Assembly: GCA_963974445.1 (NCBI GenBank)
Contig: CAXBDI010000001.1
Coordinates: 3,566-67,565 of the forward strand
Direction: 5' to 3'
DNA length: 64,000 nt
Origin: an uncultured Alphaproteobacteria bacterium
GTDB lineage: Bacteria > Pseudomonadota > Alphaproteobacteria > Bin95
The position numbers and the translations under genes are program-made. The notes beneath the pieces were generated by a model. That model did not search any database, had not been told where the DNA came from, and saw only the letters and a program-made list of their open reading frames with translations. Positions 1 to 64,000 of this stretch are shown piece by piece; the stretch's first letter is position 1, and the number at the start of each line of letters is the position of its first letter.

Positions 1-98
1 TTCCCGCCAATCACCTATAGCGACTACATCGTCTGGTGGTACGACGCGAACTACAACGCCAAGGATCAGGCCGACCTCGCCCAACAGGCGGCGGAGTA
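1..98 (+). CDS. 3' end of an unidentified upstream CDS (partial at window edge)
   Basis: Open frame from window start ends at TAG 96-98 (…DQADLAQQAAE*); no recognisable domain in 32 aa. Confidence 0.3.
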
Positions 99-103
99 GA
101 GCC

Positions 104-577
104 ATGGCCGCACCCACCTTCGGCGTCGCCGCCCGGTTTTTCGACGACTTCACGGTGGGCGAGACATTCACCTCCGGCGGTTTCACCTTCACCGAGGCAG
201 CGATCATCGATTTCGCCTGGCAGTTCGACCCGCAGCCCTTCCACACCGACGTCGACTTCGCTCGCGAGCATTCGATCTATGGCGGCCTGATCGCCAGCGG
301 TTATCACACGCTGAGCGTCTGCTTCCGCCTGGTGCATTCCATCGGCCTGTTCGCCGGCACCAATATCACTGGCCGAAACCTGGATGAGGTTCGGTTCAAG
401 CTGCCGGTCTATGCCGGCGATACGTTGCACGTCGCGGCAACGGTGCGCTCGCTGCAGCCGTCAGCCTCGCGCGCGGACCGCGGCTATGTCGGGATGGACT
501 GGGACGTGCGCAATCAGAAGGGCGAGTGCGTGCTGACCGCCAAGCCGGAGCATGTGGTGATGCGCCGCGGCGACTGA
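104..577 (+). CDS. MaoC-like (R)-specific enoyl-CoA hydratase / acyl dehydratase, hot-dog fold
   Basis: 157-aa ORF; sequence features (…FDPQPFHTD…, …ASGYHT…) typical of MaoC dehydratase family. Confidence 0.7.
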   Translation: MAAPTFGVAARFFDDFTVGETFTSGGFTFTEAAIIDFAWQFDPQPFHTDVDFAREHSIYGGLIASGYHTLSVCFRLVHSIGLFAGTNITGRNLDEVRFKLPVYAGDTLHVAATVRSLQPSASRADRGYVGMDWDVRNQKGECVLTAKPEHVVMRRGD

Positions 578-602
578 TGGAGTTCAGCCGCACGGCTGCT
601 TG

Positions 603-1106
603 TCAGCCCTCGGCCTTCGCCCTCATCAGCGTCAGCGCGTCCCGGACGGTGGCGAGGCGTATGGCGCTGCGGTCCCCCGGATAGACTTTGTGCAGGGTCT
701 CGGTTTCGCCGCCGCGCCGCGCTACGGCCAGATGCACTGTGCCCACCGGTTTCTCCGCCGAGCCGCCGCCGGGGCCGGCGACACCGCTGACGGCGACGGC
801 CACATCGGCGTCCTCTCCGGCAATCCGCAGCAGGCCCTCCGCCATTTCGGTGACGGTCTGCGGTGAGACTGCGCCATGGGCTTTCAATACATCCTGCGGT
901 ACGCCCAGAACCTCATGCTTCGCCTCGTTCGAGTAGGTGACGAAGCAGCGGCCGATGCAATCGCTGGAGCCGGAGATCTCCGTCAGCGCGCCGGCAATCA
1001 GGCCGCCGGTACAGGATTCGGCGGTGCTGCCACGCAGGCCGGCCCGACGCAACGCCTCCAGCGTATCGCTCGCGAGCACCACAATATCGTCTGGGAACAG
1101 GCTCAT
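603..1106 (-). CDS. CinA-family protein (nicotinamide-nucleotide amidohydrolase PncC-like, C-terminal domain type)
   Basis: ORF 603..1244; internal ATG at 1106 gives 167-aa product matching CinA C-domain (…RCFVTYSNEAKHEVLGV…, …AVSGVAGPGG…); the upstream 46 aa look non-coding. Confidence 0.65.
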   Translation of the reverse strand: MSLFPDDIVVLASDTLEALRRAGLRGSTAESCTGGLIAGALTEISGSSDCIGRCFVTYSNEAKHEVLGVPQDVLKAHGAVSPQTVTEMAEGLLRIAGEDADVAVAVSGVAGPGGGSAEKPVGTVHLAVARRGGETETLHKVYPGDRSAIRLATVRDALTLMRAKAEG

Positions 1107-1236
1107 GGCGGGGGAATCTCGTTTCGGAATGGTGGGCGACCGATTGCTCGCTGCTGGCGGGAATCCGCGCGACGGCGTCACTATCGCACCGGCCTCGAAC
1201 AGACCGCAAGCCTGCGGTAAATCACCGAAGATATCC

Positions 1237-1268
1237 GGTGTCACAAAAATTTCACTTTTTTGTCACGT
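1237..1268 (+). promoter_or_regulatory. Pho-box-like direct repeats (TGTCAC/TTTCAC/TGTCAC at 11-bp phase) upstream of pstS
   Basis: TGTCACaaaaaTTTCACtttttTGTCAC, three 6-mers spaced 11 bp, ~125 bp upstream of pstS start; matches PhoB-box architecture (7-bp repeats every 11 bp). Confidence 0.5.
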
Positions 1269-1392
1269 CGTTGAAGATCATCGAGCGTACGCAGCGTCGG
1301 AACGAGGTTCGGAACACCTCGTTCGTGAAATTCCTCGCTGCGCCATCCGGTTCCGATGGCTGACCGATCCGAACTTTGGAGAGTATCCCCCC

Positions 1393-2421
1393 GTGATAAA
1401 GCAACTCTTTGCCGCGACGGCCGTGGCGGCTGTGTCCGGCATGTTTCTGATGGGCGCCGCCGAAGCGCGCGACCAAATCCGGATCGTCGGATCCTCGACC
1501 GTTTTCCCGTTCTCGACCGCCGTCGCCGAGCAATTCGGTAAGACAACGCGCTTCAAGACCCCGGTCGTGGAAAGCACCGGCTCCGGTGGCGGATTGAAGC
1601 TGTTCTGCTCCGGTGTCGGCACCGATCATCCCGACATCGCCAATTCATCGCGGCGGATCAAGAAGTCCGAGGTCGAGCTGTGCAACAGCAATGGCGTGAC
1701 CGTGGTGGAGATCAAGATCGGCTATGACGGCATCGTGCTTGCCACCGCAAAATCAGGTCCGAATTTCGCGCTGACCCGCAAGCAGATCTTCCAGGCGCTG
1801 GCCGCCAAACTGCCTGGCCCGGATGGCAAGCTGATCGAGAACCCCTACACCAAGTGGTCCGAAATCGATCCGAAACTGCCGAACACCAAGATCGAGGTTC
1901 TGGGCCCGCCGCCGACGTCTGGCACGCGCGACGCCTTCGTCGAACTTGTAATGCGTGAGGGCGCCGAGCAATTCCCGCAGATCAAGGCGCTGGAAAAGAA
2001 CGAGCTCCGCGCTGTTTCCGACAGCATGCGCGAAGATGGCGCGTTCGTCGAGGCAGGCGAGAACGACAATCTGATCGTGCAGAAACTGGAAGCCAATCCG
2101 AATGCGGTCGGCATTTTCGGCTTCTCCTTCCTGGACCAGAACGCGGATAAGATGAAAGGCGCGACGGTCGACGGCAGTCAGCCGACATTCGAGAACATCG
2201 CCAGCGGCGACTATCCGGTTTCGCGCTCGCTGTTCTTCTATGTGAAGAAGGAGCATGTCGGCACGGTTCCGGGCATCGCCGAGTACGTGGCCGAGTTCAC
2301 CAGCGAGGACGCGGCTGGTGAGGAAGGCTATCTGGTCGACAAGGGTTTGATCCCGCTGCCGGCGGAAGAGCTGGCCAAGTTCCGTGAAGACGGTGCGAAC
2401 CTGACCCCGCTGAGCATGTAA
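1393..2421 (+). CDS. pstS: Phosphate ABC transporter substrate-binding protein PstS
   Basis: ORF 937..2421; GTG at 1393 preceded by GGAGAG gives signal peptide VIKQLFAATAVAAVSGMFLMGAAEA then PstS-family sequence (343 aa); heads pstSCAB-phoU-phoB operon. Confidence 0.85.
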   Translation: MIKQLFAATAVAAVSGMFLMGAAEARDQIRIVGSSTVFPFSTAVAEQFGKTTRFKTPVVESTGSGGGLKLFCSGVGTDHPDIANSSRRIKKSEVELCNSNGVTVVEIKIGYDGIVLATAKSGPNFALTRKQIFQALAAKLPGPDGKLIENPYTKWSEIDPKLPNTKIEVLGPPPTSGTRDAFVELVMREGAEQFPQIKALEKNELRAVSDSMREDGAFVEAGENDNLIVQKLEANPNAVGIFGFSFLDQNADKMKGATVDGSQPTFENIASGDYPVSRSLFFYVKKEHVGTVPGIAEYVAEFTSEDAAGEEGYLVDKGLIPLPAEELAKFREDGANLTPLSM

Positions 2422-2435
2422 ACACCCATTCGGCT

Positions 2436-2476
2436 GTAGGCGAAGCGTCCAGGCGCTTCGCCTACACCTTTTATTC
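2436..2476 (+). terminator. Intra-operon hairpin/attenuator between pstS and pstC
   Basis: GTAGGCGAAGCG-tccagg-CGCTTCGCCTAC perfect 12-bp stem followed by ACCTTTTATT; a common way to give pstS excess over pstCAB. Confidence 0.5.
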
Positions 2477-2512
2477 AGTCGATTTGTTCTCTAGTCATGC
2501 AGCGAATGTGGA

Positions 2513-3901
2513 TTGGTCTCTATGAGCGGTTTGTTTCTGGCAGGCATCGTTCTCGTGCTGGCCATGGCCGCCTATTGGTTGGGACGACGCCGGGCACTGG
2601 CGAGTGTCAGCGGCCGCATTCGCGACCTGCACTCTCTGCCGGAGTATTACGGATACTACGCTGCGGCCTGGTGCGCGATTCCGGCCTTGGCCGTGCTGAT
2701 CATTTGGAGCGTCTTTAGCGGCACTCTGGTCGAGGCGCTGGTAAAATCCTCGTTGCCAAGCACGGTCGGCTCGCTATCCGCCGATCAACTGTCGCTGTTC
2801 ATGTCCGATGTGCGCAACACTGTGACCGGCAACATCGTCTCGACGCCGACGCCGGAAGTGACCGCCGCGGCGGCGCATTATCAATCACTAGAGGCTCTCA
2901 GCCAATGGGCGCTGACGGTCGTCGGTCTGGCGCTGGCGGTGGCAGGGCTTTTATATGCCCGCCGGTCCATCGTGCCGCGCCTGCGCTCGCGCGAGCGGGT
3001 CGAGCAGGTGGTCATGGTGATCATGATCGGTGCATCGACCATCGCCATTCTGACCACCGTCGGCATCGTGCTCTCCCTGTTGTTAGAGGCGATGCGGTTC
3101 TTCGCGAAGGTGCCGATCACCGAGTTCCTGTTCGGTCTGGAATGGTCGCCGCAAACCGCAATCCGGGCCGATCAGGTTGGCTCCTCCGGTGCGTTCGGCG
3201 CAATTCCGGTGTTTGCCGGCACGCTGCTGATCACCTTCATCGCGCTCTCCGTCGCCGTCCCCATCGGTCTGCTGTCGGCGATCTACATGGCGGAATACGC
3301 CAGCCCGCGGGTGCGAGCCTTTGCCAAGCCCCTGCTGGAGATCCTGGCCGGCATCCCGACGGTCGTCTACGGGTTCTTCGCCGCGTTGACGGTGGCGCCG
3401 ATGATCCGCGGTTGGGGCGAGTCAGTTGGCCTCGACGTCAGTTCGGAATCGGCGCTGGCGGCGGGGATGGTGATGGGGATTATGATCATCCCTTTCGTGT
3501 CCTCCCTCTCCGACGACGTGATCACGGCGGTGCCGCGGGCGTTGCGCGACGGGTCTTACGGGCTGGGCGCCACCAAGTCGGAGACCATTATCCGAGTGGT
3601 CTTGCCCGCAGCATTGCCTGGCATCGTCGGCGCCGTGCTATTGGCGACCAGCCGGGCCATCGGCGAGACGATGATCGTCGTCATGGCCGCCGGCCTCGCC
3701 GCCAATCTGACCGCCAATCCGTTCGAGGCGGTGACCACCGTAACCGTGCAGATCGTGACATTGCTGGTCGGCGATCAGGAGTTCGACAGCGCCAAGACGC
3801 TGGCGGCGTTCGCGCTGGGGCTGGTGCTGTTTTTCGTCACGCTGGCGCTGAACGTGCTCGCGCTCTCGGTCGTCCGCAAATATCGAGAAAAATATGACTG
3901 A
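2513..3901 (+). CDS. pstC: Phosphate ABC transporter permease PstC
   Basis: 462-aa multi-TM ORF with ABC permease signature region (…EYASPRVRAFAKPLLEILAGIPTVVYGFF…); TTG at 2513, alternative ATG at 2522. Confidence 0.85.
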   Translation: MVSMSGLFLAGIVLVLAMAAYWLGRRRALASVSGRIRDLHSLPEYYGYYAAAWCAIPALAVLIIWSVFSGTLVEALVKSSLPSTVGSLSADQLSLFMSDVRNTVTGNIVSTPTPEVTAAAAHYQSLEALSQWALTVVGLALAVAGLLYARRSIVPRLRSRERVEQVVMVIMIGASTIAILTTVGIVLSLLLEAMRFFAKVPITEFLFGLEWSPQTAIRADQVGSSGAFGAIPVFAGTLLITFIALSVAVPIGLLSAIYMAEYASPRVRAFAKPLLEILAGIPTVVYGFFAALTVAPMIRGWGESVGLDVSSESALAAGMVMGIMIIPFVSSLSDDVITAVPRALRDGSYGLGATKSETIIRVVLPAALPGIVGAVLLATSRAIGETMIVVMAAGLAANLTANPFEAVTTVTVQIVTLLVGDQEFDSAKTLAAFALGLVLFFVTLALNVLALSVVRKYREKYD

Positions 3902-5699
3902 TGTCACTGGCAGGGCGGCTCCGCGCCGGGAGTTGAAAAAGCGTTCGACATCGGACGCCAACGTCCGCAAACGCCGAGCCCGGGAACGCCGCTTCCAGGC
4001 CTATGGGGTCGCCGCGCTGGGCTCGGCGATTGCGATGTTGGTGTTTCTGATGGTGACGATCGTCGGCAACGGCTATTCCGCCTTTTTCCAGCATGAGGTG
4101 GCGCTCAACGTCGATATCAACCGGGATCGACTGAACCTCGGTCCGTCGCCGGACGAGGACGCGCTGGCCAGAGCGTCTTATCGGCTGGTGGTCCGCGACG
4201 CCTTGAAAGCCGAGTTCGACACGGTGTCGGGGCGGCGGGAGTTGCGCACGCTCTATGGTTTCGTGTCGAACGGCGCGGATTTCGCAGTGCGCGACGCCGT
4301 ATTGGCCAATCCCGAAATCGTCGGAACCACGCAGCAAATTTGGATTAAGACATCCGACGACATCGACACTCTGCTAAAGGGTCAGATGTCGGATGTGGCG
4401 CGGTGGCAGCCGCAAAGCGCCGCCTCGGTCACCGGCACAACCGGCACTGTCACCATCACGGCGGGCGGCCAGGCTTTTGCGACCGTGCTGGAGCAGGTGA
4501 AAGCCCACTTGCAGGACGTCGCGGACGAACTGGCCGTGCGGCAAGCCCGGCTGGAAAGCATCGTCGAAGACCAGAAGGCCGCGGTTGCGGAGTTGACGCG
4601 CAGCAACTCTAACCCAGAGGAAGCCGCGCGCCTTGTGGGCGACATCGCCGCCAACGAGGCCGCCGCCAAGCAATTATCCGAGAGGATCGCCGGCCTGCGC
4701 CAGCGGGCGGCGGCTGCGGCGGGCAGTGAGGTTTTGGTCGCGGACCTGCCCAGCTATTTGGTGAAGATCAACGGCGGCCTCGTAAAGATCACCGAGGTCT
4801 CGGCTGGCGAGGCCAAGGGCGAGGCGCTGTTGCCGCTTCAACGCGGTACGCCAGCGCCGCAAGGCAGTTGGGAGATCGTGTCCTACCTGACGCCGGAGGC
4901 CGACCGCCGGGTCAAGGACATGGAAATCGCCTGGATCACCAAGCTGCAGGCGGAAGACCGGATCGAAGAGCGCTTCAACATCGCGTTTTTCCAGAACGGC
5001 GACAGCCGCGAGCCGGAGATTGCCGGCATCTGGGGCGCTGTCGTTGGCTCGTTCTTTACCCTGGTCACGACCCTGCTGATCAGCTTTCCAATCGGCGTGC
5101 TGGCGGCCGTCTATCTGGAGGAGTTCGCGCCACGCAACCGCTGGACCGACCTGATCGAGGTGAACATCAACAATCTGGCGGCGGTGCCGTCCATCGTCTT
5201 CGGGCTTTTGGGGCTCGCGGTCTTTCTGAACTTCTTCGGAATGCCGCGTTCGGCGCCGTTGGTCGGCGGCATTGTGCTGGCGCTAATGACCTTGCCGACG
5301 ATTATCATCGCCAGCCGGGCCGCTTTGAAGTCGGTGCCGCCGTCGATCCGGCAGGCGGCTTTGGGTATGGGCGCCTCGCGGCTGCAGACGATTGCGCATC
5401 ATGTGCTGCCGCTCGCGATGCCGGGCATTCTGACCGGTACGATCATCGGCATGGCCCAGGCCTTGGGCGAGACAGCGCCGCTGCTGATGATCGGCATGGT
5501 GGCGTTTATTGTCGATATTCCCGGCGGTTTCACCGATCCTGCAACGGTCATGCCGGTGCAGATTTATCTGTGGGCCGATAGTCCGGAACGCGCCTTCGTT
5601 GCCAAGACCAGTGCGGCGATCATGGTATTGTTGGCCTTCCTGATCGTGATGAATGCTATAGCGGTCGTGCTGCGCAAGCGCTTCGAGAACCGCTGGTAA
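3894..5699 (+). CDS. pstA: Phosphate ABC transporter permease PstA (long form, 601 aa)
   Basis: Start overlaps pstC stop (ATGACTGA); N-terminal TM then ~280-aa charged/coiled-coil insert, C-terminal PstA core (…EEFAPRNRWTDLIEVNINNLAAVPSIVFG…). Confidence 0.85.
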   Translation: MTDVTGRAAPRRELKKRSTSDANVRKRRARERRFQAYGVAALGSAIAMLVFLMVTIVGNGYSAFFQHEVALNVDINRDRLNLGPSPDEDALARASYRLVVRDALKAEFDTVSGRRELRTLYGFVSNGADFAVRDAVLANPEIVGTTQQIWIKTSDDIDTLLKGQMSDVARWQPQSAASVTGTTGTVTITAGGQAFATVLEQVKAHLQDVADELAVRQARLESIVEDQKAAVAELTRSNSNPEEAARLVGDIAANEAAAKQLSERIAGLRQRAAAAAGSEVLVADLPSYLVKINGGLVKITEVSAGEAKGEALLPLQRGTPAPQGSWEIVSYLTPEADRRVKDMEIAWITKLQAEDRIEERFNIAFFQNGDSREPEIAGIWGAVVGSFFTLVTTLLISFPIGVLAAVYLEEFAPRNRWTDLIEVNINNLAAVPSIVFGLLGLAVFLNFFGMPRSAPLVGGIVLALMTLPTIIIASRAALKSVPPSIRQAALGMGASRLQTIAHHVLPLAMPGILTGTIIGMAQALGETAPLLMIGMVAFIVDIPGGFTDPATVMPVQIYLWADSPERAFVAKTSAAIMVLLAFLIVMNAIAVVLRKRFENRW

Positions 5700-6554
5700 A
5701 TGGCGAGGGACTTAGACGTGAACATGACTGAAATGGCTCCGGCAGCCGCCGTCACCGGCAATTCCGACATCAGCCTGCCGATGCCCGAGCCGCTGGCCGC
5801 CCCGAAGGTGATCGCGCGCAAGGTGAATGTTTATTACAGCGGCGTTCAAGCCCTGTTCGATGTCGATCTCGATATCCTGGAACACCAGGTCACCGCGCTC
5901 ATCGGGCCGTCGGGATGCGGCAAGTCGACATTTTTGCGCTGCATCAACCGGATGAACGATGTCATCGACGGCTGTGTGACTGAGGGCGATATCCAATTGG
6001 ATGGCCGCAATATCCTCGCGCCCGGTGAGGATGTGGTGCAGTTGCGCCAGAAGGTCGGCATGGTCTTTCAGAAGCCGAACCCGTTCCCCAAGTCGATCTA
6101 CGAGAATATCGCTTACGGACCGAAGATCCACGGTCTGGCGAACGACAAGGCCGAGTTGGATGAGATCGTCGAGGTCAGCCTGGAGCGGGCCGGACTGTGG
6201 GAAGAGGTCAAGGACCGGCTGAATCAACCCGGCACCGGCCTCTCCGGCGGGCAGCAGCAGCGGCTTTGCATTGCCCGCGCCATCGCGGTCACGCCAGACG
6301 TTGTGCTGATGGACGAGCCCTGTTCCGCGCTCGACCCGATTGCCAGCGCCAAGGTGGAAGAGCTGATCGATGAACTGCGCGAGAAGTTCACCATCGTCAT
6401 CGTGACCCATTCGATGCAACAGGCGGCGCGCGTCTCGCAGCAAACCGCCTTTTTCCATCTTGGGAAACTGGTCGAGGTCGATCAGACCGAAAAGATGTTC
6501 ACCAACCCGACGGACGAGCGCACCCACGGCTACATCACCGGCCGCTTCGGTTGA
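5700..6554 (+). CDS. pstB: Phosphate import ATP-binding protein PstB
   Basis: Walker [10 protein letters not shown], signature LSGGQQQRL, Walker B VVLMDEP; PstB-specific C-terminus. Confidence 0.9.
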
Positions 6555-6621
6555 GGCCTAGCCTGTTGCCGCCGCAACCCATTAGGCTGGGCGGTTGGCT
6601 CTGGCATAGAAGGACGTTGCC

Positions 6622-7332
6622 ATGACACATGAATCTCACATCGTCAAAGCCTACACGGCGGAGATGGCGCAACTGGCGTCAATGATCGCCGAGATGGGCG
6701 GCTACTCCGAAGCGGCGATTGCGGAGGCGGTGCAGGGGCTGCGCCGGCGCGATAGCGCCCAGGCGCTGCGGGTCGTAGAGGGCGACCGGAAAATCGACGC
6801 GCTGGAGGCGCAGATTTCCGCCTTTGTCGTGCGGCTGCTGGCGTTGCGCCAGCCGATGGCGACCGACCTGCGCACCATCGTCGCCAGTCTCAAAACCGCC
6901 AGCGATCTGGAGCGGATCGGCGATTATGCCAAAAACATCGCCAAGCGCAGCCTGGTGTTGAACCGCACGCCGGTGACCGTGCCGATGGCCGGTATCGTCA
7001 ACCTCAGCCGCATGGTGGAGGCGATGCTGCATGACGTGCTGGATGCCTACGTCGCTGGCGACGCGGATGTGGCGGAGCAAATTCGCCTGCGCGACGAGGC
7101 CGTTGACGATGCCCACACCGATCTTTTCAGCGAGTTGATCAATTGCATGGTCGACGACCCGCGAACCATCTCGCCATGCACCCACCTGGTGTTCATCGCC
7201 AAGAACCTGGAGCGCATCGGCGACCACACCACCAATATCGCCGAGAATCTGGTATTCCAGGTGCGCGGCGAGCGCCTGGGCGACCGTCACGCGGCCGAGG
7301 AAGGCGAGACCGGTTTGCGGCTCGACCCATGA
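6622..7332 (+). CDS. phoU: Phosphate-specific transport system accessory protein PhoU
   Basis: 236 aa; two PhoU repeats (…DLERIGDYAKNIA… and …NLERIGDHTTNIAE…). Confidence 0.9.
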   Translation: MTHESHIVKAYTAEMAQLASMIAEMGGYSEAAIAEAVQGLRRRDSAQALRVVEGDRKIDALEAQISAFVVRLLALRQPMATDLRTIVASLKTASDLERIGDYAKNIAKRSLVLNRTPVTVPMAGIVNLSRMVEAMLHDVLDAYVAGDADVAEQIRLRDEAVDDAHTDLFSELINCMVDDPRTISPCTHLVFIAKNLERIGDHTTNIAENLVFQVRGERLGDRHAAEEGETGLRLDP

Positions 7333-7402
7333 TGGTGAGCATGGGGTGCCGCCAATCGACGGCGGGTGCTCCCTTATTGGTTGACTGCGGAGCCGGAGAG
7401 CG

Positions 7403-8113
7403 ATGAAGCCATTCATTCTGATCGTGGAAGACGACCGCCCGATTGTCGAGATGCTGCGATACAATCTGGAAGCCGCGGATTTCGACGTCGGGGTCGCAAT
7501 GGACGGCGACGAGGCGATGCTGGCTGTTGCCGAACGGCTGCCCGACCTGGTGTTGCTGGATTGGATGCTGCCCGGGATGTCCGGTCTGGAGATATGCCGC
7601 CAACTGCGGCGGCGCCGCGAAACGCGATCTCTGCCGGTTATCATGCTGACGGCGCGCGGCGAGGAGGTGGACCGGGTGCGCGGTTTGGAAAGTGGCGCCG
7701 ACGATTATGTCGTCAAGCCGTTCTCCCCCGGCGAGGTCGTGGCACGGGTGAGAGCGGTGATCCGCCGGGCGCATCCGGAGACCGATGCGGAGCAGTTGGC
7801 GTTTGCCGATGTCGAGATGGACCTGCTGTCCCATCGCGTACAACGTGCAGGGCGCAACCTGCACCTTGGCCCGACAGAGTTCCGGTTGTTACGCCATTTG
7901 ATGGAGCACCCGGGCCGTGTTTATTCGCGAGAACAACTTTTAGATGCAGTCTGGGGGCATAATGTTTACGTCGAATCCCGCACCGTCGACGTGCATATCC
8001 GAAGGCTTCGCAAGGCGTTAAATGCGGGTGGTGGCGCCGATCTAATCCGCACCGTCCGCTCTGCCGGCTATTCGCTAGACGATACTGATCCGCCCGGACG
8101 AACAAATGATTAA
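7403..8113 (+). CDS. phoB: Phosphate regulon response regulator PhoB (OmpR family)
   Basis: Receiver domain with DDxxIxE…LLDWMLPGMSG…; winged-helix C-terminus (…ESRTVDVHIRRLRKAL…); follows phoU. Confidence 0.9.
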   Translation: MKPFILIVEDDRPIVEMLRYNLEAADFDVGVAMDGDEAMLAVAERLPDLVLLDWMLPGMSGLEICRQLRRRRETRSLPVIMLTARGEEVDRVRGLESGADDYVVKPFSPGEVVARVRAVIRRAHPETDAEQLAFADVEMDLLSHRVQRAGRNLHLGPTEFRLLRHLMEHPGRVYSREQLLDAVWGHNVYVESRTVDVHIRRLRKALNAGGGADLIRTVRSAGYSLDDTDPPGRTND

Positions 8114-8579
8114 GGCATCCGTTCCGGCCTGGACAGGCGCCCTCGGTCGGGTCAAAAGAGGGCAGAATTCGGACGAGCGGGAAATCCACGGAGCCTGTGG
8201 ATAAGCCTGTCGACAACCGCCTGTGAACAAGCCTAAACCCGCAGAAACCTTTGGCTTTAACCATATTGCCTAAATTGTAGGCAATTCACGCTAACTGTCT
8301 GAAATAAAATGAGTTTTTTGTGACGGCAATGTTTCTGTGGAAGACGCTTGGCGACGCAGCGCGGATAAAAGGCTTGTGCAACCGACGTGTGTAAAACTTG
8401 TCGAGGCTCTCGCCCAAATTCATCGAATTAGCGGTGCGCCCTGGCGTCGTTGAGCGGCAGGAATCCGACGCTAGACGACGCAGCGTCGGTATGCGTCCCG
8501 CAGCGTATATCCAGACTTTTCGGCTAGCCGCTGAAGCTTCGATAGGCCGTCTGCGATGCGCCTCAGGACCACTACGGGG

Positions 8580-9443
8580 CTAAAGTTCTGGGTGACGCTG
8601 CTCGAACGCCCAAACCGCGGGGAACCCGACGAGATCGTTCATTTCGGCGAATGGTAGCATCGGTGTATCACTACCAATAGTTGCGCCGGTTTTTTTTAAG
8701 GTTTGGTAAACGCCGGCGCACGCTGCGGCGCTCGCCATGAACGCGCTGCCGGGGTGGATCGAGATCGAATAGCCCAGCGCCTGCAGCCGGTCGCGCGGCA
8801 ACACCGGGGTGCGGCCGCCTTCAACAATGTTGGCCAGTAAGGGTACGCCGCGGAAGCGCTCACCGATCTTGGCCATCTCCTCCTCGCTTTCCGGCGACTC
8901 GATGAACAGGATATCGGCGCCAGCCTCCGCATAAGCCTCGCCGCGGCGCATCGCCTCATCCAGGCCATGGTCGGTGCGGGCGTCGGTGCGGGCGACGATC
9001 AGAAAGTCCGCGGAATCGCGCGCATCCACCGCTACCCTGATCTTGCGCACCATGTCGTCCACCGGCACGACCCGCCTGCCGGGGGTGTGGCCGCAGCGTT
9101 TCGGGAACTCCTGATCCTCGATCTGAATGGCGGCGGCGCCGGCGCGCTCATAGCCTTTAACCGTGTGATCGACATTCAACAGCCCGCCGAACCCCGTGTC
9201 GGCATCGGCGATGAGCGGCGTCTTGGTCCCACGGGCAATCGTTTCCACCCGCCCGACGAGGTCGCGGTAGCTGGCGAGGCCGGCATCGGGAACGCCCAGA
9301 TAGGACGCGACGGTGCCGTAGCCGGTCATATACAACGCGGGAAAACCCATGCGGTCGGCGGAGAGCGCAGAGATCATGTCGAACACACCGGGGGCGACGA
9401 TGAACTCGCCGCTTGCTAAACGTTGGCGCAGGGTCATTGTCAT
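8580..9443 (-). CDS. Isocitrate lyase/PEP mutase family protein (2-methylisocitrate lyase / carboxyvinyl-carboxyphosphonate phosphorylmutase-like)
   Basis: ORF 8580..9629; product from ATG 9443 (MTMTLRQRLASGEF…, 287 aa) carries the family core …ADADTGFGG… and …KRCGH…. Confidence 0.7.
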   Translation of the reverse strand: MTMTLRQRLASGEFIVAPGVFDMISALSADRMGFPALYMTGYGTVASYLGVPDAGLASYRDLVGRVETIARGTKTPLIADADTGFGGLLNVDHTVKGYERAGAAAIQIEDQEFPKRCGHTPGRRVVPVDDMVRKIRVAVDARDSADFLIVARTDARTDHGLDEAMRRGEAYAEAGADILFIESPESEEEMAKIGERFRGVPLLANIVEGGRTPVLPRDRLQALGYSISIHPGSAFMASAAACAGVYQTLKKTGATIGSDTPMLPFAEMNDLVGFPAVWAFEQRHPEL

Positions 9444-9632
9444 TGGCTCGGGCTCACTTGCTGTGGGGTGAAGGTGCGCATTGTCGAAGCCTTCGCTGCC
9501 AATCGCAAGGCGCGATGCAGGACGCTTTTGCGTGGCGTGCCGGTTGCCTGGTGAATTGGAGGCTCGATATAAGGTGGCGCGTCCTGCGCTTAACATCTTC
9601 ACCGACAAAAACCTGAATATAGGGAACAACCG

Positions 9633-10181
9633 ATGAGCATTTCAGTCTTGGGACTATCCGGCAGCTTGCGCGCTGCCTCGTTCAACACCGCTGCCTTGCG
9701 GGCTGCGCAATCGCTGGCGCCGGAGGGCATGACCATTGAGATCGCCGACATTAGCGGCGTGCCGCTCTACAATGAAGAGGTTTACCAGCAGGGCTTCCCC
9801 GCTGCCGTGGAGGCGCTCCGCGAGAAAATCCGCGCGGCCGACGCTCTGCTGATCGCGACGCCGGAGTACAACTACTCGATCAGCGGCGTGATGAAAAACG
9901 CCATCGACTGGGCATCGCGGCCGCCATCGCAGCCGTTCGACGGCAAGCTCGTCGGCATCATCGGCGCGAGCGCCGGCCGGTTCGGCACCGCACGGGCACA
10001 GTACCACCTGCGGCAGGTGTTTGTGTTCCTGAACGGTCAGGTGTTGAACAGGCCGGAGGTGATGATCAGCAGTGCTGGCAATGCCTTCGACTCTGAAGGC
10101 AAGCTGAAGGACGAGTTCGCCACCAAAGGCATCGAAGACATGCTGGGCGCCATCGCCAAGGCCGTCGAAGCCCGGCGCTAA
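9633..10181 (+). CDS. NAD(P)H-dependent FMN reductase (flavodoxin-like fold)
   Basis: 182 aa; LGLSGSLR…N, …PEYNYSISGVMKNAIDW…; family signature. Confidence 0.8.
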   Translation: MSISVLGLSGSLRAASFNTAALRAAQSLAPEGMTIEIADISGVPLYNEEVYQQGFPAAVEALREKIRAADALLIATPEYNYSISGVMKNAIDWASRPPSQPFDGKLVGIIGASAGRFGTARAQYHLRQVFVFLNGQVLNRPEVMISSAGNAFDSEGKLKDEFATKGIEDMLGAIAKAVEARR

Positions 10182-11026
10182 ATCTGCGCCAACAACAGGC
10201 TGGCGGCGGACACTTGGCCGGTTCCGCCGTTGGCTATGTTGGTCAGCAGCGCCAATGCGCCGCCCGCCGCACCGGCATCGACCGCTGTGCCGCCGCTGCT
10301 TTGAGACAACGCCAGGAAGCGGCGGATCAGTGTTTCAGTGTTGTCAGGGTCCGCGAACGCCGCCGGGGAGCCGGTTCCGCCGAACAGGGTGCGCGTCCGT
10401 TCGCGCAGGATATCGCGCTGCCGGTCGATATCCAACAGCGCGAAGGAATCAGGCAATCCGTAGGCTCCTTCCACCACCCGGCGCAGCGGCAGTTCGCCCA
10501 TCACCTGGAACCAGCCTGCATTCTCGACCGCACCGCCGGAGGCGACCCCGCCGATTCGCCGTTCGAAATTGAGCGCAAGACGTAGCGTGTTGTCGGAGGC
10601 GCCGACGGCTTCCTCCAGCGTTTGTCGCAGGAATGCCGCTTCGATCTCGCTTTTGAACTTGGTAAGAACGATACGGCTGCCGCCGATATTGCCGAAACCC
10701 ACCCCCTTCGCCAGCGCTTGAAACTGCGGATTGCGCAGCCGATTGGCGAACGACGCGGGGTCGTCGGTGCCTTGCTCTATGATGCGCTGTAGCAGGGCGG
10801 TCTTGCCGATCTCGCTTTGCAGGCCATAGGCGGTGAGCACGACCTTGGTCAGGCGATAGTCTTTCAGCAATGCCTCGGGTGAGGTCGCCTTGCTGATGTT
10901 ATCGCGAAAATATTGCAAGTCGCGCATCACTTGCGGCGAGGTGGCAATCAGATTGAGGTTGTCCTCCATACGGCGTTGCAGGAACGAAAAGCCCTGCACG
11001 CCACCGAACGGTACAGAGACTATCAT
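10178..11026 (-). CDS. DUF1217-family flagellar-associated protein
   Basis: ORF 10178..11125; ATG 11026 (MIVSVPFGG…) overlaps flbT stop (ATGA); sequence pattern and position next to flbT/flaF typical of DUF1217 genes in alphaproteobacterial flagellar clusters. Confidence 0.5.
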   Translation of the reverse strand: MIVSVPFGGVQGFSFLQRRMEDNLNLIATSPQVMRDLQYFRDNISKATSPEALLKDYRLTKVVLTAYGLQSEIGKTALLQRIIEQGTDDPASFANRLRNPQFQALAKGVGFGNIGGSRIVLTKFKSEIEAAFLRQTLEEAVGASDNTLRLALNFERRIGGVASGGAVENAGWFQVMGELPLRRVVEGAYGLPDSFALLDIDRQRDILRERTRTLFGGTGSPAAFADPDNTETLIRRFLALSQSSGGTAVDAGAAGGALALLTNIANGGTGQVSAASLLLAQI

Positions 11027-11472
11027 GTCGGCTGCGCCGGTTGGGGTTCGCGCGCGGCAGCCTTCGCGCCGGACGCCGGCTGGCGCAGCAGCAAATCTTC
11101 GTATGGCAAAAGCTTGCGCATGCATTGCAGCGCGCGGTAGAAATTGCCTGCCGTCGCGGCCGATAGCGCCTCCTCCGTCAATTGGCGGCCGTCTCGGTTG
11201 GTGAACACCTGCTGCAAGGCCCGCACCCCTTGGCCGAATTCGCGCAGGGCGTCTTCGTCGGTCACTTCACCGGCGACGGCCAGTTGCGCAATGTAGCAGA
11301 CCTGCTTGGTCGGCGTATTCACCTCCTGCGGATGGATCGCATCGCGCAGGCGCAGGATTTTGGTGTTGGGGGTTTTGATCCGCAGCTCGATCTTGCTCTG
11401 CCCGTTCTGAACGACGGCGCCATTGATCAAAACTTGCTCGTTAGGGCCCAATTTCAGTCGCAGACCGGTCAT
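11023..11472 (-). CDS. flbT: Flagellin synthesis regulator FlbT
   Basis: 149 aa; MTGLRLKLGPNEQVLINGAVVQNG…RIKTPNT…ILRLRDAIHP matches FlbT family; paired with flaF. Confidence 0.8.
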   Translation of the reverse strand: MTGLRLKLGPNEQVLINGAVVQNGQSKIELRIKTPNTKILRLRDAIHPQEVNTPTKQVCYIAQLAVAGEVTDEDALREFGQGVRALQQVFTNRDGRQLTEEALSAATAGNFYRALQCMRKLLPYEDLLLRQPASGAKAAAREPQPAQPT

Positions 11473-11876
11473 GGCAGGGTGTTTCCTGGCGGCACCTCGG
11501 TCGGATGCGGCTGGATGCCACGCAAACCGTCCATAACGGCGCGGTTGACATCGACAATCGGCTGAACGCTGGCATGGCCGCGCAGCACTTTGGCGGCGTG
11601 CTGGCGCACGAACGCCGCCAGGGACAGCAGCCCGGCGCGCAATTCGGGCGATAGTGCGTTGTCGTCGTTGACGACGTCGCCGGTGATCGCATCCCAGAGG
11701 CGGCGGTTGTCGTGCAGTGCCTGCACCAGATCGTTGAATCCGGCTTTGCCTTTGCGCTCGGCGGCCGAAAGTGCGGCGGATGTGCGGGCGAAGACCTGGT
11801 ATTCAATCCCTCGCTCGGTCGTCGCGCCTTTTTGCGCTTGACCGTAAGCGGCTATTGCTTGGGCGGAAGCATCCAT
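11469..11876 (-). CDS. flaF: Flagellar biosynthesis regulator FlaF
   Basis: ORF to 11912; start 11876 (MDASAQAIAAYGQ…) or 11912; …DNRRLWDAITGDVVNDDNALSPELRAGLLSLAAFV… is FlaF-like; stop overlaps flbT start. Confidence 0.75.
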   Translation of the reverse strand: MDASAQAIAAYGQAQKGATTERGIEYQVFARTSAALSAAERKGKAGFNDLVQALHDNRRLWDAITGDVVNDDNALSPELRAGLLSLAAFVRQHAAKVLRGHASVQPIVDVNRAVMDGLRGIQPHPTEVPPGNTLP

Positions 11877-11940
11877 CGTTTCGGAGCCCTCAGACATTCG
11901 TGGGGGTGACAAGCGGGCCTACTGGCCCTGGAGGGGCAGA

Positions 11941-11981
11941 AATGGAGTGGCGGGCGGGCGGGCCGAAGCTATGGCCTGCCC
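11941..11981 (-). terminator. Putative hairpin terminator downstream of flagellin gene
   Basis: GGGCGGGC…GCCCGCCC 8-bp GC stem just 3' of the flagellin stop on the minus strand; no clean U-tract, so weak call. Confidence 0.3.
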
Positions 11982-11998
11982 GCCCAACCAACGTTCGC

Positions 11999-13213
11999 CT
12001 AGCGGAACAGCGCCAGGATGTTCTGCGGCGCCTGGTTGGCGATGGAGAACGACTGGATGCCCAACTGCTGCTGCACCTGCAGCGACTGCAGCCGAGCCGA
12101 CGCTTCCTGAAGGTCGGCATCGACCAGCGCGCCGATACCGTTGTTCAGGTTGGCGATCAGCGAGGTGACGAAGTCGTTCTGGATTTCCAGACGGCTCTCG
12201 CCCTGGCCGAACACGGCGGCTGCATCGACGGCGGTGTTGATCAGCCCCTCGATATCGGTTAGCGCCGTATTGGCACCAGCCTCGGTCGAAACGTCGATCG
12301 AACTGAGCCCACCCAGACCGCCGCCGGCCGTGCCGCCGGATGTGCCGGTTTCGGCCAGCAAGGTAACGGCGTTGGTGGCATTGTTGTTGGTGAAGGTAAT
12401 GACGGCCGAATCGGTTGTCACGTCAGCGGCAGGCGCCAGCGTGAACGCGAAATCGGTGATGCCGAGGCCATCGAGTTGCGTCTGCAACTGTGTGGCGACG
12501 GTATTGATCGTGTCGCCATCGCGGGCGACGTAGGCCACGGAATACGCTGTAGCGTTGTAGGTAAAGCCGACCTGGAACCCGTCGCCTTCATCGACCGCGG
12601 AAACGCTGCCGTCGAGGGTGATAGTCTGCGTGCCGCCAGCCGCCGCGACGCCTGTGCCGCCGACAGCGGTGATGGCGGGATCGGCGCCGGTGCCCAGCGC
12701 CTGAACCGATGTCTGCAGGTCCTGTTTGGCGACTGAAATTTTGTTGGCGGTGACCGAACCATCCGCGGCGCGGTCGAGTGACGCCAGGACATCGACCTCG
12801 CCGCCGCCCTTGATCAGGTTCAGACCGTTGAACTGGGCTGCGTTGACGATGGAGACGATTTGGTTGCGGAGTTGCGCGATGTCGTCCTGAATGACAGAAC
12901 GATCGACGTTGTCTTCCTGTGACTTGACGATCCGGCCTTTGATGTCGACCAGCAGATCGGATATGGCCTCGGTCGCGCTGCGGGCCACGGCGACCGTGGA
13001 GGAGCCGAGCGCCAGGGTCTCGCTGATGGCGCGGAAGCCCGAAACGTCGGACTTCATGATCGTGGTGATGGAGAACACCGCGGCGTCGTCCTTGGCCGTC
13101 GCGACTTTCTTACCGGTGGAGATCTGATCCTGGACCTGGCCCAGGTTTTTGTTGATGCTGCGCAACGTCTGCAGGGCAGTCGTTGCAGCAGTGTTAGTCA
13201 ATACGCTAGCCAT
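11999..13213 (-). CDS. Flagellin
   Basis: 404 aa; conserved N-terminal (MASVLTNTAATTALQTLRSINKNLGQVQDQISTGKKV) and C-terminal (…LQSLQVQQQLGIQSFSIANQAPQNILALFR) flagellin domains with variable central region. Confidence 0.9.
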   Translation of the reverse strand: MASVLTNTAATTALQTLRSINKNLGQVQDQISTGKKVATAKDDAAVFSITTIMKSDVSGFRAISETLALGSSTVAVARSATEAISDLLVDIKGRIVKSQEDNVDRSVIQDDIAQLRNQIVSIVNAAQFNGLNLIKGGGEVDVLASLDRAADGSVTANKISVAKQDLQTSVQALGTGADPAITAVGGTGVAAAGGTQTITLDGSVSAVDEGDGFQVGFTYNATAYSVAYVARDGDTINTVATQLQTQLDGLGITDFAFTLAPAADVTTDSAVITFTNNNATNAVTLLAETGTSGGTAGGGLGGLSSIDVSTEAGANTALTDIEGLINTAVDAAAVFGQGESRLEIQNDFVTSLIANLNNGIGALVDADLQEASARLQSLQVQQQLGIQSFSIANQAPQNILALFR

Positions 13214-13239
13214 TTTCGTGTTTCCTTTGCGGGTCAGGA

Positions 13240-13318
13240 GCGTTCGCCCCTTCGGAAGGTTGCGAGGGGGCGTTCGCCCCTTCGGAAGGTTGCAAGGGGC
13301 ATTCGCCCCTTCCGGGGA
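13240..13318. repeat. 30-bp tandem repeat (2.6 copies) in flagellin upstream leader region
   Basis: GCGTTCGCCCCTTCGGAAGGTTGCGAGGGG / GCGTTCGCCCCTTCGGAAGGTTGCAAGGGG / CATTCGCCCCTTCCGGGGA; junctions form GGGGCGttCGCCCC palindromes. Confidence 0.8.
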
Positions 13319-13468
13319 TTGCCGACGTTGTTCTTACGTCGGCGGCAAGCAAAGGGTGGGGTGAGGTGTCGCCTCACATCAGGGGCCTTTGCACGTCAGC
13401 AGCAAAGACAAACCCTGCTGCCGCGTGCGCCTTCTGGCGCGGACATCTCAGAGCCGCCAAAGGCCCGG

Positions 13469-13496
13469 CTATCGGGCGGTAAGCGGATCGGATTTG
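13469..13496 (-). promoter_or_regulatory. Candidate sigma-28-like promoter for flagellin (CAAA-N15-GCCCGATAG on minus strand)
   Basis: Reverse complement reads CAAA tccgatccgcttacc GCCCGATAG, close to TAAA-N15-GCCGATAA; implies a ~245-nt leader containing the tandem repeats. Confidence 0.3.
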
Positions 13497-13571
13497 CAGG
13501 ACAGTACAGGTGGCGGCCTAATAACAGATGAAAACGGCTATCGGGAATTGCAGATGTTTTCTGCAAGATAT

Positions 13572-13973
13572 TCAGGCAAGCCGGTTGTAGTGACCTTCGC
13601 CGGCATCGATTGCCTTCGGCTTGCCGGTATCGCCGGATTGCTGGGCCCCCGGATAGGTTTCCGAGACCTCACGAATGGCGCTGGAGATCAGGCGGGCGCC
13701 GCGTAGCGCACCACGCAACACCATCTCGTTCCGCGCGGCGGCGTCAAGCATGCGCTCGAAGCCATCGCGCAGTTGCTGGCGGTCGTCCGCGCTGGCCGCG
13801 TGGGCCAGGTGACCGGCGGCCGGCGTGGCGGCCAACAGGCGATCGATCACGGCGGATTTGCGGTCGGGATCGACAGTGCCATCGGCCTCGCCGGCGAGGA
13901 TCGCTTCCGTCTCGCGCGTCAGCCGCGATTCCGTTTCGGCCAGCAGGCGCAGCAGGTCGTTCAGGCTAGCCAT
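13572..13973 (-). CDS. Hypothetical protein in flagellar cluster (133 aa)
   Basis: In-frame ATG 13973 inside ORF 13572..14210 (MASLNDLLRLLAETESRL…); ATG overlaps stop of FlgJ-like gene (ATGGCTAG); upstream 79 codons of the track ORF are Arg-rich and implausible. Confidence 0.45.
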   Translation of the reverse strand: MASLNDLLRLLAETESRLTRETEAILAGEADGTVDPDRKSAVIDRLLAATPAAGHLAHAASADDRQQLRDGFERMLDAAARNEMVLRGALRGARLISSAIREVSETYPGAQQSGDTGKPKAIDAGEGHYNRLA

Positions 13974-14286
13974 GCGGGTTCTCCCCGGCGGCGGCGCGTA
14001 CGATTGCTTCGGCGAGGCCGAGGCTGCCGGTTTCGGCGATTTTTTCGGCATAGGCGCGCGACAGGAACGAGGAGAACGCCGATTCCCCTTCGCCGCCGCC
14101 AAACCCGTCCGGCACTTTCCCAAGCCCCGCCTGCTGCAGCATCTCCGCGACGAACATCGCCTCGAACGCCTGTGCCGCCCGGCGGATGCCGGCGCGGTCA
14201 TCGGCGCCAACCGCGCTCCCAGTCTTCGCCGCGGCGCCTGAGGTGGGAAGCGGGTGCGGTTGATGCGGACTCAGTCCAATCGCCAT
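13966..14286 (-). CDS. Rod-binding protein (FlgJ N-terminal domain-like)
   Basis: 106 aa; …AAQAFEAMFVAEMLQQAG… matches the FlgJ N-terminal rod-binding domain. Confidence 0.65.
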   Translation of the reverse strand: MAIGLSPHQPHPLPTSGAAAKTGSAVGADDRAGIRRAAQAFEAMFVAEMLQQAGLGKVPDGFGGGEGESAFSSFLSRAYAEKIAETGSLGLAEAIVRAAAGENPHG

Positions 14287-14462
14287 TGCGCAAGCCTTTT
14301 GTGTCAGAGGCGGTATAGATTCCGATCCTAACCATGACTTTCTTTAGGATGGAGTTAACGTTTCCTAGAGGCGCCCCGGTTGAGACTTCTGTATCGGCAA
14401 TGGGCGCTCATGATTTATTCAATAATTGCCGTCTAAGATGGGCAGTCGCGTAACCTGTACGT

Positions 14463-16238
14463 TTGCTATGCCGTATAGCAGGAAGACTTTTCCTCTTGGC
14501 CACAGAAATACCATCGATTGCGCCTGCCAAATCCGCTGTCCCCGCCGGCGCGCCCGCGCCGGCGAAGGGCGTCAGCGCCAATCCGGCCTCGAGGTTCGGT
14601 CAATTGCTGGCCGATGGCGAGGCGGAGGATGGCCGCCGGCCCGTGCCGCCTTCGGCTAAACCCGATGCGCCCCTTACCGATACCCTGAAGAACGAGCCGC
14701 CGGGCACCGCACCGGTGCAGCCGCCAGCCAATGACATCGCCGTCGAGAACCCGGACCTTGAAGACTCCGACAGTGAGGTCGGCTTGCCAGCGGTTGGTGG
14801 CGACAGCCGCACGCCGCCAAATGTGCAGGTGCCGCTGGCCGGGGCCGATGTTCCTGTCCTCGGGGTTCCTGTCCTCGGGGCGGGCTCTGCGCAGGGTGCT
14901 GAGCCTGTAGGGCGGCGGGTTGAGGCGCCAGCCGCCCCACCACTGCCCGATCAGCCACCGCAACCGGAGCCTCTGGCACGCCAGAACGGGCAACCGGAAA
15001 CAATGCCCATCGACCCGGCGCTCGCCAGCGATGGCACTGAGCCTTCAAATTCCATATCTCCAGTATCTGACCACTCTGAGCGGGCCAGCTCCGTATCGGC
15101 GCAAAACGCTGCCGCCGTCAACGCAAGCACGCCTCCTGCGTCCGCAGATACCGCGACCGAGCCGCCTCGCCAACCACAAACATCCGAGCCTTCGGTCGGG
15201 CTGAGGACGGTGTCGCCTTTGCCCGGCAATGCTGAAGTCGTCCAGGAGACTGCCGCGAAGCCGCTGGGCGTACCGGTGCGAACTGAGCCGCCGCCACGTC
15301 AGCCTGGTCAAGGTAATGGGCAATCGATCAATGCGGCATTGCCGCCGCTGGCCCTACCGCTTGAGCCGGACGCCGCCCGGCCCGTGTCGGCGTCGGTCCG
15401 CCCAGATCCGGCCTCGGCGACCCTTGCGCCGCAAGCGCCTGCGCCCATCTTTACGCGCCCGGTCGAGCGGTCGCATGTGGGCCAGGCGGTTCTCGCCGGC
15501 CTTGCCGTCAACGTCGTTGAGCCAAACCGCACGGCAAAGCCGGACCGGACCGCCGGCAGGCTACCGGAGCTCAACTCAATCCGATTTGAAGTGCCGACAC
15601 CCACGCCGCAATCGACGCCATCGCCGGCCGTGCAGGCCCCAGTATCGGCCTTCACGGGCGATCCGTCAGTGTTGACCTTAACGCCAGGTCCGGTTCCGCG
15701 CGTCACCGATGGTGGTCTGCCCGCCGACGTCCTGGAAGGCGGGCGGCCTCTTCCCGAGGCTAGAGACAGCAGCCGCTCTGCGACGGTGGCCGGTCCGCAA
15801 AGCGTTCGCGATGTCCCGCTGTCGATTGCCAGGGCCGCTCTCGATGGCGCTACTGACCTGACGCTCAGGCTAAGGCCGCCGGAACTGGGATATCTGACGA
15901 TCCGCATTCACTTCGCCAATGGGCAGATCCAAGTGGATGTCAACGCCGATCGCCCAGAAACTCTGTATTTGCTGCAACGGGAGGCCGATGGCTTTGAGCG
16001 GGCATTGCGTCATGCCGGCCTCGACCTGCGCGATGGCGGCCTGCAATTCGGCTCGAATGGTGACACTGCCCGGCATCGTACCGGTGCGTCGGGCGCCTGG
16101 ACCGGCACAGCCCGCGATGGCGGCGGCGAGGCGGCGGAAGGCGACAAATACACGCCGGGCGATGCCAAAACGGCGGTGGCGCAACCGCAGTATCGGCCGG
16201 GCGGCGGGCCGCTCGGTGCGCTCGATATCCGGCTATAA
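14463..16238 (+). CDS. fliK: Flagellar hook-length control protein FliK (Pro/Ala-rich)
   Basis: 591-aa Pro/Ala-rich ORF; C-terminal Flg_hook-like segment …LRLRPPELGYLTIRIHFANGQIQVDVNADRPETLYLLQREADGFERALRHAGLDL…; first codon TTG, true start uncertain (no in-frame ATG for >100 codons). Confidence 0.65.
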   Translation: MLCRIAGRLFLLATEIPSIAPAKSAVPAGAPAPAKGVSANPASRFGQLLADGEAEDGRRPVPPSAKPDAPLTDTLKNEPPGTAPVQPPANDIAVENPDLEDSDSEVGLPAVGGDSRTPPNVQVPLAGADVPVLGVPVLGAGSAQGAEPVGRRVEAPAAPPLPDQPPQPEPLARQNGQPETMPIDPALASDGTEPSNSISPVSDHSERASSVSAQNAAAVNASTPPASADTATEPPRQPQTSEPSVGLRTVSPLPGNAEVVQETAAKPLGVPVRTEPPPRQPGQGNGQSINAALPPLALPLEPDAARPVSASVRPDPASATLAPQAPAPIFTRPVERSHVGQAVLAGLAVNVVEPNRTAKPDRTAGRLPELNSIRFEVPTPTPQSTPSPAVQAPVSAFTGDPSVLTLTPGPVPRVTDGGLPADVLEGGRPLPEARDSSRSATVAGPQSVRDVPLSIARAALDGATDLTLRLRPPELGYLTIRIHFANGQIQVDVNADRPETLYLLQREADGFERALRHAGLDLRDGGLQFGSNGDTARHRTGASGAWTGTARDGGGEAAEGDKYTPGDAKTAVAQPQYRPGGGPLGALDIRL

Positions 16239-16265
16239 CCTTCGATCCAGACGGAGCACTACCTC

Positions 16266-16946
16266 ATGGAAACCACAGCCGCATCCTCGGCCAACGCTAC
16301 ACTTCGCACCCAGGCCGACACCCTGGTCAAACAGAACGCCGGCGAGGATTTCGACAAATTCCTGCGGCTGATGACCGAGCAATTGCGGAATCAAGACCCT
16401 CTCAATCCCGCCGATCCGACGGAATTCGTCGCCCAGTTGGCGACTTTCTCGTCGGTGGAGCAGTCAATCAAGTCGAACGAGAAACTCGATCAGTTGATCG
16501 CCGCCACCGTCGGCCTCGCCAACTACAGCGCCACGAACCTGATCGGCAAGGCAGTGGAATCGCAAACCGGCCAGGTGCGCGCGACCGGGCAACCGCTGGA
16601 GTTCGCCTATGAGCCGGTCGCGGACGCAACTCGGGCCGTCGCGCAGGTCCGCGACGCGAATGGCGGTTTGATCAGGGATATCCCGTTGACCCTGGGCAGC
16701 GAGCGCCAAACTGCAATCTGGGACGGGAAATCAAAGGACGGCTCGGCGGTTACCTCCGGCGTCCACGCGATCGAAATCCTTCACTACAAGGATGAAGACC
16801 TGATTGCCCAGGCGCCGGCGACCACACAGAGCACCGTCACTGAAATTGTGCTCGACCCGGCTGGCGCGTTGCTGACGCTCGCCAACGGCAGTGTCGTCCG
16901 CGCCGATGAGGTTCGGGCTGTCAGGGCCGGTGAGGCCGGTGGATGA
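16266..16946 (+). CDS. flgD: Flagellar hook assembly/capping protein FlgD
   Basis: …DFDKFLRLMTEQLRNQDPLNPADPTEFVAQLATFSSVEQ… is the FlgD signature. Confidence 0.85.
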   Translation: METTAASSANATLRTQADTLVKQNAGEDFDKFLRLMTEQLRNQDPLNPADPTEFVAQLATFSSVEQSIKSNEKLDQLIAATVGLANYSATNLIGKAVESQTGQVRATGQPLEFAYEPVADATRAVAQVRDANGGLIRDIPLTLGSERQTAIWDGKSKDGSAVTSGVHAIEILHYKDEDLIAQAPATTQSTVTEIVLDPAGALLTLANGSVVRADEVRAVRAGEAGG

Positions 16947-16963
16947 TGGCCGCCACCTGAGGC

Positions 16964-17443
16964 TTAGCGGTCCTGCTTTAGGAAATCGCTGATCAGCACG
17001 GCGTTGACCGAATCGCCGATGATCTCCCTGGCGGCGTTAAGCAGGCGTCCGCGCAATTCCGTTTGCGTATCCGGCGCGAATATGTCCTGCGAAAACGCCC
17101 CTTCGGCAGCCATATTGAACAGGATTTTCAGGAAGGCGTCGCGGACGCGAGGCTCGCGCCTGAACGCCTGTTCGGTCGTTCCGTCGGCAAGCTCCAACTG
17201 CAAATTGGCAACGATCAGGCCGCTAACTTGTCCATTCGACTGCACCGGAATGACGAATTGCGAATTGAATTTGAAGTATTCGAACGTCGTCGGCGTCGAT
17301 GGGCGCGCGGATTTCATCAGGGCATCGGCCTCGCCCTGATGGTCGCCGCCCTTGCCTAGCAGGACGCCCGCGACGGCGCCGCCACCAAGTGCCAGAATTC
17401 CGGCAATCGCGATCACTAAGGGTTTCATAGGCATGCCTTCCAA
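16964..17443 (-). CDS. fliL: Flagellar basal body-associated protein FliL
   Basis: 159 aa; N-terminal TM (LVIAIAGILALGGGAVAGVLL) then FliL-like periplasmic domain (…FEYFKFNSQFVIPV…); alternative starts at 17434/17428. Confidence 0.75.
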   Translation of the reverse strand: MEGMPMKPLVIAIAGILALGGGAVAGVLLGKGGDHQGEADALMKSARPSTPTTFEYFKFNSQFVIPVQSNGQVSGLIVANLQLELADGTTEQAFRREPRVRDAFLKILFNMAAEGAFSQDIFAPDTQTELRGRLLNAAREIIGDSVNAVLISDFLKQDR

Positions 17444-17452
17444 CTCATCTGC

Positions 17453-18190
17453 CTAAAACGGCAATACGCGGTCCAGCACTTGCTGGCCGTAGCGCGGCTG
17501 TTGCAGGTCGGTGATCTGGCCACGGCCGCCATAGACCACCCGCGCCTCCGCAATTTTCTCATAGCTGATCGTGTTTTGCCGCGAGATATCCTCCGGGCGG
17601 ACGACGCCGGATACCTGCAGGTCGCGCAGTTCGAAGTTCACCCGCACCTCCTGGCTGGCATAGATCACCAGATTGCCGTTCGGCAGCACGTCGGTCACCG
17701 TGGCGGCGACCTTTAATTCGATGGTCTCCTCGCGGCTCACCGAGCCGGTACCGCCGCTTGCGGAGTTGCTGTTGGCCGCGACCAGGGTCGAGACGTCGGC
17801 GGCGTTCGGCAAAATGCGCTGAATTTGCTGCTCGAACCCAAGTAGATTTGGCACGCCCAGGCTTTCGTTAGCAGTGCGGCTGCGGTTGGTGCTATTGTCG
17901 ATTTGCGCCTTGTCATTGATTTCGACCGTCACCGTGAGGATATCGCCGACGGTCCGGGCGCGGCGGTCGCCGAACAGCGAGCGCGGCCCCGATTGCCAGA
18001 GCGACGCCGTGGTCGCCGGCCGGTCGATAGGCTTTGGCGGGACGTTCATTGCCGCCGCCGCCGGCGCAGCGATGCGCGTGCGCGACTCGCCGGCAGGCGA
18101 CATCGTCGGCTCTTTACCCAGATGGTCCAGGTTGCTGCAGGCGCCCAGGCCGAGCGCAACCAAGACGGAGAGCGCGTTACGAACCGACAT
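17453..18190 (-). CDS. flgH: Flagellar L-ring lipoprotein FlgH
   Basis: ORF to 18220; start 18190 gives lipoprotein signal MSVRNALSVLVALGLGAC; FlgH core (…DILTVTVEINDKAQ…, …NGNLVIYASQEVRVN…). Confidence 0.85.
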   Translation of the reverse strand: MSVRNALSVLVALGLGACSNLDHLGKEPTMSPAGESRTRIAAPAAAAMNVPPKPIDRPATTASLWQSGPRSLFGDRRARTVGDILTVTVEINDKAQIDNSTNRSRTANESLGVPNLLGFEQQIQRILPNAADVSTLVAANSNSASGGTGSVSREETIELKVAATVTDVLPNGNLVIYASQEVRVNFELRDLQVSGVVRPEDISRQNTISYEKIAEARVVYGGRGQITDLQQPRYGQQVLDRVLPF

Positions 18191-18653
18191 CGACGGTCTC
18201 CGGGCCGGCGATGCGGCCATAGATCGTGCGGCGGGAATCCAGGTTCATCACCCGGATGATCTGGCCCATGCCGCCTTGCTCCAACGCCCGGCCGACCGTG
18301 GTGAGTACAATAGCGCCCTGGCGGAACCGCAGGATGACGCGGGCATTACGTTCGACCAGGGTGATGGGGCCGATCTCCAACTGGCGGATGGGGCGGTCCG
18401 GATACAGGCTGCGCTGCGCCTCCTTGCCGACCACCGCTGCGAGCGATTGCAGGACGTCGGCGGCGGGCCGTAGTGGCACCGGCTTCAGGGCGACATCGCC
18501 GGCGGCGATCACCGTGCCGACCGGAATGGTGCGGGTCGGCGTCACGACCTGCGGTCCGGCTGGCTTAGCCGGTTCCGCCGCCACAGCCGCCCCGCCTGCC
18601 AACCCGATGCAGGCAATGGCGATGGCGGGCAGCATGCGGAATCCTCGGCGCAC
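18177..18653 (-). CDS. flgA: Flagellar P-ring assembly chaperone FlgA
   Basis: 158 aa, signal peptide; …IAAGDVALKPV… and C-terminal …GMGQIIRVMNLDSRRTIYGRI… typical of FlgA; overlaps flgH start by 14 nt. Confidence 0.7.
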   Translation of the reverse strand: MRRGFRMLPAIAIACIGLAGGAAVAAEPAKPAGPQVVTPTRTIPVGTVIAAGDVALKPVPLRPAADVLQSLAAVVGKEAQRSLYPDRPIRQLEIGPITLVERNARVILRFRQGAIVLTTVGRALEQGGMGQIIRVMNLDSRRTIYGRIAGPETVDVGS

Positions 18654-18655
18654 GG

Positions 18656-19441
18656 CTATCGGACCTGGTTGGCCGCGGCCAGCATCTGGTCGGATGCAGT
18701 AATCACCTTGGAGTTCATTTCATAGGCCCGCTGGGCTTCGATGAGCTGGGTGATTTCTGCCACGATATCCACCGACGATTGCTCCAGATAGCCTTGGCGC
18801 ATGGAGCCGCGGCCCTCGGTGCCGGCATCGCCGACCTGTGCGTTGCCGCTGGCCAGCGTGGCGGTGAACAGGTTGCTGCCCCGCGCCTCCAGCCCCTTTT
18901 CGTTGATGAAGGTCGCCAGCGTGATCTTGCCCAGTTCCTGCGGCACCTGATTGTTGTCGAAATTCGCAAAGACCTGACCGTCCGCATTGATACTGATGCT
19001 GCGGGCGTCGACCGGCACGGTGATCTGCGGCACCAGGGGATAGCCCTCGGACGTGACGATCAGACCGTCTGCCGATAATTTCAGGCTGCCGTCGCGGGTG
19101 TAGGCGCTGTCGCCGGAGGGCAGTTCCACCTCGAACCAGCCGCGGCCCTCCAGCGCGATGTCGAACTCGCCGTTGGTCTGGCGCAGCGTGCCTTGGGCCG
19201 ATTGCATCGAGACCGCCGACGTCCGCGTGCCGAGGCCCAGTTGAATGCCGGCGGGCACAACGGTTCCGGTGTCCGACGAGACGTCGCCGGCCCGCTGCGC
19301 CTGCTGGTACAGCAGGTCGGCGAACTCGGCCCGGCGCATGCTGTAGCCGGTGGTGCCGACGTTGGCGATATTGTTGGCGATAACCTCGACCCGGGTTTGC
19401 TGGGCCAGCATGCCGGTAGCGGCGATTTCAAGTGCGCGCAT
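18656..19441 (-). CDS. flgG: Flagellar basal-body rod protein FlgG
   Basis: 261 aa; N-terminal MRALEIAATGMLAQQTRVEVIANNIANVGTTGY and C-terminal …EITQLIEAQRAYEMNSKVITASDQML… rod-protein motifs. Confidence 0.9.
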   Translation of the reverse strand: MRALEIAATGMLAQQTRVEVIANNIANVGTTGYSMRRAEFADLLYQQAQRAGDVSSDTGTVVPAGIQLGLGTRTSAVSMQSAQGTLRQTNGEFDIALEGRGWFEVELPSGDSAYTRDGSLKLSADGLIVTSEGYPLVPQITVPVDARSISINADGQVFANFDNNQVPQELGKITLATFINEKGLEARGSNLFTATLASGNAQVGDAGTEGRGSMRQGYLEQSSVDIVAEITQLIEAQRAYEMNSKVITASDQMLAAANQVR

Positions 19442-19484
19442 GGCGTTCGAGCCTCCTTCTTGCGATGGATGATGGTGGGATGGT

Positions 19485-20225
19485 CTAAGCGGTGTTGCCG
19501 ACGATGTCGGTGACGCTGGTGATACGGTCGTGTTCCGCCTGCAAAACGTTCTGCCCCAGTTCGTAGGCCCGCTGGATCTCGATCATCCGAACCAGTTCAA
19601 CCACCGGATTGACGTTGGACGTTTCGAGAAAGCCTTGCGCGAACCGCGGCCGTTGAATAGCGATCAGCGGCGGTTGAACGGCGGGCAGCGGCTCGTCGGT
19701 GCGGAACAGGCCATTGCCGATACGCTCCAGCCGCGCCGCCTGCGTGTCGAACAACCCCAACTGGCCAATGGTACGGCCGTCGGCGGAGAGCGTTCCATCG
19801 GCGGCGATGGCGATCCGGGTGGCGTTCTGCGGTATTTGCACGGGCGCGCCGCCCGCATCCAGCACCCGTTCGCCGGTCAGCAGCGCAAGCTCGCCGGCGG
19901 GGTTGACTGCGAAGCGGCCGTCGCGGGTGTAGACTGTCTCGCCATCGCGATCGACCGCGATCAGGCCCCGCCCCAGAATAGCGACGTTCAAGGGATCGCC
20001 TGTTTCCGCGATGCTGCCCTCGCTCATGTCGGTAAAGGTCGCCGGGTCCGAACTCATCGAGAGCTTTTGGCCGGATTCCGGCAGTCGCTCGATCACCTCC
20101 GCGAACAGCGTGCCTTCGCGCTTGAAGCCCGTGGTGCTGGAGTTGGCGATATTATTGGCGACCACGTCCATCTGGCGTTGCAAAGCGGTCTGGCGGGCGA
20201 TGGTGACATAGACGGAATTTTCCAT
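19485..20225 (-). CDS. flgF: Flagellar basal-body rod protein FlgF
   Basis: 246 aa; …VTIARQTALQRQMDVVANNIANSSTTGFKRE… and C-terminal …MIEIQRAYELGQNVLQ…. Confidence 0.85.
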   Translation of the reverse strand: MENSVYVTIARQTALQRQMDVVANNIANSSTTGFKREGTLFAEVIERLPESGQKLSMSSDPATFTDMSEGSIAETGDPLNVAILGRGLIAVDRDGETVYTRDGRFAVNPAGELALLTGERVLDAGGAPVQIPQNATRIAIAADGTLSADGRTIGQLGLFDTQAARLERIGNGLFRTDEPLPAVQPPLIAIQRPRFAQGFLETSNVNPVVELVRMIEIQRAYELGQNVLQAEHDRITSVTDIVGNTA

Positions 20226-20232
20226 TACGGCC

Positions 20233-22821
20233 TCACGATCCGGGCGAAGGGGCTGGAAACAACTGGCTGACCTGCTGGCTGCGGGTCAGCACCGCCGATA
20301 TGACATCGGGAAGGGTTAAATTGTCCGGAAGAGGCGGCGCATTCAGAGCCGCTGCGGCATCGCCGAAACCGGCCGCGGCGGCGATCTGCATGGCCCGTCC
20401 GGCCTGGTTACCCAATGGTTCGGTGCCGCCCGCCATGTAACCGGCTGCCAGCGCCCGCAGCGCGACATCGCCGTCGCCGGGCTTCAGGTCTTGGCTGTCG
20501 ATAGTGGCCAGCGCGGTCCGATAGGCCGCCGCGGTGCGGCTCCAGTCGCCGTTGGCCCACAGCAGTCCGGCGGCTATTTCAGCCGCTCGCCCTGGATTTT
20601 CCGGCTTGTCCATTGCAACTGCGGCGGCGTCGGCATAGCGGCCCAACTGCGCCAGTGCCCGACGGCGCAGATCGGCGGTTGGCTGATCGCCGGCCTCGGC
20701 TTTGTCCAACGTCGCCAGCGCTTCCGCAGGATAGCCGGCGCGCAGGCGGGCTTCGGCCAGCATCGTCTGCAACCGGGGATCCGCCTCGGGTTTTGCCGCC
20801 ATCGACGCGACGATGCGCTCGGTCACGGAAGGCAGCCCGGCCGCCAGCATGCGCGACGCCATATGCTTGAGAATGGCCTGGCTGTCGCGGTCTTCGGCCA
20901 ATTGGTGACGATAGTCGGTGTAGAGTTGCAGCGCCGTGGCGTCATCGACGGCGCCGGGCTTCAGCAACGCCTTCTTTAGAAGCGCCCGGGTCTTGGCGTC
21001 GACCGGGGCACGGCTGACCGACTCCGGCAGCCGCTGCGCTGCGCCGCGCAGCTCTTCGAGTGCGGTGGCGACATCGCCGCTGGCCGCGTGCAGATCGGCC
21101 GCCAGCAACGCGACCGGCAACAGGCGTGAGTCGCCGCGGTAGTCGAACAAAGCGCCGCGGACGGCGTCCTTCGCCCAGTCTGGCGGTGGCTCGCCCTTGG
21201 CCAAGGCGTCCTCGATTAGTGCCAGCCGCGCCAGCCGCCGATTTTCCGGCGCACCTTCGATCGCTTGCGACAGATACCAATTCGCCCGGTCCTTCTGCCC
21301 GAGCAGCAGCGCCAGCCGGCCTTGCAGTAAGGCGATCCTGTCAGCGACCGCCTGGGCGGGGGCTGGGTCCGGCGCATCCAGAAACTGGCTCGCAAGGTCT
21401 GCGTCGGCCTGATACAACGCCATCTCCGCCAATTGCAGGGCCAGGACGGTTCGGGGATGCTGCGCGAACTGGGCGAGCGGAAGGACCGCCTCCTTGGCCG
21501 CCCGCGCTGCCAGCCCGCCGAAGCCGTGTGCGTTCAGCAACGCCGCCCGCCAGACTGCGATATCGCGGCGGCAGGGATCTTCGCGCAGCAGCGCATCGCC
21601 CGCCTCCTGACCGCGGCCCAGCAGAATGAGAACGGCATCGACGAGCGCCGGCGATGGCGTGTTGCCGGCGGATAGATAGGCCAGCGCCTCCTGCGTCAGT
21701 CCGTGCGAGAGGTAAAACATCGCCATCTGGCTGACGGCCGCGACACGCTCCAACCCGATGAGCGCCGCGCGCTGGGCGCCGATGGCCCGGGAGAAGTTGT
21801 CACCGCGCCGGTCGATCGCATTCCAGTCGATCAGCGGCGGCTGTATCTGGCCCTCGCAAACCCATGCCGTTGTGTCGATCGGTAACAGGGGCGATGCCAT
21901 GGCGGCGTCTGCTGCGACAGGGCTGTCGGCACGGCTGGGCGGCGGATCGGCTGCGGGTTGCGGTTTGGGTTGCGGCGCGACCTGCACATTCGTGATGTTG
22001 GCAGGCGGCTTGTCGCCGTCCGTGGCGGGCTGTTCGGCATCGGCCTCGCCCGGCCGCTTCATGAAGCCGTGGCGCGCCGCCCATTCCAGCGATTGCCGCA
22101 GCTTGCTGATCTCGTCGGCTGCCAGGGTTCCGTCGGCGGGCGGAGTGAAGCGGGCGGTCGCCGCGGCAGTCTCGTCGCCCGTTGCCGGACCGGGCCGCGG
22201 GGCATTCGAGGGGGCGCCGTCGCCCCCGCTTTGCCCGGCGATTGCCGAGCCATCGTCGGGCCGACGGCCGGCTGGGCGTGGCCGCGGAAAGGGGCCCGCG
22301 ATAGCCGCTATTTGTGCCGCCGGGCCGGCCAGTGACGCGGGCGGCGGTTGCGGTGCTGCGTTTGCGGCTGCCCGTGCCGGGGTGGCGGAGGACGTGGCCT
22401 CGGCTGGTTTGACGGCCTCTTTGTCCCGAACTTCCACCAGCACCCGCTGATTGGCGTCGAGTGCGATGGAGGCGGCGCAATCGCAGGTGAAGCGCAAAGC
22501 GAAGGCCGCGCCATTCGGCCGGTCTTCCGGTCCGGCGAAGGTGATGCGGCTGGCCCGGCGGCGCGGATAGACCTCGTCGAACGCAAACCTGATGTTGGCG
22601 CCCGGGAACAGCACCGTTATCTGGCGGTCGGATTGCTCCACCCTGAAACCGCCGGTGGGCGTGAAGTTGAACGCGACGCGCGAGCTTGCGCCGACATCGC
22701 CGGCGCTGACCCTGACCAGCGTGGACCGGCCGTCTTCGGGCTCCGCCGCAATCGATGGCGCAGCGCAGAACAGACTTGCTGCGATCCAAAGGCCGGCCAG
22801 TGCGAACGGATATCCCAGCAT
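20233..22821 (-). CDS. Large secreted TPR-like/Ala-Pro-rich protein embedded in the motA-flgF operon (uncharacterised)
   Basis: 862 aa; signal peptide MLGYPFALAGLWIAASLFCAAPSIAAEP; ~120-aa beta-rich N-domain, ~170-aa Pro/Ala linker, ~500-aa Ala/Leu-rich helical repeats; 3-nt gap to motA stop and 7-nt gap to flgF start. Confidence 0.55.
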   Translation of the reverse strand: MLGYPFALAGLWIAASLFCAAPSIAAEPEDGRSTLVRVSAGDVGASSRVAFNFTPTGGFRVEQSDRQITVLFPGANIRFAFDEVYPRRRASRITFAGPEDRPNGAAFALRFTCDCAASIALDANQRVLVEVRDKEAVKPAEATSSATPARAAANAAPQPPPASLAGPAAQIAAIAGPFPRPRPAGRRPDDGSAIAGQSGGDGAPSNAPRPGPATGDETAAATARFTPPADGTLAADEISKLRQSLEWAARHGFMKRPGEADAEQPATDGDKPPANITNVQVAPQPKPQPAADPPPSRADSPVAADAAMASPLLPIDTTAWVCEGQIQPPLIDWNAIDRRGDNFSRAIGAQRAALIGLERVAAVSQMAMFYLSHGLTQEALAYLSAGNTPSPALVDAVLILLGRGQEAGDALLREDPCRRDIAVWRAALLNAHGFGGLAARAAKEAVLPLAQFAQHPRTVLALQLAEMALYQADADLASQFLDAPDPAPAQAVADRIALLQGRLALLLGQKDRANWYLSQAIEGAPENRRLARLALIEDALAKGEPPPDWAKDAVRGALFDYRGDSRLLPVALLAADLHAASGDVATALEELRGAAQRLPESVSRAPVDAKTRALLKKALLKPGAVDDATALQLYTDYRHQLAEDRDSQAILKHMASRMLAAGLPSVTERIVASMAAKPEADPRLQTMLAEARLRAGYPAEALATLDKAEAGDQPTADLRRRALAQLGRYADAAAVAMDKPENPGRAAEIAAGLLWANGDWSRTAAAYRTALATIDSQDLKPGDGDVALRALAAGYMAGGTEPLGNQAGRAMQIAAAAGFGDAAAALNAPPLPDNLTLPDVISAVLTRSQQVSQLFPAPSPGS

Positions 22822-22824
22822 CGG

Positions 22825-23706
22825 TTATGCCGCCAACGGCACGACGCCGCTTTTGACGGCGTCCAGTGCTTCTTCGATTTCCAGGAAGGATGGCTGGACA
22901 TGCGCCGGGACGCTCTTCCGCCCGACCTCAATGCAAATATTTGGCTGATGCCGGTTCAGATACGCGACAAAGACGTCGCGGATCAGGTTATAGAAACGCG
23001 CTTCTTCCTCGTGGATCGCTCGTATTCTGGCGGCGAGCGGGCCGACGACGCCGTATGACAGAAATACACCCAAAAACGTGCCGACCAATGCGCCGCCGAT
23101 CATTTTGCCCAGAATTTCCGGCGGTTGGTCGATGGAGGCCATGGTCTTGATCACACCCATCACCGCGGCGACGATGCCCAACGCCGGCAGGCCGTCGGCC
23201 ATTGTTTGCAGTGCGGTGGATGTCGCAAGAATCTCTTCGTGATGCTTGTCCAGATCGCGGCCCATGACATCGTCGAGTTGATGCGGGTTGTCGAAACTCA
23301 TACCGACCGCGCGCAGATAGTCGCAGATCATGCCGATGGCATGATGATCGTGCAAAATATTCGGGTAGCGATTGAAGATGGTGGAATCGTGGGGGTTTTC
23401 GATATGCGATTCGACCGCCATGGGGTTGGCGCGGCTCAGGCGCACCAACTCGAACAGCAAGCAGAGCAAGGCCGTATAATCCGCCTTCTTCCACTTGGCG
23501 CCCTTCAGCGCCTTGCCCAGGTCCTTGCCCGTTTGTTTGAGGACGGTGACGCCGTTCGCGATCATGTAAGCGCCAATTGCGGCGCCGCCGATGATCAGGA
23601 ACTCGAAGGGCAAGGCTTTCATGATGATATCGAGCTTGCCGCCGGCCGCTACATAGCCGCCGAACACACTTCCCAGCACCACCATCACGCCGATGATCGG
23701 CAGCAT
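22825..23706 (-). CDS. motA: Flagellar motor stator protein MotA
   Basis: ORF to 23736; start 23706 (MLPIIGVMVVLGSVFGGY…); four TM segments and conserved C-terminal plug/helix region of MotA. Confidence 0.85.
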   Translation of the reverse strand: MLPIIGVMVVLGSVFGGYVAAGGKLDIIMKALPFEFLIIGGAAIGAYMIANGVTVLKQTGKDLGKALKGAKWKKADYTALLCLLFELVRLSRANPMAVESHIENPHDSTIFNRYPNILHDHHAIGMICDYLRAVGMSFDNPHQLDDVMGRDLDKHHEEILATSTALQTMADGLPALGIVAAVMGVIKTMASIDQPPEILGKMIGGALVGTFLGVFLSYGVVGPLAARIRAIHEEEARFYNLIRDVFVAYLNRHQPNICIEVGRKSVPAHVQPSFLEIEEALDAVKSGVVPLAA

Positions 23707-23811
23707 TGTCGTCCCCGTTTCAATTTCCAGTAACAAGACCGGCGCAGCGGCGGCAGGCCGTCACGCTGGCGCGATGATGGCGCAAAAGCCTTAATAGGAC
23801 GCTGCAACCAA

Positions 23812-24651
23812 TCATTTTTGGCGCACGGCGCTGGATTTACCGGCCAGCAACAGGCTGATCGCATAGGCGTTTTGCGGCTCCATGTTTGCCATGATTTGCG
23901 CAGAACTGTTTTGGCGCATCCTGCGGACGAAGCCGGCACCGATTTCCGGCGGCATCTGGTCGAAGATCAGGGCCGCCTGTTTCGGTTTCATTTTCTCGTA
24001 GATCGAAACCAGTTGCATCGCCTCCTCCTCCGCCACGGCTCCCGCCTTACCGAACGCTGACTCCAACGCGGACTGTTGGCGGGCCAGTTCCCCGAGTTGG
24101 GCCGCGACGCGCTTTTCCGTCACTTCCAATTCGCGCCGGCGGGTATCCAGGCGCATGGCCATGGCCGAGAGTTCCTGCTCGCGCTCCAGCGCTGCGGCGA
24201 GGAACGCGCCATCGATACAGCGCTTGTCGTCATTCATGCCGCTCACGCCCATAGATTTCCCCGACGGGAGCATTTCGGGCGAGGCCGTGCCGGACTCGCC
24301 GGCCGTCACTGGCGGCGGCGTTTTTGCAGCGGCTTCGGGGCCGGTCGGCGCTTCGGCATCGCTGCCGTTGGCCGGCATGGCTTGCACAGCGTCTTGCGGC
24401 ACCGATGCGGCAATATCGCCGGGGTTGGTGTCGCTGGCTGCATAGGCGCTGCTTGAGAGGGCATCGGCAATCTCTTGGCGGAGGCCGTTCGCCCGCAGAA
24501 CCGCGGAGGCGAGGAAAATGCAGGCGATGAGATAGAGCGCGCTGGAGCTACGCTGCCTGGCCCGGCGCGCCAGTTGTGCGATACGTGGGGCGGTCGTGCC
24601 GGTTTTGGCGGAAGCGCGGCGGTTAGGGCGCTGGGTCGGTGTGTCAGTCAC
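23812..24651 (-). CDS. MotE/FlbB-like flagellar protein (C-terminal MgtE_N-like domain)
   Basis: 279 aa; N-terminal TM, Pro/Ala-rich spacer, coiled coil, C-terminal …LVSIYEKMKPKQAALIFDQMPPEIGAGFVRRM… resembling the MgtE_N domain of MotE/FlbB-type proteins. Confidence 0.45.
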   Translation of the reverse strand: MTDTPTQRPNRRASAKTGTTAPRIAQLARRARQRSSSALYLIACIFLASAVLRANGLRQEIADALSSSAYAASDTNPGDIAASVPQDAVQAMPANGSDAEAPTGPEAAAKTPPPVTAGESGTASPEMLPSGKSMGVSGMNDDKRCIDGAFLAAALEREQELSAMAMRLDTRRRELEVTEKRVAAQLGELARQQSALESAFGKAGAVAEEEAMQLVSIYEKMKPKQAALIFDQMPPEIGAGFVRRMRQNSSAQIMANMEPQNAYAISLLLAGKSSAVRQK

Positions 24652-25282
24652 TCACCGCCCTCTCACTCACCGCCGCAGCGCTGCCATTGAGATGGCGCGA
24701 GCGCATCGGCATGACATCCGGCAGCGGGTCCTCCCCAGCGCCGCCCATCCCGACACCAGCCTCGGCTTGACCCTGCATCACGGCTTCCAGCAGCAATATC
24801 TCGGTTTCGTCTTCGTAGTAGCGCGGACAAGATGCCTGATCTGGGGATGCCTCGAACCCGTCCGCCGCCGTATCGGCATCCGCAGTCTGGCCGGCCTGCC
24901 GGCGGCTGTCTCTGGCCGCGTTGACGGCACTCCGCAGGTGGCCGATGATCTGGCGGGCATCGGTTAATTTTCGATCCAGAACCGCCAATTGGTCCGTGCC
25001 ATCCTCCAGAAGGGCGGCAGTACGCTCGGCGATGGCGCGTGCTTCCTGCAAATGCTGCTCCAGCGCTTCCGACTCGGTTCGAGCCGCTGCCCGTGTCTGG
25101 CTGAGGCTGGAGTTGAGCCGCTCTACCGCCTTCACCATGTCGGCGACGCCCTTGCCGACACCCTGGTCGGCGCTGGCCAGTCGGCGGACGCGGCGCGACA
25201 GCACGATGCAGTAGAAGCACGCGGTCAAGCTGGCGGACAATAACCCGCCGTCGACCAGAATATTCAACGCATCCATAATCAC
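24644..25282 (-). CDS. Hypothetical membrane-anchored coiled-coil protein (flagellar cluster)
   Basis: 212 aa; N-terminal TM (MIMDALNILVDGGLLSASLTACFYCIVL) then predicted coiled coil; 8-nt overlap with downstream gene. Confidence 0.4.
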   Translation of the reverse strand: MIMDALNILVDGGLLSASLTACFYCIVLSRRVRRLASADQGVGKGVADMVKAVERLNSSLSQTRAAARTESEALEQHLQEARAIAERTAALLEDGTDQLAVLDRKLTDARQIIGHLRSAVNAARDSRRQAGQTADADTAADGFEASPDQASCPRYYEDETEILLLEAVMQGQAEAGVGMGGAGEDPLPDVMPMRSRHLNGSAAAVSERAVSD

Positions 25283-25354
25283 CTCCCGGGCGTTAGAATC
25301 GGGCAGCCGGCACCGGACGGCGGTGGCGTCGCCTGCCCCGTGTCGCTGTTGGGT

Positions 25355-25852
25355 TTAGCGCAGCAGAAACTCCGCGATCAGCACCGCTTTCACCGCCTCA
25401 TCGCCGGTCACCAACCGCACCCGGCGTAGCATCTCGGCCCGCAGCCGCTCCATCGCCAGGATCGATGAGACATCGCGCTCGTCCACCGCCCGCAAAAAAA
25501 TGTTCAGCGTATCGACAATCCGCGGTTCCGCTTGCCGGACGCTCTCGGCGGACTTGGGGTCGATTTCCAGGTGCAGTTTCGTGCGCAGGAACTGCGCCGT
25601 GGCGCCACCGCCCAGCGGGATGGTGAATTCCGGCAGGCTGTGAAACGTCGGCGGTGTTTGGTTGATATTTTTGGTGTCCTGTTGCGGGTCGAGGTTGTCG
25701 GCATCGCTTTGGCCGACGAAGGGGATGGGGATCAGGCCCATCATCCCAGCGGCAAACCCGCCGCCGCCGCCCAGGACGATGACGGCCAGCAACACGATAA
25801 GCCCTTTTGCGCCGCCCTTTTTGGGAGGCCCTTCGGCAACGACTTCTGTCAA
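25355..25852 (-). CDS. FliL-like flagellar basal body-associated protein (second paralog)
   Basis: 165 aa; TM (LIVLLAVIVLGGGGGFAAGMMGL) then …FHSLPEFTIPL… and …LHLEIDPKSAE…, the FliL-family pattern. Confidence 0.5.
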   Translation of the reverse strand: MTEVVAEGPPKKGGAKGLIVLLAVIVLGGGGGFAAGMMGLIPIPFVGQSDADNLDPQQDTKNINQTPPTFHSLPEFTIPLGGGATAQFLRTKLHLEIDPKSAESVRQAEPRIVDTLNIFLRAVDERDVSSILAMERLRAEMLRRVRLVTGDEAVKAVLIAEFLLR

Positions 25853-26010
25853 GGTACACCTACCCGCCTTTTCTTGTGTTTGGCGGACAATACAGCCGGC
25901 ACCTAAACGGGTTATTAATCTAACTAAATCACGATCTTGGTGGATGCTTTATAGAAGCAGCAGGTCCTGATGGATCAACCTGTAGCCAATCTAGCCAGAA
26001 GGCGGTTCGA

Positions 26011-27648
26011 GTGAGCATGGAACGGCTCGTCGAAAATTTGCAGAAGCTTGGAGCCGGGCGCCTTGTAGCGCTCGGCCTCGGCGTGGCTGCAACCATTGCG
26101 GTGGTCGGATTCCTTGCCATTTCCACGACCCGGCCTGATTTCGCACCGCTGTATTCCGGGCTCGACGCGAAGTCCGCCGGCGAAATCGCGGCGCGTCTGG
26201 ATAGTCTGGGCATTCCCTACGAGGTCTCGGGCACCACTCTGCTGGTGCCGGCTATGGCGCGCGACCGGGCGCGCATGACCCTGGCGGGGGAGGGGCTGCC
26301 GCGTCAAGGCCAGGCCGGATACGAACTGCTCGACAATCTGGATGGCTTCGGCGTCACCGCCGATATGTTCGACGCGACCTACTGGCGGGCGAAGGAGGGC
26401 GAGCTGGCTCGCACCATCACCGCGCTCGACAATGTGCAAAGCGCCCGCGTTCATATCGCTCGGCCCACCCGCACCGCCTTTTCGCGCGAGCGTGTGGCGC
26501 CGTCGGCCTCCGTTGTCGTGACCACCGGCAGCGGCGCGCAGCTGAGCCGGCGGCAGGCATTCGCCGTCCGTCATATCGTCGCGCTCGCGGTTAAAGCGCT
26601 CGATCCCGGCCGGGTGACGGTGATCGACAGTTTCAACGGCCTGGTGCTCGGCCCGGACGAGGGCGAGGACGGCATGAGCGCCGACGACGCCCGCATCGCG
26701 CGGGAGGCGCGCATCCGCAGCGAGTTGGAGGCTCTGCTGAGTGCTCATGTCGGCGCTGGGCGAGTGCGCGTCAGCGTGGCGGTGGAGACCGACAACGAAA
26801 CCGAGTCCGTCACCGAACGGGTATTCGATCCCGAAGGCCGCGTCGCTATCCATAGCGACACGACCGAATCCTCGGAAAATACAGTCGAGCCGGCTGACGG
26901 CGGCGCCGAGGGCGCGGTCGGTGTCGGCGGCAACTTGCCGGAGGGGCAGGGGCAAGGCGGCGGGGCGGCCGGTTCCAGCCAAAAAACCAGCACCAAGGAA
27001 CGGGTCAACTACGAAGTGTCGGAAGTTCGGCGCGAGCGGCGCAAGCTGGCCGGCGCGATCAAGCGAATTTCCGTTGCCGTGCTGGTCGATGGTACGCTGG
27101 CGACCGATGCGAACGGCGAGACTGCCTGGCAGCCGCGTTCGGCTGAGGATCTGGATACCATCGGCAAGCTGGTGCGCTCGGCCATCGCATTCGATGCGGA
27201 GCGCGGCGATGTCGTCACCGTCGAAAACCTGCAATTCGCCATTTCCGCCCAGGACGAGACCACCCCGGCGAACAGCGGCCTGTTAGGCGCATTTGCCGGA
27301 AACCTGGTCGATTTGGTCGAGATATTGGGGCTCGTCGCTATCGTTGCGCTGCTGATGTGGTTCGTGGTTCGGCCACTGACCAGCGGCCGGGCGTTCGAAT
27401 CGCCGGCGGACGAACCGCTGGCCCTGCCCGAGCGCGAGGCGGCGGACGCCGGCGACGACCCGGCGGAGGAAGCTGACGACGCCGAGTTCACCGAGGCCGC
27501 CAATGAAGATAGCGGCCCGATCGAAGCATTGCCTGCCAACAACAGCCACGTGGCGCGCCTGCACACTGTCGTCGACGATCACCCGGACGAATCCTTCGCG
27601 CTCATCCGCAAATGGCTGCACGAGACCGATGAGGAGGAGGCGGCATGA
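26011..27648 (+). CDS. fliF: Flagellar M-ring protein FliF
   Basis: 545 aa; N-terminal TM, …LDSLGIPYEVSGTTLLVPAMARDRARMTLAGEGLP…, C-terminal TM and acidic tail; GTG 26011 or ATG 26017. Confidence 0.9.
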   Translation: MSMERLVENLQKLGAGRLVALGLGVAATIAVVGFLAISTTRPDFAPLYSGLDAKSAGEIAARLDSLGIPYEVSGTTLLVPAMARDRARMTLAGEGLPRQGQAGYELLDNLDGFGVTADMFDATYWRAKEGELARTITALDNVQSARVHIARPTRTAFSRERVAPSASVVVTTGSGAQLSRRQAFAVRHIVALAVKALDPGRVTVIDSFNGLVLGPDEGEDGMSADDARIAREARIRSELEALLSAHVGAGRVRVSVAVETDNETESVTERVFDPEGRVAIHSDTTESSENTVEPADGGAEGAVGVGGNLPEGQGQGGGAAGSSQKTSTKERVNYEVSEVRRERRKLAGAIKRISVAVLVDGTLATDANGETAWQPRSAEDLDTIGKLVRSAIAFDAERGDVVTVENLQFAISAQDETTPANSGLLGAFAGNLVDLVEILGLVAIVALLMWFVVRPLTSGRAFESPADEPLALPEREAADAGDDPAEEADDAEFTEAANEDSGPIEALPANNSHVARLHTVVDDHPDESFALIRKWLHETDEEEAA

Positions 27649-28298
27649 TCGGCTCCACCGTGCGCCTCCAAGATTTCGAGCTGGAGGCCAAGGCGGCACT
27701 GACAGAGACCGCCACCTATGGGCAGGCGGAGGTCGATGCGATTCGGCGCAGCGCCTTCGCTGCCGGGCGGGCCGACGGCCAGGCCGCCGCCGCAAAAGCC
27801 GCTGCTGCGGCCGATGCCGACCGGCTCACCGCTGTCGACCGCATGGTTCAGCAGGCCGCCGACCTCAGTCAGGAGGTCGATGTGCTGCTGGACCAGAGCC
27901 TGGATCGCCTGGAGAGCGTTCTGCGCGCCGCGCTGACCATCGCGCTGCCGGCCGTGGCTGCCAGCGAGGCGATGGATCGACTCTCCGCGGCCTTGCACGA
28001 GGCCGCGGCTGCCGTGCCGCTGCCCTCCATCGAGGTGATCGCGTCACCCGCAACGGTGGAGAGGTTGCGCGCTTGCACCGCCGCTCTGCCTGCCCGCCTT
28101 ATGCTGACCGCCGACGAAGGCATCGCCGACGGCGCCGCACGGTTGCGCTGGCAATCCGGCGGCGCCGATTTTTCCCCGAACGCGGCTGTGGCAGCAATCG
28201 AACAGGCGCTGGAAACATTCCTTGGCCGTCCGGATCACCCCGGCAGCGAGGCCAGCGTCGCCCCCCCGCCAAACCGAAAGACCCATACCGATGCATGA
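27645..28298 (+). CDS. Hypothetical protein, possible FliH-like flagellar assembly protein
   Basis: 217 aa, Ala-rich, coupled to fliF (ATGA overlap) and overlapping fliN start; position matches fliH in many fliF operons, but sequence support is weak. Confidence 0.35.
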   Translation: MIGSTVRLQDFELEAKAALTETATYGQAEVDAIRRSAFAAGRADGQAAAAKAAAAADADRLTAVDRMVQQAADLSQEVDVLLDQSLDRLESVLRAALTIALPAVAASEAMDRLSAALHEAAAAVPLPSIEVIASPATVERLRACTAALPARLMLTADEGIADGAARLRWQSGGADFSPNAAVAAIEQALETFLGRPDHPGSEASVAPPPNRKTHTDA

Positions 28299-28686
28299 TG
28301 ACACCGATGGCCGCGACGCCGACGATACCGACGGTCCCGAGGTCGAGGCGGAAGTCGTCGATGCGGAGGAGATCGACGACGATCAGTCCGCCGCCGACGC
28401 CGAGACCCTTGCTTCGCAGGCGCAGGAGCCAAACTCACGCCGAGCCATATTCTCCGTACCGGTCGAAGTCGTGGTTTGTGTCGGCAAAGCGCTGCCGCCC
28501 ATCGGCGAACTCATCAATATGCGCCGCGACGCCATCATCGTGCTCGACCGGCGCATCGATGACCCGGTCGATATCCGCATTGGCGACCGGGTCATCGCCC
28601 GCGGCGAATTGCAGGAGTTGGAGGATGGCTCTGGCCGGTTGGGCGTGCGAATGACGGAAATCGTGGATGGCGTGTTCGGACGATAG
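28291..28686 (+). CDS. fliN: Flagellar motor switch protein FliN
   Basis: ORF from 28222; ATG 28291 (MHDDTDGRD…); C-terminal SpoA domain …IFSVPVEVVVCVGKALPPIGELINMRRDAIIVLDRRIDDPVDIRIGDRVIARGELQEL…. Confidence 0.8.
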   Translation: MHDDTDGRDADDTDGPEVEAEVVDAEEIDDDQSAADAETLASQAQEPNSRRAIFSVPVEVVVCVGKALPPIGELINMRRDAIIVLDRRIDDPVDIRIGDRVIARGELQELEDGSGRLGVRMTEIVDGVFGR

Positions 28687-28691
28687 CGGCG

Positions 28692-29438
28692 ATGCGATTC
28701 GTTTCCATAGCGCACGCGATGATGGGTTTGGCGGCCGCCGCCGTGGTGCTGGCAGTGCCCGCAGCCGCTGCGGCGCAGTCGATCAACATCGATCTGGGGG
28801 CGGAGGGACAATTGACGCCCCGCCTGATTCAATTGTTCGTCATTATCACGGTGCTCAGCCTTGCGCCCGGTATCCTGATGATGGCGACCACTTTTCCGTT
28901 CATGGTTACGGTGCTGTCGATCCTGCGCCAGGCTATCGGCGTGCAGCAGGCGCCGCCGAACATGATGATGGTCAGCCTGGCGCTGTTCCTCACGCTGTTC
29001 GTGATGGAGCCGGTATTCAATCAGGCCTGGCAGGAAGGCGTGTCGCCTTACATGGAGGCGAATATCACCGAGGAGCAAGCGCTGGAGCGCACGATTGCGC
29101 CCTTTCGCGTCTTTATGGAAGCGCGGGTCAAGGACAACCACAGCGGCCTGATGATGGAATTGGCTGAGGCGCGGATCGGCGACGATGGCCGCATCCCGCT
29201 CTCGGCATTGCTGCCTGCCTTCATGATTACCGAGATCGAGCGGGCGTTTCAGTTCGGCTTCATCGTCTTCCTGCCGTTTTTGGTGATCGACATCGTCGTT
29301 GCGTCGATCCTGATGGCCATGGGCATGATCATGGTGCCGCCGGTGATGATCGCGTTGCCGTTCAAACTGGCGTTCTTTACCGTCAGCAACGGCTGGGAAT
29401 TGATTGCCGGCGCCATGGTGCGGAGCTACGGCGGATGA
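28692..29438 (+). CDS. fliP: Flagellar export apparatus protein FliP
   Basis: 248 aa; signal peptide then conserved FliP segments (…LFVIITVLSLAPGILMMATTFPFMVTVLSILRQAIG…, …GFIVFLPFLVIDIVVASILMAMGMIMVPP…). Confidence 0.9.
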   Translation: MRFVSIAHAMMGLAAAAVVLAVPAAAAAQSINIDLGAEGQLTPRLIQLFVIITVLSLAPGILMMATTFPFMVTVLSILRQAIGVQQAPPNMMMVSLALFLTLFVMEPVFNQAWQEGVSPYMEANITEEQALERTIAPFRVFMEARVKDNHSGLMMELAEARIGDDGRIPLSALLPAFMITEIERAFQFGFIVFLPFLVIDIVVASILMAMGMIMVPPVMIALPFKLAFFTVSNGWELIAGAMVRSYGG

Positions 29439-29746
29439 GCGCCCGCGGCCAACCTCACCGGTCTCGCACGACGGCGCCGGCCGCCGACACCTTGAGCGAC
29501 ATGGTGTCCGCCATCGCCAGACAGGCGCGGGCGGACGGTCTGCCCATCGCTGGCGCCGATGCCCGCGGTTTGGCGCAACTGATGCAGCATCTGGGGTTCG
29601 ATGCGCCGGGCCTGGCCCCGGCGGGCCCGGTCATGGCGCGGCTTCTGGCGGAAATACTGGTGCTGACCGGCGCGCCGTCTCAGCCGCCGCCGCGGCCGAA
29701 GTCAACGGGGCCGACGGATGAAATCACAGGGAAATCGGCTCTATGA
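29435..29746 (+). CDS. Hypothetical protein (103 aa) between fliP and fliG
   Basis: Start overlaps fliP stop and stop overlaps fliG start (both ATGA-type), implying cotranslation; no recognisable domain. Confidence 0.35.
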   Translation: MSARGQPHRSRTTAPAADTLSDMVSAIARQARADGLPIAGADARGLAQLMQHLGFDAPGLAPAGPVMARLLAEILVLTGAPSQPPPRPKSTGPTDEITGKSAL

Positions 29747-30816
29747 GCGATCTGACTGTTTCCGACCTACGCAACCCGTCTATGCCAGGCAGTCTGACAA
29801 CCCGGCGGCCTCTCAATCCTGACGAGAAGGCCGCGATCATCGTCTACAGCTTGGGGCCGGAACGGGCCAAACAGGTGCTCGACCGAATGGACGAGAGCGA
29901 TTACCGCCGCTTCGCTCAGGCGATGAACCGGCTCGGTACGGTCGACGCCGCAACGGTCGAGGACGTATTGACGGAGTTCGCAACCAGCGTCAGCGAACCC
30001 AACACCATGCGCGGCGGGACGGCCGAAACCCGACGGTTCATGGCGCGGTTTCTCGATGCCTCCTACGTCGATCAATTGCTGGGCGATATCAGCGGGCCGG
30101 CCGGCCGCGATATCTGGGAGAAGCTGTCGAACACGTCGGAGCATCACCTGTTTGCCTACCTCAGCAACGAGCAGCCGCAGTCGGTCGCTGTCATCCTCAG
30201 CCGGATCACCGCCAGCAAGGCGGCACAGGTGCTGATGCTGTTTTCCGATGAAAAGGCAAAAGAGATCGTGCGGCGGATGAGCCGGATCGGCAATATCGAT
30301 CGCAGCATTATGAAACAGCTGAAAACGACCCTTCAGCAGGATTTTCAGGCGGTCCTGGAAAAGCAGCGGGGCATCGGCCGGCCGCACGATCTGATTGGCA
30401 GCATGTTCAACCAAATGCCCACGGACAAGGTCGGGCCGTTGATGGAAGCCTTGCAGGCCAGTGACCCGGAAGCGGCTGAAAAAGTTCAGAAAATGATGTT
30501 CACTTTCGCCGATTTCAGCACACGCGTCAGCTCGGCCGATCTGCAGAACGTGATCAAGAATTGTGAGCATGAAACGCTGGTGCAGGCATTGACGCTCGCC
30601 AAGCGCAATGCGCCGGAAATCATGGAGTATTTCTTCAACAACATGTCGAAACGCGTCGCCGGTCAAATGCAGGAGCAAATCGACGAGGGCGGCCCGGTTC
30701 GGATGAAAGACGCGCAGGCCGCACAACAGGAGATCGTCCGCGTTGCGCAGGTCCTTGCGAAGTCCGGCGAGATCCAACTCACGGACGGCGACAGCGAGGA
30801 TGACCAGGTCCTCTGA
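29743..30816 (+). CDS. fliG: Flagellar motor switch protein FliG
   Basis: 357 aa; FliG middle and C-terminal domains (…SEHHLFAYLSNEQPQSVAVILSRI…, …MMFTFADF…, C-terminal …EIVRVAQVLAKSGEI…). Confidence 0.9.
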   Translation: MSDLTVSDLRNPSMPGSLTTRRPLNPDEKAAIIVYSLGPERAKQVLDRMDESDYRRFAQAMNRLGTVDAATVEDVLTEFATSVSEPNTMRGGTAETRRFMARFLDASYVDQLLGDISGPAGRDIWEKLSNTSEHHLFAYLSNEQPQSVAVILSRITASKAAQVLMLFSDEKAKEIVRRMSRIGNIDRSIMKQLKTTLQQDFQAVLEKQRGIGRPHDLIGSMFNQMPTDKVGPLMEALQASDPEAAEKVQKMMFTFADFSTRVSSADLQNVIKNCEHETLVQALTLAKRNAPEIMEYFFNNMSKRVAGQMQEQIDEGGPVRMKDAQAAQQEIVRVAQVLAKSGEIQLTDGDSEDDQVL

Positions 30817-30840
30817 TAGGGGGCCTGTCGCAGCCATGCC

Positions 30841-31455
30841 ATGACAGACCGCATCGACCGCTGGTTGGCATTTGCACACGAACGCTCGGCGGTGCTGTCT
30901 GCAACCCTGCGCCGCGGTATGGCCACAGGCTTGTCGCCGCAGCGGCTGGCACAATGGGGCGAACGGCTGCGAGCAATGCAGGGACAGGCGGCTCTGTTGC
31001 TACCGCAATCGTCCGCGGCGACTGAGACCGGCGACGGCGGAGACGAGATGGCGGCGCTCGGCGGCCTGCCGCGCTATCCCGGTTGGAGCCGCCGCGACTG
31101 GCGGCCTCAGGCGTCGGGGCCTGTGCAATGCTTAACGGTGCACCGCCAAATGGAGCCTGACCCCGAAGACACCGACGATTCACCCAGCGACAACGGCACA
31201 CCATGGCGGTTCGAGCTTGTGGCCGCGTTTGGCGAGGACCGCCAGGCAACGGTGGTCGGGCGTCTCGACCGCGATGCATTGCGGCTGTTGGTGCGCTCGG
31301 ACCAGCCGCTCGGTCCCTCCGCCCGCGCGCACTTGGAACAACTCGTCCGCCGGATGCGGTTGTCGGGCGAGCGTCCGGTTTTGCTGCGTTTCGATGTTGC
31401 GATACGGCCAGATGCACTGCCCGCGCGCCGCGAAGGCGTCGACCGCCGGGCCTGA
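30841..31455 (+). CDS. Hypothetical protein (204 aa) after fliG
   Basis: Open frame with acceptable composition directly after fliG; no recognisable domain; Arg-rich in places, so coding status uncertain. Confidence 0.3.
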   Translation: MTDRIDRWLAFAHERSAVLSATLRRGMATGLSPQRLAQWGERLRAMQGQAALLLPQSSAATETGDGGDEMAALGGLPRYPGWSRRDWRPQASGPVQCLTVHRQMEPDPEDTDDSPSDNGTPWRFELVAAFGEDRQATVVGRLDRDALRLLVRSDQPLGPSARAHLEQLVRRMRLSGERPVLLRFDVAIRPDALPARREGVDRRA

Positions 31456-31488
31456 GCCGTATGTTGGATCGAGTGAGGGGTGGAGGGG

Positions 31489-31562
31489 TGGAGGCGCGAA
31501 CCGGAATCGAACCGGTGTACGAGGATTTGCAGTCCTCTGCATCACCACTCTGCCATCGCGCC
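31489..31562 (-). tRNA. tRNA-Cys (GCA)
   Basis: Reverse complement folds as GGCGCGA/TCGCGCC acceptor, short D-arm, anticodon stem GAGGA/TCCTC with loop CTGCAAA (anticodon GCA), T-arm ACCGG-TTCGATT-CCGGT, discriminator U, encoded CCA. Confidence 0.85.
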
Positions 31563-31897
31563 TCACTGTCGTTGAACGCCATCGCCAGCATCCACCAACC
31601 GGACCCGGGTGCATAGAGCCGAGAGCCGGAAGGGTCAAGGCATTCCTCTATATGGCGCGCCCGCCAGCCGGCGCTAACGGCGAAACAGCGGGCAGCGGGC
31701 TTGGTATTCACTCGGTGGCGCCGAACAGCCGCCGCCGTTACGCCGCCGCAAGGCAGCGGTCCTGCAAAAAAATCGGGTGCGTTTGCGGCCTGTCTATAGT
31801 ATTCGCCATAGACAGGAAGTCGGCGCTTAGCAATGGCTTCCGGGTGCGTCGGGCGATCCTGGAGATCGCGCCGCCGTGGCACTTCCTCTCGATCATC

Positions 31898-32572
31898 ATG
31901 GATCTGATGCCCGCTATGACCAATTTTGCCATCGCCCGCCGTAATATGGTGGATAGCCAACTGCGCACCAGCAAAGTCACCGACGAGCGCTTGGTGGCGG
32001 CAATGGCGGCCATCCGGCGGGAGGAGTTCGTGCCCGCCAGCCGGCGTCCGGTCGCCTATGTCGATGAGGCGTTGCCGGTGGCTCCCGGTCGTTACCTGCC
32101 GGCGCCGTTGGTGGCAGCCCGCCTTTACCAGATGGCAACACCGACGCCGGACGATCTTGTGCTGTTGGTCGGTGCCGGCACCGGCTACGGCGCGGCGGTG
32201 CTGGGCCGCCTGGTCAGTGCCGTCGTCGCCCTTGAGTGCGACAACGAACTGGCAGCCATGGCGGAGCAGGCGTTGGCCGCCGCCGAGATCGACAACGTTA
32301 TCGTGGCGGAGGGGCCGTTGGAGGAGGGGTGGGAGAAACAAGCGCCCTATGACATCATTGCCTTTGAAGGGGCGATTGCCGAGGTGCCGGAGGCGATCCT
32401 GTCGCAACTGGCGCCGAACGGCCGTATCGTCGCTGCGATGATCGGGGCGAATGACATTCCGGTCGCGACCATTTTGTGGAAAACCCCCACCAGTGTTGCG
32501 GCCGAGTCGGTGTTCGATGCTAATATCCCGACATTACCTGGATTCGAGCGGGTACGGGAGTTTGAATTTTGA
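31898..32572 (+). CDS. pcm: Protein-L-isoaspartate O-methyltransferase
   Basis: Within ORF 31217..32572; candidate starts 31898/31907/31916; …LLVGAGTGYGAAVL… SAM-binding motif and PIMT C-terminus; 5' part of the track ORF is Arg-rich and non-coding. Confidence 0.8.
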   Translation: MDLMPAMTNFAIARRNMVDSQLRTSKVTDERLVAAMAAIRREEFVPASRRPVAYVDEALPVAPGRYLPAPLVAARLYQMATPTPDDLVLLVGAGTGYGAAVLGRLVSAVVALECDNELAAMAEQALAAAEIDNVIVAEGPLEEGWEKQAPYDIIAFEGAIAEVPEAILSQLAPNGRIVAAMIGANDIPVATILWKTPTSVAAESVFDANIPTLPGFERVREFEF

Positions 32573-33948
32573 ACCGTTTTCTGACTGTTAGTGCGATAGG
32601 CTTGGGTTTTGCGGTCTGCATCCCGAATCTGGCCGCGGCACAGACGCTGTTGGAAACATTCGCCGCCGCCTATTCGACCAACCCCAGCTTGGAGGCACGA
32701 CGCGCCCAGTTGCGGGGCGCCGATGAAAACGTCAACCAGGCACTCAGTCTGTGGCGTCCGACGGTAACCGCCAGCGGATCTGCCGGTGTCGGCTATTTCC
32801 GTTCGACCCCGTCCTCAAACCCCGAACAGGTTCGCACACCGACCCAATTGCAGTTGGAGTTGAACCAGCCGCTATACCGGGGCGGTCGCAATGCGGCGTC
32901 GCTGTCTCAAGCCGAAAACGCAGTCTTGGCCGAGCGTGCCGGCCTTATGGTGGTGGAGCAGAGCGTCTTTCAGCAGGCTGGCACCGCCTTTATGAATGTA
33001 GTGCGCGACCAGGCGGTGGTGGAACTGAATGTCAGCAACGAAGAGGTGTTGCGCCGCCAATTGCAGGCAACACGCGACCGCTTCGAGGTGGGCGAGGTCA
33101 CACGGACAGATGTCAGCCAGGCGGAAGCACGGCTGTCGCGGGCTATCGCCGACCGCCGGTCAGCCGAAGGCGATCTGGAGACCTCGCGCGCCGACTACGA
33201 GCAGGTGGTCGGCATGGCGCCGGGGATACTGGTGCAACCGGCGGTGCTGCCGAACTTGCCGAGATCGCGCCGCGAAGCCATCGAGCGCAGCCAGGTCGAT
33301 AATCCCGAGGTAATCCAGGCGATCTTCACCCACCTCTCCGCCACGCACAATGTCGACGTGATCAACGGTGAGAGGTTGCCGAGCGCCTCTCTGGTCGGGC
33401 AATTGCAGCGTAACGCCGATACGTCGCAGTTCGTCCAAAAAGCCTACAATGCCCAGGCGACCGCGCAGGTGGTGATCCCGCTGTATCAGTCCGGCTCCGT
33501 GCGCTCGCGCGTGCGCCAGGCGAAGCAGGTGGCCTCGCAACGGCTGATCCAAATCGAGGAGGCGCGCCGTGCCGCCATCGAAAGCGCCACCGCCGGGTGG
33601 GAGCAGCTTTCGGCTACCCGCAACCGCATTCAGGCGTTGGAGGCGGAGGTCCAGTCACAGGAAATCGCCCTCGACGGCGTCAAGCAGGAGGCTCTGGTGG
33701 GCACCCGCACCGTGCTCGAAGTGCTGAATGCGGAGCAAGAGTTGCTGAACGCCAAGGTTAATCTGGTGGCGGCGCGACGCGACGAGGTTGTGGCCGCCCT
33801 GTCGCTCGCTTCAGCCGTCGGCTTGCTGGCCGCCGAACCATTGGAACTGGACGTGCCGCGCTATGACGTGCGCGCGCACTACGAGCGGGTTCGCGGCGCC
33901 TGGTTCGGCACCGACGTCGGCAGCCCGTGGCGCCCGACCGACCAGTAG
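32569..33948 (+). CDS. tolC: TolC-family outer membrane efflux protein
   Basis: 459 aa, signal peptide, two OEP repeats (…LSLWRPTVTASGSAGVGYF…, …RFEVGEVTRTDVSQAEARL…); conserved pcm-tolC synteny. Confidence 0.85.
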   Translation: MNRFLTVSAIGLGFAVCIPNLAAAQTLLETFAAAYSTNPSLEARRAQLRGADENVNQALSLWRPTVTASGSAGVGYFRSTPSSNPEQVRTPTQLQLELNQPLYRGGRNAASLSQAENAVLAERAGLMVVEQSVFQQAGTAFMNVVRDQAVVELNVSNEEVLRRQLQATRDRFEVGEVTRTDVSQAEARLSRAIADRRSAEGDLETSRADYEQVVGMAPGILVQPAVLPNLPRSRREAIERSQVDNPEVIQAIFTHLSATHNVDVINGERLPSASLVGQLQRNADTSQFVQKAYNAQATAQVVIPLYQSGSVRSRVRQAKQVASQRLIQIEEARRAAIESATAGWEQLSATRNRIQALEAEVQSQEIALDGVKQEALVGTRTVLEVLNAEQELLNAKVNLVAARRDEVVAALSLASAVGLLAAEPLELDVPRYDVRAHYERVRGAWFGTDVGSPWRPTDQ

Positions 33949-33968
33949 CCGCAGAAGGACCCCACACG

Positions 33969-34457
33969 ATGACGGACAATCTGCGCGATCTCGATCCTAA
34001 TCTGTCCGCCAGAATCCGCCGGCTGGCTGCAGGAGGCTCCGAGACCGATATGGCGAAAGACGGGAAGCCGTTGGAACTGACAGCCGTCGCCGCACCCGAT
34101 GAAGAGCCGTTGTTGCTGACCGAGCGGGCAAGCGGTGCAGCCTCGGCGAGCGCTGGCCGGGAGGCGCAGCGGCAACCCCCACTACGGCCAACCGCCGCGA
34201 GCCCTGCCGATCACTCGATCAGCGGCACGCTTGCGAAACTCGATGCGCGCAAAGCAGATCTGGAGGCTGGCAACCGCCCCAACGCCATCAAAGCCGCCAC
34301 CCCCACCGTCTCTGACCGGCCGCTCGACGAACTGGTCCTGGAGGCTGTCCGCCCGATGGTTGCCGATTGGCTCGACGGTAATTTGGAGCGGATCGTCCGC
34401 GAAGAGGTGGCGAAGGCCGTGGCTGCCCGTCAGGGCGACGACAGGGCGGCCGACTAA
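33969..34457 (+). CDS. DUF2497-family protein
   Basis: ORF from 33927; ATG 33969 (MTDNLRDLDPNL…); C-terminal …LDELVLEAVRPMVADWLDGNLERIVREEVAKAV… typical of DUF2497 proteins found between tolC and valS in Rhizobiales-like genomes. Confidence 0.6.
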   Translation: MTDNLRDLDPNLSARIRRLAAGGSETDMAKDGKPLELTAVAAPDEEPLLLTERASGAASASAGREAQRQPPLRPTAASPADHSISGTLAKLDARKADLEAGNRPNAIKAATPTVSDRPLDELVLEAVRPMVADWLDGNLERIVREEVAKAVAARQGDDRAAD

Positions 34458-34593
34458 GCGGCGCCCGGCCGACCTTAACGTCCGACGGCCCCTGCCGGGA
34501 GCGCCTCATGCCGCGGCGAAAAAATCCGGCAATCCGGTTATTGTCCGCGCTTCATCCGGCTCGTTTCACACTTCGAGCCGCAGGAGAGCTGTC

Positions 34594-37275
34594 ATGCCCG
34601 ACACCATCACGCCCGCCGATAAGGCTCCGCTCGACAAAACCTTCGCGTCTGCGGAAGTCGAGGCCCGCCACTATGCGGCCTGGCAGAAAGCCGGCGCTTT
34701 CGCCGCCGACCCACAGTCGAACAAAGCGCCCTACACCATCATCATGCCGCCGCCGAACGTCACCGGCAGCCTGCACATGGGCCATGGCCTGACCTTCACC
34801 CTGCAAGACGTGCTGATCCGCTATCACCGCATGGCCGGCCGCGACGCGCTGTGGCAGCCGGGCCAGGACCACGCCGGCATCGCGACGCAAATGGTGGTGG
34901 AGCGGCGACTGGCGGAGCAGGGCGTCACGCGCCAGGACCTGGGCCGCGAGGCCTTCATCGACAAGGTGTGGGAGTGGAAGGCGGAGAGCGGCGGCACAAT
35001 TTCCAACCAGTTGAAGCGCTTGGGTGCGTCTGCCGACTGGCCGCGCGACCGCTTCACTATGGACGAAGGCGTCTCCAAAGCCGTCCGCAAGGTGTTCGTC
35101 GATCTCTATAAGGAAGGCTTGATCTACAAGGACCAGCGGTTGGTCAACTGGGACCCGGCGCTGGAGACCGCGATCAGCGATCTGGAGGTCGAGCAGCAGG
35201 AGGTCAAAGGCCATCTCTGGTATTTCAAATACCCGGTGGAGGGCCAGCCCGACCGCTTCCTGACCGTCGCCACCACTCGGCCCGAGACGATGTTGGGCGA
35301 TACCGCCGTCGCCGTGCATCCCCATGACGAGCGCTACCAGGATCTGATCGGCAAGCATTGCATCCTGCCCATCGTCGGACGTCGTATTCTGATCGTCGCC
35401 GACGACTATGCCGATCCGGAGACAGGCTCCGGCGCGGTGAAAATCACGCCCGCCCATGATTTCAATGACTTCGAGGTGGGACGCCGGCACGATCTGGAGA
35501 TGATCAACGTCCTCGACCGCAAGGGTTGCCTGAACGAGAACGCACCGCCGGCCTACCAGGGGCTCGACCGGTTCGAGGCACGCAAAAAGGTCGTGGTCGA
35601 GATCGAAGAACTGGGTCTCTTGGAGAAGACCGAACCGCACACGCACCAGGTGCCTTATGGCGACCGCGGCGGCGTGCCGATAGAGCCCTACCTGACCGAA
35701 CAATGGTATGTGGACGCCGCAACCCTGGCGAAACCGGCCATCGAGGCGGTGGAGACCGGGCGCACCAAGTTCGTGCCGGAAAACTGGTCCAAGACCTATT
35801 TCGAGTGGATGCGCAACATCCAGCCCTGGTGCATCAGCCGCCAACTCTGGTGGGGCCACCAAATCCCGGCCTGGTACGGGCCGGACGGCGAAATCTTCGT
35901 GGCGGAAGACGAAGACGGCGCCAAGGCGCTGGCCCGCACCCACTATGGCGAGGACAAGCCGATTGAGCGCGACCCGGACGTGCTCGACACCTGGTTCTCG
36001 TCCGGGCTCTGGCCGTTCTCGACCCTCGGCTGGCCGGACAAGACGCCGGAGTTGGAGCGCTACTACCCGGGCGACGTGCTGGTCACTGGCTTCGACATCA
36101 TCTTCTTCTGGGTCGCCCGCATGATGATGCTGGGCATCCACTTCATGGGCGACGTGCCGTTCCGCACCGTCTATATCCACGCGCTGGTCCGCGATGAGAA
36201 GGGCCAGAAGATGTCGAAATCCAAGGGCAATATCATCGACCCGCTGGAGGTCATCGACGAATACTCCGCCGACAGCCTGCGCTTCACGCTGGCCGTGATG
36301 GCGGCGCAGGGCCGGGACATCAAACTGGCCAAAAACCGCGTGGAAGGCTACCGCAATTTCGGCACGAAACTCTGGAATGCCGCGCGTTTCTGCGAGATGA
36401 ATCAGTGCGCATTGCCCGCGGACTTCGACCCGACAGCGGTCTCTCAGACCGTCAACAAATGGATCATCGGCGAGACGGCGCGTGTTGTTGCCGAAACCGC
36501 CAAAGGCATCGAGGCGTACAAGTTTAACGAGGCGGCAGGCGGCCAGTATCAGTTCGTCTGGAACACCTTCTGCGACTGGTACCTGGAATTCATCAAGCCG
36601 ATCCTGAACGGTTCCGACGCCGCCGCGATTGCCGAGACGCGGGCGACGGCGGCGTGGGCGCTGGATCAGATCATGCTGATGCTGCACCCGTTCATGCCCT
36701 TCATTACCGAAGAGTTGAACGAGCATTTCCGCTTCGTGCCGGACCGCCCGCTGATCTCCGCCGCATGGCCAGATTTCGGCGACACCCTGGCGGTGACGGA
36801 TGCCAAGGCGGAGATGGACTGGGTCGTCCGCCTGATCACCGAAGTCCGCGCCGTGCGGGCGGAGACGAACGTGCCGGCGGGCGCGAAAATCCCCGCCCTG
36901 GTGCAAGGCGCAAATGCCGAGACTCTGGCGCGCCTGGGCCGGCACAACGACTATATCCTGCGCCTCGCCCGCCTGACCGGTGTGCAGCCGGCAGACGCCA
37001 TGCCGAAAGGCGCGGTGCAGATCGTCCTTGACGAGGCGACGTTTGCGCTGCCGCTCGCGGATATTATCGACATTGCAGCGGAGCGGGATCGGCTCGCCAA
37101 GGCCATCGAGAAGACCGAGAAGGAAATCGGCGGCATCGACAAACGCCTCTCCAACCCCGGGTTTCTCGCCAAGGCCGATCCGCAGGTGGTCGAGGAAACC
37201 CGCGACAAACGGGCCGCACTGGCCGAACAACGCGACAAGCTCGCCGCCGCGGTCACCCGTCTGGCGGAGATGTAA
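34594..37275 (+). CDS. valS: Valine--tRNA ligase
   Basis: ATG 34594 after GGAGAG; HIGH motif (PNVTGSLHMGHG), KMSKS (KMSKSKGN), C-terminal coiled coil; 893 aa. Confidence 0.95.
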   Translation: MPDTITPADKAPLDKTFASAEVEARHYAAWQKAGAFAADPQSNKAPYTIIMPPPNVTGSLHMGHGLTFTLQDVLIRYHRMAGRDALWQPGQDHAGIATQMVVERRLAEQGVTRQDLGREAFIDKVWEWKAESGGTISNQLKRLGASADWPRDRFTMDEGVSKAVRKVFVDLYKEGLIYKDQRLVNWDPALETAISDLEVEQQEVKGHLWYFKYPVEGQPDRFLTVATTRPETMLGDTAVAVHPHDERYQDLIGKHCILPIVGRRILIVADDYADPETGSGAVKITPAHDFNDFEVGRRHDLEMINVLDRKGCLNENAPPAYQGLDRFEARKKVVVEIEELGLLEKTEPHTHQVPYGDRGGVPIEPYLTEQWYVDAATLAKPAIEAVETGRTKFVPENWSKTYFEWMRNIQPWCISRQLWWGHQIPAWYGPDGEIFVAEDEDGAKALARTHYGEDKPIERDPDVLDTWFSSGLWPFSTLGWPDKTPELERYYPGDVLVTGFDIIFFWVARMMMLGIHFMGDVPFRTVYIHALVRDEKGQKMSKSKGNIIDPLEVIDEYSADSLRFTLAVMAAQGRDIKLAKNRVEGYRNFGTKLWNAARFCEMNQCALPADFDPTAVSQTVNKWIIGETARVVAETAKGIEAYKFNEAAGGQYQFVWNTFCDWYLEFIKPILNGSDAAAIAETRATAAWALDQIMLMLHPFMPFITEELNEHFRFVPDRPLISAAWPDFGDTLAVTDAKAEMDWVVRLITEVRAVRAETNVPAGAKIPALVQGANAETLARLGRHNDYILRLARLTGVQPADAMPKGAVQIVLDEATFALPLADIIDIAAERDRLAKAIEKTEKEIGGIDKRLSNPGFLAKADPQVVEETRDKRAALAEQRDKLAAAVTRLAEM

Positions 37276-37300
37276 ACCGGTCGCGCGCAAGGCGGGGCCT

Positions 37301-38029
37301 TCAGGCCGCCAACGCGTTCTCCGGCAGAAAGACCGAGGGGGCGAGCGGGCCGAACTCCACATCGGAGTAGACGAGGGAGGTGATCTCGCCGCCGCGGCTG
37401 ATCGAAATCTGCCTGATAATTTTGCCGTCGAACGCTGCGTCGCGGTACTGCATCAACGCTGTCTTCAGGACCGTATCATCGACCGGCGTGCGCATTTCGA
37501 TGTTGACCGCGGTCCCGGTGGTGCGGTCGACGGTCAGAATGACCTTGTCATAGGTCGCCTGCCGCGAGCGCGCGACCAGCGTGAACACCAGCAGGTTACC
37601 TTCGCTCTGCGCGTCCGCAACCGAATAGTCGCTGGTCCAACGGTCCGACGCAATATCGCCGAGCGCCGCCGATCCCAGCAGATGCTCGCGTGGCGTCACT
37701 GGACGCACCAGCAACGCATCGGGATCGACAAACCACATATTGCGTCCGCGCCGCAGGATCCGCTGTCCGTTGGCGCGCGCCGGGCTGAGATACTCCGCCA
37801 GAAAATCGCCGCCTCGGGTCTGCACGAACAATGCCTCCGGAGCACCGCGCGGCGGCGTTATGGTCAGCGTCCAGGACACGCCACGCCGCGCGGCGCCCCG
37901 ATGCACGTCAGCGGCGGCCAAAACTGCCGAATGGTCGGATGCCGCCGACGCCCAGCCCGGTATTGCGGCGGTGGAGACCGCGCCGAGAGCTAGCCTGTGC
38001 AGCAATGTCCGTCGCCGCATGCCTGCCAT
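37301..38029 (-). CDS. Periplasmic LolA-like / outer-membrane lipoprotein-sorting-like protein with Tat-type signal
   Basis: ORF to 38068; ATG 38029 gives MAGMRRRTLLHRLALGAVSTAAIPGWASAA (twin-arginine signal); LolA-fold-like beta-rich sequence; adjacent to liv permease cluster. Confidence 0.45.
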   Translation of the reverse strand: MAGMRRRTLLHRLALGAVSTAAIPGWASAASDHSAVLAAADVHRGAARRGVSWTLTITPPRGAPEALFVQTRGGDFLAEYLSPARANGQRILRRGRNMWFVDPDALLVRPVTPREHLLGSAALGDIASDRWTSDYSVADAQSEGNLLVFTLVARSRQATYDKVILTVDRTTGTAVNIEMRTPVDDTVLKTALMQYRDAAFDGKIIRQISISRGGEITSLVYSDVEFGPLAPSVFLPENALAA

Positions 38030-38071
38030 CTTTCCTCCCCAGCCCGCCGGGCTTTGCAACCGCGGCACGCC

Positions 38072-38410
38072 TCAGTGCTCACGATAGGCGAACAAGCCGG
38101 CGCGCTCGTACAGCCACGGGTACTGGGTCACCATCATGTTGACCCTGGTCAGACGATAGGCGATCAGGGCGACGGCGATCAACACGGCCGCATCGATCAG
38201 ATAGCCCGATAGCAGCAACATGCGCCCATCGAACAGCGCATAGATGAAGAACCGCGTCGTCACCGCCATCAGCATGGCATAGCCGACCGCCTGCCAGGCA
38301 GGCCGCCAGGTGCGGGCGATGGCTTGCCCCATCATGAAGGCCGTGCCGCCCGCCAACACCACCGTAATGCCCAGGAAAACGTCCCAACGGGTGCCGAGCA
38401 AGGCTTCCAT
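38072..38410 (-). CDS. Small integral membrane protein (three predicted TM helices)
   Basis: 112 aa; start overlaps livF stop (ATGA-type coupling); hydrophobic helices; family unknown. Confidence 0.45.
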   Translation of the reverse strand: MEALLGTRWDVFLGITVVLAGGTAFMMGQAIARTWRPAWQAVGYAMLMAVTTRFFIYALFDGRMLLLSGYLIDAAVLIAVALIAYRLTRVNMMVTQYPWLYERAGLFAYREH

Positions 38411-39132
38411 CAGTGCCCTCCCTCCAGATAGGCGGCGCGGACCTCCGGGTTGGCCAGCAGCTCCTTGCCGGTGCCGGAAAGGGTGATGACGCCGTTCACC
38501 ATTACATAGCCCCGATGCGCCAGGCGCAGGGCGTGAAAGGCGTTTTGCTCGACCAGAAACACCGTCATGCCGCGCTCCTTATTGACGGCGCGGATGGCGT
38601 TGAAAATCTGCTTGACGATGATCGGCGCCAGGCCGAGCGACGGCTCGTCGAGCAGCAACAGCTTCGGCTCGCTCATTAGGGCACGGGCGATGGCCAGCAT
38701 CTGCTGCTCGCCGCCGGAGAGCGTGCCGCCGCGTTGCCCGCGCCGCTCGGCCAGCCGCGGGAACAGGCCGAATGCCGCGTCGAGGTTGGTCTGAAACCGG
38801 TCCTCCGGCGCGGTGATCGCGCCGAGTTGCAGGTTCTCGAACACCGTCATCTTGGGGAAAATCCGGCGGCCTTCGGGCGCGTGGGCAATGCCGCGGCGGA
38901 CGATGGCGAAGGTTTGCGCCGCCGTGATGTCTTCGCCCAGAAACCGCACCTTGCCGGACCGCGCCCGCGGGTTGCCGCAAATCGTCATCAGCAGGGTGGA
39001 CTTGCCGGCGCCGTTCGCACCAATGAGGGTGACGATCTCACCGGCGTTGACCGTCAGATCGACGCCATGCAGCGCCTGGATGTTGCCATAGAAGGTCTCG
39101 ACGCCTTCGATCTCCAGCATGGTGTCGGTCAT
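38410..39132 (-). CDS. livF: Branched-chain amino acid ABC transporter ATP-binding protein LivF
   Basis: Walker A GANGAGKST, signature LSGGEQQML, LivF-type length (240 aa). Confidence 0.85.
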   Translation of the reverse strand: MTDTMLEIEGVETFYGNIQALHGVDLTVNAGEIVTLIGANGAGKSTLLMTICGNPRARSGKVRFLGEDITAAQTFAIVRRGIAHAPEGRRIFPKMTVFENLQLGAITAPEDRFQTNLDAAFGLFPRLAERRGQRGGTLSGGEQQMLAIARALMSEPKLLLLDEPSLGLAPIIVKQIFNAIRAVNKERGMTVFLVEQNAFHALRLAHRGYVMVNGVITLSGTGKELLANPEVRAAYLEGGH

Positions 39133-39977
39133 GGCTGCATCTGTCCGTCGGGGTCGGGCAGATCGATGTCTTCCAGTTCGTCGTCATCGTCGGCGCCCAG
39201 ATAGGCACGGATGACGGCGGGGTCGTTGCGAACGACGTCGGGCGTGCCATCCGAAATCTTGCGGCCATAGTCGAGCACGACGATGCGGTCAGAAATTCCC
39301 ATGACGACGCTCATATCGTGTTCGATCAGCAGTATGCCGATGCCGTGCTCGTCGCGGATGCCTTGCAGCAGCAGGTTGAGATCGTAGCTCTCGCGCGGGT
39401 TCAGGCCGGCGGCCGGCTCGTCGAGGCAGAGCAGCGATGGGCGGGTGCACATCGCCCGCGCGATCTCCAGCCGCCGCTGGTCGCCATACGGCAACTCGCC
39501 GGCATCGGTATCGGCGCGCCGGGTCAGGCGCACCCGGTCCAGCCAATAGCGCGCCAACTCGACCGCCTCCCGCTCCGCCGCCCGGTAGGATGGCAGCCCG
39601 AACAGGCCCGCGAACGAGAATTTCGATGCCTGCATCAATTCCGTATGCTGCGCCACCAGCAGGTTCTCCAGCACGCTCATGCGCTGGAACAGCCGTATGT
39701 TCTGGAAGGTGCGGGCGACGCCGGCGTGGCGGGAAATGTCGAACCCCTCCATGCGCTCCAGCCAAAAATCGTGGCCGTCGCGGTGCAGGCCGAGACGCCC
39801 GACCGTCGGCTTGTAGAAGCCGGTCAGGCAGTTGAACACCGTAGTCTTGCCGGCGCCGTTCGGGCCGATAATGGCGGTGATCTGGCCGCTTTCGGCATCG
39901 AACGACAGGTCGTCGATGGCCGTCAGGCCGCCGAAGCGCATGGTCAAATGCTCGACGTTCAGCAGAGGGGCGCTCAT
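39129..39977 (-). CDS. livG: Branched-chain amino acid ABC transporter ATP-binding protein LivG
   Basis: Walker A GPNGAGKTT, LivG-specific C-terminal extension; 282 aa. Confidence 0.85.
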   Translation of the reverse strand: MSAPLLNVEHLTMRFGGLTAIDDLSFDAESGQITAIIGPNGAGKTTVFNCLTGFYKPTVGRLGLHRDGHDFWLERMEGFDISRHAGVARTFQNIRLFQRMSVLENLLVAQHTELMQASKFSFAGLFGLPSYRAAEREAVELARYWLDRVRLTRRADTDAGELPYGDQRRLEIARAMCTRPSLLCLDEPAAGLNPRESYDLNLLLQGIRDEHGIGILLIEHDMSVVMGISDRIVVLDYGRKISDGTPDVVRNDPAVIRAYLGADDDDELEDIDLPDPDGQMQP

Positions 39978-41251
39978 GGCGTCACGCCCTGCTTACTGTA
40001 CTTGCCCTCGTTCAGCTTGATCGTCGGATTGCGCCGGCTCAACAGACCGCGCGGCCGCCAGACCATGATCAGCACCATGCCGGCACCGAAGAACAACATG
40101 CGGTATTCCTGCAATCCGCGGAACCACTCCGGCAGGCCGATCATCACGATGGCGGCGATGACCACGCCGACCTGGCTGCCCATGCCACCCAGGACGACGA
40201 TGGCCAGGATGATGGCGCTTTCGATGAAGGTGAAGCTTTCCGGGCTGATGAAGCCCTGGCGCGTCGCGAAGAACGCGCCGGCAAAGCCGCCGAACATCGC
40301 GCCGATGGCGAAGGCCGACAGCTTGACCGTCGTCGGGTTCAACCCCAACGCCCGGCTGGCGATCTCATCCTCGCGCAGTGCCTCCCACGCCCGGCCAATC
40401 GGCAGGCGGCGCAACCGCAACGTCACCCAGTTGGTGATCAGCGCCAGGATCAGGATGAGATAGTAGAGAAAGATCAGCCGGTGCATCGACGAGTATTCCA
40501 GGCCGAAAAACTCGTGGAACGCCGGATCGCCGCCGCGGGAAAACTCCAGCCCGAACAATTCGGGCCGCGGAATGCCGGAAATGCCGTCCGGCCCGCCAGT
40601 GACCTGATACCAGTTCAGCAGGATAATGCGGACCATCTCGCCAAAGCCGAGGGTGACGATGGCCAGATAGTCGCCGCGCAGGCGCAGCACCGGAAATCCC
40701 AGGATCACGCCGAAAGCGCACGCGAACAGACCGGCGAACGGCAGCGCCATCCAGAAGCTGAAGTCCGCGTGCATGGCCAGCATGACGAACGAGTACGCGC
40801 CGATGGCATAGAATGCGACATAGCCAAGGTCGAGCAGTCCGGCCAGCCCGACAACGATGTTCAGGCCCCAGCCCAGCATCACATAGATCAGCACCAGCGT
40901 CGCCAGATCGACCACGGTGCGGTTGGCAAACGGCAGAAATGGCATGACGACCGCGAATGCGATAGCCGCCAGAGCGATCCATGGCATCACGGTATGGAAG
41001 CCCTCGCCCAGGAACGAGACGCCACGCGTGGCGACATTGCCGCTGCCGGCACCCTTACGCGTCCGCCAGGCGATCAGACCCAGCCGGCCGGCGAACACGG
41101 CGACACCGATGCCGGCGACCCACAGCATGCGGGTGTCGAGGGCCAGTCCGTTGCCGGTCTCTACCGTCTGAAAACCGACCAGCGGGATCGCCAACAGGAT
41201 CGCCAGGAAGGCGGTGATGCCGGCTTCCTTCAGCGCGCTCTCGCCCGGCAT
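39974..41251 (-). CDS. livM: Branched-chain amino acid ABC transporter permease LivM
   Basis: ORF to 41620, but first 123 codons are Arg/Gly-rich; ATG 41251 (MPGESALKEAGITAFLAILLAIPLVGF…) overlaps livH stop (ATGA); 425-aa permease. Confidence 0.85.
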   Translation of the reverse strand: MPGESALKEAGITAFLAILLAIPLVGFQTVETGNGLALDTRMLWVAGIGVAVFAGRLGLIAWRTRKGAGSGNVATRGVSFLGEGFHTVMPWIALAAIAFAVVMPFLPFANRTVVDLATLVLIYVMLGWGLNIVVGLAGLLDLGYVAFYAIGAYSFVMLAMHADFSFWMALPFAGLFACAFGVILGFPVLRLRGDYLAIVTLGFGEMVRIILLNWYQVTGGPDGISGIPRPELFGLEFSRGGDPAFHEFFGLEYSSMHRLIFLYYLILILALITNWVTLRLRRLPIGRAWEALREDEIASRALGLNPTTVKLSAFAIGAMFGGFAGAFFATRQGFISPESFTFIESAIILAIVVLGGMGSQVGVVIAAIVMIGLPEWFRGLQEYRMLFFGAGMVLIMVWRPRGLLSRRNPTIKLNEGKYSKQGVTP

Positions 41252-42165
41252 CAGACCTTCTCCACTTCCGGGCGGCCCAGCAGGCCGGTCGGCCGGAACA
41301 GCAGCACCAGCACCAGGATGGCGAAGGCGGCGACGTCTTTGTATTCCGTGGTGAAGTAGCCGGCCCAGAACGCCTCGATCAGGCCGATCAGCAGCCCGCC
41401 CAGCATGGCGCCCGGCAGGGAGCCGATGCCGCCCAGCACCGCCGCCGTGAAGGCTTTCAAGCCCGCGAGGAAGCCGATGAAAAAGTCGATGACGCCATAA
41501 TAGAGCAGGAACATCATGCCGGCGATCGCCGCCAGCCCGGCGCCGGTGACAAAGGTTAGGGAGATGGTGCGGTCGACATCCACCCCCAGCAGCCCGGCCA
41601 TGGTGCGGTCCTGCTCGCACGCCCGTTGCGAGCGGCCGAAACTGGAGCGCTCGATCAGCATCCAGAACGCCACCATCAGCGCCAGCGTCAATCCTACGAT
41701 CAGCATTTGCATGTAGGATAGCACGACGGTGAAGCCGTCCCGCTCCATCAACACCACGCCGCCGGAGATGATCGGTTGCAGCGTCTTCACCCGCGCGCCC
41801 TGCAGCAATTGCACATAGTTCTGCAGGAAGATCGACATGCCGATGGCGCTGATCAGCGGCGCCAGCCGGAACGAGCCGCGCAACGGCCGGTAGGCCAGCC
41901 GCTCCACCGTCCAGCCATAGGCGGCAGTGAAGATCATCGATGTGGCCAGCATGATCAGCAGCAGCAGCGGTACGAACGCGATGCCGGTCGCCGTCACCGC
42001 CAAAAAGGCGATCAGGGCGACGAACGCGCCGATCATGAACACCTCGCCATGGGCAAAGTTGATCATGCCGATAATGCCGTAGACCATGGTGTAGCCGATG
42101 GCGATCAGTCCATAGATCGATCCCAGCGTCAGCCCATTGATCAACTGTTGCGCAAAATACTCCAT
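41251..42165 (-). CDS. livH: Branched-chain amino acid ABC transporter permease LivH
   Basis: 304 aa, MEYFAQQLINGLTLGSIYGLIAIGYTMVYGIIGMINFAHGE… LivH-type N-terminus. Confidence 0.85.
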   Translation of the reverse strand: MEYFAQQLINGLTLGSIYGLIAIGYTMVYGIIGMINFAHGEVFMIGAFVALIAFLAVTATGIAFVPLLLLIMLATSMIFTAAYGWTVERLAYRPLRGSFRLAPLISAIGMSIFLQNYVQLLQGARVKTLQPIISGGVVLMERDGFTVVLSYMQMLIVGLTLALMVAFWMLIERSSFGRSQRACEQDRTMAGLLGVDVDRTISLTFVTGAGLAAIAGMMFLLYYGVIDFFIGFLAGLKAFTAAVLGGIGSLPGAMLGGLLIGLIEAFWAGYFTTEYKDVAAFAILVLVLLFRPTGLLGRPEVEKV

Positions 42166-42420
42166 GGAGCCTTGCGATCCTGTTCTGTATGTGACGGGGC
42201 CGTCGAGGGCCGGATGTTAGTCGGCCGCCGCAACCCTTCTCGATACCGGTGATCCATTAAAGCCTATGGCTGTGCTCCGAAACAGAAAAACAATCGACAC
42301 ACCGCCGTCACGCGCCGGGCTGAGCAAGCCGCCGCACGATATTGTGACCGGATACCCCATACCGTTGCCACCAACCCCTCCCATTTTCAAACCTCGACTA
42401 TTCAAGAGGATCACCCGAGA

Positions 42421-42677
42421 TATGCGGTTACGGCAATTGGCTTTGACGGCGGCTGCCCTGCTTCTGAGCGGGCCGGCGCTCGCCCAGGCGGATGGTTTGA
42501 AGACGGCGGTACGCCGATTGTCGAGGCCAGCACCTTCTATCCGGCAGAAGGCTATCACCAGGACTATTACGTTAAGAACCCGCTCAGTTATCGCTACTAT
42601 CGCTGGGGTTGCGGCCGCAACCAGCGGGTCGAGGAGTTGTGGGGCGAGGCGGCCTATACCGGCATCCCGAATCATTG
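42421..42677 (+). pseudogene. msrA: Remnant of peptide-methionine (S)-S-oxide reductase MsrA (signal peptide fused out of frame to C-terminal ~60 codons)
   Basis: ATG 42421 with strong RBS (AAGAGGA) encodes signal peptide MRLRQLALTAAALLLSGPALAQADG; a different frame from ~42500 encodes …GGTPIVEASTFYPAEGYHQDYYVKNPLSYRYYRWGCGR…*, the conserved MsrA C-terminus; the catalytic N-terminal region (GCFWG) is absent. Confidence 0.4.
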
Positions 42678-42807
42678 ACTCTAGCCAGCCGACTAAAGTG
42701 CTAGCGGCCCGGCGCTCTGTGAGTGGCTTTGCAGCGCGAAATCCGGCTATAGTGCGTGGCTGAAACCCAATTCTTGGACAACGTTCCAACCGGAAGGCAT
42801 CGCCACT

Positions 42808-44037
42808 ATGAACCAGACTGTACAAGCACCGGCTCCCACCGCATCCGGGAAATCCGCGTCGAAATTGCCGCCATTCGACTGGGCCGATCCGCTGATGCTC
42901 TATGGCGGGCTCTCCGAAGACGAGCGCATGACATACGACATGGCCAAGCGCTTCGCCGATGAGGAATTGCTGCCGGGCGTGCTGGAGGCGAACCGCAACC
43001 AGACCTTCGACCGTGGTATTTACAAGAAATTCGGCCAAGCTGGCTTCTTGGGAATCGGGTTGGAGGGCTATGGCTGCCCCGGCGGCACCGCCGTCATGTA
43101 CGGCCTGGTCGCCCGCGCGATTGAGGGCTGCGACAGCGCCTATCGCAGCGCCATGAGCGTGCAGTCGTCACTGGTGATGTATCCGATCTACACCTACGGC
43201 ACCGAAGACCAGAAGAACCGCTTTCTGCCGAAGTTGGCGAGCGGCGAGTTCGTCGGCGCGTTCGGCCTGACCGAGCCGGACCACGGCTCCGACGCTGGCG
43301 GCCTGAAAACCCGGGCGAAGAAGGTGGACGGCGGCTGGCAGTTGAACGGCGCCAAGATGTGGATCACCTCCTCGCCCATCGCCGACGTGTTCGTCATCTG
43401 GGCCAAGGACGACAACAACGACATCCGCGGCTATATCGTCGAACGCGGCATGGAGGGCCTGTCGACGCCGAAGATCGAAGGCAAGTTCTCGCTGCGCGCC
43501 TCGCCGACCGGCGAGATCGTCATGGACAACGTGTTCGTGCCCGATGCGAACTACATGCCGAACACAAAAGGCCTGGGCGGGCCGTTCGGTTGCCTGAACA
43601 AGGCGCGCTACGGCATTTCCTGGGGCGCGATGGGTGCGGCTGAAAGCTGCTTCCATGCCTCCCGCGAATACACCATGGACCGCAAGGCGTTCGGCCGGCC
43701 GCTCGCTGCCAACCAGTTGATCCAGAAGAAACTGGCGGACATGCTGACGGAGATCACGCTGGGGCTGCAAGCCTCGTTGCAACTCGGCCGCCTGATGGAC
43801 GAGGGCGCCGCGGCGCCGGCGGCGATCAGCCTCGTGAAGCGCAACAATTGCTGCAAGGCGCTGGATATCGCCCGGGTCGCCCGCGACATGCATGGCGGCA
43901 ACGGCATCCACGACGAATACCACGTCATCCGCCACATGATGAACCTGGAAGCTGTCAACACCTACGAGGGCACCCAAGACGTGCATGCCCTGATCCTTGG
44001 CCGCGCCATCACCGGCATGCAGGCGTTCGGCGGGTAA
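42808..44037 (+). CDS. gcdH: Glutaryl-CoA dehydrogenase
   Basis: 409 aa; acyl-CoA dehydrogenase fold with GcdH-type motifs (…[19 protein letters not shown]…, …[18 protein letters not shown]…). Confidence 0.85.
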
Positions 44038-44074
44038 AGAGGGAAGCGGCGGCGTCTCGAACGCTGCCCGTTGT

Positions 44075-45628
44075 TCAGGGGCGCAGGCCGAAGCGGCGCT
44101 CGCCGGGGGTGCGCAACGGCGCTGCCAGGTTTGCGAACTCCTCCAGCAGGCCGCGGGTCTTGCGCGGGTCGATGATTTCCTCGATCCAGAAAGCCTCCGC
44201 TGTGCGGAATGGTGAGCGCATTTTTTCGAGCCGCTCCTGAATGGCCGCCAACTCGGCCGCCGGGTCGTCGGCGGCGTTGACCTCCGCCCGGTAGGCCGCT
44301 TCGATACCGCCTTCCAGGGGCAACGAGCCCCAGAATCCGCTGGGCCAGGCATAGCGCATTGCCAGCCGCCCGACCGGCACATGCGCACCGCCGGCGACGC
44401 CGAAGGCGTTGCGCACGACGATGGCGCACCAGGGCGTCGTCGATTGGTTGATCGCCGCCATCGCCCGCACGCCATGGCGGATCGTGCCAGCCTCCTCCGC
44501 CTCCTTGCCGATCAGGAATCCGGGGCAGTCCGCCAGATAGATCACCGGCAGGTGAAATGTCTCGGCCAAGTCTACATGGCGCACGATCTTCTGGCAGGCG
44601 TCCGAGGTCCAGGCGCCGCCGTAGTGATAGGGGTCGCTCGCCAGGATGGCGACCGGCCAGCCGTCGATCCGGGCCAGGCCGGCGATGATCGAGCGGCCAA
44701 AGTTCGGCGCGATCTCAAAGAAAGTGCCCTCGTCGACCATCCGGGTGATGATCGGGCGCATGCGGTAGGCCTGCCGCCGGGCCTTCGGCACCGCCTGCAT
44801 TAGCGGCTCCTGATCGAGGGCCGGGATCGGTTCGGCCCGCGGTGGCGCCTCGTAGACTGAATTCGGCAGGTAGGAGAGGAAGCGCCGCGCGGCCTCGAAC
44901 GCCTCCGCCTCGTCGGCGACCGCGTTGTCAACGCCGCCGGCCCGCGTCTGTACGCGCCAGCCGCCCAACTCGGTCTTCGAGAGGTCCTGGCCGATACCCT
45001 TCACCACCGGCGGTCCGGCGACGAACATCGCCGAGGTGTCCTTGGTCATCACCGAGAAATGGCTGGCCGCCACCCGCGCCGCGCCCAGGCCCGCCACCGA
45101 GCCGAGGCCGAGCGCCACCACCGGCACCGTCGCCAGATTGGCGGCGACCAAATCGAAACGGCTGGAGGTGCCTTGCCCGCCCGGCAGGTTGGCCCGGCCC
45201 GTGGTCTCGATGGTACGCACCGAGCCGCCGCCGCCGGAGCCCTCGATCATGCGGATGATCGGCAGCCGCAACTCGTTCGCCATTTGCTCGGCAAGCTGCG
45301 GCTTGGCCTTGATCGTCGCATCGGCGGAGCCGCCGCGCACGGTGAAGTCGTCGCCGCACACAACCACCGGGCGACCGTTGATCTTGGCCCGCCCGAACAC
45401 GCAGTTGGAGGCCGTGAGGTGGACCAGATCATTGTTCGCGTCGTATTCCGCCTTGCCGGCAATGGCGCCGAGCTCGTGGAAGGAGCCGGGATCGGCCAGT
45501 TGATCCACCCGCTCGCGCACCGTCAGGCGGCCGCCATCGTGCTGGCGTTTGATCTTGTCGGCGCCGCCCATTTGCCGGGCCATGGCCTCACGCCGCGCAA
45601 GTTCGTCCAGTTCTGGCTGCCAGGTCAT
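44075..45628 (-). CDS. Acyl-CoA carboxylase carboxyltransferase subunit (PccB/MccB family)
   Basis: 517 aa; two crotonase-like carboxyltransferase halves (…IEGSGGGGSVRTIE…, …GGAWTSDACQKIVRHVDLAETFHLPVIYLADCPGFLIG…). Confidence 0.75.
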   Translation of the reverse strand: MTWQPELDELARREAMARQMGGADKIKRQHDGGRLTVRERVDQLADPGSFHELGAIAGKAEYDANNDLVHLTASNCVFGRAKINGRPVVVCGDDFTVRGGSADATIKAKPQLAEQMANELRLPIIRMIEGSGGGGSVRTIETTGRANLPGGQGTSSRFDLVAANLATVPVVALGLGSVAGLGAARVAASHFSVMTKDTSAMFVAGPPVVKGIGQDLSKTELGGWRVQTRAGGVDNAVADEAEAFEAARRFLSYLPNSVYEAPPRAEPIPALDQEPLMQAVPKARRQAYRMRPIITRMVDEGTFFEIAPNFGRSIIAGLARIDGWPVAILASDPYHYGGAWTSDACQKIVRHVDLAETFHLPVIYLADCPGFLIGKEAEEAGTIRHGVRAMAAINQSTTPWCAIVVRNAFGVAGGAHVPVGRLAMRYAWPSGFWGSLPLEGGIEAAYRAEVNAADDPAAELAAIQERLEKMRSPFRTAEAFWIEEIIDPRKTRGLLEEFANLAAPLRTPGERRFGLRP

Positions 45629-45886
45629 AAAGTGCGGTCCCGCTGCAATAAGGTGAAGTCGATGGCCATTTTAGATGGCTCAAGGCGTTACACCAGATCA
45701 TTTTGCCCAGCCATGCGGCAAGTGCATAGCTGGGCGGCGATAATTGCTCTCCAATTGAGCGGCAATTCTGTCATTGTTAAATTGCGTTGTCGGTTGACGG
45801 CAGCGTTGTTCGGTGATCTGCGCTGCTTCTTGCGGCTCTCGATCCGGACGCGTCTCCCAGACGTTAAGCCTCCCTGTTCTGACTTC

Positions 45887-45927
45887 GCCGGGCCTCTTGC
45901 ATAAGAGGTCCGGCCTTTTCTTTTTGG
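45887..45927 (+). terminator. Rho-independent-like terminator in the pgi leader
   Basis: GCCGGGCCTCTTgcatAAGAGGTCCGGCC imperfect hairpin followed by TTTTCTTTTTGGGG, ~100 bp upstream of pgi start and 260 bp downstream of a divergent gene start. Confidence 0.35.
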
Positions 45928-46027
45928 GGATGGGCCCGCAGCGGCGAACCTCTCCGCCGACGTGCGCGCGAATCGGTAGTATGATAAGCTCATAATATCA
46001 TAGCCCGCGATAGCCGAACCAACGAGG

Positions 46028-47341
46028 ATGCCGCCGACAATGTACACGCAGACCATTGACGGTTGTATGGCTGACGTCATCGGCGACGCCGGATTGACGC
46101 CCGCCCAGCTAAACGAATGGCTCGCCAAGGCGGATTGGGGCCTCGGCCTGTTGCGCAAGGGCCACCGCGACGGTTCTCTGCCGCTGGTGCTGCTGCCGGA
46201 ACGGCGCGACGATGTTCCGATGATCGAAGATCGGGCCTCCCATCACCGCGAGCGGGCGGACACGGTCGTTGTCTTGGGAACCGGCGGCTCCAGTCTGGGC
46301 GGACAGGCGCTGTATTCGCTGGCCGATGCCGGCTTCGGGCCGAGCGGCGATTCTCCGCGCATCGTCTTTCTCGACAATATCGATCCGCACACCTTCGACC
46401 ATCTGTTCCGCAGCGTCGACCTGGCGCGAACCGACTTCATCGTCATCTCGAAGTCCGGCGGTACCGCTGAAACCTTGGCGCAGGCGATTGTCTGTATCGA
46501 GGCCCTGCTGGAAGGTGAGGACGAAGCCAATATCGGCGACCATTTCACCGTGATTACCGAGCCGAAACCGTCGCCACTCTCCACGTTGGCGCAGCACTAC
46601 GGCATGGCTGTCCTGCCGCACGACCGTGGCATAGGCGGGCGCTATTCTGCTCTCTCCGTCGTGGGGCTGTTGCCGGCGGCGATAGCCGGGCTGGACCCTG
46701 TCAATATCCGCTCCGGCGCGGAATCGGTGGTGGCCGATATCCTGTCGGGCGACCGCTGCCCCGCGGCCCTTGGCGCGGCGGTGCAGTGCGGGCTGACAAA
46801 GGTTAGCGGCGTCACCGCCTCCATTCTGATGCCGTACAGCGACCGGCTGGCGGCGCTTGGCCTCTGGTATCGCCAATTGTGGGCCGAATCGCTGGGCAAG
46901 AATGGCGAAGGCACGCTGCCGGTGCGGGCTGTCGGGGCCGTCGATCAGCACAGCCAGCTTCAGCTTTATCTGGACGGGCCGCGCGACAAGCTGTTTTCCG
47001 TCGTGCAAGGCCCCGTCGCCGGCACGGGGCGGGTGATGCGCGCCGCGTTGGCGGGTGACAAGGGCGACCTCGGCTACCTCGACGGGCGCAGCATGGGCGA
47101 CCTGTTCGATGTTATGCAGCGCGCGACACCGGACACGCTGATCAAGAATGGCTGTCCAACCCGTATCCTGTCGCTGGATCGGGTGGACGAGGATGGGCTG
47201 GGCGCTTTGCTGATGCATTTCATGGCGGAAACGATCATCGCCGCCGGCATGCTGGGCGTCGATCCCTTCGACCAGCCGGCGGTGGAGCAGGGCAAGGTGT
47301 TGGCGCGTCAATACCTCGGCGAGATTGCGCCGCGCCGGTAA
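46028..47341 (+). CDS. pgi: Glucose-6-phosphate isomerase (short bacterial type)
   Basis: 437 aa; SIS-domain motifs …VVLGTGGSSLGGQAL… and …GGRYSALSVVGL… matching the PGI signature GG[RK]YS. Confidence 0.7.
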   Translation: MPPTMYTQTIDGCMADVIGDAGLTPAQLNEWLAKADWGLGLLRKGHRDGSLPLVLLPERRDDVPMIEDRASHHRERADTVVVLGTGGSSLGGQALYSLADAGFGPSGDSPRIVFLDNIDPHTFDHLFRSVDLARTDFIVISKSGGTAETLAQAIVCIEALLEGEDEANIGDHFTVITEPKPSPLSTLAQHYGMAVLPHDRGIGGRYSALSVVGLLPAAIAGLDPVNIRSGAESVVADILSGDRCPAALGAAVQCGLTKVSGVTASILMPYSDRLAALGLWYRQLWAESLGKNGEGTLPVRAVGAVDQHSQLQLYLDGPRDKLFSVVQGPVAGTGRVMRAALAGDKGDLGYLDGRSMGDLFDVMQRATPDTLIKNGCPTRILSLDRVDEDGLGALLMHFMAETIIAAGMLGVDPFDQPAVEQGKVLARQYLGEIAPRR

Positions 47342-47350
47342 GGTTCGCAT

Positions 47351-49186
47351 ATGCCCATGAGCATCCGCCTCCTGCCCGAAGTTCTGGTCAATCAAATCGC
47401 CGCCGGCGAGGTGATCGAACGCCCGGCTGCCGTCGTCAAGGAGTTGGTCGAGAACGCGCTTGACGCTGGCGCCTCGCGCATCGAGGTGACGATCCGCGAC
47501 GGCGGCAAGGCGCAGATTTCCGTGCGCGACGACGGACGTGGCGTGACGGCGGACGAGTTGGCGCTGGCAGTGCAGCGGCACGCGACCTCGAAACTGCCGG
47601 ACGACGACCTGGTCCATATCCGCACCCTCGGCTTTCGCGGCGAGGCGCTGCCGTCTATTGGCGCGGTGGCGCGGCTGTCGATAGTCTCACGTACGGCGGA
47701 TGCCGACGACGCCTGGTCTGTGGCGGTCGAAGGCGGGCGGGTCGGCGAGATCGCGCCGGCAGCCCTGACCCATGGCACGCTGGTGGAGGTGCGCGACCTG
47801 TTCTTCGCCACGCCGGCCCGGCTGAAATTCCTGAAGACCGCCCGCGTCGAAAGCGGCCAGGCGCAGGACCATTTGCGCCGGCTGGCGATGGCCTCACCCG
47901 CGGTCGCCTTCCACTTGCGCGATGAGACGCGGGACTTGCTGAAGCTGCCAGCCTGCGCCGGACCGGAGGCGCAGAAGGCGCGGCTTGCCGCCGTCTTGGG
48001 CCGTGATTTTGGCGCCAATGCCGTTCCGGTCTTGGCGGAGCGTGAGGGTTTGCGCCTCTCCGGCCAGATCGGCCTGCCGACCTATCACCGTGCCACCACC
48101 GCCAGCCAGTACCTGTTCGTCAATGGCCGGGCGGTGCGCGACCGGCTGCTGCTCGGCGCGCTGAAGGGCGGCTATGAGGATATGATCCCGCGTGGGCGCT
48201 ATCCCGTGGTCGCCCTGTTCATCGACGTGGATGCGGAGGCGGTGGACGTCAACGTGCATCCGGCCAAAGCGGAAGTACGCTTTCGCGACGCCGCGGCGGT
48301 GCGCGGGCTGCTGGTGGCCGGCGTGCGCCAGGCACTCGATGCGGCCGGGTTTCGGGCGTCGGCGACTGTCGGCGCGGCCACACTCGGCGCATTCCGACCG
48401 GGCGGTGGTGGCGGCGGTTCGGCGGGTGCTGGCAGCCTCGCCCACCTGTTCTCTCCGCAATACAGGGCGACGGCGTTGCCGCAGGCGGTGGCGGAGCAGG
48501 CCGCCGCGTTTCAGGCCCCGCAGCCGGTCGCCGGCAGCCCGCTGGCAGCCCCCGCCGCCGGTGACAACGTCGCCGATCTCGCGGGCGCCGGCACACCGCC
48601 TGAGGACTTCCCCCTCGGCGCGGCCAGGGCGCAGGTGCATGGCACCTATATCGTCGCTCAGACCGGCGATGGCGTCGTCATCGTCGACCAGCACGCCGCG
48701 CACGAGCGCCTGGTGCTGGAGCGCATGAAGAAGGCACTGGCGAACGGCGGCGTCGCCCGTCAGGCGCTGCTGCTGCCGGAGGTGGTGGAGTTGGAACCCG
48801 CCGCAGCCGACCGCCTGATCGACCGCAGTCACGAACTGGCTGACCTCGGCCTGGTGATCGAGGCGTTCGGCCATGGCGCTGTGGTGGTGCGGGAGACGCC
48901 GGCGCTGCTGGGCCATACCGATTGCGCTGGCCTGGTCCGCGATCTTGCCGACGAACTCGCCTCCTGGGACTCGACCCACGGCTTGCAGAATAGGCTGGAC
49001 GCAGTCGCCGGCACCATGGCCTGTCACGGCAGCGTCCGCGCCGGGCGCAGCCTCAACATGGCGGAGATGAACGCCTTGCTGCGCGAGATGGAGGTCACGC
49101 CCCACTCCGGCCAATGCAACCACGGCCGCCCGACCTATGTCGAGTTGAAGCTGGCCGATATCGAGCGGCTGTTCGCACGGCGGTGA
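47351..49186 (+). CDS. mutL: DNA mismatch repair protein MutL
   Basis: 611 aa; GHKL ATPase N-terminus (…[28 protein letters not shown]…), variable Ala/Pro linker, C-terminal dimerisation domain (…[11 protein letters not shown]…). Confidence 0.9.
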
Positions 49187-49219
49187 AAGGCAGAGCCATA
49201 TCGATTGGAAACCCTTCCA

Positions 49220-49365
49220 TTTCTTCCCGGACTTGATCCGGGATCCATGCCAGAGCGGTTATTCCGAGTCCGGACTTGCACTTGGCTCTCAGGCGTGGAC
49301 CCCGGGTCAAGCCCGGGGAGGAGAGAAATGATGGATGGGTGGAGGACTTCAGTCCCGGGCTAAGG
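49220..49365. repeat. Cluster of REP-like palindromic units (CCCGGRCTTGAYCCGGG-type) downstream of mutL
   Basis: CCCGGACTTGATCCGGG, CCGGACTTGCAC, CCCCGGGTCAAGCCCGGGG, GTCCCGGGC in alternating orientation within ~150 bp; a related unit CCCGGACTTGAACCGG occurs near 54645. Confidence 0.5.
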
Positions 49366-49439
49366 CGCGATAGCCAGCGGCATCGCAGCTTTGTATGCTA
49401 GCGTCGAGAGGGATTTTTCAACGGGTGAGGAACGATCAA

Positions 49440-50354
49440 ATGACAGAGCGTCTCGGGTTTATCGGATTGGGCGCTATGGGCTTGCCGATGGCGAAGCGGC
49501 TGTTGGGCGGCGGCTATCCGCTGTTGGCCTTCGACCAGAACCCCGCAGCTCTGCAAGCTCTGGTCGATGCGGGCGCCGAGGCTGCGACCTCCATCAAGGA
49601 CGTGGCCGATCAGGTGGAATGCGTGCTGGTCAGCCTGCCGACGCCGGATGTGGTTAAGACGGTGGCGCTCGGCGAGGGCGGCGTTTGTACCGGCAGCCGG
49701 GTCAAGACCTTCATCGACCTGTCGACCACCGGCCCGCGCATGGCCGAAAGCATCGCCACCGGCCTGGCCGAGCACGGCATCACTCAGATGGATTCGCCAG
49801 TCTCCGGCGGCGTCGGCGGCGCGGAGAAGGGCACGCTGGCGGTCATGGTCGCGGGGCCGGAGGCGCTGTGGGACCGCTACCAGCCGGCGCTCGCCTATAT
49901 CGGCAAGCCCTTCTTCGTCGGCGAGACCCCCGGCCACGGCCAGATGATCAAGCTCTTGAACAACTACCTGTCGGCCACCGCCATGGTCGCGACGGCGGAG
50001 GCGTTCGTCGTCGGCGCCAAGGCCGGGCTCGACCCGGATGTGATGGTCGAGGTGATCTGCGCCGGCAGCGGCATGAACACGGCGGTGCGCGACAAGTTCC
50101 CGAAATCCATCCTGACCCGCAATTTCGACTACGGCTTCCGCACCGAGTTGATGCACAAGGACGTCAAGCTCTGCATGGAGGAGGCGGAGGCGCTGGGCGT
50201 GCCGATGTGGGTCGGCCAGCCGGTGAAGCAGTGGTGGTCGTACTCCCTGGCCCGCGGCGGCAACCAGGAGGATTTCACCCACATGGTACGCTACATGGAG
50301 GAGCAGGCCGGCGGCGTCGAAATCCGCTCGCGCCGCAACGCGCCCAAAGGCTGA
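49440..50354 (+). CDS. NAD(P)-dependent oxidoreductase, 3-hydroxyisobutyrate dehydrogenase (HIBADH) family
   Basis: ORF from 49395; ATG 49440 after GGTGAGGA; Rossmann motif GFIGLGAMG, HIBADH-family core. Confidence 0.75.
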   Translation: MTERLGFIGLGAMGLPMAKRLLGGGYPLLAFDQNPAALQALVDAGAEAATSIKDVADQVECVLVSLPTPDVVKTVALGEGGVCTGSRVKTFIDLSTTGPRMAESIATGLAEHGITQMDSPVSGGVGGAEKGTLAVMVAGPEALWDRYQPALAYIGKPFFVGETPGHGQMIKLLNNYLSATAMVATAEAFVVGAKAGLDPDVMVEVICAGSGMNTAVRDKFPKSILTRNFDYGFRTELMHKDVKLCMEEAEALGVPMWVGQPVKQWWSYSLARGGNQEDFTHMVRYMEEQAGGVEIRSRRNAPKG

Positions 50355-50481
50355 TGGCGGGCGAGCCGCATCGCGCGGCGCATGAGGACGACGACGCTCT
50401 GCCGTCGCTGGAGGCGGCGGCTGGATCGGCCTGCCATAGGCTGAGTGCGCTGGTTTGTGTCGGCGCTCACAAACAGTGGCT

Positions 50482-51144
50482 TCAACCGAGCAACCGCACG
50501 CGGATCTCCGCCGCCAACTCCTCCCAACTTTCAGCCTGGTGATGGGCCGTCGGAATGTGTCCCTGCAACGCCCGCAGCCGCGGATGGCTGGAGAAGTGCA
50601 GGCGGTGCACAGCCTCCGCATGTTCCGCTACGCTTTCGTGGTGGTGGCCGATATCGTCGATGAAGGCGGCGGGCGCCTGCACCTGCGCCGCCAGCATACG
50701 CACGGTAGGCCCCTTCAGGCCGGCGTTGGCGATGATCGGGTAGGCCATGCCGTTGCGTTCCAGGGCCCGGGCGCGGTCGTTGCGCTGCGCCAGCGGCAGG
50801 TTTGAGAGCACCAGCACCTGCACACCGTCGGCGGCCAGCGCCTCCAATGCCGCAGCGGCTCCCTCGACCGCCGGTATCGTCGACGTGCGTTCCTGGAAGA
50901 AGGTGTTGATCAGCAGCCGCACTTCGGCAGGCGAGAGCGCGCCGTCATCGCTGGGCCGGCGGATGTTGCCGGTCAGCGCGAACGACTTCCAGTCGTAATA
51001 ATGGCCCTGTTCCTCCACATAGCCGACGAACGCCGCCATGAAGTCGAACAGTACCTCGTCTGCGTCGGAGATCAGCAGGGGCCGGCCTGGGTCGAGGCGC
51101 AGTTCCGCCAATTGTGAGGCAACGTCTGGGTGCAGGTCACTCAT
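50482..51144 (-). CDS. HAD-superfamily hydrolase-like protein
   Basis: ORF to 51528 but first 128 codons Ala/Arg/Gly-rich; ATG 51144 (MSDLHPDVASQL…) gives 220-aa protein with HAD motif I-like LISDADEVL; start overlaps stop of DUF454 gene. Confidence 0.45.
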   Translation of the reverse strand: MSDLHPDVASQLAELRLDPGRPLLISDADEVLFDFMAAFVGYVEEQGHYYDWKSFALTGNIRRPSDDGALSPAEVRLLINTFFQERTSTIPAVEGAAAALEALAADGVQVLVLSNLPLAQRNDRARALERNGMAYPIIANAGLKGPTVRMLAAQVQAPAAFIDDIGHHHESVAEHAEAVHRLHFSSHPRLRALQGHIPTAHHQAESWEELAAEIRVRLLG

Positions 51145-51626
51145 GGTGTCCGATCTTTGGGAGTGTCGCGCTTGCGCGGGCCGTTTGGCCTGGTGGAAAT
51201 CCATACCGATACCGTCGCCAGGATCATGCCGATCAGCACCAGCCCCCAGAACGGCACCGCGCCGCGCTGCACCAGCCCGATCATCGCCAGGGTCATCGCC
51301 AGCACCGCCATGACCTTGGCCCAGAGCGGGATGGCGCCATGCTCCTGCCAATCGCGCAGCAGCGGCCCGAACATACGGTTGTGATAGAGCCATCCGTGCA
51401 ACCGCACGCTCGACCGGGCGAATGCCCAGGCGGCGACCAGCAGAAACGGCACCGTCGGCAGTAGTGGTAGAAACGCGCCGAGCGCCGCCAGCCCGACCGC
51501 CAGCCAGCCAATGCCAAGCAGCAGCCACTTTCCCGGCCCGGTGAGGGGTTTGGCCAAAGTGGTCAAGCCAAAGGCCGGGCTCTCATACAGACCGTCACTC
51601 GCCGTGACTTCCGAATACCTCGACAT
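51141..51626 (-). CDS. DUF454 (YbaN-like) inner membrane protein
   Basis: 161 aa; hydrophobic helices with YbaN-like core (…LLGIGWLAVGLAALGAFLPLLPTVPFLLVAAWAFARSS…). Confidence 0.6.
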   Translation of the reverse strand: MSRYSEVTASDGLYESPAFGLTTLAKPLTGPGKWLLLGIGWLAVGLAALGAFLPLLPTVPFLLVAAWAFARSSVRLHGWLYHNRMFGPLLRDWQEHGAIPLWAKVMAVLAMTLAMIGLVQRGAVPFWGLVLIGMILATVSVWISTRPNGPRKRDTPKDRTP

Positions 51627-52188
51627 ATTTCTCCGGCTCCGGCCGTTTTTTCGCCGGTACCTTGTCGGCTGGTGTGCCCAGGTAGAGGAAGGCGACGATG
51701 GCGTCCTCTTCCTTCAGCCCGAAAAACGCCTTCACCTTTGGGTCGTAGGCGTTGTCGCCGGTCAGCATGACGCTGCCATAGCCTTTGGCCTGCGCCGCCA
51801 GTTGCAGGGTCAAGGCTGCCTGCCCGGCAGAGACGATCTGCTCCAGATGCGGCACCTTCGGATGCGGTTTGGTGCGGGCCAGTACTGCGACGACAACGGG
51901 CGAGCGCATGGCTCGTTTGCGCTCGGCCTCCAAAGACTCTTCCGCGGCATCCGGCTTGCGGGCCTTCAGCGCATCGGCGAAGACCTCGCCCATCCGGGCC
52001 CGATCATCTCCGCGCAGCACGACAAAGCGCCAGGGCCGCACCGTGCCGTGATCCGGCACGCGGGTCGCGGCTTCGAACATTTCGGCCAAATCGGCATCGC
52101 TGGGGCCCGGCTCGGTCATGAACCGGGGCAGGGTCGAGGCGCGCTCTTTCAACAGGGTGAGGGCATCCATCGGCAGGCTCTCCTTCAC
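51595..52188 (-). CDS. Nitroreductase-family protein
   Basis: 197 aa; nitroreductase-fold sequence (…RPWRFVVLRGDDRARMGEVFADALKAR…, …AAQAKGYGSVMLTGDN…). Confidence 0.6.
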   Translation of the reverse strand: MKESLPMDALTLLKERASTLPRFMTEPGPSDADLAEMFEAATRVPDHGTVRPWRFVVLRGDDRARMGEVFADALKARKPDAAEESLEAERKRAMRSPVVVAVLARTKPHPKVPHLEQIVSAGQAALTLQLAAQAKGYGSVMLTGDNAYDPKVKAFFGLKEEDAIVAFLYLGTPADKVPAKKRPEPEKYVEVFGSHGE

Positions 52189-52285
52189 AAGCTTGGGTGT
52201 CGCGGCGAACAGAAGCGCCTATAATCGCCGGAAATGCGCGAAGGGCAATGCCGGCGCGCAACCGATAGCCGAGGACCCGCCGCCC

Positions 52286-53506
52286 GTGACTCAAATCGCA
52301 CCTCCGCAAGGCCCCATGAAGGGCGTTCGCGTCGTCGACCTGACCACCGTCATGTTCGGCCCCTACTGTACACAGATCCTGGGTGAGATGGGGGCCGACA
52401 TTATCAAGGTCGAGGGGCCGGAAGGCGATATCTCGCGCCAGGTCGGCGCGTCGCGCAGCCCGACCATGTCCGCGGCGTTCCTGATCAAAGGCCGCAACAA
52501 GCGCAGCCTCGTACTCGACCTGAAGCAGGAGGCGGCGCGGGACGCGCTCTATAAGCTCTGCGCGACCGCCGACGTCTTCATCCACAACATGCGGCCCAAA
52601 GCCGCCGCCCGCCTCGGCATCGCCTATGAGGACATCGCCCGCGCCCGGCCCGACATCGTCTACTGCAACGCCATCGGCTTCGGGCCGGAGGGGCCCTATG
52701 CGGACAAGCCGGCTTATGACGACCTGATTCAGGGCCTGTCTGGCCTCGCAGCCCTCACCGGCATGGTAACGGGTGAGCCGCGGTTCGCGCCGTCGGTGGT
52801 CGCCGACAAGACCAGCGGCCTGTTTGCGCTCTATTCGATCTGCATGGGCCTGTTCCATCGCGAGCGCACCGGCGAGGGCCAGCGCATCGACGTGCCGATG
52901 TTCGAGACCTTCGCCAGCTTCGTCATCAACGAGCATATGCAGGAGCGCTTCTTCGTGCCGCCGAAGGGCGAGGCCGGCTATGTGCGGCTACTGTCGCCCT
53001 ACCGCCGGCCGCACAAGACCGCGGATGGCTATATCTGCATGATGCCGTATTCGACCAAGCACTGGGTCGCCTTCTTCAATCTGGCCGGGCGCCCGGATTT
53101 GGCGGCGGACGAGCGCTTCCAGACCATGCCGGGGCGCACCAAAAATATCGGCGAACTGTATCAGCACCTCTCGGAGATCATGCCTACCCGCACCACCGCC
53201 GACTGGCTGGAAGTGCTGGCGGAGGCGGACGTGCCGTCCGCGCCGATGAACACGCCGGAAGACCTGTTCACCGACCCGCACCTGACCGCCGTCGGCATGT
53301 TCCCGGAAAGCGAGCACCCGAGCGAGGGCAGGGTGCGGCATATCAAGGTGCCGGTGACCTTCTCGAAAACGCCCGGCGGCCTGTCCCGCCACGCGCCCCG
53401 GCTGGGCGAGCACAGCCTCGAACTGCTGCGCGAGGCCGGACTTTCCGAAGACGAGATCGAGGATTTAGTCGCAAAACGGGCCACGAGCCAAGCGAACGCC
53501 TCGTAG
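52286..53506 (+). CDS. Family III CoA-transferase (CaiB/BaiF/Frc family)
   Basis: ORF from 52118; GTG 52286 after GAGGA gives MTQIAPPQGPMKGVRVVDLTTVMFGPYCTQILGEMGADIIKVE…, the canonical family-III N-terminus; alternative ATG 52316. Confidence 0.8.
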   Translation: MTQIAPPQGPMKGVRVVDLTTVMFGPYCTQILGEMGADIIKVEGPEGDISRQVGASRSPTMSAAFLIKGRNKRSLVLDLKQEAARDALYKLCATADVFIHNMRPKAAARLGIAYEDIARARPDIVYCNAIGFGPEGPYADKPAYDDLIQGLSGLAALTGMVTGEPRFAPSVVADKTSGLFALYSICMGLFHRERTGEGQRIDVPMFETFASFVINEHMQERFFVPPKGEAGYVRLLSPYRRPHKTADGYICMMPYSTKHWVAFFNLAGRPDLAADERFQTMPGRTKNIGELYQHLSEIMPTRTTADWLEVLAEADVPSAPMNTPEDLFTDPHLTAVGMFPESEHPSEGRVRHIKVPVTFSKTPGGLSRHAPRLGEHSLELLREAGLSEDEIEDLVAKRATSQANAS

Positions 53507-53578
53507 CACTTAGATGCTTTCGGCGTTGCGTGGCATTACAATGTGCGGGTTGGCAATGTGCGGCTTGCGATGACCTAA

Positions 53579-53613
53579 GCCAAAAAAACCAAAGTCACAG
53601 TGCGATTGTGACC
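53579..53613 (-). terminator. Rho-independent terminator for the PRC-barrel gene
   Basis: Minus strand reads GTCACAATCGCACTGTGAC hairpin followed by TTTGGTTTTTTTGG, 60 nt downstream of the gene's stop. Confidence 0.5.
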
Positions 53614-53678
53614 TTGGCCTTATCCTGCGGCCCGGGCGGCACGACACTGCCCGGACCGCAAAGCTTTGGATGCGTCGG

Positions 53679-54311
53679 CTACTGGTTTGCAGGCGCGCCC
53701 GAGCGCGGCGGAACAGGGTTGGCGCCCGTTCCCGTGTTTTGCCGGGCAGCGTTGCGCGCGCGCTCCGCTTCCTGCTCGCTCTTTATCGCTTCGACCGTGC
53801 GAAATTCCGGCATTTGCTTGAGTTCGTCAGCAGTCGCTGCAATATGGAGGGTCATACTGCCTTCGGAAGATTCCCGTTTCATGCTCTCCCATGGCAATCC
53901 GACCTGCTTACTGCCGATGCCGAGAAAGCCGCCCACCGACACGACTACGCTCTCAACCTTGCCATCTTTGTCAATTGCCAGATTTTTGACATTGCCAACC
54001 GCTTCGCCTTGATCGTTCACGACGCTCGATCCGATCAAGTCTCCGGCCAGAAACTGGCTAGGCCGCTGTTCGGTTACCGGCTGTACAGAGGCCGTTCCGG
54101 TCATGCCCGGCGTACCCGCTTTGCCAGCACCTACGTCCTTTTGGTCAGGCATCGCAGGCGTTTGCTTATCAGACTCCATTTGGCCCTGCGGGGCGGATTT
54201 ATTTTGAAGCTCTTGATCTGTCGCTTTTTCATTCTGAGCATACGCAGGCAGCGCAAGGCCCAGAGCGAGAGCCAAAGCAGAAGTCGTTGTTATTTTCTGA
54301 AGAGAGGTCAT
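53679..54311 (-). CDS. PRC-barrel domain protein, secreted
   Basis: 210 aa; signal peptide MTSLQKITTTSALALALGLALPAYA; …LAGDLIGSSVVNDQGEAVGNVKNLAIDKDGKVESVVVSVGGFLGIGSKQV… is a PRC-barrel motif; lower GC than neighbours. Confidence 0.6.
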   Translation of the reverse strand: MTSLQKITTTSALALALGLALPAYAQNEKATDQELQNKSAPQGQMESDKQTPAMPDQKDVGAGKAGTPGMTGTASVQPVTEQRPSQFLAGDLIGSSVVNDQGEAVGNVKNLAIDKDGKVESVVVSVGGFLGIGSKQVGLPWESMKRESSEGSMTLHIAATADELKQMPEFRTVEAIKSEQEAERARNAARQNTGTGANPVPPRSGAPANQ

Positions 54312-54871
54312 GACATCACTCCTGTTATGTTAGCCGCTCTACCCGCACATTTTGCGCGGTGCAGGCGGCCACCGGTCGCAAGATTGATCCGAGCAACCGT
54401 GGTAGCAGGTTACATCGTGAGACCGAAAACGCGTTTCAAGATAAGAAAATTAAAATGAAACAGAACTCGTCGCGTGGGTCTTTGGCCGCTATCGCCACTA
54501 CCTCACCTGCCGCAACCGTGTGGTCGATGTAGCCCGCTTTGGCATCCCGGCCGAGGCCGCGGTTGGCTTCGCCTGCATCGCACCCGCCAATCCTTCCTCT
54601 ATCGCGGAGGGATGGCGAGCGCCTTTCCGTCAGCATTCCCGCATTTCCCCGGACTTGAACCGGTATCCACGTCGAGAGGCGATGCCAAGCTGGCGATCTT
54701 TGCCTGAGCCCTGACAGACCGCGCCCTCTGCGGACGGTTGCTTGATTTGCATCAGTGTGCCCCTATCGCCGGCTGTGCGAGACTGGCGGCTGTCCCAAGC
54801 TACTGAATCCCAGTGGTTCGAACCATTCGGATGGTCGCGGTTCGTTGTGCGACCCTCATCATCTCTCCTGG

Positions 54872-54955
54872 CGTCATTGCGAGCCGACGGCGAAGCAACC
54901 CAGGAAATATTGCAACCGGCACAAGCGTTTATCTGGGTTGCTTCGTCGCCTGCGG
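54872..54955. repeat. Degenerate copy of a Bradyrhizobiaceae-type palindromic intergenic repeat (GTCATTGCGAGC…GAAGCAA…CCAG hairpin)
   Basis: GTCATTGCGAGCCGACGGCGAAGCAACCCAG – 29-nt loop – CTGGGTTGCTTCGTCGCC…GATGAC; 13-bp perfect inner stem; lies in a 734-bp non-coding gap. Confidence 0.45.
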
Positions 54956-55045
54956 CTCCTCTCGATGACGGCGGTGGCGTGTCGGCGACGATTCGGATAA
55001 GGACTCATTATGTTTCGCTCGCACCACTAGGCTAGAGCCGCAACC

Positions 55046-56392
55046 ATGACGCAACCGTCACCGGAAACGACGATCCAGGTTTCGCGCCAGCGCTTCAAGC
55101 TGCGGGTTTGGATCACCAGTCGACTTTGGGCGCAGGTCGTGGCCGGCATGGTGCTGGGCTTCGGCCTCGGCTTGCTGTTGAGCGACAGCACCGGCCTGAT
55201 ATCGCCGAAAATGGCGGAGCTGATCGGCCTCTGGCTGGCCTTGCCCGGCCAGATTTTTCTGGCCCTGATCGCCATGGTGCTGGTGCCGCTGATCTTCTCC
55301 TCGATCATTGGCGGCCTGAACGGCGCCGGCTCCGGCGCCGAATTGCGGGCGGTTGGGCTGCGGCTCGCCGGGTTTATCCTGATGACCACCGGCGCCGCTG
55401 CAGCCTCTGGCGTTGTCCTGGCGAAGTGGTTACAGCCGGGCGCGGCCTTGCGCACCTTCGCCAGCACCACGGTCACGCCGCCCGCCAATGGCGTCGCCGA
55501 GGGTCCGCCGGTCGAGGAGACGGTGCGTACTCTGCCAGACCTGATCGCCAACGTGCTGCCGACCAACCCCACCGCCTCCATCGTCCAAGGCGACATGCTG
55601 GCGGTGGTTGTGTTGGCGCTGTTGGTCGGTGTTTCCATCACGCAAATCGACCGCAGGCGCGCCGAGCCATTTCTGGCGTTGATGGACGCGTTTTTGTCGA
55701 TCTCGATGAATATCGTCAAATGGGCGATGTTCCTGGCGCCGTTCGCGGTCTTCGGCCTGATGGCGCAGTTGGTGATGCGCATCGGCTTCGAGACGCTGAT
55801 CGGCATTTCCGGCTATGTCGGAACCGTATTGCTGGGCCTGGGCCTGCTGTTCGTTCTGTATCTGGCGGTTGTCTGGCTGCTCGCCCGGGTCAGTCCGATG
55901 CAGTTCGCAGACGCGGCGGCCGGCAATCTGTTGCTGGCATTTTCGACCTCCAGTTCGTCCGCGGTGATGCCGGTCACCATCCAGACATCGCGCCGGCTGG
56001 GCGTGCCGGAGAGCATCGCCAACCTGGTCATTCCGCTTGGTGCGACGATGAACATGGCCGGCACCGCGCTCTACCAGGCGGTCGCCATTCTGTTCCTGGC
56101 GCAATTGGCGGGGGTGGAACTGACGACGACGCAAACTCTGGTGGTCACCGGCACACTGGTGGCCTCAAGCATCGGCGCGCCCGGCACGCCCGGCGTCAGC
56201 ATCGCCATCCTGATCAGCGTCGCCACCAGCATGAATATCCCGGTGGAGGGGATGGTCATCATCCTCGGCGTCGACCGGCTGCTGGACATGTGCCGCACCG
56301 TGGTCAACGTCACTGGCGATCTGGTGGCCGCGGTGCTGTTGCGCGATACCGCGGCGGTCGCCGACGATGGTGCGGTATCGACACACCCTTAA
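55046..56392 (+). CDS. Dicarboxylate/amino acid:cation symporter (DAACS family)
   Basis: 448 aa; 8+ TM helices and DAACS signature region (…AFSTSSSSAVMPVT…, …IPLGATMNMAGTALYQAVAILFLAQ…). Confidence 0.85.
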   Translation: MTQPSPETTIQVSRQRFKLRVWITSRLWAQVVAGMVLGFGLGLLLSDSTGLISPKMAELIGLWLALPGQIFLALIAMVLVPLIFSSIIGGLNGAGSGAELRAVGLRLAGFILMTTGAAAASGVVLAKWLQPGAALRTFASTTVTPPANGVAEGPPVEETVRTLPDLIANVLPTNPTASIVQGDMLAVVVLALLVGVSITQIDRRRAEPFLALMDAFLSISMNIVKWAMFLAPFAVFGLMAQLVMRIGFETLIGISGYVGTVLLGLGLLFVLYLAVVWLLARVSPMQFADAAAGNLLLAFSTSSSSAVMPVTIQTSRRLGVPESIANLVIPLGATMNMAGTALYQAVAILFLAQLAGVELTTTQTLVVTGTLVASSIGAPGTPGVSIAILISVATSMNIPVEGMVIILGVDRLLDMCRTVVNVTGDLVAAVLLRDTAAVADDGAVSTHP

Positions 56393-56601
56393 TAAGATCA
56401 ACCAGTTACAGATGCGACTGGTTTCTCGATAGTCCGGATGTGCAACAGAAAATATCGCAATCAAGAGGCTGGAGCCCAAAAGCACTCCCATATTGACGCC
56501 TGTCATTATCAGACAGATTGTATGTGTTACAAACTGGCGCGCTGCCAAATGTTCGTCCCAGAGTATCTCTGCCGTATACGGGAATCGAAAGAGTGAGGGA
56601 T

Positions 56602-57366
56602 ATGGTCAATTTCTCCGGTCAATCTGTAACGAACATCATACCAAAAGAAAAGAGTACGGCGTTAGTTCAAAAGTTAGGCGGTCTTGTATCGTTATCGGAG
56701 AAAGAAATCTCGTTTCTGAAGAGCTTGCAGCGCAATACATTCAGTGTAGAAAAAGGCGGTGAGTTCATCCGTGATGGGGAAACATGGGATAAAACTTTCA
56801 TCCTTCAGAAGGGTTGGGCGATCCGATACGTCATTCTCAGTTCGGGTCGGCGGCAAATTTTGGGATTTGTACTGCCCGGCGATATTCTGGGCCTCCACAT
56901 CAATTTTTGCAGGACAGCATCGTATTCTGCCTCAGCCCTGACGCCCATCCAACTCGCGGTAGTGGACCCGGCCGGGATAATGGAGATTTGCGAGAAATAC
57001 CCGCTCCTCGGCGCCGGCCTCAACTGGTGTACCGCGCGCGAGTTCGCGATTCTGGGCGATCACGCGGTGCGGCTCGGACGCATGTCCGCGCTGGAGCGTC
57101 TGGCGCATCTCTTCTTGGAGCTTTGGTATCGAGCCGATTTGGTCGGGGAGATAAAGGGCGATTGGATGGCGCTACCGATGACTCAGGAAGATCTGGCGGA
57201 TACACTGGGGCTTAGTTTGGTCCATCTGAATCGGACACTCCGCAAAATGCGGCATGAGAATTTGATATCTCTCGTGAAGCATCATGTCAGATTAAATAAC
57301 ATCGAAAAATTAATGTCCATGACTGAATTCAATACGAGCCATTTAGAGGAATTTAGCACATCATAG
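56602..57366 (+). CDS. Crp/Fnr-family transcriptional regulator
   Basis: ORF from 56518; ATG 56602 after GAGGGA; cNMP-binding-like domain then HTH (…QEDLADTLGLSLVHLNRTLRKM…); AT-rich 5' half. Confidence 0.8.
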   Translation: MVNFSGQSVTNIIPKEKSTALVQKLGGLVSLSEKEISFLKSLQRNTFSVEKGGEFIRDGETWDKTFILQKGWAIRYVILSSGRRQILGFVLPGDILGLHINFCRTASYSASALTPIQLAVVDPAGIMEICEKYPLLGAGLNWCTAREFAILGDHAVRLGRMSALERLAHLFLELWYRADLVGEIKGDWMALPMTQEDLADTLGLSLVHLNRTLRKMRHENLISLVKHHVRLNNIEKLMSMTEFNTSHLEEFSTS

Positions 57367-57371
57367 CCAGA

Positions 57372-57620
57372 TCATTTAAGTTTTACAGAATTTCCATTCA
57401 CCATAAGAATTTTTAATTTTTCGGCAACCCTCTTGTTTATTATGTCGCCGTAATCGCAGTAGGCGGTTTGGTGGGCGTCGATGGCGGCATAAAAAGCTTC
57501 ATCGACCTCATCGCCGGACAAAACGCCTTTTTCCATGAGTTGCAGCAGCAGCGCTTCGACCAAACTGAGCGCACTGATTCCAGCGACCGCTGCATCCGCG
57601 CCGGTATCCGACTTGATCAT
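57372..57620 (-). CDS. Small hypothetical protein (82 aa), convergent with the Crp/Fnr gene
   Basis: ORF to 57671; ATG 57620 with GGAGG at -6 (MIKSDTGADAAVAGISALSLVEALLLQLMEKGVL…); acidic, helical; no recognised domain; low GC. Confidence 0.4.
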   Translation of the reverse strand: MIKSDTGADAAVAGISALSLVEALLLQLMEKGVLSGDEVDEAFYAAIDAHQTAYCDYGDIINKRVAEKLKILMVNGNSVKLK

Positions 57621-58075
57621 TCCTAACCTCCAATAAGGCCTGCGACCGCCCACCAACTTAACGGTCAACACGCGTGATGATAATTGGTTCCATCGGTCGT
57701 GAAAAGTACCTTCAATTAATCAAAAGAACTCATAACAGTTTACGGTGACACTCCATTCAGCGCCCGGGCGTTGATGATAATCATTCTAAGAACGCAAGGT
57801 GCCGGTATGGCGCGTGGTTTGGCCGGTTCGTTCGAAGCATTTGCTTTTGCCGCCGCATGGCCACAGTGATGGCGACCGTAACGTGTCCTCGCCGCAAACT
57901 CTGGGCCTCGTGTGCCTTGAAAAGCCAACTTGGGGAGGTGTGGGCCATTTTGCACCTTGGCTTTTCGGGCGCAAATGAGGGCGCGCCCGCAGCTTCGCTG
58001 TTGCAATACGCCCTCATTGACTCGCCGAACGGGGTTGATGTTGTCCAACGCCGGCCGTGCAGGAACAGGCAGCGC

Positions 58076-58861
58076 TTACTTGCCCTTCCAGTTCGGCGCA
58101 CGCTTCTCGGCGAAGGCTTTCGGACCTTCGATATAGTCTTCCGATTCGCCCATCGCCTTGTAGGCCGGATAGGCGACCTGGTTGCGGATGGCGTTGGCGA
58201 CTGATGTCTCGTCGAGCCCCATATAGACGCCCTGTTTCGACGCGCGGATCGACATCGGCGAGCATTCCAGGATGGTCTTGGCCCAGCGTTTCGCAGCCTC
58301 TAAGGCCTGGCCGGTCGGCACGACCTCGTTGACGAAGCCCAACTCCTTACCTTCCGCAGCCGAGACGCGGCGGCCGGTCAGGATCATGCCCATTGCCTGC
58401 TTCAGCGGAATGTGACGCGGCAGGCGGTGGATGCCGCCCGCGCCGGCGGCGAGGCCGACCCGCGGCTCCGGCAGGGCGAAGGTAGCGTTTTCCGCCGCGA
58501 TAATCAGATCGCAGGCCAGCGCGGTCTCGAAGCCGCCGCCCATGGCCCAGCCGTTAACGGCGGCGATGATCGGCTTGGTCTGGTCATAGCGGTTGGTGAT
58601 ACCGGCAAAGCCACTGTCCGGGCGATGGCGCGGGCCGCCCGCCGCCTGGTACTTCAGATCGTTGCCGGCGGAGAACGCCTTGTCGCCCGCGCCGGTGATG
58701 ATGGCGATCCACTGCTCCGGGTCGTCGCGGAAGTCGGTGAAAACCCGGTCGAACTCCCAATGCGCCGGCGGATGCAGGGCGTTGTAGACCTCCGGCCGGT
58801 TGATCGTGACGATGGTGAGCGGCCCGTCGCGCTCGACTTTCAGGAACTCGTTCTTGGCCAT
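58076..58861 (-). CDS. Enoyl-CoA hydratase/isomerase (crotonase family)
   Basis: ORF to 59032 but first 57 codons Arg-rich; from MAKNEFLKVERDGPLTIVTINRPEVYNAL…, 261 aa with crotonase oxyanion motifs (…AVNGWAMGGGFETALACD…); start coordinate ±1. Confidence 0.85.
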   Translation of the reverse strand: MAKNEFLKVERDGPLTIVTINRPEVYNALHPPAHWEFDRVFTDFRDDPEQWIAIITGAGDKAFSAGNDLKYQAAGGPRHRPDSGFAGITNRYDQTKPIIAAVNGWAMGGGFETALACDLIIAAENATFALPEPRVGLAAGAGGIHRLPRHIPLKQAMGMILTGRRVSAAEGKELGFVNEVVPTGQALEAAKRWAKTILECSPMSIRASKQGVYMGLDETSVANAIRNQVAYPAYKAMGESEDYIEGPKAFAEKRAPNWKGK

Positions 58862-58941
58862 GCGGCGTATCCTCCGGTTATTCGCTTGAGATGAGGCCCA
58901 TGGTGCCGCGCTTTCGGCCCGGCGGCAACGGTGTCTGAACC

Positions 58942-60288
58942 TTATGCCCGCTCGACGCTGCGCAGCAACCTGGGCCAGAACAGCCAGAGCGTGACGCCTC
59001 GCAATGAAAAGAAGAACAGCAGGCAGAGCCAAAGCCCGTCATTGCCGCCGCCCCAACGCTCGACAAGCCAGAGCGACAGGAGGTAGGCCGCAAAGCTCAT
59101 CAGCATCGCGTGCCGCATCAGCCGGTTTTGGGTTGCGCCCAGAAAGACGCCATCCATGACGAACGCGACGAAGGACACCAGCGGGAACGCGACTGCATAG
59201 GGCAGGTACTCCAGGGCCAGCGCCTGCACCTCCGGGATGCCGGTCAGCAGTTGAATGCCCAGCCAGCCGAGCCCGCCCCAGGCCACTGCCAGCACCAGCG
59301 CGATACCCAGCGACCAGCGGAGCGCGGCGAAGGTAGCGGCTCTGACCCTATCGCGATTGCGCTCGCCATAGGCCGTACCGACTAGCGCCTCCGCCGCGTG
59401 GGCGAAGCCGTCCATGGCGTAGGTGCCGATCATCACCATCTGGTAGAGCACCTGGTTCGCCGCCAGCGCCACATCGCCCTGCATGGCGCTCTTGTTGATG
59501 AAGATCGCCAGGCCGGTGATCAGGACCAGGGTGCGGATGAAGATATCGCGGTTGACCGCCATCATCCGCTTGATGCGCGTCCAGTCGAGCACACGGGTGC
59601 GGCCGTGGCCGGAAGGCATCTGCGCCAACCTTCGGCGCACATAGTAGAACGCCACGGCGATGGCGGCGTATTCGGCGATGACGGTGGCGGCGGCGACCCC
59701 CTCCACACCCCAGCCGAAGCCGAGGACGAACACCAGGTCGAGCGTGATGTTCAGGCCGTTCGAGAACAGTTGCAGATAGAGCGGGATCCGCCCGTCCTCC
59801 AGCCCATAGAACCAGCCGATGGCGACGAACATGGCCAGCGCCGCCGGCGCGCTCCACAGCCGGATCGCCAGATAGGCGGCGGTCTGCGTCTCCACCGCCT
59901 CGCTGCCGCCCAGCGCCCAAAGGCCGGTGCTGACGATCGGACCCTGCAAGACGACGATCGCCAGGCCCAGCACTCCGGCGAGCAGCAGGGCGCGCGCCAG
60001 GATGTTGCGCACCTCGCCCCAACCGGGCCCCTCGGCCAGGCCGCGGCCCACCCCAACCGCCTGCGCCGTCGGCCCGGTGGTGCCCATGCGCAGGAAGTTC
60101 AGGCTGGCGTGCACATAGGTGTAGATGACGGTGCCCAGTGCTACGCCGCCCAGAAACGCTGGGTCCGGCAGGTGCCCGACCACGGCAGTATCCACCGCCC
60201 CCAGCAGCGGCACGGTGGCGTTGGAGACAATGATCGGCAGCGCCATCCGCCTGAGACGGCGGTCGGTGGAGGCTTCGGCAAGGCTCAT
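58942..60288 (-). CDS. MATE-family efflux transporter
   Basis: 448 aa, 12 predicted TM helices, MatE repeats (…LPIIVSNATVPLLGAVDTAVVGHL…). Confidence 0.8.
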   Translation of the reverse strand: MSLAEASTDRRLRRMALPIIVSNATVPLLGAVDTAVVGHLPDPAFLGGVALGTVIYTYVHASLNFLRMGTTGPTAQAVGVGRGLAEGPGWGEVRNILARALLLAGVLGLAIVVLQGPIVSTGLWALGGSEAVETQTAAYLAIRLWSAPAALAMFVAIGWFYGLEDGRIPLYLQLFSNGLNITLDLVFVLGFGWGVEGVAAATVIAEYAAIAVAFYYVRRRLAQMPSGHGRTRVLDWTRIKRMMAVNRDIFIRTLVLITGLAIFINKSAMQGDVALAANQVLYQMVMIGTYAMDGFAHAAEALVGTAYGERNRDRVRAATFAALRWSLGIALVLAVAWGGLGWLGIQLLTGIPEVQALALEYLPYAVAFPLVSFVAFVMDGVFLGATQNRLMRHAMLMSFAAYLLSLWLVERWGGGNDGLWLCLLFFFSLRGVTLWLFWPRLLRSVERA

Positions 60289-60573
60289 CGGCGGACGGCT
60301 ACCCGGATGCGGTTCACATCCACCACCAAACTCCGCCGGATGCCGGATGACAAGCGCCGATCACCCCCGGCGCGCCATCGCCGCACGCGCCGCGCGGTTG
60401 GCACTTCCCCCACCCCTTGCCTCGGGCTTGGCCCGGGACCCATGGCTGAGTCTAGACCGCAGAGCCCGGCGAGGGAGGGGCTGGATTATGGCTTGCCCAT
60501 CGCCGCCAGCACGATCTCCAGGTTCCGCCGCACATTCTCCGTGCGCGGATGCCCCGCCGGCAGCGTCGCCTCT

Positions 60574-61372
60574 CAGAGCCTGATTCGAAACTAACCAAAC
60601 GTTTTCAACTTCTTGAGAGATGGCGGGTGACGCGTCGGATGTGGGCGATGAGCATCCAGGCTTGGGCACTCGCGATGGATTGTTCCCAATCCTTTGACAG
60701 GCGGCGACAGCTTCCAGCACATCCGGCGCGCCGTCACGATCCTGAATACCGGCGCTGTGGACCTCGAGGCCGACGAGCAATCCGATCGTGTCGGTCACGA
60801 TATGGCGCTTGCGCTCCTTGATCCTCTTGCCCCGTTGCCCGACAAGCGAATGGAACATTCGCTGAGAGGGGCGTCATACCCCCTAACTCCCCCACTTTCC
60901 GTGGTTTTGACGCTCTGGCTGTCGATGATACCCGCCGTCGGCTGAGCTTTGCGCCCGGCGGCCAGACGCGCCGCCTCGACAAGCTTGCGGTTCATCTCAT
61001 CGAGCAGGCCGTCATTGCGCCAAGCGCAAAAATAGCCCCGGACCGTGGAGACCGGCGGGAAGTCGTTGGGCAACATGCGCCATTGGCAACCGGTTGTCGC
61101 GATGTAGAGAACCGCGTCCAACACGTCACGCAAACGCGTCGTGCACGGCCTACCGGTTGTCTTGCGCAGGGGCATCGGGCATCAAGGGTTCAATCAGCGC
61201 CCATTCCTCATCGGTCAAATCACTTGCGTATTTGTCGTCTACTCGGTCCTGTTGGCGGCGGGTGAGTTCAGTCCAGGCCGTGGGGATCTCCGTTCAGCTT
61301 TACAACCAAACTGAATCACAACCTGCTGAACTCACTCAAATAGTTTTAAATCAGGCTCTAAGAGAGCCGCTA
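60574..61372 (-). mobile_element. IS5-family (IS427/IS1031-like) insertion sequence remnant, ~0.8 kb, transposase disrupted
   Basis: Imperfect terminal IRs AGAGCCTGATTCGAAACTA (left) and TAGTTTTAAATCAGGCTCT (right, reverse complement). Transposase fragments in three frames: …(T)AWTELTRRQQDRVDDKYASDLTDEEWALIEPLMP (ACG where ATG is expected), then MPLRKTTGRPCTTRLRDVLDAVLYIATTGCQWRMLPNDFPP…IIDSQSVKT…, then …[35 protein letters not shown]…, and a C-terminal …[33 protein letters not shown] joined out of frame. Confidence 0.6.
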
Positions 61373-61603
61373 TCGCTCAAATCTCTGTCTCACAAAACTG
61401 TACACCGGGGGAGTGTGAGAGACACCGATGATGGTCTCGAAAAGCTAGCTCAGGTGACCGAATGGCGGGATAGCAGCGTCTTCTCCCCTGCTGAGCATGT
61501 GGCGCTCGAACTGGCAGCCGCGGTTGCATTCGAGAACTTTCGCAGCAAGTTCAATCCCGTATTCGGGATCGAATCACAAGGGATGTGCCTTTTGCCGGAC
61601 TGA
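61373..61603 (+). pseudogene. C-terminal fragment of a carboxymuconolactone decarboxylase (AhpD/CMD)-family gene abutting the IS
   Basis: …GLEKLAQVTEWRDSSVFSPAEHVALELAAAVAF… matches the CMD-family mid/C-terminal helix pattern (GE..RL..L..WRE…FS..E.AAL.LAEAVT); N-terminal catalytic CxxCxxxH part missing; begins at the IS right IR. Confidence 0.35.
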
Positions 61604-61807
61604 CGTTCAACGGCTGCATCCGGATAGCGCAGACGCTTGTCGTCCACCTTTTGTAGAAGCCATCGTTGCAGATCAGCCCACGTTACGCTCGAACGTGTCG
61701 TCATGGATGGAAGCGCATCGTTAGCGCATGAATCGGGTGGCCAGCCTGACCGCCAAACCGCTCCAATGGCAGCCGGCTTTTCATTGCCCGCAAGATTTGG
61801 AAGCAAC

Positions 61808-62292
61808 ATGACGATGCACCCTAACCCCGGCAAGACTTTCGGGACCGTCAGCCCGGAAAGGCGGCGAGGCATGACCGGTCTGGAATTTGTTCAAGGGCTT
61901 GCCGACGGGACCTTGCCTCTCAATACCATCGCTGAAACACTCTGCTACGACATCGTCGAGGCGACGGAAGGGCGCGTCGTCATCACGGCGCTTCCCAACG
62001 GCGCCCATCTCAACCCAGCCGGCACTGTACATGGCGGCCTGGCGGCGACACTGCTGGACAGCGCCATGGGCCTTGCCATCCAAACCCTTTTGGACGCAGG
62101 CGTCGGTTCGACGACCGTCGAATTCAAGATGTCCTTCATCCGGCCGATCTTGCCGGAACGGGCCTAATCAAAGCGGTAGGCGTCGTCTTGAATTGCGGGC
62201 GCCGGGTCGGGACGGCGGACGGACGCATCACCGACGCCGAAGGGCGGCTGCTCGTTCACGGCACAACGACCTGCCTGATCATGGGCAGATAG
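61808..62292 (+). pseudogene. PaaI-family (hot-dog) thioesterase, interrupted by a frameshift near 62150
   Basis: ATG 61808 (MTMHPNPGKTFGTVSPERRRGMTGLEFVQGLADGTLPL…NPAGTVHGGLAATLLDSAMGLAIQT…) stops at 62167 (…FIRPILPERA*). Another frame continues …LAGTGLIKAVGVVLNCGRRVGTADGRITDAEGRLLVHGTTTCLIMGR*, the conserved thioesterase C-terminus. Confidence 0.5.
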
Positions 62293-62298
62293 GCGGAA

Positions 62299-63531
62299 AT
62301 GAAAACTTTGCACCGTCGGCCGGTGCTTATCATCACGGTGCTATCGCTTGGCTTATTTCTGAGCCAGGTCGCCATTATGGCCGTGCCTGCGGTAATCGTT
62401 GAATTGGCCAGCCAATGGTCGCTCAATGCCGCACAGATCGGATGGTTAGGAGGCATCTATTTCGCTGGGTACGCAACCGGACTGCCGTTTGTTTCCGGCG
62501 CTGCAAATCGGGTCGACGGTCGGGCGGTCTATGCGGTTTCGGCGGTGATTGCGGCATTGGCATCCTTTGCCTTCGCTGTCATCGCAACTGAATTTTGGTC
62601 GGCCGTTGTCTTGCGGTTCATTGCTGGTATCGGTTTTTCCGGCATTCACGTCCTTGGCATGAAGCTTATGGTTGACCGACTGGAAGGTTCCACCAAGGCT
62701 CGGGCCGCCGGGCTCTATAGCGCGGCCTATGCAACCGGGACGGCCGGGTCATACCTGATCGCCGGGATGCTCAGCGGCGCGTATCGGTGGCAAGCTGCTT
62801 TTGTGGCGGCTGGAGCCGGGGCGATACTGTCACTACCTCTTCTGATGTTGATCGGTGCCCCGCTCGAAGGGAACGAGATACGATCGAGCCGCTGGTTCCC
62901 TGATTTTCGGGCGGCAATGAAGAACCCGGAAGTCGTCCGCTATGTTATTGCTTATGCGGGCAACACCTGGGAAGTTTTTGCGATCCGGGTGTGGTTCATC
63001 CCTTTTCTTGCATTCAGCGCTGGGTTGCACGGTGACACGGCATCAAGTTTAGAACCAACTGTCCTGGCTGGTATTTCAGTATTAATCTCTGTTCCCGTCA
63101 ATATTTTCTTTTCCGAATTGGCTCTTCGCTTCGGGTCCGAGAAAATTGTGCGCCTTGTTTCGCTTTCATCAGTCTGCGTTGGCTTAATATTGGGATGGCT
63201 TGCAGCAGGCCCATACGCTCTCGTTCTCATCCTGCTCTTGATCCACGGCGCAACCAGCTTTGGCGATGCAGGAACGATCAATGGCGGCGTGGTCGCAGCA
63301 TCGACGCCGGACAATCGCGCCGCGGTGCTGGCCCTGTTTAACCTGTTCGGTTTCGTCAGCGGGTTTCTCGGACCGTTTGCCGTAGGGCTGGCCTTGCGCA
63401 GCGCAGGTGGCCAGACAGATGCATCGGCGTGGTTTTGGGCCTTCGCGGTGATGGCCGCGGGTTCGGTGGTTTCGGCAGCCGCCATGAGAAAACGAAGGCG
63501 AACTCTGCCTACGCGACGAGGGTCTGTATGA
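62299..63531 (+). CDS. MFS transporter
   Basis: 410 aa, 12 predicted TM helices, MFS-like motifs; follows thioesterase remnant. Confidence 0.8.
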   Translation: MKTLHRRPVLIITVLSLGLFLSQVAIMAVPAVIVELASQWSLNAAQIGWLGGIYFAGYATGLPFVSGAANRVDGRAVYAVSAVIAALASFAFAVIATEFWSAVVLRFIAGIGFSGIHVLGMKLMVDRLEGSTKARAAGLYSAAYATGTAGSYLIAGMLSGAYRWQAAFVAAGAGAILSLPLLMLIGAPLEGNEIRSSRWFPDFRAAMKNPEVVRYVIAYAGNTWEVFAIRVWFIPFLAFSAGLHGDTASSLEPTVLAGISVLISVPVNIFFSELALRFGSEKIVRLVSLSSVCVGLILGWLAAGPYALVLILLLIHGATSFGDAGTINGGVVAASTPDNRAAVLALFNLFGFVSGFLGPFAVGLALRSAGGQTDASAWFWAFAVMAAGSVVSAAAMRKRRRTLPTRRGSV

Positions 63532-64000
63532 TGAGTCCCGACGGCCCCGATAGCGCAAAAGCGTGGCGCATGGTGGCGGTCGCATTCGTCGCTGGCTTCG
63601 TGGTGTTCGGTGTCGTCTACAGCTTCGGCGTTTTTCTGCAACCCATGGCCATGGAATTTGGAGCCAGTGGCGTCGCCACATCTGCGATTTATTCAATTGC
63701 CAGCGTCATTTGGTACATGCTTGGGCCAGTCACCGGGCACCTGAGCGATCGCTTCGGCCCTCGCATTATTGTCGGAACTGGCGCGGCCGCGATGGGCATC
63801 GGCCTCGCATCGACCGCCATTATCGACCATTTGTGGATCGGCTACCTCACCTACGGTCTCGGCGTTGGCATCGGTGCTGCCTGTGCCTATGTGCCCACAC
63901 TCGCGAGCCTTGGCGGTTGGTTCACACACAAACGCAATGTTGCGTTCGGCATCGCAGCGGCTGGAACGGGATGCGGCATGTTAGTTGTGCCGCCGTTATC
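63528..64000 (+). CDS. MFS transporter (5' part, runs off the window end)
   Basis: Start ATGATGAGT overlaps previous stop; TM-rich MFS N-terminal half (…GHLSDRFGPRIIVGTGAAAMGIGLAS…). Confidence 0.7.
   Translation, partial: MMSPDGPDSAKAWRMVAVAFVAGFVVFGVVYSFGVFLQPMAMEFGASGVATSAIYSIASVIWYMLGPVTGHLSDRFGPRIIVGTGAAAMGIGLASTAIIDHLWIGYLTYGLGVGIGAACAYVPTLASLGGWFTHKRNVAFGIAAAGTGCGMLVVPPL

Follow-up and report, generated by a model that had tools for sequence, protein, structure and literature searches.

The stretch of DNA analysed here, 64 kb in total and referred to as the window, carries two convergent genes between the stop codons of an SDF-type transporter gene and an enoyl-CoA hydratase (ECH) gene. 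One codes for a regulator of the Crp/Fnr superfamily and the other for a small protein whose family is termed S82. The main features of the locus, all located within a segment with no counterpart in syntenic relatives, are as follows.

56393 to 58072, no strand: insert without homology to syntenic relatives, ~1.7 kb, between the stops of the SDF transporter and ECH genes; its AT-rich part spans 56393–57800
56602 to 57366, plus strand: Crp/Fnr-superfamily transcription factor, 254 aa, with Pfam PF00027 and PF13545 above cut-off
57372 to 57620, minus strand: 82-aa acidic protein (S82), a predicted three-helix bundle from an unannotated alphaproteobacterial family found beside Crp genes
57667 to 57691, minus strand: promoter of the sigma-EcfG (general stress response) type, GGAAC-N16-TGTT, with its -10 element finishing 46 nt ahead of the S82 ATG

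The regulator displays a cNMP_binding domain at residues 48–133 (PF00027; 44.9 bits, cut-off 27.5) together with HTH_Crp_2 (PF13545; 59.3 bits, cut-off 27) and PF00325 (24.2 bits, cut-off 21), and its initial assignment to the Crp/Fnr family is thus borne out. The recognition helix, LSLVHLNRTL, presents H-x-x-N-R where FNR has E-x-x-S-R, in an alignment with E. coli FNR, and the C-terminus forms an EFNxxHL tail. The first 100 residues contain no Cys, and the FNR Cys cluster, composed of three N-terminal residues and a fourth central one, has no counterparts in the regulator. NCBIfam scores amount to 74.4 for FixK (cut-off 300), 60 for FnrL (300), 50.9 for Fnr PRK11161 (228) and 15.4 for CRP (266). 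Identification as FNR was rejected on its score and the missing Cys cluster, and identification as FixK on its score and the V-H-L-N-R helix that replaces E-x-x-S-R. Identification as CRP was similarly rejected, on its score and on the phosphate-binding-cassette arginine, which is not conserved in the clade; in the alignment R-T-A is present in the window regulator and absent from its clade relatives. As judged from its sequence, the protein is a member of the Crp/Fnr superfamily that is not FNR, FixK or CRP. Among solved structures FixK2 (4i2o, E 2e-16) comes closest to it, and its four closest Crp homologues (L096, L098, L108 and L109) display 59–63% identity. The alignment also reveals that the window regulator carries LADTLGLSLVHLNRTL and the C-terminal tail common to all Crps that neighbour an S82 gene, which belong to the VHxNR clade. 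Among longer Crp homologues (276–334 aa) inspected by eye, no fusion to an S82 domain was seen.

The S82 gene is preceded by a GGAGG ribosome-binding site and its product has a net charge of ~-4, with helices predicted by AlphaFold2 (pLDDT 80.4) at residues 7–30, 36–52 and 59–75, in agreement with the initial annotation of an acidic helical protein with a strong ribosome-binding site. That annotation also held the ORF to have no recognisable domain, which stands (no match in Pfam or NCBIfam, no PDB relative), but it is not an orphan. A word-indexed search returned the protein itself only, and relatives emerged solely by exhaustive phmmer, which gave 27 representatives with E-values down to 2e-17. 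These matches provide the independent support for family membership, since the value obtained with hmmsearch against the family profile (E 3e-30) comes from a profile whose own alignment includes the window protein. A profile search extended the family to ~1358 clusters at 90% identity, all labelled 'hypothetical' and without matches in Pfam or NCBIfam, so the small ORF, whose lack of conservation had been named as a ground for abandoning the cassette, belongs to a large conserved family. In an alignment of 117 sequences A17, E22 and H50 are invariant and the set C21, E22, H50 and H62 is fully or almost fully conserved, the subgroup of the window protein being devoid of the conserved Cys and the second His; Pfam scans over the 117 members gave scattered chance matches only. 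The family ranges over Rhodobacterales, Hyphomicrobiales and Azospirillum, often on plasmids, with culturable carriers that include Phaeobacter, Paracoccus, Cereibacter, Roseovarius and Azospirillum sp. B510. A metagenome scan with a narrower S82 alignment yielded 3 loci only.

The GC content at 56393–57800 is 0.488 against a window mean of 0.635 (standard deviation of 1400-nt windows, 0.032), making this the lowest-GC 1.4-kb stretch in the 64 kb and confirming the drop noted at first over ~56.4–57.8 kb. The minimum among 200-nt windows (0.375–0.385) is located at 57201–57500. Third-position GC (GC3) is 0.588 in the regulator gene and 0.542 in the S82 gene, compared with 0.844–0.878 in three flanking genes. 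The regulator is itself a mosaic, with GC of ~0.45 in codons 1–85 and 171–255 and 0.61 in codons 86–170; both ends of the gene are thus AT-rich, and not the 5' half alone, which had been singled out at first. Homology by blastn to the syntenic relatives L014 and L019, which share 73% amino-acid identity in SDF, 89% in ECH and 81–82% in MatE, stops at 56352/56375 and restarts at 58072/58083. The islet drawn earlier at 56400–57760 is therefore AT-rich as described but falls short of the non-homologous insert, which extends over 56393–58072. Between the SDF and ECH stops both relatives hold three unrelated high-GC genes, with no Crp gene and no small ORF. Horizontal acquisition of the insert, proposed at the outset, is supported because L014 and L019 keep the flanking genes but contain this other material between them, and it is consistent with the foreign GC and GC3 values. 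In 15 other hosts the GC of the module differs from that of its flanks by -0.055 to +0.022, compared with -0.15 here, indicating that AT-richness is not intrinsic to the module. In a closer relative, L107 (ECH ~92%), a homologue of the small ORF is already present after ECH; the site was thus either occupied before the lineages split or hit twice. The borders of the insert display no integrase, no tRNA and no flanking direct repeat, and the sole tRNA found by an Rfam gathering search of the window lies far from the interval, at 31492–31562. The nearest transposase remnant, a DUF4096 gene at 60795–61175, is 2.7 kb away.

The consensus recognised by sigma-EcfG is GGAAC-N16/17-CGTT (PMC5869019; bioRxiv 10.1101/641647). 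Upstream of the S82 gene the -35 element GGAAC and the 16-nt spacer (16–17 required) are matched, and the -10 element TGTT agrees with CGTT at 3/4 positions, a variant that sigma-EcfG would presumably use. The closest S82 homologue, in L107, is preceded by an exact GGAAC-N16-CGTT whose end lies 47 nt from the ATG, against 46 nt in the window, and the exact motif is similarly located upstream of S82 in L088, L089 and L091, with a background of ~1 per 64 kb. Within the window the relaxed motif shows no enrichment (4 sites, 2.6 expected), and no ecfG, phyR, nepR or ECF sigma gene was found in these 64 kb. A promoter of this type suggests that S82 is switched on by the general stress response. The 226-nt spacer between ECH and S82 folds no better than shuffles (z = -0.68), and no RNA element is claimed there.

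The adjacency of the two genes is conserved well beyond the window. At 17/17 other sites with a readable neighbourhood S82 adjoins a VHxNR-clade Crp gene, so the co-occurrence of the small protein with Crp/Fnr genes that had been put forward for checking holds at every site examined. Four of these loci (L088–L091) are tandem, with the S82 gene first and the two genes forming one transcription unit. The divergent arrangement occurs in L092, L093 and L094/L095 and in ten plasmid loci (L101–L106 and L110–L113), the Crp gene being decayed in two. Of 13 divergent spacers, 9 share the palindromic operator CTGAT-N4-ATCAG (at most one mismatch), centred 88–101 nt before the S82 ATG, compared with 0.04/13 in shuffles. 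Pairwise identities among S82 proteins and among their neighbouring regulators are correlated (r = 0.90, Mantel p ~5e-4); such a mirror-tree correlation could come from joint inheritance alone. L088 also contains a divergent ECF sigma gene that matches PhyR_sigma2.

The reading we favour, at about even confidence, is that of a horizontally acquired, stress-controlled module of a regulator and a small partner, located at the plastic SDF–ECH spot, in which the small protein modulates the Crp-type regulator. Two genes would have been inserted between the dicarboxylate/amino-acid symporter and the enoyl-CoA hydratase genes. The first would provide a DNA-binding regulator from a Crp/Fnr clade that has a V-H-x-N-R helix and neither the Fe-S cysteine cluster nor the conserved cNMP phosphate-binding arginine, and the second an 82-residue three-helix protein from the family found beside that clade. 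Transcribed from its sigma-EcfG-type promoter, S82 would be induced by the alphaproteobacterial general stress response, and its product would bind the Crp-type dimer and alter its activity as a co-regulator or anti-regulator. This binding would couple the Crp regulon to stress, akin to the small NepR gene that precedes ecfG. We infer both the contact between the two proteins and the identity of the genes under the control of the regulator.

It is somewhat unlikely that S82 is a stress effector that exerts no modulation and is only the conserved target of the adjacent regulator, which would activate S82 and its cargo through an operator in the shared promoter. S82 would then act elsewhere, for example through its conserved Cys, Glu and two His, invariant or nearly so across the 117 sequences. 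Local regulators classically lie divergent to their target, with one palindromic operator whose position is fixed, as seen for CTGAT-N4-ATCAG in the divergent pairs. The S82 gene also heads stress-cargo operons, overlapping the start of a desaturase gene in L111. However, the tandem loci place S82 before the regulator, in one unit, with a sigma-EcfG promoter instead of a Crp operator, and a search of tandem-type upstream regions for 5-4-5 palindromes gave no common half-site. The absence of the Cys and the second His from the S82 subgroup of the window is also at odds with an effector acting through these residues. Finally, the cargo downstream of S82 varies (GroES/EL, NhaA, desaturase, DnaJ/YflT) but the Crp neighbour does not, which points back to the favoured partnership of S82 with its regulator.

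The pair in the window is itself atypical, being convergent and phylogenetically discordant. Its stop codons lie 5 nt apart, in an orientation unlike the tandem and divergent pairs elsewhere, with no intrinsic terminator between the genes on either strand. The S82 protein is nearest to the tandem type (L089 and L091, 42–48% identity) but the regulator is farthest from the Crps of those loci (26%), and no S82 member was found near the four closest Crp homologues within the DNA available. Thus, in the original suggestion of a regulator with a cognate small protein, the conserved adjacency stands and the pairing of these two particular genes fits it less well. These same features would be expected if the two genes were unrelated, S82 being a free-standing general-stress gene and the Crp gene independent, with convergent transcription lacking a terminator producing at most mutual interference; in L107, moreover, ECH is followed by S82 and the contig ends before any Crp gene becomes visible. 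Such independence is improbable, since a VHxNR-clade Crp gene adjoins every other S82 member examined, which makes a chance landing unlikely, and the two genes of the window are alike in their foreign composition (GC3 0.54 and 0.59) and lie between common insert borders.

The short motifs around the two genes were considered as possible operators. They include the following elements.

54742 to 54755, no strand: another box of the FNR type, TTGATTTGCATCAG, located in the spacer that precedes the SDF transporter gene and outside the interval of the initial annotation
56493 to 56506, plus strand: candidate self-site TTGACGCCTGTCAT, 96–109 nt before the regulator ATG, overlapping the hairpin CTGTCATTATCAGACAG at 56500–56516
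56519 to 56533, no strand: inverted repeat TTGTA-N5-TACAA, whose bottom strand GTAACACATAC retains one half of the TAACATATGTTA palindrome
57675 to 57684, no strand: copy 1 of TGATGATAAT, within the spacer of the EcfG-type promoter
57770 to 57788, no strand: operator-like box GTTGATGATAATCATTCTA, containing copy 2 of TGATGATAAT and centred 157 nt upstream of the S82 ATG

The self-site lies ~100 bp upstream of the regulator as first described, but conservation upstream of the four closest Crp homologues is lacking, and its pattern carries little information, with 10 occurrences of TTGA-N6-TCA in the window where 4.4 would be expected. All four of those homologues have the TAACATATGTTA palindrome upstream; it has no match with two or fewer mismatches anywhere in the window. 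The near-palindrome TCAATTAATCAA reported upstream of the small ORF is located at 57712–57723. Two copies of TGATGATAAT are likewise present, with copy 2 at 57772–57781, although they are separated by 97 bp and not by the ~110 bp initially given. This two-copy 10-mer is statistically marginal, and the short motifs are weak overall. Its copies are better read, from the sequence, as an element of the EcfG-type spacer, where a bound protein would occlude the promoter, and as part of a 19-bp Fur/FNR-like box. That box agrees with the E. coli Fur box GATAATGATAATCATTATC at 15/19 positions, and its bases at 57771–57784 agree with the FNR/FixK box TTGAT-N4-ATCAA at 9/10, an FNR-like match that also arises in 4% of shuffles. 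The TTGATTTGCATCAG box matches both TTGAT-N4-ATCAA and CTGAT-N4-ATCAG at 9/10 positions each, so that 57771–57784 and 54742–54755 are possible target sites of the regulator. An Irr ICE-box at 57774–57790 was rejected, 50% of shuffles matching as well.

S82 could also be iron-regulated, with 57770–57788 as a Fur-type operator and the TGATGATAAT copy in the promoter spacer as a second Fur hexamer site, Fur repressing the stress promoter under iron-replete conditions. This would be compatible with any of the other readings. The box is the best Fur-like site of the 64 kb, its score is reached by 0/300 local shuffles and TGATGATAAT occurs twice. Iron control is nevertheless doubtful, and markedly so: the same bases fit an FNR box, in many Alphaproteobacteria iron control relies on Irr, RirA or Mur instead of a classical Fur box, and the box is not conserved in L107, where only the 11-mer AATCATTCTAA is common, in the opposite orientation. 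When the upstream region of the window was aligned with that of L107, no reliable homology emerged. That the AT-rich stretch is ancestral and held so by function (promoter and operator density, nucleoid-protein binding) is very unlikely, for although L107 has its S82 homologue at the same site with a spacer of 49% GC and a gene of 52% GC, and the borders carry no mobility signature, coding GC3 falls from ~0.85 to 0.54–0.59, beyond what regulatory constraint on spacers would impose, L014 and L019 hold other genes at the spot and in 15 other hosts the module shows no such AT-richness.

Returning to the acquired, stress-controlled module, its wider reading is more tentative. The S82 family may consist of dedicated anti-activators or co-activators of one Crp/Fnr clade, constituting a new mobile output branch of the general stress response that travels with variable stress cargo on plasmids and islets. 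Within this branch a control resembling partner switching might act on a Crp-type DNA binder and not on a sigma factor. The usual view is that control of Crp/Fnr regulators is exerted by small ligands or a cofactor (Fe-S or haem). Literature searches returned no described small partner of this kind for a Crp/Fnr protein and no Crp gene in EcfG regulons. If the proposal is true, the genomically linked S82 adds a protein-level input to the Crp/Fnr superfamily, for which the main precedent is PipX–NtcA. The S82 family, with its many unannotated clusters, often adjoins chaperonin, Na+/H+ antiporter and desaturase genes on plasmids, and may account for the way in which transferable cassettes for stress tolerance become connected to the general stress response of the host.

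The insert resembles small genomic islets in its sharp GC and GC3 shifts and in the replacement of other content at a conserved backbone junction. Of the features by which genomic islands are recognised, deviant composition and absence from the syntenic site of relatives are present; a mobility signature, be it an integrase, a tRNA target or a flanking direct repeat, is not. The regulator shares with FixK2 and FNR a cNMP-like beta-barrel, a dimerisation helix and a C-terminal helix-turn-helix in the same order, and the CTGAT-N4-ATCAG operator of the module's relatives has the same 5-4-5 geometry as the FNR/FixK box. In contrast, the window regulator has no N-terminal Cys cluster and presents H-x-x-N-R where FNR presents E-x-x-S-R, and the S82-linked regulators have an extra C-terminal (D/E)F(D/N)xxYL tail that distinguishes them from FixK2 and FNR. 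No dedicated neighbouring small protein is known for FixK or FNR.

The cyanobacterial protein PipX, of ~89 residues, binds the Crp/Fnr-superfamily dimer NtcA and modulates activation (PMC11850224). S82 is proposed to work likewise, by analogy, although it displays no sequence similarity to PipX and its fold, predicted to be a three-helix bundle, would differ from the known structure of PipX. S82 adjoins its Crp gene at 17/17 sites; pipX is not known as a constant neighbour of ntcA. The second system to which the module bears a likeness is nepR–ecfG. The regulator beside S82 is a Crp-type DNA binder and not a sigma factor, the genes of the window are convergent and not tandem, and for S82, in contrast to NepR, no similarity to an annotated family could be detected. 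Nevertheless, the tandem loci L088, L089 and L091 display the same organisation, with a gene for a small helical protein directly upstream of a regulator gene and a GGAAC-N16/17-CGTT promoter, a promoter type common to the S82 gene of the window.

The interval 56393-57800 has a GC content of 48.8%, against a mean of 63.5% computed over the window, and is the lowest-GC 1.4-kb stretch of the 64 kb (~4.6 sd under the mean). The 200-nt minima (0.375-0.385) are located at 57201-57500. The sharp GC drop reported in the initial annotation is thus borne out, as is the convergent arrangement of a Crp/Fnr gene and an 82-aa ORF:

55046-56392, + strand, SDF-family symporter (SDF)
56602-57366, + strand, Crp/Fnr regulator, 254 aa
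57372-57620, - strand, 82-aa ORF with a GGAGG ribosome-binding site
58076-58870, - strand, enoyl-CoA hydratase (ECH)
58942-60288, - strand, MatE exporter

GC3 separates the regulator gene (0.588) and the small ORF (0.542) from the flanking SDF (0.844), ECH (0.853) and MatE (0.878) genes, in agreement with a foreign composition of the pair. The regulator gene is a mosaic in GC, with outer thirds of ~0.45 and a middle third of 0.61; of the AT-richness ascribed mainly to its 5' half, the low 5' end stands, and the 3' end is equally low. The middle third (56857-57111, codons 86-170) is host-like, also in GC3 (0.72), a pattern that could reflect mosaicism or uneven amelioration. Only 5 nt separate the two stop codons and no terminator was found between the genes; when stress induces the small gene, its transcript could extend as antisense RNA into the regulator gene. 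Both stops are flanked by a perfect inverted repeat of 11 nt, CGAAAAATTAA/TTAATTTTTCG (57303-57313 and 57413-57423), which provides T-runs 47 and 59 nt 3' of the two genes, with a convincing hairpin ahead of neither.

Identical copies of the locus are confined to marine assemblies from Tara Oceans and Logan, apparently of one species. Two syntenic relatives, the 5.16-Mb alphaproteobacterial chromosome L014 and L019, retain the backbone of CoA-transferase, SDF, ECH and MatE genes, with amino-acid identities of 73% (SDF), 89% (ECH) and 81-82% (MatE), and nucleotide homology to them breaks at the SDF stop codon and restarts at the ECH stop codon (58072). Between SDF and ECH, L014 carries three unrelated normal-GC genes of 216, 263 and 209 aa, the last methyltransferase-like as judged by sequence, and neither a Crp gene nor the small ORF. 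Equivalent modules in 15 other hosts differ from their flanks by -0.055 to +0.022 in GC. The AT-richness is therefore not intrinsic to the module genes, which supports acquisition of the interval from a putative lower-GC donor. The horizontal origin initially suggested is thus favoured both by the replaced content in L014/L019 and by the host-like GC elsewhere. No integrase, tRNA or flanking repeat was found at the insert borders. In a closer relative, the short contig L107, ECH (~92% identical in protein, 85% in DNA) is followed by a 313-bp, 49%-GC spacer and a small-ORF homologue with only 59% identity, which indicates that the SDF-ECH site either was occupied before the window/L107 split and diverged fast or was hit twice.

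A second variable spot (53463-55040; 1.58 kb in the window versus 0.83 kb in L014) lies on the opposite side of SDF and comprises a PRC-barrel gene and a long spacer; in L019 a PRC-like segment is placed between SDF and ECH instead (12939-13140). Between the PRC-barrel (53679-54311, -) and SDF genes, a lower-GC spacer of 730 bp contains an FNR-type box, TTGATTTGCATCAG (54742-54755), one of only three in the 64 kb, which the neighbouring regulator may target. Just past MatE, synteny with L014 and L019 stops at a 126-aa DUF4096 (IS5-type transposase N-terminal) fragment (60795-61175, -), beyond which lie more low-GC patches (0.47-0.49) at 61200-61500 and 62900-63200.

A word-indexed search with the 82-aa protein matched only itself. 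Exhaustive phmmer comparison with 1.84 billion representatives recovered 27 relatives (E down to 2e-17), and the profile built from these reached 1358 clusters, all of 75-105-residue 'hypothetical proteins'. The small ORF is conserved and belongs to a real, widespread family with the consensus AALS(I/L)(C/L)E(S/A)LLL..L.(D/E).. (I/V)L...E......AA..H ... GNSVR. A17, E22 and H50 are invariant, and Cys at 21 and His at 62, kept in most members, are both missing from the window's subgroup. No Pfam or NCBIfam family is assigned to the members, consistent with the earlier remark that the protein lacks a recognisable domain.

The immediate neighbour of the small gene is a VHxNR-clade Crp gene at all 17 other readable sites, intact at 15. 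The small gene precedes the Crp gene in tandem in L088-L091, while the two diverge in Frigidibacter albus (L092), Aquisalinus flavus (L093), L094/L095 and ten plasmid loci (Crp intact in Phaeobacter, Roseibium, Paracoccus, Azospirillum sp. B510, Pseudosulfitobacter, Ruegeria, Roseovarius and Alloyangia, frameshifted in Maritalea, a remnant in Cereibacter). The cargo 3' of the small gene differs: GroES/GroEL (twice), NhaA (twice), fatty-acid desaturase (twice; in Ruegeria overlapping the small-gene stop) and YflT/DnaJ. In pairwise comparisons, identity between small proteins correlates with identity between the adjoining Crp regulators (r = 0.90, Mantel p ~5e-4). CTGAT-N4-ATCAG (<=1 mismatch) is centred 88-101 nt 5' of the small-gene ATG in 9 of 13 divergent spacers (0.04/13 expected from shuffles), with two more spacers carrying the variant CTGCT-N4-GTTAG at this position, and is best read as an FNR-geometry operator.

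Divergent-type modules also contain a third conserved gene, convergent with the Crp gene and encoding a 62-65-aa protein, MTPEQNKT..KM.SVKAAWDKAP.GPKKDAALKHYQAAEKA... (L093 3789-3986; L094 3835-4026; L101 and L103 1369-1557; L104 1361-1549; L111 845-1033; L112 866-1054), with no homologue in the window. A Sneathiella-like genome carries a weak small-domain homologue (E 2e-10), divergent from a Crp gene (L100 2818-3528, -; L099 3311-4018, -). It shares its frame with a dodecin (flavin-binding) gene, uninterrupted by any stop codon, and is either fused to that gene or separated from it by a stop that was missed.

The regulator scores above the Pfam thresholds for both cNMP_binding and HTH_Crp_2. 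Its NCBIfam scores fall far short for FixK (74 vs cut-off 300), FnrL (60 vs 300), Fnr (51 vs 228) and CRP (15 vs 266); FixK2 is the closest solved structure (E 2e-16). The recognition helix is LSLVHLNRTL, that of FNR being VETISRLL, the N-terminal Cys cluster is absent and the C-terminus ends in a (D/E)F(D/N)xxYL tail. By alignment, these three traits are common to all Crps adjoining small-ORF homologues. The closest relatives, at 59-63% identity, belong to marine Rhodobacterales and to unnamed MAGs. The loci of the four closest share an upstream palindrome, TAACATATGTTA (L096 ~3960-3975; L098 ~3940-3955; L108 ~1437-1452; L109 ~1075-1090, there TAACGTATGTTA), of 5-4-5 geometry and with a half-site different from that of CTGAT-N4-ATCAG; only half of it is left upstream of the window regulator (56519-56533). 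The self-site proposed earlier, the TTGAC...GTCAT element TTGACGCCTGTCAT (56493-56506), is not conserved at these four loci.

Perfect matches to the sigma-EcfG consensus GGAAC-N16-CGTT (PMC5869019; bioRxiv 10.1101/641647) precede the small gene on its coding strand in tandem loci L088, L089 and L091 and in the closest homologue, L107, the -10 ending 65, 162, 159 and 47 nt from the ATG, respectively. Since the background is ~1 perfect site per 64 kb with both strands counted, a site within 200 nt at all four loci greatly exceeds chance expectation. The window has GGAAC-N16-TGTT (57667-57691, -), ending 46 nt 5' of the ATG, a placement as in L107. L088 also encodes a divergent ECF sigma factor with a PhyR_sigma2 match, and L098 has three perfect sites near PRC-barrel and entericidin genes. 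Five perfect GGAAC-N16/17-CGTT sites within ~4 kb around the small-gene/Crp operon of L091 (4441-8507) suggest a dense general-stress gene cluster.

The two TGATGATAAT copies noted upstream of the small ORF are present (57675-57684 and 57772-57781), 97 bp apart instead of ~110, and the near-palindrome TCAATTAATCAA lies at 57712-57723. The first copy falls within the spacer of the EcfG-type promoter; the second makes up the core of a box of 19 bp (57770-57788). This box matches the Fur consensus at 15/19, best in the window and equalled in 0/300 local shuffles; it also fits the FNR box at 9/10, and it is not kept in L107. In the ECH-to-small-gene spacer, whose 226-nt RNA folds no better than shuffles (z = -0.68), the normal-GC portion contains two hairpins, GAAAAGCCAA/TTGGCTTTTC (57919-57966) and AATGAGGGCG/CGCCCTCATT (57974-58018), each with a perfect 10-bp stem and a loop of 25-28 nt.

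The window pair is convergent, unlike the tandem and divergent pairs elsewhere, and no small-family member was found near the four closest Crp homologues. It may be a re-assorted combination, because its small protein is nearest to the tandem/EcfG type (0.42-0.48 identity), yet the regulator is least similar to the tandem-type Crps (0.26). At the level of families, both horizontal acquisition and the earlier idea of a regulator with a cognate small partner are supported. A plain regulator-target relation between the Crp gene and the small gene is a serious rival. Most likely, the small protein would be under general-stress control and act on the Crp-type regulator, for which direct binding is proposed, or at least be co-regulated with it. 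No description of such a pairing was found in the literature searched; functional analogies, implying no kinship, are offered by PipX-NtcA (PMC11850224) and nepR-ecfG.

Follow-up and report, generated by a model that had tools for sequence, protein, structure and literature searches.

An IS5-family insertion sequence, very probably dead, at a synteny breakpoint between broken genes in an uncultured marine alphaproteobacterium

IS5-type elements activate neighbouring genes in E. coli, and some subgroups of the IS5 family use an ORFA/ORFB frameshift. A frameshift of this type is mentioned for IS1237, and the IS1031 group of the family is described as having a single ORF and a 3-nt insertion site (PMC2516522). 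In a distant BlastN search of a plasmid collection with the element described here, we found 332 records. The best are elements annotated as "IS5 family transposase" in Octadecabacter arcticus and Paracoccus saliphilus, and the best annotated records are O. arcticus 238 pOA238_118 (WP_015495875.1) and P. saliphilus p242883. The nucleotide identity to the pOA238_118 element is 77 to 81%, and the best O. arcticus and P. saliphilus matches of the search stand at about 77%. The closest named element among the plasmid matches is ISRm4-1 of Sinorhizobium (66 to 68% nucleotide identity), and the closest plasmid-borne relatives are found in Rhodobacterales. A protein search with the frame-corrected translation against 5.8 billion proteins returned thousands of relatives. 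Among the best 120 matches 119 close relatives were aligned, and all 119 are single ORFs of 270 to 280 aa, nearly all of 274 aa. One of the relatives (P0005) matches the NCBIfam model NF033580 "IS5 family transposase" with 259.6 bits (cut-off 110 bits) and Pfam DDE_Tnp_1 at 1.2e-37, together with DUF4096. The identical P0005 protein is encoded on at least 24 contigs, and the eight contexts displayed are all different, which indicates that the element is active elsewhere. Intact elements are 931 bp in length, start with GA(A/G) and end with CTC. Where the two flanks belong together, the target duplications are identical 3-bp TNA triplets: TCA/TCA in L020 and L021, TAA/TAA in L027 and L001. With one 274-aa DDE transposase ORF and a 3-bp TNA duplication the element has IS1031-like features, and its assignment to this subgroup is one of resemblance.

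The locus studied here lies near the right end of a 64-kb stretch of DNA (the window). At 60576-61358 on the minus strand it carries a 783-bp IS5-family remnant with a transposase pseudogene, in place of the 931 bp of the intact relatives. The remnant shows about 86% nucleotide identity to the multi-copy IS of the P0005 type (L020, L021, L027). Its ends are two 18-nt terminal inverted repeats that share 16 of 18 bases and can be aligned with the termini of intact elements: GAGCCTGATTTAAAACTA upstream of the transposase (61341-61358, minus strand) and GAGCCTGATTCGAAACTA downstream of it (60576-60593, plus strand). When the inverted-repeat pattern was searched with up to three mismatches, the window gave just these two matches (0.01 expected by chance). 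The transposase pieces are all on the minus strand and are spread over three frames: TAWTELTRRQ...LIEPLMP, MPLRKTTGRP...DVLE and a 26-residue segment. The longest piece matches Pfam DUF4096 (2.1e-19), and the DDE domain is only partly present. After frame correction the protein is about 90% identical (up to 90-91%) to intact 274-aa IS5 transposases. A preliminary description of this DNA had proposed that terminal inverted repeats delimit an IS5-family element of about 0.8 kb, and that its transposase is broken at several places while the repeats are intact. Both points were confirmed, the second by mapping against intact relatives. We are highly confident that 60576-61358 is a dead IS5-family remnant with intact ends. 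A second copy of the element or an intact transposase was not found in the window or in 5.5 kb beyond it.

The lesions were mapped by aligning the remnant with four intact 931-bp elements, with the same result each time. There are four of them. The start codon is lost, with ACG at 61279-61281 (minus strand) where relatives have ATG. A 7-bp tandem duplication (GATGCCC|GATGCCC, about 61170-61183) shifts the frame right after ...LIEPLMP. A 38-bp insertion at about 60833-60870, present in no relative, shifts the frame again; the inserted sequence occurs once in the window and holds a hairpin with a 7-bp stem (GCGAATG-TTC-CATTCGC). Finally, a 193-bp deletion with its junction at 60709-60712 shifts the frame and costs about 64 codons (from ...RYP.LRH.FADGGYAG... 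to ...AWL.R), including the region of the second catalytic Asp. The sizes balance: 931 + 7 + 38 - 193 = 783. The lost start codon and the frame change after LIEPLMP had been noticed before and are seen at 61281-61279 and at the 7-bp duplication, respectively. The internal deletion and a second frame change had been listed as two lesions; the deletion is there, and both are products of the one 193-bp event. The earlier count of four disruptions therefore holds with a different list, since the 38-bp insertion had been missed. For autonomy an IS needs an unbroken transposase frame that has its start codon, as well as the whole catalytic core, and the remnant has neither. With the start codon gone, 7 bp and 38 bp gained and 193 bp lost, part of the catalytic core among them, it cannot make transposase. 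Point substitutions are few. The remnant departs from the consensus at four (R to C, Y to C, G to E, A to S) of the 111 positions that show at least 97% conservation among relatives, against a mean of 1.1 such changes in intact members. The surviving codons are thus near the family consensus, which points to death by indels and start-codon loss rather than to long substitutional drift. Judged by its codons, the death of this IS copy would therefore not be ancient, and it is mainly the indels that justify the word "decay".

Both ends of the remnant are flanked by a triplet of the TNA type, TCA at 60573-60575 and TAA at 61359-61361 (plus strand), in a family whose relatives carry identical 3-bp duplications. 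The triplets differ in the middle base; one relative (L002) likewise has TCA at one end and TAA at the other. Left of the TCA triplet, a minus-strand ORF tail of 28 codons and a stop (60486-60572; codons 60489-60572, stop 60486-60488) runs in frame up to the IS junction, where it is cut. Its GC content at codon positions 1, 2 and 3 is 0.75, 0.50 and 0.93, as compared to 0.67, 0.47 and 0.88 in the neighbouring, host-like gene for a MATE transporter, and departs from the flat profile of intergenic DNA. Among 28-codon segments of the genes in the window, a GC3-GC2 difference as high as that of the tail is found in 18% of in-frame and 0.85% of off-frame segments. This host-like codon composition suggests that the left fragment is probably a real gene tail. 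The preliminary description had called it the last 28 or so codons of a minus-strand gene. The ORF tail is as described, and its status as a gene is supported by codon-position composition, with no homologue. The 28-aa fragment found no homologue as an X-padded query in the large protein search, and tBlastN against plasmids and all fetched loci gave chance-level matches only. A pyruvate kinase tail was considered as its identity and dropped: the local alignment score of 28 was equalled in 23 of 500 shuffles. The window contains no pyruvate kinase gene.

To the right of the IS lie a 5'-truncated AhpD-like gene, a frameshifted PaaI thioesterase gene and two MFS transporter genes. The first is the 3' remnant of a CMD/AhpD (YciW-related) gene (61413-61603, plus strand). 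On its own this fragment found no match by Pfam, by PDB sequence search or by tBlastN against plasmids; it was resolved only by the large protein search and by an orthologous contig. Homologues of the frame ending at 61603 are named alkylhydroperoxidase or carboxymuconolactone decarboxylase family by their sources, and the contig (JGI, L028) has 93 to 95% nucleotide identity to window 61413-62742, with the locus intact. By comparison, the window retains the final 62 codons and has lost about 88 codons at the 5' end, among them the CxxU site. An in-frame deletion of 93 nt (31 codons) lies at 61510/61511 between short CTGGC repeats; apart from this deletion, the remnant protein is 92% identical to the C-terminal part of its orthologue. 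The identity given earlier, the C-terminal half of a plus-strand CMD/AhpD gene, was correct. The gene remnant does not begin at the IS end, however, and it carries the 93-nt deletion of its own. It starts 51 nt past the TAA triplet, i.e., 53 nt past the last IS base. The 51-nt spacer (61362-61412) does not align with L028, and the sole other match in an exact-pattern scan of metagenomes was the same locus. Further right, a PaaI/4HBT thioesterase pseudogene (61766-62292, plus strand; Pfam 4HBT match) aligns with an intact 175-aa gene in L028. A 1-nt deletion at about 62157 (GGAAAC to GGAAC) leads to a premature stop at 62165-62167. This deletion sits in an AAA run and could be doubted; it is outside the IS.

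The intact orthologue of the AhpD-like remnant deserves a separate description. In L028 to L031 the gene is one frame of 181 to 189 codons with a single in-frame TGA, in the context G-C-P-F-TGA. The TGA takes the position of the second Cys of a CxxC site (CxxU motif), and an invariant hairpin (UCUCUC-CGUGU-GAGAGA) is located 12 nt downstream. The breakpoint in the window lies within this hairpin. The Pfam CMD model (PF02627) matches the L028 protein with 39.7 bits (cut-off 23 bits) across C-P-F-[TGA]. With the TGA read through, the protein aligns over its whole length with NCBIfam NF053654 "YciW-related (seleno)protein" at 121 bits; the equivalog cut-off is 310 bits, and with a score so far below it the orthologue would belong to a related subfamily. 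Taken together, the in-frame TGA at the CxxC site, the hairpin, the CMD match and the NF053654 alignment make the intact orthologue very probably a selenoprotein gene. In its ancestral state the right-flank gene contained the TGA and was probably a selenocysteine form, of a known kind. Gene callers split the intact orthologues at the in-frame TGA. As a consequence, many of the database proteins of about 100 aa that bear the name "alkylhydroperoxidase family" probably represent just the C-terminal half of a selenoprotein.

We compared the window with nine loci from MAGs of related uncultured Alphaproteobacteria, in which the MATE gene is 76 to 84% identical. The alignments cover the MATE gene in every case and an enoyl-CoA hydratase gene in most; L012, L016 and L018 also match further genes to the left. 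The alignments end at 60219-60292 (at 60261-60292 in seven of nine), at or just inside the MATE start codon. Upstream of MATE lies a pyruvate kinase gene in five of these loci and a 2-oxoacid oxidoreductase gene in two. Codon composition differs between the two sides of the element: GC3 is 0.85 to 0.88 left of the IS, 0.75 in the thioesterase gene and 0.60 and 0.70 in the two MFS genes right of it, and 0.82 to 0.85 farther on. tBlastX of the right-hand region against the relatives gave compositional noise only. A second IS end bounding the low-GC3 block was not found in L008. The IS lies exactly where host-type sequence stops, with decayed genes adjoining. The left ORF is in frame up to the IS, and the DNA beyond the other end neither continues it nor shares its composition. 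The flanks thus do not belong to a single gene that was interrupted, and a breakpoint falls exactly at an IS end.

How the junction arose can be outlined as follows. A 931-bp IS5-family element, once active in the marine alphaproteobacterial lineage, would have died in place after it had either come to sit at a rearrangement junction or created it. Two routes are likely: in one, the IS deleted adjacent DNA by transposing intramolecularly to a new TNA site; in the other, two IS copies recombined. Either route would keep TNA at both ends with a different middle base and cut the left ORF exactly at the junction. It is plausible, by inference, that insertion and adjacent deletions removed the genes, as the preliminary description had it, and this fits the unequal triplets and the synteny break. 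Whether the IS itself made the junction we regard as evenly balanced. Since the AhpD-like remnant starts 51 nt from the triplet, at least one further event took place that was not centred on the IS end. An empty site or an IS-free version of the locus was not found, the metagenome scan with the 51-nt spacer giving the same locus only. With neither an active copy nor selection left, small indels of the replication-slippage or repair type would then have built up in the IS and in the unselected genes beside it. Those meant are the duplication of 7 bp, the deletion of 93 nt between CTGGC repeats and the loss of one nucleotide from the AAA run.

The alternative that survives best, and which we consider possible though the less likely course of events, is a simple insertion into some gene with a later mutation of one triplet. 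Deletions of independent origin, or the horizontal gain of the right block, would then account for the truncations and the synteny break, and the IS would be a bystander or would have arrived with that block. The unequal triplets could indeed be one point mutation in an old duplication, and the TCA and TAA pair of L002 offers a parallel. The 51-nt distance of the AhpD-like remnant from its triplet is in agreement with this course. The right-hand genes look foreign by their GC3 of 0.60 to 0.75 and are 93% identical at the nucleotide level to L028, a contig of another metagenome. The plasmid-borne elements closest to the IS belong to Rhodobacterales, and the context upstream of MATE is already variable among relatives. 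Such an independent history is harder to reconcile with the left ORF, which is in frame up to the junction and is neither continued nor matched in composition on the other side, and with the TNA triplet kept at both flanks.

The remnant is now without function of its own. It seems quite improbable that the dead IS has been retained for use by the host because it gives the MATE efflux gene an outward promoter or regulatory DNA, or that it survives as a non-autonomous element mobilised in trans. Host use is suggested by the orientation of the transposase, which points to MATE located 286 bp downstream on the same strand; by the replacement of the upstream region native to the relatives; by the intact inverted repeats; and by the activation of neighbouring genes by IS5-type elements in E. 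coli. Scans of 60000-62000 for promoters, terminators and Rfam families speak against it, as a sigma-70-like promoter was not detected in 60200-61900 and there was no Rfam match. In addition, one population variant has lost 60 bp between the IS and MATE, which suggests weak constraint on this segment. As for mobilisation in trans, the window and the 5.5 kb adjoining it have one copy and no intact transposase, and a single copy is unlike a mobilised family. A bolder version, in which an IS-associated rearrangement destroyed a selenocysteine-containing AhpD-like peroxidase gene and the dead IS was kept because its outward end helps to drive MATE, has if anything slightly less in its favour. If true, the locus would record both the loss of selenoprotein use and the exaptation of an IS.

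Lower still stands the proposal that the real element is intact and that its lesions arose in the sequencing or assembly of a metagenomic contig. It is true that the window derives from metagenome assemblies and that two scaffolds have N-gaps within the IS, one covering the deletion junction (L005, 60702-60729) and one at 60949-61004 (L006). The deletion junction, however, is read through gap-free by the window, by L004/L008 and by L006; the 38-bp insertion is read through by L004, L005, L008 and L032, and the 7-bp duplication by the same four and L006. All these sequences equal the window, the only difference being a substitution at 61161 in L006. Being degenerate and single-copy, the element is not the kind of repeat that collapses during assembly, and homopolymer errors account for none of the four lesions. 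The neighbouring MATE and MFS proteins are identical on several Tara Oceans scaffolds from different samples, and over the length of the element the DNA of L004 to L009 and L032 agrees with the window but for the N-gaps and a few substitutions. Since one and the same sequence comes from several independent Tara Oceans assemblies, assembly artefacts are not the source of the lesions, and the reservation made earlier about sequencing artefacts falls away. The preliminary description also allowed for a full-length functional IS with a programmed frameshift. Such an IS would produce its transposase through ribosomal frameshifting of the IS427 or IS3 kind, and the apparent lesions would be normal features. 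Although some IS5-family subgroups do so and the gene here is split over three frames, we give this reading practically no credence because the aligned close relatives are all single ORFs that need no frameshift, the frame changes coincide with 7-bp, 38-bp and 193-bp indels that these relatives do not have, the deletion takes conserved catalytic-core residues (FADGGYAG onward) and the start codon is ACG.

For annotation, 60576-61358 should be entered as a transposase pseudogene or IS remnant, and 61413-61603 and 61766-62292 as pseudogenes. For this uncultured marine alphaproteobacterium the spot marks a break in both synteny and composition, and it has little significance beyond annotation. 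What is found here is ordinary insertion-sequence decay in a rearranged spot between broken neighbouring genes. The TGA-containing AhpD-like gene is a minor curiosity; the rest is ordinary.

Among known systems, the remnant is most readily compared to the IS1031-like type of the IS5 family as found in Octadecabacter and Paracoccus. It shares with these elements an inverted repeat starting with GAG, TNA triplets at both ends and a matching gene order and transposase. Unlike the intact elements, it is 148 bp shorter, with no start codon and an incomplete catalytic core, and has two frame-shifting insertions and unequal flanking triplets. The AhpD-like gene compares with the YciW-related/AhpD-like (CMD) selenoproteins through its intact orthologues (L028 to L031), which have C-P-F-TGA, the hairpin and full-length similarity to NF053654; in contrast, the remnant in the window is without the redox motif and has 31 codons deleted inside. 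The junction as a whole resembles those of IS-associated adjacent deletions or IS-IS recombination: one IS end abuts DNA that does not continue the gene cut at the other end, TNA is present at both ends with a different middle base, and the synteny and composition breaks fall at the element. It differs from such junctions in the extra 51 nt between the IS flank and the next recognisable gene remnant.

The CMD/AhpD-type remnant at window positions 61413-61603 has intact orthologues on the JGI contig L028 (40-585) and on L029 (1400-1969), L030 (896-1465) and L031 (195-764). Each orthologue is one reading frame of 181 to 189 codons with a single in-frame TGA, found within C-P-F-TGA (CxxU). A hairpin 12 nt downstream of the TGA is invariant across the orthologues. 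The intact gene thus probably encodes a YciW/AhpD-like selenoprotein. It is broken in two by gene callers (an 80-aa piece and a 93-101-aa piece), and many of the ~107-aa database entries named "alkylhydroperoxidase family" may be halves of such TGA-split genes.

The PaaI/4HBT thioesterase gene at 61766-62292 is a pseudogene. Relative to the intact 175-aa gene of L028, it carries a 1-nt deletion at ~62157 (GGAAAC to GGAAC), which results in a premature stop at 62165-62167. The same deletion was found in every Tara assembly covering the site. A 60-bp stretch within the region upstream of the MATE efflux gene, window positions 60419-60478, is absent from one Tara Oceans scaffold (L006, TARA_SAMEA4397363); the interval separating the dead IS5-family element from the MATE gene may thus carry an indel that is polymorphic in the population. 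In the related MAG CBDBCB01, the locus comprising MATE and the adjacent enoyl-CoA hydratase gene is present twice, on two contigs (L017 and L018), and each copy matches MATE only as separate segments in different frames. Duplicated pseudogenes are one possible explanation, and errors of long-read assembly another. Elsewhere in the window, a low-GC patch at ~56300-57800 (GC 0.44-0.50, GC3 0.55-0.59) encodes a Crp/cNMP-binding regulator and an 82-aa ORF, and is compositionally foreign compared with the surrounding DNA at ~65% GC.

Inside the dead IS lies a 38-bp insertion (60833-60870) that occurs once in the window. It contains a perfect hairpin with a 7-bp stem (GCGAATG-TTC-CATTCGC), and it ends in GGGCAACG, a partial repeat of the GGGCAAGA that comes next. 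Intact, active relatives of the element with the P0005-type transposase (274 aa; contigs L022, L025 and L026) often directly adjoin a second copy or a solo terminal repeat, in the arrangement …GACTC-TNA-GAAGCTGATTT…. A preferred target may therefore be regenerated when the end of the element is followed by TNA; alternatively, the adjoining copies may be chimeric joins made by metagenome assemblies. The Octadecabacter antarcticus 307 plasmid pOA307_63 (L003, 2038-3120) carries a related IS (72% identity) truncated to a remnant of 620 bp. This remnant directly adjoins a PaaI thioesterase gene at its 3' end, with CoA-transferase and enoyl-CoA hydratase genes upstream. The IS neighbors in pOA307_63 and in the window are drawn from the same gene families, a likeness that is probably coincidental.
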